Notes under the pieces: model-generated
Databases searched by the model: none
Told to the model about the DNA's origin: nothing
The model's input: the letters and a program-made list of their open reading frames with translations, nothing else
Translations under genes and position numbers: made by a program
Shown: positions 1 to 34,694 of the stretch, in pieces
Layout of the letters: every line of letters starts with the position of its first letter
Position numbering within the stretch: the stretch's first letter is position 1
NCBI GenBank assembly: GCA_964016885.1
Contig: CAXHJY010000223.1
Span: 1 to 34,694 of the forward strand
Direction of reading: 5' to 3'
DNA length: 34,694 nt
Source of the DNA: Eledone cirrhosa
Taxonomy: Eukaryota

Positions 1-1040
1 CCACCACCGCCACAAGAAGCAGCACCACGAAAATAAGCACCACTCTCACCACCACCGCCACCACTATACCAACTACTACAAGCATCATCATCATCATCAC
101 CATCATCACCACCGTCACCACAACTACAACTACTACTACTACCACCACCCCTTCTACTACTACTAATACTAATTCCAATTCTACTTCTACTACTACTAGT
201 ACCACCAGCACTACTACCACCACTACTACTACTACCACTACTACTACTACCATCACTATTACGACTGCCACCACTACCACTACTACCACAAACACTACTA
301 CCACCACCACAGACAGTACTACCACCACCACCATAACTACTGCTACTACCACTACTACTACAGCCACCACCACTACTACTACTACTACCACCACCGCTAT
401 CACTACTACTACTACAACCAACACCACTACTACCACTACTACTACTACCACTACTACTGCTACTACTGCTACTACTAACTACTACCACTACTACTACCAC
501 AAATACTATTACCACCACCTCTATCACTGCTACTACTACTCTACCACTACTACCGCCCCCACTACTACTACTACTACTACCACTACTACCACCACCACTA
601 CTTCTACTACCACCACTACCACCACTACTACTACTACCACTACTATTACCACCACCACCACTATCACTATTACTACTACAACCACCACCACTACTGCTAC
701 TACCACTACTACTACCACTCCCACTACTACTATTACCACCACCAATAGTAGTAAGAGTACAAAATTGTTAAAACACAAGAAAAGGTCTGATAATGTTAAT
801 GTGATAATCCAAGTATTTTAACAATACACTGTTCTAGACTTTAACAAATCGTCATCACAATCATCATCATCATCATCATCATCATCATTGTCATCACCAC
901 AAACACCATCATCATCGGCATATCACCATCATCATCATCGTTGTGATTATTATCACTGTCATCATTATCTCCAACATCAATACTAGCATCCTGATCATCA
1001 TCATCAACATATCATCACCAGATAGTTTATTGTTATCACT
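1..1040. repeat. Degenerate trinucleotide microsatellite field ((ACT)n/(CCA)n, then (CAT)n)
   Basis: Continuous ACT/ACC triplets 1-750 and CAT triplets ~853-1020. Confidence 0.95.
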
Positions 1041-1054
1041 GACTGTTACTGAGC

Positions 1055-1222
1055 CGGTGGATTGGCAGTATCGGTAGAGGCTCGGATGCCATGCTTTGCA
1101 GCATAGAGTTACATCCCTTTACGGACTGAGTTCAAATCCCGCCAAGATTAAGGGGTCGATAAAATAAAATACCAGTAATGTACGGAGATAATAGCTGGCC
1201 TTGTGCCAAAAGTAGAAACAAT
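1055..1222 (+). mobile_element. tRNA-derived SINE, internally deleted
   Basis: A-box-like TGGCAGTATCGG (1063-1074), B-box GTTCAAATCCC (1130-1140), body GGGGTCGATAAAATAAAATACCAG, 3' end GGCCTTGTGCCAAAAGTAGAAAC; a related copy lies at 27505-27672. Confidence 0.8.
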
Positions 1223-1588
1223 AATTAATGACTGTTACATTAACTTTACAAGTACAACACACACACACACACTCTCTCTACCCCCCTCTCTCTTCCTCTC
1301 CCTCTCTCTCTCTAGTAGGCTGACCATGAACCTACGAGATGTGCAATAAAAAAAAAACACACACACACACTACACCTCATAACACAAAGCAAACCTCGAT
1401 AGGAAAATATTGATGGAAAATATATCCATAATATAAAGAACTTCCACAAAAAAAAAAACGATTAATTACAAAAGCATTATATATAACAAAACAAAATGCT
1501 TAAATGACCGAACAAACATCATACACATGCCATAAACAAAATAAACACGCGTAACTCGATGACGTTTATATATATATATATATACTGC

Positions 1589-1632
<44 letters not shown>

Positions 1633-2007
1633 AGTAAATTTCGACGATAAGCGCTACACAAATCACATTTGTCAGATATATAAAAGGGACAGTAAAAAAG
1701 CCAACAGTAGTTCACGTCCTGAAGGTTTCAGTGTGGAAGTTTGGAAACGTTGATCATTTGATTTAGAAACATCATTGTGCCAAACAACGAAAATATGGAG
1801 AAAAAACAACAACAACAACAACCACGACAATAACCACAATGATAAATAACATAAAATATTTAAATAAGAACGTACGTAGTCGTGTTTTTTAATGCAACAA
1901 CATGTGTAAAAGAATCGCTGTTCCCCATCTATACGAATTAACAAAGATTGGATTGTAAAAAACTATATACCCGCTTACAAACCGCTTCAGAACTAGAGCA
2001 GATAAAC

Positions 2008-7193
<5,186 letters not shown>

Positions 7194-7875
7194 GGAGATG
7201 AATATCTCATGACTGTTGCGAAAATACTTTTTTTCTTACGAAGTATCTCAACAAAGAGCTCGAATAAAATGAATTCATGTTTAGGCCAATAACGTAGTGA
7301 AAGGTAATGGCGACAAAACTAAAATAACACTATAAAACATCATGTCAGATACGTTAATGTATGTTATTACTTTAGTATTTTTAGTTATTAGAATCCGGCC
7401 TTACTGTAGTACCTACTTCAAGAATTTAGTTAATAATATGTATCCCAGAACTTGTTTATTTTGTTTTTAAGCTTATACTTACTCTATCGATCTCTATCTG
7501 CTTAACTGCTACGTTACGGAATATAAACACACAGAAAAAAGCTCAAATCGTTCGTTTATTTTATCTTGAATTGTTTCAGCTCCGCATCTGAAAAGAGGGT
7601 TTCAGCCCCGAAATATCATGGTGGGTAAAATATTACTTTACTTTGTTTTGATTTGTTTCATTTACCATCATTTGCCCTTCGTATTTTCTATCGCATTGTA
7701 GCGGCTTTTAAAGAAAAACTTATCGGTCTTTTACTACATATCTCACAATGCTTCGTATTAACTACACTACTATATATCTATATCTATCTTTATATACATA
7801 TATATAATAGTAGAACACTAGTGGGTTATATCCGTAGTAGTAGAGCACTCAGTCCGTGGGGCGAGTTTGGTAAAA

Positions 7876-7966
7876 GTTCCACAACAGTTAGTTCACCATA
7901 CCGAGCTGAGGATCCGAATAAGGTGAATCATTTGTTCTCGGTATGGTGAACTAACTGTTGTGGAAC
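7876..7966 (+). ncRNA. Degenerate type I hammerhead ribozyme-like fold enclosed by a perfect 30-bp inverted repeat
   Basis: Arms 7876-7905 and 7937-7966 are exact reverse complements. The spacer reads CTGAGGA-t-CC-gaataa-GG-t-GAAT-CA-tt-TG-TT, i.e. CUGANGA, a short stem II, GAA with A15.1 replaced by U, a short helix III and a GUU triplet. Confidence 0.55.
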
Positions 7967-7969
7967 CAC

Positions 7970-8004
<35 letters not shown>

Positions 8005-8016
8005 CATATATATATA

Positions 8017-8210
<194 letters not shown>

Positions 8211-8232
8211 TATATATATACATACATATACT

Positions 8233-8445
8233 GACTTCGTCGCAATTTGAAATCAAAATACAAAAAGCCGGATTAAATGCTGCAATCCACCGTTTTTCCA
8301 AAGCCCTCCTAATAAGGATTTCTAATTTTGGTATAAGGCCTGCAATTTATAGGTGGGAATTTTAATTAAACCGACCTCAGTATTTGACTGGTACTTTATT
8401 TTATTGACCTGGTAAATTTGACTTCGAAGGGGGTTTGAACTCACG
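8233..8445 (-). mobile_element. Two degenerate SINE fragments, same superfamily as 1055-1222
   Basis: Minus strand of 8318-8445 reads GAGTTCAAACCC...GGTCAATAAAATAAAGTACCAG...GCAGGCCTTATACCAAAATTAGAAA; a weaker B-box-like fragment lies at 8233-8285. Confidence 0.6.
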
Positions 8446-8713
8446 ATAATGTAAATAATAGTTGTAGTAGTTTCTTGGCGTAGATAGAATACAGAGAAAA
8501 TGGGGAACGGATATACTTTCCTTTGCTTCCATCTATCATTTCTATCTACCTCCCTCCCTCTCTTCCTCTCCATCCCCTCTCTTTCTCTCCATCCCCTCTC
8601 TTCCTCTCCATCCCCTATCTTCCTCTCTATCTCTATCTCTCTCTCTCTCTCTTTCACCATCATACTATAAGTATGAATTATATTTTCTGCTTACTAAACT
8701 GGCCACTAAACCT

Positions 8714-8775
<62 letters not shown>

Positions 8776-8834
8776 TATCATTAGGAAGCCTGGATAAACA
8801 CCCTCCTCCATTAATATCTACACTAACCACACGT

Positions 8835-9020
8835 GGTTGTTTATTGTCATTGTTGTTTCTGTCTGCTTTCGTTTATGTATTTTGTTGCAGTTGTTGTTGC
8901 TGTTATTGCTGTTATTGCTGTTATTGCTGTTTTTCTTGTTGTTGTTGTTGTTACTGTTGTTGCTATTGCTGTTTTTCTTGTTGTTATTGTTGTTGTTACT
9001 GTTGTTGTTATTTCTGTTTA

Positions 9021-9052
<32 letters not shown>

Positions 9053-9302
9053 CTGTTCTTGTTGTTGTTATTGCTGCTGTTGTTGTTTCGTAAGTCAAGA
9101 CTGCATTAAATGGTGAGTTAGGAGTCAAATTGTATTAACAAGGGTAATAAATTGTGAAGTCAACGTTTGATAATTACATCTAGAAACAAAAGGTGTTTGT
9201 TAAAATGTTCACACAACTGTCAAATATGGCCGTCCAAGCGAGGAGCGAACTGAAGAGAAATGGCATGACCACACAGAACCATTGTACTACTACTGCTACT
9301 AT

Positions 9303-9366
<64 letters not shown>

Positions 9367-9397
9367 ACTACTACTACGGCTGCTGCTGCAGCTGCTG

Positions 9398-9435
<38 letters not shown>

Positions 9436-9465
9436 CCTGCTGCTACTGATACTATTACTACTACT
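8835..9465. repeat. (TGT)n and (ACT)n/(GCT)n trinucleotide tracts
   Basis: TTG-rich tract 8835-9090; ACT/GCT tract 9285-9465. Confidence 0.9.
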
Positions 9466-9475
9466 TTGCTTGACA

Positions 9476-9525
9476 TCATTTTAGGGTCGATATATAAAGT
9501 ACTAGACTAGTACTGGGGTTGGTTC
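9476..9525 (+). mobile_element. Short SINE core fragment
   Basis: TCATTTTAGGGTCGATATATAAAGTACTAG...TACTGGGGT resembles the GGGGTCGATAAAATAAA-TACCAG body of the other SINE copies in this window. Confidence 0.45.
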
Positions 9526-9592
9526 ATCTTGGTCTCTCTCTCTCTAATATGTGTGTGTGCGTGTATAGAGGGCAGATAGATAGATATATATG

Positions 9593-9633
<41 letters not shown>

Positions 9634-9646
9634 TATATATACATAC

Positions 9647-9737
<91 letters not shown>

Positions 9738-9740
<3 letters not shown>

Positions 9741-10070
9741 ATTTCTTTATTAGCCACAAGGGCACAAAAGAAGGGGACAAATACAAATGGGGAGTTTACA
9801 TACAGGTATATGAAAATAAAACTATTAATAAAATAACAAATAACAATTGATATCCCCAATAGGGGGGTAGGTGTTACACAGGGGTTGTACACACCCCGAA
9901 AAAATGTACAACCCTCATCATCCAGGAGCACCAAGAGTGAGTACTCCCTTCCTCTCTTCCTCTTTTTCCTCAACCTACAGGCTTATATAGAGAGAAGGCC
10001 CAACCACTCGGGCCATCTCGCACACAGAACTTCTCATTTGATATGGCTTAAAGGATTAAGGAATCTTAGA
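9738..10070 (-). mobile_element. Probable 5'-truncated LINE 3' end (ORF C-terminus, 3' UTR, polyadenylation signal)
   Basis: Minus strand: short frame ...EMARVVGPSLYISL ending in TAG (9977-9975), ~230-nt UTR with a 10-bp hairpin (GGGTTGTACA/TGTACAACCC), then AATAAA (9751-9746) shortly before a (TC)n tract. Family assignment is inference. Confidence 0.45.
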
Positions 10071-10080
10071 GACAGAGAAA

Positions 10081-10676
10081 TATTATCATCATCATCATCA
10101 TCATCACCATCATCATCAGCACTAATACCACTCTTATCATCATTATTATCATCATCATCATCATCATCAGTATTATCTTCATTACCACTCTCACCACCAC
10201 CACCATCATCATCATCACCACTATTACCACCACCACCACCATCACCATCATTTTCTTCTTCACCAGTATCACCGCTCCCATCACCACCACCATCACCCAC
10301 CCCCACTATTATCATCATCACCCACCCCCCACCCACCCTCACCATCGCTATCATCAACATCACAATTACCATCATCATCATCACCACCATTATCATCACA
10401 ATAATCATCATCATCATCATCATAATCACTACCATCAGCCATATCAATATAACTAATTATCTATTTCTCCCTCTCTCTCTCTCTCTATCTACTATCTATC
10501 TATCTATCTATCTATCTCTATATCTCTCTATATCTCTCTCTCTATCTCTCTCTCTCTCTATCTCTATCTCTCTATCTCTCTCTCTCTCTCTCTCACTTCC
10601 TTTCTCTCTCTCTATCTATCTATCTATCTATCTATCTCTATCTCTCTCTCCCTATCTATCTATCTCTCTCTCTCAC

Positions 10677-10726
<50 letters not shown>

Positions 10727-11045
10727 TCCCTCTCACACACACCCACTCTCTATCTATTTATTTATGTATCTATCTATCTTTGTAACAACACAAACATATC
10801 CTCATTCTCACATTCTCACAAGCTCACACATATACTTCCACATATACTTCCACATATACTTCCACATATACACGTACTAACTTACATACACACACGTGCA
10901 CATAGACTTATACACCACACACACACAAACACACACTGTCATTCTCCTTCACCTAAATATTCTTTCTCTCAGACTCATTTTCTCTGAACCTCTCTCCAGC
11001 TTCCTCTCTAGATATCTATCTATCTGTCTATCTCTTTCTACCCCC

Positions 11046-11090
<45 letters not shown>

Positions 11091-12200
11091 TCTCTCTCTC
11101 TCTCACCGCCTACCCCACCAAATAAGACCACTAAAACCACCAGCAACACTGTTACTAACATCACCACCACCGCCGCCATCAACACAAGCACCATTACGAA
11201 AACCAACAATCGCCACCACCACCAACACCTCCAACACCCCCACCACCACCAGCAATACAACATCAAAAACAACAACAACAACAACAACAGCCATCTCCAT
11301 CAACGCCACGGAAACCAACAGTCTCACGTCACATCAACACGATCACAACAACAACAACAACAACAACCACTACCATCTCCATCAATGCCATCACTAAAGC
11401 CAAAAGTCGCCTCCATCACCACCAATACATCAACAACAATTATGGACGCCAACGCCACCACCACCACCATCACCACCACCACGAACACCATTACAACCAC
11501 ACCACCACCACCACCACCAGCATCACCACCACACCATCACAACCACCATCACCACCACCACACAACTACCTCCATCACCACCATCACCACCACCACCACC
11601 ACCATCACCACCACCACCACCACCACCACAATCACCACCACCACCACCACCACCACCATCATCACCACCATCACCACCACCACCACCACCACCACCACCA
11701 CCACCACCACCACCACCATCACCACCACCGTCACCATCACACCACCACCACCACCACCACCACCACCGCCACCACCACCACCACCATCACCACCACCGTC
11801 ACCATCACCACCACCACCACCACCAACACCACCACCGCGACCACCACCATCACCACCACCATCATCACCACCACCACCACCACCACCACCACCATCATCA
11901 CCACCACCACCACCAACACCACCACCACCACCATCACCACCACCGTCACCATCACCACCACCACCACCACCAACACCACCACCGCGACCACCACCATCAC
12001 CACCACCATCATCACCACCACCACCACCACCACCACCACCACCGCCACCACCATCACCACCACCACCACCACCACCACCACCACCACCACTACCACCACC
12101 ACCACCACCACCACCACCACCACCACCACCACCACCACCACCACCACCACCATCACCACCACCACCACCACCACCGCCACCACCATCACCACCACCACTA
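10081..12200. repeat. (CAT)n, (CT)n/(CTAT)n and long (CCA)n low-complexity field
   Basis: CAT/CCA triplets 10081-10445, CT/CTAT 10460-10780, near-pure CCA 11455-12200. Confidence 0.95.
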
Positions 12201-12661
12201 CAGTATAGAAGGCCAAATCGTGTACTATTGAAACGACTGTGTACTTATTTCAATTGCCGGGACAATAGCTGGTCTAGATCTACCACAATCAAATCTTTTC
12301 ATGCCTGACCATATATTTCAGACCAGAGAGAAAGTGTCGGCGCCTCGGGACGAAGAAATGTCAGAATTTCAATGGACACACAAACATATATACACATACA
12401 CATACACACACACATACATATACACACACACACATACATACATACACACACATATACACACACATATATATACACATACACATACATACATCAGCACATG
12501 CACACACATATACACAAGCTGCAAATAGATATATTTGTGATATAAATACATATATCTATATATATCTATATATATATATATATATATATACATATATCTC
12601 TCTATATATATATATATATGAGTATAGATATCTATGTATGTGTATATATCTATGTATGAGC

Positions 12662-12706
<45 letters not shown>

Positions 12707-12741
12707 CATATATATTTATTATACATATATATATGACCATT

Positions 12742-12799
<58 letters not shown>

Positions 12800-12877
12800 T
12801 ATACACATATATGTTTGCTTATTTAAAATATAAACACATGAAAACAAATGTATGTTTATGTAAATATATATATATAT

Positions 12878-12964
<87 letters not shown>

Positions 12965-12993
12965 TATATACATACATACATATATATATGTGT

Positions 12994-13026
<33 letters not shown>

Positions 13027-13147
13027 TGAGAGAGTGACGGGGGTGTCCATTTAGATACACACACTCCACACACGAAAGCAATATATATAAAGAAGCCAGC
13101 GTCCAATTCAGTTCCATGAAAAGAAAAAAATATGAAATCAAATAATA

Positions 13148-13166
13148 GTGATAGATAATGAAGACC

Positions 13167-13249
<83 letters not shown>

Positions 13250-13285
13250 ACACACACACACACACTCACACACACACACACAGAC

Positions 13286-13372
<87 letters not shown>

Positions 13373-13388
13373 ACACACACACACAGAC

Positions 13389-13429
<41 letters not shown>

Positions 13430-13465
13430 ACACACACACAAACATACACACAGACACATACACAC
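13148..13465. repeat. (CA)n microsatellite with repeated interruptions (CACTCA, CAGACGACA)
   Basis: About 300 bp of CA; the CAGACGAC interruption occurs twice. Confidence 0.95.
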
Positions 13466-13541
13466 TCGTTCACAAAGAAATGAAGCTCTGAAAAAAGTGC
13501 GGAGAAATGGTCGAAAGATATATTACTCATACAGCCCCCTT

Positions 13542-13546
<5 letters not shown>

Positions 13547-13584
<38 letters not shown>

Positions 13585-13623
13585 TGTACTTATATATGTA
13601 TATATACCTATATATATATATAC

Positions 13624-13707
<84 letters not shown>

Positions 13708-13765
13708 GTATATATATATATATATATATATAAATATATATATATATATGTATATATATATATGT

Positions 13766-13835
<70 letters not shown>

Positions 13836-13874
13836 GTATATATATATATAGGTATATATACATATATAAGTACA

Positions 13875-13906
<32 letters not shown>
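13547..13906. repeat. Interrupted (TA)n tract arranged as a large inverted repeat
   Basis: TGTCTGTACTTATATATGTATATATACCTATA.. (from 13581) is mirrored by ..TATAGGTATATATACATATATAAGTACAGACA (to 13878). Confidence 0.85.
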
Positions 13907-13909
<3 letters not shown>

Positions 13910-14100
13910 CGAAGGAGTTGTGGTAAGGAACCAGAAGGACCATAACGCTCCGGAAGCTAGATCTGAACTATCTGTTGAAACGGCCGGAGCTCAGCCGTCG
14001 GGGTCCTGACTCTTTTCCTATTACCCACTCTACTACCCATAGCATCGAGTACTCTGGTATGTTGTGGTCCACCTGGTTCCTTACCACACTTCCTTCGTTA
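13907..14100 (+). mobile_element. 'TAACGAAGG' repeat family copy A, carrying the 3' half of an HHR
   Basis: GAAAC(13977-13981)-GGC-loop-GCC-GTC(13997-13999)-GGGGTCC; ends CCTTCGTTA at (TA)n; starts with a ~48-bp inverted copy of its own terminus. Confidence 0.75.
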
Positions 14101-14123
14101 TATATATATATGTTATATATATA

Positions 14124-14152
<29 letters not shown>

Positions 14153-14154
<2 letters not shown>

Positions 14155-14369
14155 ACGAAGGAAATGTGGTAAGGAACCAGGTGGACCATAACGCACCAAA
14201 GTACTCAATACTTGGGGTAGTAGAGTTGGTAATAGGAACCAGTAAGACCCCGACAGCTGAGCTCAAGCCGTTTCGACGACTAATTCTGGACGGCTATAGA
14301 ATTCTGGACGTCCAGAATTAGCCGTCGAAACGGCTTGAGCTCAGCTGTCGGGGTCTTACTGGTTCCTAT
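14153..14369. mobile_element. 'TAACGAAGG' family copy B with 60-bp fold-back
   Basis: Homologous to copies A, C and D; arms 14232-14291 and 14310-14369 are reverse complements with one mismatch; (TA)n on both sides. Confidence 0.8.
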
Positions 14370-15020
14370 ATATATATATATAAAGATATGTGTACATTTG
14401 TGTGTTTAAATGTTTAAGTACGTATATGTATATTTGTCTGTGTGTCTGTCTCAATGGTGTGTATGTGTGTAAATAAGACAGTTTTTTTATCTTATACGTA
14501 CATATATGTATAATGCATTTATATATGTATTTATATATGTATTTATATATGTATTTATATGGACGTGGTGGTGATCCTTATATAAGTAAGTGGGTTTCTC
14601 TGGGGCATTTTTTTTTTTTTTTGTAAGTTTGTTGTTGCTGACGGCACAGAAAAAGTGGCAATGTTACTTGCTTCCATTTAGCTCTCTTCAGAAGGTAATA
14701 TAGATAATGGACGTTGGTGTGGATGAAGGAATCCTAAAAGGCAGGAATGATAGATGAAAAACAATAACACAACATTTAAAAAGTATTTATAAGCTTCAAT
14801 AATAAATATGATTACATCGAACCATAGTTGTAAAAACAAAACAGACAGTTGTAAAGCCCCTGCATTCTCGACCACCTAATAACAAATGTTTTGATAACCC
14901 AAAACGGAGAAAGCAGGCTTTGCTAACATCAATTTTTGTACACGTTATAAAGATACTTTATACATATAGCAGGTGCGCTTTGCAAACCCTTTTGTTTTAA
15001 TCACTTTCCTATATATATAT

Positions 15021-15073
15021 AAGGCTTTCTTGATGATATCCTTCGAATGAAACAGTTCTAGTCCTGTAAAAGC

Positions 15074-15077
<4 letters not shown>
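15021..15077 (+). mobile_element. Fragment of HHR-like family 'GAAACAGTTCTAGTCCTGTA'
   Basis: TTGATGA (15030-15036)...GAAAC (15049-15053)...GTC (15061-15063), between (TA)n tracts. Confidence 0.6.
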
Positions 15078-15115
<38 letters not shown>

Positions 15116-15840
15116 TCATAACGACATATAAGTATATATTTAGACATATATGTATATATTTAGACATAATTACAGATACATATATGAGTGGTAGCTACCT
15201 TCAACAGTGTGGCTTGATGAATGAATGAATTAAGTAAATAATTATTAATAAGAACTATATAAAATTATAAGTTTGAAGAAGGACTTTAGACATCTAGCTG
15301 GACAAACATTATTTTCTCGAAATATATTATTTCTCCTTTTAAAATAACTATAGAATTTGTGACATCACTGAAGAAATTGTTGTACTTTTGATCATGTATG
15401 TGTCTATACATATGTGTGTGTGTTTGTATGTGTGTGTAAGCATGTGTATACATGTGTATACATGTGTATACATATGTATATATGTGTGTGAGCATGTGTA
15501 TACATGCATATAAATCTACCATCGTCGCCTTTTTAAATCATTTTAACTCAATCGAACTTTGCACAGGATGCATGCGAATAATGCATTGAGAGGCGGGTGA
15601 TTTGGTGGTTTGGTGGTTAGATGGTAAGGTGGTAAGACAAATTAAAGTCTCAACACTGCTACTAACAGTAATACTATAGTAGTATAGTGTAGTAGAGTAG
15701 TAGTAGGCAAACGTTTTGTCGGTTTGAGCAGTCGGTAAATATTTAGTCAGCAATCTCAATTGCTTAATACAATTAACTCAAAAGGAAAACATATACAAGG
15801 AAATACACACTGGTATTAACACATATACACAAAAATGATG

Positions 15841-15921
<81 letters not shown>

Positions 15922-16024
15922 GGATAGATAAACACATACATATATATATATATATACATATATATATAGGGAGAAAGAGAGAGAATGAAATGGATAGATA
16001 GACACATACATATATTAGATAGAT

Positions 16025-16097
<73 letters not shown>

Positions 16098-16163
16098 TAT
16101 ATAAATGGAGTGGTGGAAATTGACAGATTGATAGATAGATAGATAGACATATATATATACATG

Positions 16164-16223
<60 letters not shown>

Positions 16224-16926
16224 ATATACATATGTATACACATATATATATGCAAAAAATATATATATTTATATATGTATATACACATATATATAAACAT
16301 ATATTTGTATGTATGTATGTGTGTGTATGCATGTATATATATGTGTATGTGATTGTGTTAGAATATGTGTATGTGTATGTGTTTGAGTTTATGTAGTTTA
16401 TGTGTACGTGTTAGCGGCGTGCATTAAAAACTCGAACACAAAAGCAATCGACTTAGCAAACGTCCGCCATGACACCAACAGTGCAGCAACATTGACCAGC
16501 GAGCAAGCAAATCTTGTCAAAAAAGATGGCGTGTACAGTTTTGAAGCGCCGCGTTTTACAACGACGGTTACTAATTATCCAATTGTATCAAAGACTGGAG
16601 ACGACAAGCTCTACAGTACAAAAGTAACCATTCACTGCGTGTTTGCAATTCTATGAAACTCATTTTCGATACTGTAAAAGCTAATTCATCGGAGAGTATG
16701 TTATTGAAACCTCGCTGGGCTATTGCATACAAATCCTATTGCATGAAGATTCTCTCTCGATTTTTATCTTTCTTTTCTAAGTTATATTTTTTGTTGGTTG
16801 TTGTTTTTTTTTGTATTATTAGATCATTTTTTTTGTATTTTTTTTTTTACTTCTTTTATTGGTTATTTTTCGTTTCCGTTTTACTTTTATTTTTTATATA
16901 TGTATATATATTATTATTTTTTTGTA

Positions 16927-16964
<38 letters not shown>

Positions 16965-17167
16965 TTGTTTTTCTTTTGAGCTCTTTTGTGTTGTTTTGTT
17001 ATCAATCGTTGATATTTGATGTGTTCCTACATTTCCCTTTTCGAACACAATCGACTTGATATAAAAATCTATCTAAATGGACGTACACACACGCACGCAT
17101 ACACACACACACATATACATACAAACATATATACATATAAATATATCTGTCTGTGTGCATATATATA

Positions 17168-17248
<81 letters not shown>

Positions 17249-17322
17249 TATATTATATATAGGTGTATATATATATATGAATAGATATATGGATATATAA
17301 ATATCTATATAAGTATGTGTGC

Positions 17323-17368
<46 letters not shown>

Positions 17369-17810
17369 ATAAAGATGGGTATGGTGGTGGTGGTGGGGAG
17401 GGGTGAGGATTTTAGATGAGAATGGTGGACGATATAATCAGCTACAGTATATTGCTAAGATTTATTTTCTCGACTACAGGAAGCAAAATATAGAAGACAG
17501 TAAATCACCGAAAGCAAAGGGACATAACTGCAAATTCACAAAAGGTTTATTCCGGAATTCTTCACTTTCCGCTAATCCGCGGTCTTTTATACATCTGATG
17601 ATAATAATCCTTTCACTAGAACCCACGACATTAATATCATTTAAGAAATGTGTATCACAGAACGAGAGGTAGATTCAGGTTGGTTGGTTGATATTAAAAT
17701 GTTGAACAGAAAACGACATAGCAACATCCAGTATATTTATACTCCCGTATGGGCACGTATGGTCATGAACTGCATATATATATATATATGTATATATGTA
17801 TATATATATA

Positions 17811-17937
<127 letters not shown>

Positions 17938-18044
17938 AAGATATTATATATATATATATATACATAAATGTATATACATATATATATATTCATTGAAGTT
18001 GGTGGTTCACCACTGTATAGATCTGTACTCCTTTATGACAAAGC

Positions 18045-18395
<351 letters not shown>

Positions 18396-18476
18396 TATAT
18401 GTGTATATATATATATGTATGTATATTCCTTTTATATACTGTGCGGATTGTGTTGTCATTTCTGTTTACCTTTTAC

Positions 18477-18606
<130 letters not shown>

Positions 18607-18633
18607 ATGCATATATATATATATATATACGAT

Positions 18634-18724
18634 AATGTTGGTCAAGGATATAATGTGTTTTGGGAATCGAACTAAAGACCTTACAATCGTTAACCTTACC
18701 ACCAAGCTAACCAAATGCCTTCAC
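18634..18724 (-). mobile_element. tRNA-derived SINE 5' head (second family)
   Basis: Minus strand GTGAAGGCATTTGGTTAGCTTGGTGG (A-box-like) ... GTTCGATTCCC (B-box, 18672-18662); no complete cloverleaf. Confidence 0.65.
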
Positions 18725-19055
18725 TATGGCTATATACATCCACATATAAGAGAGGTCAATGACCGAGTCATCATCAATGACGGTATAGCTCATCAAAGCG
18801 ATATCTAGAGGATGACAATTAAATAACAATGCTGGCAGTTGAGATCGTTAACGATCGACCAAAATAGCAATGACACATGCATATGTTTATGAACCGTAAC
18901 TATTATAATATTATTGTCAGACGTTAGTGAACTTGCCTGTTAATTCTTGAATATATCTATGTGTTTGTGTGTGTTTGTGTGTAACAAGCATGGTTGTATA
19001 TCTTATGTATAATATATAGGCATGTACACACACACACACATACACATATACACAG

Positions 19056-19118
<63 letters not shown>

Positions 19119-19121
<3 letters not shown>

Positions 19122-19309
19122 CGAAGGAAATGTGGTGTGGTAAGGAACCAGATGGACCATAACGCACCAGAGTACTGAATACTTAGGGTAGTAGAGTGGG
19201 TAATAGGAAAAAATATGACCCCGATGGCAGAGCTCAAGCCGTTTCGACGGCTATATCCAGAAATAGCCGTCGAAACGGCTTGAGCTCTGCCGTCGGGGTC
19301 CTACTCGTT

Positions 19310-19314
<5 letters not shown>
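19119..19314. mobile_element. 'TAACGAAGG' family copy C with 38-bp fold-back
   Basis: Arms 19217-19254 and 19263-19300 (one mismatch, 8-nt loop); GAAAC 19272-19276, GTC 19292-19294; flanked by (TA)n. Confidence 0.8.
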
Positions 19315-19366
<52 letters not shown>

Positions 19367-19531
19367 CAATAAGAAGATCCCGTTAATGGTGAAAGCAGCG
19401 ATTCTTTGCTTAAACTTTAATCATCTGTTATTTTAATAAATATATATATATATATATGTGTGTATATATATATATACATATATATATATACACTGCTAGA
19501 GTAAACCTCTTCAAATGAAGTTGATGTTTAT

Positions 19532-19997
<466 letters not shown>

Positions 19998-20350
19998 CAG
20001 ATTTGTATGTGTATATATATGTATTTACGTTTGTATAAACAGCGGATTATACGTAAGAAAATATATGAAAGGAAAAAGCTTCAAAATACCGAACTATAAT
20101 AACTGCAATAATGGGAGTCACGGCGGTAGTAGAGAAATAAAGCGACACGAAAGGATGAACTAAAGTGTTGAAACCAACAGCTAAGATTTCGGACTGGCAA
20201 TTGCATAAAGAAATTTACTAGTAAAGTCTTTGATCTTAATGTTCTTATAATGTTAGTTTTGCACCATAAACACGCAACCTCCAGCTGTCTCGTCGAATTT
20301 TATCATCATTGTTATTATTGTTATGGTGGCGGTGGTGGTGGTGGTAATAA

Positions 20351-20427
<77 letters not shown>

Positions 20428-20520
20428 CTGGAAATTTCATTCTTTTTTCCGTCGGTGCAATCATTTAATATATATATATATATATACATATATACATACA
20501 TATATACATATATATATATT

Positions 20521-20599
20521 CACGATATAATCCGATAGCTGAGATATATTCTTATATTCCTTGACACTTGCTCCAGTGCAGACATATACACGAGGCTCA
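20521..20599 (+). repeat. 79-bp direct repeat, copy 1
   Basis: Matches 21930-22008 with 3 mismatches. Confidence 0.9.
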
Positions 20600-20635
20600 C
20601 ATACATACACATACATATATATATATATATATATT

Positions 20636-20668
<33 letters not shown>

Positions 20669-20669
<1 letters not shown>

Positions 20670-20866
20670 GGTACATAATTCCGGGTTGAATCGGAGGTAA
20701 CCACAGTAAGTAAGGTACTCAATACATTGCAGAGTATAAAAGTTTTAATATAGATGAGATTCTACAGGACTAGAACTGTTTCATTCTTTAGAAATCATCA
20801 GATTCCTGATGATTTCTAAAGAATGAAACAGTTCTAGTCCTGTAGAATCTCATCTATATTAAAACT
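20669..20866. mobile_element. HHR-like family 'GAAACAGTTCTAGTCCTGTAG' with perfect 61-bp fold-back
   Basis: 20741-20801 and 20806-20866 are exact reverse complements with a 4-nt spacer (ATTC). Each arm starts at CTGATGA, followed by t-TTC-taaa-GAA-t-GAAAC-agttcta-GTC. Confidence 0.75.
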
Positions 20867-20921
20867 ATATATATATATATATATACATATACACACACAT
20901 ATATGTATATTATATATATGT

Positions 20922-20956
<35 letters not shown>

Positions 20957-21029
20957 TATATATGTATATGTATGAGTAGCTGGGTTGGTGATGGTGATAA
21001 CGATGTTGCTGGTAGTGATATGGTATTTC

Positions 21030-21772
<743 letters not shown>

Positions 21773-21929
21773 ATTTAATGGCCGCATCAAAAGGTATCCA
21801 ACGTCTTTTCCTAGTTGGATATGTTATAGTGGCCAGATTACAAAGAGAATATTCTGGCTGTAATCACACCCAGTGCGATGACCGAGCCTCTGACCACCAC
21901 TACAGTCTTTGGTTCTAACGACTCACAGA

Positions 21930-22008
21930 CACGATATAAACCGATTGCTGAGATATATTCTTATATTCCTTGACACTTGCTCCAGTGCAGACATATACAC
22001 GAAGCTCA
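21930..22008 (+). repeat. 79-bp direct repeat, copy 2
   Basis: Matches 20521-20599. Confidence 0.9.
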
Positions 22009-22055
22009 AATACACACACACACACATACATATATATATATATTCACACACACAA

Positions 22056-22089
<34 letters not shown>

Positions 22090-22112
22090 TCACACACACA
22101 CACACACACATA

Positions 22113-22162
<50 letters not shown>

Positions 22163-22185
22163 GTATATATCGTATATATATATAT

Positions 22186-22231
<46 letters not shown>

Positions 22232-22246
22232 TAGTAAAATGAGGTA

Positions 22247-22334
22247 TCCTCTTGATAAGTCGGCAGACCTCGCAAGGACTCTATATCTTTGATATATTGT
22301 TTTTGTTTATGCCACGAAACTACGTAGTCGAGGA
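22247..22334 (+). ncRNA. Type I hammerhead ribozyme, U3-A8 variant (copy 1)
   Basis: Helix I TCCTC(22247-51)/GAGGA(22330-34); core TTGATAA (22252-58); stem II GT(C)GGCA/TGCCAC closed by G-C; GAAAC (22316-20); palindromic helix III ACTACGTAGT; GUC triplet, predicted cut after 22329. Confidence 0.85.
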
Positions 22335-22837
22335 ATTTAGGAACAGTTTAGGTATGATACATTTTATTACTAATTATATCTAAATGTTTCTTCTCTCTTC
22401 ATAATGTATTTTTAACTCTGATACTGGTTCAGTCTGGTTCAAACTGAATTGGTCTGTCCCAGTCATTCATTGAGCAACATCGGTGAAGTTGGCACCCTTA
22501 ACTCACAGTTGGGTGCGGATGCATTCATGTATATATGTGTGTGTCCGCATATATCTGTGTGTTTCTAAATATATTAATAACTCCCTCTGGTCGAGCAATC
22601 TTTGAGGTGTGGGGACAACTGGAAAGCTTCCATTACTCATACTTCTCGCCTTCTTCACTACCTCTTCTACGGCCTCGATATGAATACCCCCTCCGCCTCT
22701 GTGGTATTTTCTTCGTGGTTATAAGAGGCTTAGCTCTGCTTCTCGACCGTTATATCGCGTGACTATCTCCCCCTCCGCCTTTTGGGATTCTTTCTCACGT
22801 CGTGTAGACGCGTTCTTGAGACTAGTAAAATGAGGTA

Positions 22838-22925
22838 TCCTCTTGATAAGTCGGCAGACCTCGCAAGGACTCTATATCTTTGATATATTGTTTTTGTTTA
22901 TGCCACGAAACTACGTAGTCGAGGA
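22838..22925 (+). ncRNA. Type I hammerhead ribozyme, U3-A8 variant (copy 2)
   Basis: Same as copy 1; predicted cut after 22920. Confidence 0.85.
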
Positions 22926-23428
22926 ATTTAGGAACAGTTTAGGTATGATACATTTTATTACTAATTATATCTAAATGTTTCTTCTCTCTTCATAATGTAT
23001 TTTTAACTCTGATACTGGTTCAGTCTGGTTCAAACTGAATTGGTCTGTCCCAGTCATTCATTGAGCAACATCGGTGAAGTTGGCACCCTTAACTCACAGT
23101 TGGGTGCGGATGCATTCATGTATATATGTGTGTGTCCGCATATATCTGTGTGTTTCTAAATATATTAATAACTCCCTCTGGTCGAGCAATCTTTGAGGTG
23201 TGGGGACAACTGGAAAGCTTCCATTACTCATACTTCTCGCCTTCTTCACTACCTCTTCTACGGCCTCGATATGAATACCCCCTCCGCCTCTGTGGTATTT
23301 TCTTCGTGGTTATAAGAGGCTTAGCTCTGCTTCTCGACCGTTATATCGCGTGACTATCTCCCCCTCCGCCTTTTGGGATTCTTTCTCACGTCGTGTAGAC
23401 GCGTTCTTGAGACTAGTAAAATGAGGTA

Positions 23429-23516
23429 TCCTCTTGATAAGTCGGCAGACCTCGCAAGGACTCTATATCTTTGATATATTGTTTTTGTTTATGCCACGAA
23501 ACTACGTAGTCGAGGA
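23429..23516 (+). ncRNA. Type I hammerhead ribozyme, U3-A8 variant (copy 3)
   Basis: Same as copy 1; predicted cut after 23511. Confidence 0.85.
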
Positions 23517-24019
23517 ATTTAGGAACAGTTTAGGTATGATACATTTTATTACTAATTATATCTAAATGTTTCTTCTCTCTTCATAATGTATTTTTAACTC
23601 TGATACTGGTTCAGTCTGGTTCAAACTGAATTGGTCTGTCCCAGTCATTCATTGAGCAACATCGGTGAAGTTGGCACCCTTAACTCACAGTTGGGTGCGG
23701 ATGCATTCATGTATATATGTGTGTGTCCGCATATATCTGTGTGTTTCTAAATATATTAATAACTCCCTCTGGTCGAGCAATCTTTGAGGTGTGGGGACAA
23801 CTGGAAAGCTTCCATTACTCATACTTCTCGCCTTCTTCACTACCTCTTCTACGGCCTCGATATGAATACCCCCTCCGCCTCTGTGGTATTTTCTTCGTGG
23901 TTATAAGAGGCTTAGCTCTGCTTCTCGACCGTTATATCGCGTGACTATCTCCCCCTCCGCCTTTTGGGATTCTTTCTCACGTCGTGTAGACGCGTTCTTG
24001 AGACTAGTAAAATGAGGTA

Positions 24020-24107
24020 TCCTCTTGATAAGTCGGCAGACCTCGCAAGGACTCTATATCTTTGATATATTGTTTTTGTTTATGCCACGAAACTACGTAG
24101 TCGAGGA
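24020..24107 (+). ncRNA. Type I hammerhead ribozyme, U3-A8 variant (copy 4, in the partial unit)
   Basis: Same as copy 1; predicted cut after 24102. Confidence 0.85.
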
Positions 24108-24176
24108 ATTTAGGAACAGTTTAGGTATGATACATTTTATTACTAATTATATCTAAATGTTTCTTCTCTCTTCATA

Positions 24177-24250
<74 letters not shown>

Positions 24251-24353
24251 ATACATATACATGTATATATATATATATATATACATGTGTATATATATAT
24301 GTATATATATATTTATATATATTTATATATATGTATATATATATATATACATG

Positions 24354-24392
<39 letters not shown>

Positions 24393-24443
24393 ATATTTAT
24401 ACACGTATATGTATATATATGTATTTATATATATATGAAGATC

Positions 24444-24512
<69 letters not shown>

Positions 24513-24518
24513 TACATA

Positions 24519-24602
24519 CGATCTTCACACCGATCTATTTGAAAGAATGTTATTCTGCTATCTGACTGTACCGCTGGTTTCTATTGTTTTTCGACGTTTC
24601 CC
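24519..24602 (+). repeat. Short dispersed repeat, copy 1
   Basis: CGATCTTCACAC.GATCT.TTT.AAAGAA.GTTATTCTG...GTACCGC.GGTTTCTA.TGTTTTTC..CGTTTCCC is shared with 32693-32784. Confidence 0.75.
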
Positions 24603-24868
24603 ACTGTCTCTTTCCTTTATTATCTTTCTTGTTTTTCTCAATGTTTTTTTATTTTCCTGTTTTTCTGTTGTTCTCTTCTCGTTTTCCATTTCTCTTTATT
24701 TCCTTTCTCTCCCATTGTATTTGGCTCCATAATGTACTTCTTTTCTCATTTTGTCTCAACAAATACAAGTTCATATTTGCAAACACACACGTGCATTCCC
24801 CCACACATACACAGGTACACATACACATATATATATATGTGCACACAGACACACACACATATATATAA

Positions 24869-25025
<157 letters not shown>

Positions 25026-25074
25026 CATACATATATATATATATGCACACACAAATATATATATATATATATAT

Positions 25075-25122
<48 letters not shown>

Positions 25123-25253
25123 ATACATACTCTGTATATGTGTGTATGTAAGCGTGAGGGAGGGAGCTGTAAATATAAAATACGGGGGCGGGTGAGGAAA
25201 GATATAAAGGCGAGAGAGAGAGAGAGAGAGAGAGGGGGGGAGGGGGAGAGAGA

Positions 25254-25312
<59 letters not shown>

Positions 25313-25764
25313 AGAGAGAGAGAGAGTGTGAGAGAAAGAGCCAGAAAGAAAGAAAGAAAGACCACAAACAAACAAACAAACAAAGAAAAGAAACAATATA
25401 AAGAATAAAAGCAATAGTGTGTTCGCCCTGTTTTTATCAACGAACCACCGAAGTAAAATCAGAAATTTTCCAAAACTAAAGTGATGCATTGTAAAATATT
25501 ATGAATGGATGAAAAGATGATTGGAAGAATTTTGAGGATTTGAATACAAATGAATGGTAAAATGGCCGGGCATTATAGAGGAACAAATGGTGCCCCCTGC
25601 AAGGCTTCGATTTTGATCGGAAATTGAAAAACAGAGAAGAAGGGGAAAGACAAAAGAACATATTCGATAATTGACAGCTAAATTAATTAAATGGAAATCA
25701 AACGGTTTTCATCCAGACATTTCCCCGTGGTAAAAATATACACATATGTTTGTATGTATGTATG

Positions 25765-25865
<101 letters not shown>

Positions 25866-25906
25866 GCGTGTGTGTGTGTGTGTCTGTGTGGGTGAACATA
25901 TATATA

Positions 25907-26051
<145 letters not shown>

Positions 26052-26153
26052 TTACGTGTATATATATATATATATATGCGTGTGTTCATATATACATGTT
26101 CTGTGTAATGGTTGGGTTATCTATGAATATTTTAAGCTCTTTCTATACGTGTG

Positions 26154-26238
<85 letters not shown>

Positions 26239-26748
26239 GTGTGTGTGTGTGTTCCAACAGAGCCTACGTTGGGTGCATGTTTGTATTCCTAGAATATATT
26301 GAAGTGTATGTAGTTCACCACATGCGTGAATCCTTTGAAAGTATGTCTGTGTCTTTAAATTGGTGTTGATATTGTTGTTGTTGTTGTTGTTGTTGTTGCG
26401 TTGGTGTGCACGTGGGTGTCTGTATGTGTGTGTGCATTAATGTTTGTGTGTGTGTGTGCGTCATTTTGTGTGTGTGTGCGTGTGTGTATTAATATTTGTG
26501 TGTGTGTGTATGGGTGTGTCATTTTGTATGTGTGTGTGTGTATTAATGTGTGTGTGTGTGTGTTATTGTGTATGTGTCATTGTCTCTGTGTGTATGTGTG
26601 TGTCAAACGTTTTGTTCTCTAACGAATTCAGCAAATCAGTCATTTCTTTTTTATTAATGTGACAACACACATACACATTCATATATGAAAGTACATTAGA
26701 ACACATACACATACTTAATAATAGATATTGTGACAACACATACACATA

Positions 26749-27503
26749 GGGCATGCCCACAAAGTCGGAAAATAGCACAGCTCCCATGACTTTCGGAAAC
26801 ATGTTTTCACGCTCAGAGTTGCTGAAGCATGGAACAAACTACCTGCATCAGTTGTTAGCTGTTGAGACACTGCATCCTTTAAAACCTCCATGGAACAAAC
26901 TACCTGCATCAGTTGTTAGCTGCCGAGACACTGTATCCTTTAAAACCTCCATGGAACAAACTTCCTGCATCAGTTGTTAGCTGTTGAGACACTGCATCCT
27001 TTTAAACCTCATGGAACAAACTACCTGCATCAGTTGTTAGCTGTCGAGACACTGTATCCTTTAAAACCTCCATGGAACAAACTACCTGCATCAGTTGTTA
27101 GCTGTCGAGACACTGTATCCTTTAAAACCTCCATGGAACAAACTACCTGCATCAGTTGTTAGCTGTTGAGACACTGCATCCTTTAAAACCTCCATGGAAC
27201 AAACTACCTGCATCAGTTGTTAGCTGTCGAGACACTGCATCCTTTAAAACTTCCATGGAACAAACTACCTGCATCAGTTGTTAGCTGTCGAGACACTGCA
27301 TCCTTTAAAACCTCCATGCTTTCTGAGATTCGCCAACACTACACCTGATGCCGCCCCCCGCCCCTCCATACAAACGCACACATGTATTTCATGACTCATA
27401 CACTGTTCATTTTCCTGACATTTGTACATTATTCTATGCACTATACATGCACCTTTGATGAGGTGTAGCACTGTATACAATAATTTCATTAGTATTATTA
27501 TTT
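26749..27503 (+). mobile_element. 5'-truncated CR1-like LINE 3' end (decayed ORF2 C-terminus, 3' UTR, ATT tail)
   Basis: Frame from 26749 reads GHAHKVGK*HSSHDFRKHVFTLRVAEAWNKLPASVVSC*DTASFKTSM, matching the (R)GH..K...R..F..RV...WN.LP..VV......FK pattern of CR1-clade ORF2 C-termini. After the array it ends MLSEIRQHYT-TGA (27346-27348), followed by a UTR and an ATT-rich tail. Confidence 0.8.
26828..27318 (+). repeat. 61-bp minisatellite, 8 units, inside the LINE remnant
   Basis: Units begin CATGGAACAAAC at 26828, 26889, 26950, 27010, 27071, 27132, 27193 and 27254; closing CATG at 27315-27318. Confidence 0.95.
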
Positions 27504-27504
27504 A

Positions 27505-27672
27505 GGGGACGGATTGGCAGTATCGGTAGAGGGTCGGACGCCATGCTTTGTAGCATAGAGTTACGCCCCCATTATGGTATGAGTTCAAATATTTCATCCT
27601 TACGGGATTGATAAAATAAAGTACCAGTAATGTACTGAGATAATTGCTGGCCTTGTGCCAAAAGTAGAAACA
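27505..27672 (+). mobile_element. tRNA-derived SINE related to 1055-1222
   Basis: GGATTGGCAGTATCGGTAGAGG...GAGTTCAAAT...GATAAAATAAAGTACCAGTAATGTAC...GCTGGCCTTGTGCCAAAAGTAGAAACAAT. Confidence 0.8.
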
Positions 27673-27740
27673 ATTATTATTTATTATATAAATGACAATA
27701 CATACACAGACACATATTCTTGGAAACTCCGTCGGTTTTG

Positions 27741-27806
27741 ACTTTATACTATCGACACCAGAATGATGAAAGGCAAAGTTGATCTCTTTGGGATTTGAAC
27801 TCAGAA
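27741..27806 (-). mobile_element. SINE fragment (B-box and core)
   Basis: Minus strand TTCTGAGTTCAAATCCCAAAGAGATCAACTTTGCCTTTCATCATTCTGGTGTCGATAGTATAAAGT. Confidence 0.7.
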
Positions 27807-28187
27807 ATCCCATACGTTATAAAATAAATAGGATGGGCCGGCGTCTCAATATATAAAATAAGCGATTAATTCTGGGGGTTTTTTTTAATCTACAAAGTGA
27901 ACCTAGAAAAATTACTGATTTGCCACACACACACCCCACCGTACCCGCCACCACCCACTTATTCTTCACTGTTTTGTTTCTCTCTTTTTCATAATCTCGT
28001 TCTCTCTCTCTCTCTGTCTCTTTGTCTCTATCTCTCTAATCTCTCACTCCCCTCTCTCCCCCTTCCATCACCTATTCATCCTCCCCTCACCACCATTACT
28101 TCCTTGTCTTAAGAAGTTTTTAGTCTTACCTTCATTTATTATTCCTTTGGTTTTTCTCTAGAATTTCTACACAAAATCTCATTACAG

Positions 28188-28253
<66 letters not shown>

Positions 28254-28258
28254 CACAC

Positions 28259-28299
<41 letters not shown>

Positions 28300-28301
28300 T
28301 T

Positions 28302-28339
<38 letters not shown>

Positions 28340-28356
28340 TATATATACAAACACAC

Positions 28357-28390
<34 letters not shown>

Positions 28391-28519
28391 GCATATGTAT
28401 GTGTATATATATATGTATATAAATATATATATATACTCACATATATATATATACACACATATATATAACATACATACATAAAATACACAGATATATATAT
28501 GTGTGCGTGTATATATATT

Positions 28520-28552
<33 letters not shown>

Positions 28553-28684
28553 GCATACATATATGTATGTATATATATAATATATACATACATAGATACA
28601 TATATACATACATACATATATATATATATACATACACCTTATGTTCCTCATCACAACCTCTCTACTCCTTTCCTCTCCCTTCCT

Positions 28685-28735
<51 letters not shown>

Positions 28736-28892
28736 CATCTCTCTCCCTCTCCTCCTCTCTCCCACTAGCTTTCTTTCTCTTTCTATCTCTCCCATATTCT
28801 TAATTATTCTATTTGTAAATTACAAATCTGTTTCGACATTCACACCTGCATTATTCTACCCTCTCCCTCCTTCAATTATCCCTCTTTATCAA

Positions 28893-29016
<124 letters not shown>

Positions 29017-29440
29017 GACCGCCTGTACGTCCGTTAGTCAATCTAGCTATCTCTCAATCTATCTATCTATCTATCTATGTATCTATCTATCTTTTTTATC
29101 TATTTATCTATCTGTCTATCTATCTATCTATCCATCTATCTATCTGATGTATGCATTCATGTATGAGTATGTATTTATGTACGTATGTACGTATGTATGT
29201 ATGTATCTGAGTATGTATGTATGTGTGTATCCGAGTATGTATGTTTGTATATGTGTGTATGTCAGTATGCGTGTATGTATGTATGTATGTATGTATGTAT
29301 GTATGTATGTATGTATGTATGTATGTATGTATGAGTATGTATGTATATGTGTGTATGCAAGTATGTGTGTATATACGTCTCTGTATCATATTAAGAAATT
29401 CCATCAGCTTGTCTACTTCAATCTCTTCTCTTTATTAAAG

Positions 29441-30550
29441 CACTACCACCACCACCACCACCACCACCAATACCACCACCACCACCAACACCACCAACAC
29501 CTCCACCACTACCACCACCACCATCAACACCACCAACACCTCCACCATCACCACCACCACCAACACCACCACCACCACCACCACCACCACCACCACCACC
29601 ACCACCACCACCACCACCAACACCACCACCACCACCACCACCATCACCACCACCACCACCACCACCAACACCACCAACACCTCCACCACTACCACCACCA
29701 CCATCAACACCACCAACACCTCCACCATCACCACCACCACCACCACCAACACCACGAACACCACCAACACCACCACCACCACCTCCACCACCAACACCAC
29801 CATCAACACAACCACCACCACCAATACCACCAACACCACCACCACCTCCACCACCACCAACACCACCAACACCACCAACACCACCAACACCACCTCCACC
29901 ACCAACACCACCATCAACACAACCACCACCACCACACCACCACCACCTCCCACTACCACCAACACCACCAACACCACCACACCACCAACACCACCTCCAC
30001 CACCAACACCACCACAACACAACCACCACCACCACACCACCACCACCACCACCACCAACACAACCACCACCTCCACCACCACCAACACCACCAACACCAC
30101 CACCACCACCAACACCACCAACACCACCAACACCACCACCACCTCCACCACCACCAACACCACCACCACCACCTCCACCACCAACACCACCATCAACACC
30201 ACCAACACCACCACCACCACCAACACCACCAACACCACCACCACCTCCACCACCACCAACACCACCACCACCACCTCCACCACCTCCACCACCACCAACA
30301 CCACCAACACCACCAACACCACCACCACCTCCACCACCACCAACACCACCACCACCACCTCCACCACCTCCACCACCACCAACACCACCAACACCACCAC
30401 CACCACCAACACCACCAACACCACCAACACCACCAACACCACCAACACCACCACCACCTCCACCACCACCAACACCACCACCACCACCTCCACCACCAAC
30501 ACCACCATCAACACCACCACCAACATCGTCACCAACAACAACAACGCCAT
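29441..30550. repeat. 1.1-kb (CCA)n-based microsatellite with CAA/CCT interruptions
   Basis: Direct inspection; source of the spurious poly-His, poly-Gly and poly-Val ORFs. Confidence 0.95.
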
Positions 30551-30648
30551 CAAGCCACCGCTTCGCTTTCTTTTGATTTACATTACTCCAGCATCTCGAC
30601 ACGAATATATAGACACACACAAACACACACACACATATATATACATAT

Positions 30649-30688
<40 letters not shown>

Positions 30689-30751
30689 TATATATATATA
30701 AATATATATATATACATATATATATACATATACACACACATATATACATAT

Positions 30752-30831
<80 letters not shown>

Positions 30832-30873
30832 TATATATATATACATATATATATACATATATATCTATGTATA

Positions 30874-30905
<32 letters not shown>

Positions 30906-30946
30906 CATAATACATATATATAATACATAATACATATATATAATAC

Positions 30947-31067
<121 letters not shown>

Positions 31068-31124
31068 TATATATATGTATTATGTATATATATATATGTA
31101 TATATATATACATATATATGTATA

Positions 31125-31187
<63 letters not shown>

Positions 31188-31252
31188 ATGTATATATATA
31201 CATACACAAACACACACAACCTATATATATATATACACACATAGATATGTGC

Positions 31253-31321
<69 letters not shown>

Positions 31322-31435
31322 ACCGAGTTATGTGACAGGCACTCATTAAGTCGATCAAGCAATCTTAACGACCATGAATTAAAATCGGACAACGTGTCAA
31401 CCTTCGTGACAGGTCTTCGGTTTAGAAGACCAAAG

Positions 31436-31747
31436 GGGAAAAAACCTGTTAGATCTTAGAGAGGAGTTTGGGAGGGAAGTGGAACCAATCCTGTGAGAAC
31501 TTAGTAAGGAGTTTATGAGGCTGAAGGGAAAAGATCAATCCTCTAGTCAATTACAAAAGATCTGCTAGGCTTGGTGGGAAAGGAACGGTCCTTTGGGTAT
31601 ATAGAAAGGATCTAGTGGCGTTGGTGGGAGAGGACCTACCCTGTGATCATCTAGAAAGGGGCTAATAGGGGTGGTGGGATAACGTCAGTCCTCTGTATAT
31701 TTAATAATAAAAAAAAAAAGAGCTTGTGGCATTGGGGGAAGCTCCTG
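31436..31747 (+). repeat. Degenerate ~50-bp purine-rich tandem repeat, about 6 units
   Basis: GGGA anchors at 31474, 31526, 31576, 31626 and 31676 with shared TCCT.TG, TAGAAAGG and TGGTGGGA-like blocks. Confidence 0.7.
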
Positions 31748-31807
31748 CCGTTTCAGATCTTGCTGTTGAAACAGCAGGTCCTGATTTTTTTCATATATAT
31801 ATATATA

Positions 31808-31985
31808 TAATAAAGAAGGTGTGGTAAGATACCAGGTGGACCATAACGCACCAGAATGCTCGATACTTAGGGTAGTAGAGTGGGTAATATGAAAGAAGTC
31901 AGGACCCCGACGGCTGAGCTCCGGCCGTTTCGACAGCTAGATCCGAGCTGGAGTTCAGCTGTCGGGGTCCTGACCCTTCTCCTAT
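31808..31985. mobile_element. 'TAACGAAGG' family copy D with partial fold-back
   Basis: GTGGTAAG..ACCAGGTGGACCATAACGCACC...GTCAGGACCCCGACGGCTGAGCTCCGGCCGTTTCGAC, then inverted ...TCAGCTGTCGGGGTCCTGAC; (TA)n flanks. Confidence 0.8.
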
Positions 31986-32275
31986 ATATATATATAATTA
32001 CGGTATGTACACATTTCTTCTAAGTTTAATTTTACACCTAATTGTGTATGGTTGATGATATATTTAGTCAGTTTCCACATGCTGTCGAAATGTTGGATAA
32101 ATATACTATATTGGGGCCACCGCGAAGAGGCCACTTTCGGTTATTTGTCGAAGATTTCTTCATCAGAGCCTTTCTTCTTATAGCTTGGTCTAATTGATTT
32201 TTTATATGGTTAATTATGCTAATTGGAAGAAGAAACGGTATATATTTTATCTAATAATTCTAAAGACATGATTTA

Positions 32276-32320
<45 letters not shown>

Positions 32321-32323
<3 letters not shown>

Positions 32324-32670
32324 AGTAAAAATACGATATTAACAAATGGAAACTATATTTATAAAACCATATTTATTTCATTATACATATTTCAAGGACA
32401 CCAAGTTAAATTATGGTGCTTTCATCAGATAAAATATAGAGCAGTTTTATAAATAAACATTGACATACCCTTATTTTATCTGTGATGAAAGCACACCATA
32501 ATTTAACTTGGTGTCCTTGAAATATGTATAATGAAATAAATATGGTTTTATAAATATAGTTTCCATTGTTAATATCGTATTTTTACTCCAAATATTCGTT
32601 GAGTGCTTTATATCAGTTATAAAAATATTTGCTTGTTGTATCCCAACAATTTAAATAGAACTTCTACATA
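32321..32670. mobile_element. AT-rich HHR-bearing repeat with ~116-bp inverted arms
   Basis: Arms 32321-32436 and 32472-32590; homologous to 19532-19772; (TA)n flanks. Confidence 0.75.
32374..32436 (-). ncRNA. Type I hammerhead ribozyme with intact core
   Basis: Minus strand: TATTTTAT-CTGATGA-AAG.CACCA(loop)TGGTG.tc.CTT-GAAA-TATGTA-TA-ATGAAATA; 8-bp helix I and near-palindromic helix III. The plus-strand twin (32472-32538) has a TG insertion in the core (CTGTGATGA). Confidence 0.7.
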
Positions 32671-32692
32671 TATATATATATATATTTACATT

Positions 32693-32784
32693 CGATCTTC
32701 ACACAGATCTGTTTCAAAGAAAGTTATTCTGGTAGTAACTGACCTGACCGTACCGCAGGTTTCTAATGTTTTTCAGCGTTTCCC
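32693..32784 (+). repeat. Short dispersed repeat, copy 2
   Basis: Homologous to 24519-24602. Confidence 0.75.
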
Positions 32785-32933
32785 GTGGGCATGTATTTGT
32801 ATGCGTAACTGCATAGGTGTGTGCATCGAAATTTGTTATACTTCAAGTGGCGTGTGTTTGAACGCCCATATTATGCGTATATATGTGCTTTGGCCACATA
32901 CCATATGTGTACATGTTTGTGTGTGTGTATACA

Positions 32934-33000
<67 letters not shown>

Positions 33001-33141
33001 CATTGGTTCCGTCAAGTGATTATCTTTACCTTTTTATTTCGATATTTCACACATCTGTTCTTCTGTTTCTTCAGCAATAATAAAATACAGAAATCAGTTG
33101 AAACGACATAAGATGCTTACACACACCCATACTTTCTTTAA

Positions 33142-33199
<58 letters not shown>

Positions 33200-33203
33200 C
33201 ACA

Positions 33204-33239
<36 letters not shown>

Positions 33240-33445
33240 CTATCTCTCTCTATCTCTATCTCTCTCCCTCTCTCCCTTACTCTCTCTCTCTTACTCTCTC
33301 TCTCTCTTTCTTTCTTTCTCTCTATAACTCTCTCCCTACCTCCCTCTCCCTCTCTTTAAGTCCCTAATTCTCTCTCATTCCCCCTCTTTCACTCCATCTC
33401 CCTCTATTTCTCATACTCTCTATAACTTTCTCCCTTACGCTCCAT

Positions 33446-33533
<88 letters not shown>

Positions 33534-33570
33534 CTCCCTCGACTACTTTTCTTTTCTCCTCCTCTCTCAC

Positions 33571-33601
<31 letters not shown>

Positions 33602-33895
33602 TTCTCTCTCATATAAAAATCCCGTTGTGCTTTTCATAGCTCCGTTTCCTTTGCATAGTCACTTCCCTTTGTTACAGCAGTTAATTAACGGACTGGTGGC
33701 GAAAAAACACACATACACACACACTCACACACACACACACATTCATACACACATACAAATAAACACACAAAACACATACATATTTATATATACAGACACA
33801 AACATATATGTACACACACAAACACACAAACAACAATACAAACAAAAAAAAACAAATGGCGAGAAAAAACCTTAATAATAGTAATAACAGAAACC

Positions 33896-33911
33896 TACCT
33901 AGAGGGCGCTA
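33896..33911 (+). promoter_or_regulatory. Candidate CTCF-like motif
   Basis: TACCTAGAGGGCGCTA matches the 3' part of the CCACYAGRKGGCGCT consensus; motif match only. Confidence 0.3.
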
Positions 33912-33988
33912 CGATCATTTTAGAGGGATGTCACAATAATAACAAAATGGTCTCTATCTAGGGATCCGCTCGGGAAATTTACATAATC

Positions 33989-34075
<87 letters not shown>

Positions 34076-34244
34076 ATATACATATACATATATATATATG
34101 CATATATATATATTTACATAATCATATATATATATATATATATGATTATATATGTATATACATATACATATATATATATATATATATGCATATATATATA
34201 TATACATATATATACATATACATATATATATATATACACATATA

Positions 34245-34297
<53 letters not shown>

Positions 34298-34453
34298 ATA
34301 TACATATATACATATATATACATATATATACATATATACATACATATATATATATATATATATGATTATATATGTATATACATATACATATATATATATA
34401 TATATGCATATATATATATATACATATATATACATATACATATATATATATAT

Positions 34454-34523
<70 letters not shown>

Positions 34524-34694
34524 ATATACATATATATACATATATATACATATATACATACATATATAATGTACTCTTGTCTTTTTATTGTTTCATTCTT
34601 TTTTGTTCTTTTTTTACTATATTTCTATTTAATTTTCTTTTTTATTTATTCATTTATATATTTATTTATTTTAGATTTATTTCTTTGTTGCATG

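Follow-up and report, generated by a model that had tools for sequence, protein, structure and literature searches.

Animal non-LTR retrozymes are dispersed, non-coding tandem units with a GC content below 50% and one type I hammerhead ribozyme each, features that recur in the parts of the published accounts drawn on here (Cervera and de la Pena 2020, PMC7229834; Li, Clavereau and Pollet 2026, bioRxiv 10.64898/2026.07.22.740005) and that the family described below has in common with them. According to the sections of the latter report used here, retrozyme consensus lengths range from 51 to 972 bp, the units derive from pLTRs, a local tandem amplification is suggested with its mechanism left open, and one of nine predicted Xenopus retrozyme dimers was cleaved in vitro (bioRxiv 10.64898/2026.07.22.740005). 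Retrozyme circles have been shown in coral, mussel and axolotl, and tandem cDNA made from such circles has been proposed, with Penelope-like elements (PLEs) as candidate helpers (PMC7229834); dimeric hammerheads are covered in PMC6765202. In the parts of the two animal retrozyme papers considered here (PMC7229834; bioRxiv 10.64898/2026.07.22.740005), no insertion-level evidence for a circular template is presented.

The PLEs leave inverted copies, often with a tail at one end only (PMC8557442, PMC3846280). Self-priming on an antisense template has been suggested, with the choice between sense and antisense left open (PMC3846280), and the origin of tandem or inverted PLE ends with a one-sided tail has been named as a next task (PMC8557442). 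For Poseidon_Ac in vitro, reverse transcription starts internally at two sites and both target strands are cut and extended; the relevant sections describe no difference in start site between the strands, a predicted dimer, and a ribozyme cleavage that is dispensable (PMC11167929). Covariation to U3:A8 has been reported in the hammerheads of Schistosoma PLEs (PMC4209133).

The DNA analyzed here (the window) is a stretch of 34,694 nucleotides from Eledone cirrhosa, an animal whose 3.0-Gb genome is rich in microsatellites. A first-pass annotation made from the letters alone had described an array of apparently identical head-to-tail 591-bp units, bounded by (TA)n at both junctions and free of any reverse transcriptase (RT) or transposase frame, and had read it as a non-LTR retrozyme. 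The description was confirmed, and the retrozyme architecture is supported. The array comprises 3.31 head-to-tail units with no mismatch when base i is compared with base i+591 (22228-23591), (TA)n tracts adjoin it on both sides (Table 1), the longest stop-to-stop frame within the units is 86 amino acids, and five PLE proteins searched against the unit with tblastn gave no match (best E value 0.13), so the array has no coding capacity. The insertion is a single arm whose 3' end lies at 24177-24182, at the position called site A below. Positions within the unit are given as u, with u1 at 22229. The array represents a single young insertion from an abundant retrozyme family that encodes no protein and is non-autonomous, a kind of element already known. 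The region u440-591 may hold an internal promoter, going by its sequence.

Three other classifications were considered and rejected. A tRNA-derived SINE lacks support in a tRNA-related head, as ARAGORN found 0 tRNA genes in the window and Rfam none at the gathering score or at E ≤ 10. An autonomous Neptune PLE is contradicted by the lack of any frame with RT plus GIY-YIG, both within the array and adjoining the 88 family loci that we delimited, and a plant LTR retrozyme, with type III hammerheads in its LTRs, by the type I motif and the head-to-tail units. Elsewhere in the window, 26828-27318 is a tandem repeat of 61 bp (8 copies, 95% matches) that we take to resemble the tandemly repeated 3' end of a CR1/L2-type LINE.

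Table 1. Features of the array in the window and of the candidate partner element (u, unit coordinate).
Feature	Position	Strand	Basis or remark
Retrozyme insertion, 3.31 identical 591-bp units	22228..24182	+	5' truncation at about u1; site A at the 3' end
(TA)n target, left part, read as (AT)n	22110..22228	.	Repeat tract
(TA)n target, right part	24180..24498	.	Repeat tract
Hammerhead 1, predicted cut after 22329	22247..22334	+	Motif, folding, conservation
Hammerhead 1, stem I	22247-22251/22330-22334	+
Hammerhead 1, core	22252-22258	+
Hammerhead 1, stem II	22259-22315	+
Hammerhead 1, GAAA	22316-22319	+
Hammerhead 1, stem III	22319-22328	+
Hammerhead 2, predicted cut after 22920	22838..22925	+	Motif
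Hammerhead 3, predicted cut after 23511	23429..23516	+	Motif
Hammerhead 4, predicted cut after 24102	24020..24107	+	Motif
Hairpin A, u102-175, once per unit	22330..22403	+	z -4.3 (u102-181 versus shuffles); kept in diverged copies
Site A, u176-181, fixed 3' end	22404..22409	+	36/75 arms; short AT homology to target
Hairpin B, u272-335, in three full units	22500..22563	+	z -4.0 (u262-346)
Site B, u340-346, second fixed 3' end	22568..22574	+	35/75 arms
u440-591, two GC-box-like tracts and a TATA-like word	22668..22819	+	Sequence; excess of 5' ends at u440-536
Near-private change u511C	22739; also 23330, 23921	+	In all three full units
F1, Neptune-type PLE	L061:2260-7440	minus	Further copies L190-L233

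Every unit carries a type I hammerhead made up of stem I (u19-23 with u102-106, strands TCCTC and GAGGA), the core TTGATAA (u24-30), stem II (u31-87), GAAA and a palindromic stem III, with the cut predicted after GUC. The core is a variant in which U3:A8 replaces C3:G8; with this qualification, the four complete plus-strand motifs of the first-pass annotation were recovered at 591-bp spacing. Rfam hammerhead models matched nothing in the window, at the gathering score or at E ≤ 10, and the assignment is therefore based on motif and structure. That the motif is not a chance occurrence follows from a 22-mer spanning the cut site, which has 7,502 exact copies in the genome, compared with 0 for its reversed control. 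In a diverged copy (L142) with about 80% identity over the rest of its sequence, the 5' half of the ribozyme, which played no part in choosing loci, is identical at 27 of 27 positions, indicating that the motif is under selection; hairpins A and B also still fold there. This conservation suggests that the hammerhead is functional. No fixed change was seen in the catalytic core among the family loci, a result that is not significant taken alone.

Hairpin A engages the 3' strand of stem I in pairing of its own and stops just short of site A. In folding predictions, stem I forms with a probability of 0.77-0.89 in the isolated motif versus at most 0.04 in its natural context, where the active fold lies 4.3-9.8 kcal/mol above the best one. 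The ribozyme is thus predicted to be masked in its natural context, which would protect a circle yet puts cleavage in doubt, and with it the efficient release of monomers from read-through RNA.

The first-pass annotation had implied a dispersed mobile family, and the genome bears this out, with the 7,502 exact 22-mer copies and 88 loci with precise ends. Its suggestion that the length of the unit might mark an undescribed family does not hold, since published consensus lengths make a 591-bp unit ordinary; the family, itself or a similar one, may figure in the supplements of that survey (bioRxiv 10.64898/2026.07.22.740005). The unit is present in the assembled contigs of all four sequencing runs searched; three of them also contain the 591-bp head-to-tail joint, and one has loose (TA) ends at sites A and B. 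Two runs labeled as other organisms (X3 and X6) contain a nearly unchanged unit at low depth, which could reflect contamination, a mixed sample or close kin; run X3 includes a closed contig of 621 bases on unit 22229-22819 at a depth of 7.8.

We tallied insertion ends in an unbiased sample, the first 100 matches of the 22-mer, which gave 50 loci over 54 Mb of the largest chromosome and 75 arms (at least 60 nt, at least 85% identity, one duplicated insertion counted twice). Because loci were sampled via the ribozyme 22-mer, arms that cross the cut are favored. The 3' ends are almost all at two positions, 36 at site A, 35 at site B and 4 elsewhere. Sites A and B lie 80 and 245 nt downstream of the cut, each follows a strong hairpin and finishes with a short AT word matching the target, and the 165 bp between them (u182-346) constitute a tail. 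A TA-rich 3' flank accompanies 70 of the 75 arms; for scale, TA tracts make up 15.8% of the window, although this measure differs from the flank count. The 5' ends are scattered, with a broad excess at u440-536 (27/75, duplicates included) that possibly marks transcription starts of linear templates. The sample is biased against 5' ends near the cut, and a single one of the 75 falls at u97-107; genome-wide, copies that start at the cut show no excess (6,690 versus 7,502 22-mer matches).

Nearly half of the loci (43 of 88) are head-to-head inverted. These pair one arm ending at A with one ending at B in 39 cases, two B arms in one (L185) and two A arms in none, the other 3 having a noncanonical or cut end; the single-arm loci comprise 25 ending at A, 17 at B and 1 elsewhere, and 2 loci are too diverged to assign. 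Within the unbiased 50 loci, all 22 inverted insertions with both ends canonical are A+B. Fold-back copying of one arm from the other would also yield 5' ends that lie close together, as they do (at most 21 nt apart) in six inverted loci. At L182, L133 and L118, however, the two arms cover different parts of the unit without overlap, so neither was copied from the other. Fold-back copying is therefore rejected for these three loci, and with it as a general explanation of inverted arms; it may have operated at other inverted loci.

Variable 5' ends combined with fixed 3' ends, a one-sided tail and an inverted 5' copy are hallmarks of PLE insertion. Together with the TA targets and the internal position of the fixed 3' ends, they lend support to the earlier suggestion that PLEs mobilize the family, which we regard as well supported by the insertion patterns.

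Divergence within the family is distributed as if each locus had a single template, amounting to 0.40% within arms, 0.46% between the arms of one locus and 2.19% between loci. The window array shows this in a near-private change, u511C. A 25-mer containing it has 7 matches genome-wide, 3 in the window, 1 in L235 and 3 in older copies, and six sibling loci differ from the window unit at u511 only. L235, an A+B inverted insertion, is 100% identical to the window unit including u511C and lacks u347-448. It consequently cannot be the parent of the window array; the window array may be the source locus of L235.

The spectrum of changes differs according to whether they are shared by all units of a locus. 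Counted on the sense strand, the 62 distinct changes that every covered unit of a locus shares include 25 A>G and 7 T>C, versus 10 A>G and 25 T>C among 133 unit-specific changes (Fisher p 7e-5); the tally is limited to sites at which old and young copies have the same majority base, in a unit with 132 A and 212 T. The skew persists in the unbiased set alone, with L140 left out, and at threefold cover (p ~0.0016 each). In a small set of loci chosen for their closeness to the window, the ratio is 4 A>G to 3 T>C among fixed changes versus 3 to 9 among unit-specific ones, which is not significant (p 0.33). A thin independent check on four further loci, added once the skew had been noticed, gave 7 A>G and 0 T>C among their fixed changes. 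G>A is likewise common among the fixed changes (13/62). The 5'-neighbor bias of A>G is weak (U in 14/25, p 0.04), and its positions show no enrichment for paired bases (16/25, versus 79/132 for other As). Selection for base pairing is unlikely to be the sole cause of the skew, as A>G makes up 40% of fixed versus 7.5% of unit-specific changes and paired sites are not enriched. A private cluster lies at L140, where A>G at u214, u215 and u233 is found in all seven covering units in both arms; u214G in its 29-base context occurs nowhere in the assembly but in these 7 units.

A-to-I editing is the established activity of ADAR enzymes, and it would most simply account for the fixed A>G changes. Errors of the RT, like edits made on a multimer, would be unit specific. 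The fixed changes point to one monomer: we infer that they arose on a single sense RNA monomer and were then copied into every unit. This evidence gives indirect support to an RNA template that was monomeric and probably circular.

A candidate source of the enzyme is a Neptune-type PLE family, F1. It is autonomous, with an RT plus GIY-YIG frame containing the CX4CX2C cysteine linker given for Neptune in the section of PMC8557442 used here, with TA targets and with copies about 98% alike. Its hammerhead has the U3:A8 core and 11,539 exact ribozyme copies in the genome. The fixed 3' ends of F1 lie 82 (site A) and 150 nt past the cut, and its two-arm loci (n = 24) comprise 20 A+B, 4 with B and an unclear end, and none that pairs like with like. 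F1 arms end sharply 31-43 nt upstream of the ribozyme in 30 of 54 cases, with none at 44-61; many copies are short palindromic stubs, with 5' ends about 30 nt downstream of a TATA-like word, and this edge is likely a transcription start. The hard edge and the intact ribozyme imply that the template of F1 is an uncut linear RNA. No such edge is found in the retrozyme family of the window.

Among the 10,595 GIY-YIG candidates in the genome, 150 were scored, and none of the 50 PLE loci sampled resembles the unit at the nucleotide level by BLASTN. PLE fragments near L186 and L142 were rejected as parents, being separate insertions, and one retrozyme copy (L056) is inserted within the 3' microsatellite region of another PLE. 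Retrozyme copies also occupy the TA tract immediately past the 3' ends of F1 and of a further PLE family, F4, in the left flanks of L024 and L026; this is nested use of common targets.

Several other hammerhead elements were encountered. F4 has a hammerhead-like motif with a U3:A8-type core and GCAA replacing GAAA (L079:2900-3250). A second retrozyme-like family (L151-L180, for example, L159:1213-1676), older than that of the window, has a 319-nt unit, a U3:A8 hammerhead whose 10-nt palindromic stem III differs from that of the window, TA targets, inverted arms and two fixed 3' ends about 30 nt apart; the same pairing rule applies to it, and by eye 30 loci include 11 A+B and 1 A+A. Another element (L066:28-130, L079:4457-4560) has a canonical core and a 36-nt stem II and ends about 45 nt past the cut, in (TA)n, and at L071:7564-8600 a PLE frame is followed downstream by three minimal hammerheads of canonical type, spaced about 500 nt from one another.

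These observations can be assembled into an insertion cycle in which the retrozyme family would borrow the RT/GIY-YIG enzyme of a Neptune-type PLE. Hammerheads would cut read-through RNA, perhaps only as dimers or with the help of protein, and the 591-nt monomers would be ligated into circles, in which hairpin A would mask the ribozyme. The mutation spectrum suggests that this structured sense RNA gains A-to-I edits. The genomic record shows that (TA)n is targeted and that insertion begins at the fixed internal sites A and B, and that inverted insertions almost always combine one end of each, a pattern that could arise if the nicked target strands were primed one at A and the other at B on one RNA molecule, plausibly with an enzyme dimer priming both target strands. 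Each cDNA would then roll round the circle and fall off at random; two surviving cDNAs joined head to head would give an inverted insertion, and one survivor a plain tandem array. The array in the window would represent 3.3 turns from site A and one surviving cDNA. Judged from genomic patterns, we think it likely that a PLE-type enzyme twin-primes both target strands and rolls on one edited circular sense monomer. We lean slightly toward the fuller statement that the insertions of this family record rolling-circle reverse transcription, twin-primed by a Neptune-type enzyme at two dedicated sites on one A-to-I-edited circular sense RNA that is copied several times.

Other templates could serve a PLE enzyme. 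An uncut linear multimer might be inserted, with arrays growing and homogenizing later at the DNA level by unequal crossing-over or conversion, as proposed in part of the recent survey (bioRxiv 10.64898/2026.07.22.740005). The uncut linear RNA of F1 fits this account, as do the predicted masking of the ribozyme, the broad excess of 5' ends at u440-536 and the finding, in the sections of PMC11167929 used here, that cleavage is dispensable for insertion in vitro. Arrays do gain unit-specific changes with age (L122 has 11 that are unshared), yet divergence within loci is five times lower than between them. Edits to a multimer would also be unit specific, whereas the excess of A>G is seen exclusively in changes shared by every unit; moreover, one private cluster occupies both inverted arms of L140, and array ends are fixed at the priming sites. 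We consider this account improbable. A cut linear monomer on which the enzyme jumps repeatedly from its own 5' end to its 3' end, with no covalent circle, would account equally well for the fixed edits, the homogeneity and the selection acting on the ribozyme. It predicts 5' ends or scars at the cut site, where the biased sample of 75 has a single 5' end, and no excess of copies is seen just 3' of the cut; we give this version a rather small chance.

Two readings concern the nature of the unit itself. Were it the pLTR of an undiscovered autonomous PLE, with the arrays as truncated by-products, the match of all the insertion hallmarks to PLE pLTRs would be expected, and the scoring of 150 of the 10,595 GIY-YIG candidates leaves room for such a parent. 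Against this, none of the 88 loci runs from the repeat into a reading frame, nearby PLE fragments are separate where looked at, and the family has its own subfamily history and a unit closed on itself, which makes a hidden parent very unlikely. An expansion of one unit during assembly would account for the zero differences between the units of the window, whose contig lies outside the large chromosomes. It is hard to reconcile with arrays of 2-7 units that have few unit-specific differences and precise ends at many chromosomal loci, and we regard it as scarcely credible. Our preferred reading is insertion from an edited circular monomer primed at A and B.

Taken together, the retrozyme kind, the unit size and the one-sided tail are already known, and the value of the family lies in its insertion record, which supplies countable evidence on whether circles serve as templates and on how PLE ends are built. 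Insertion from a circular RNA copied repeatedly off both cut strands was proposed earlier, and the patterns here point to it. If this is true, retrozyme circles would be real transposition intermediates with the sense strand as template, and the one-ended tail and inverted arm of PLEs would come from priming at one site per strand. With two priming sites on the RNA and a candidate family for the enzyme named, the cycle is directly testable in vitro, and a parasite that supplies an RT with circular RNA and lands in TA repeats offers a lead for RNA-templated tandem insertion. By title and abstract, with few subscription journals covered, we found no report of the A+B count rule or of edit footprints in retrozymes; a search for Penelope and twin priming, by title and the start of the abstract, returned nothing on one-site-per-strand insertion.

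L1 twin priming likewise uses two primers on a single RNA and yields an inverted insertion with a microhomology joint. The retrozyme family differs in that both of its priming sites are internal and fixed in position, and in that both arms can extend over several units. Relative to the animal non-LTR retrozymes, as the parts drawn on here describe them (PMC7229834; bioRxiv 10.64898/2026.07.22.740005), it adds a U3:A8 core, a 57-nt stem II, (TA)n targeting, two fixed priming sites, the 165-bp tail and inverted arms. The Cercyon PLE hammerheads of Schistosoma share U3-A8 covariation and a palindromic stem III, although these minimal hammerheads are described in the section used here as mostly single motifs, whereas the window motif is larger and lies in a tandem non-coding unit (PMC4209133). 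Also close in insertion behavior are the endonuclease-bearing PLEs of the Neptune clade. In the parts of the reports drawn on here (PMC3846280, PMC8557442, PMC11167929), such PLEs show the same 5' truncation, inverted 5' copy, one-ended tail, microsatellite targets and two internal RT starts, together with cutting and extension of both target strands (Poseidon_Ac, in vitro). Unlike them, the retrozyme family has no ORF, its tail measures 165 bp rather than 30-40, and its priming sites have short AT homology to the target. It also follows a near-strict rule of one site per strand, in contrast to the lack of strand difference described in vitro in the corresponding section of PMC11167929.
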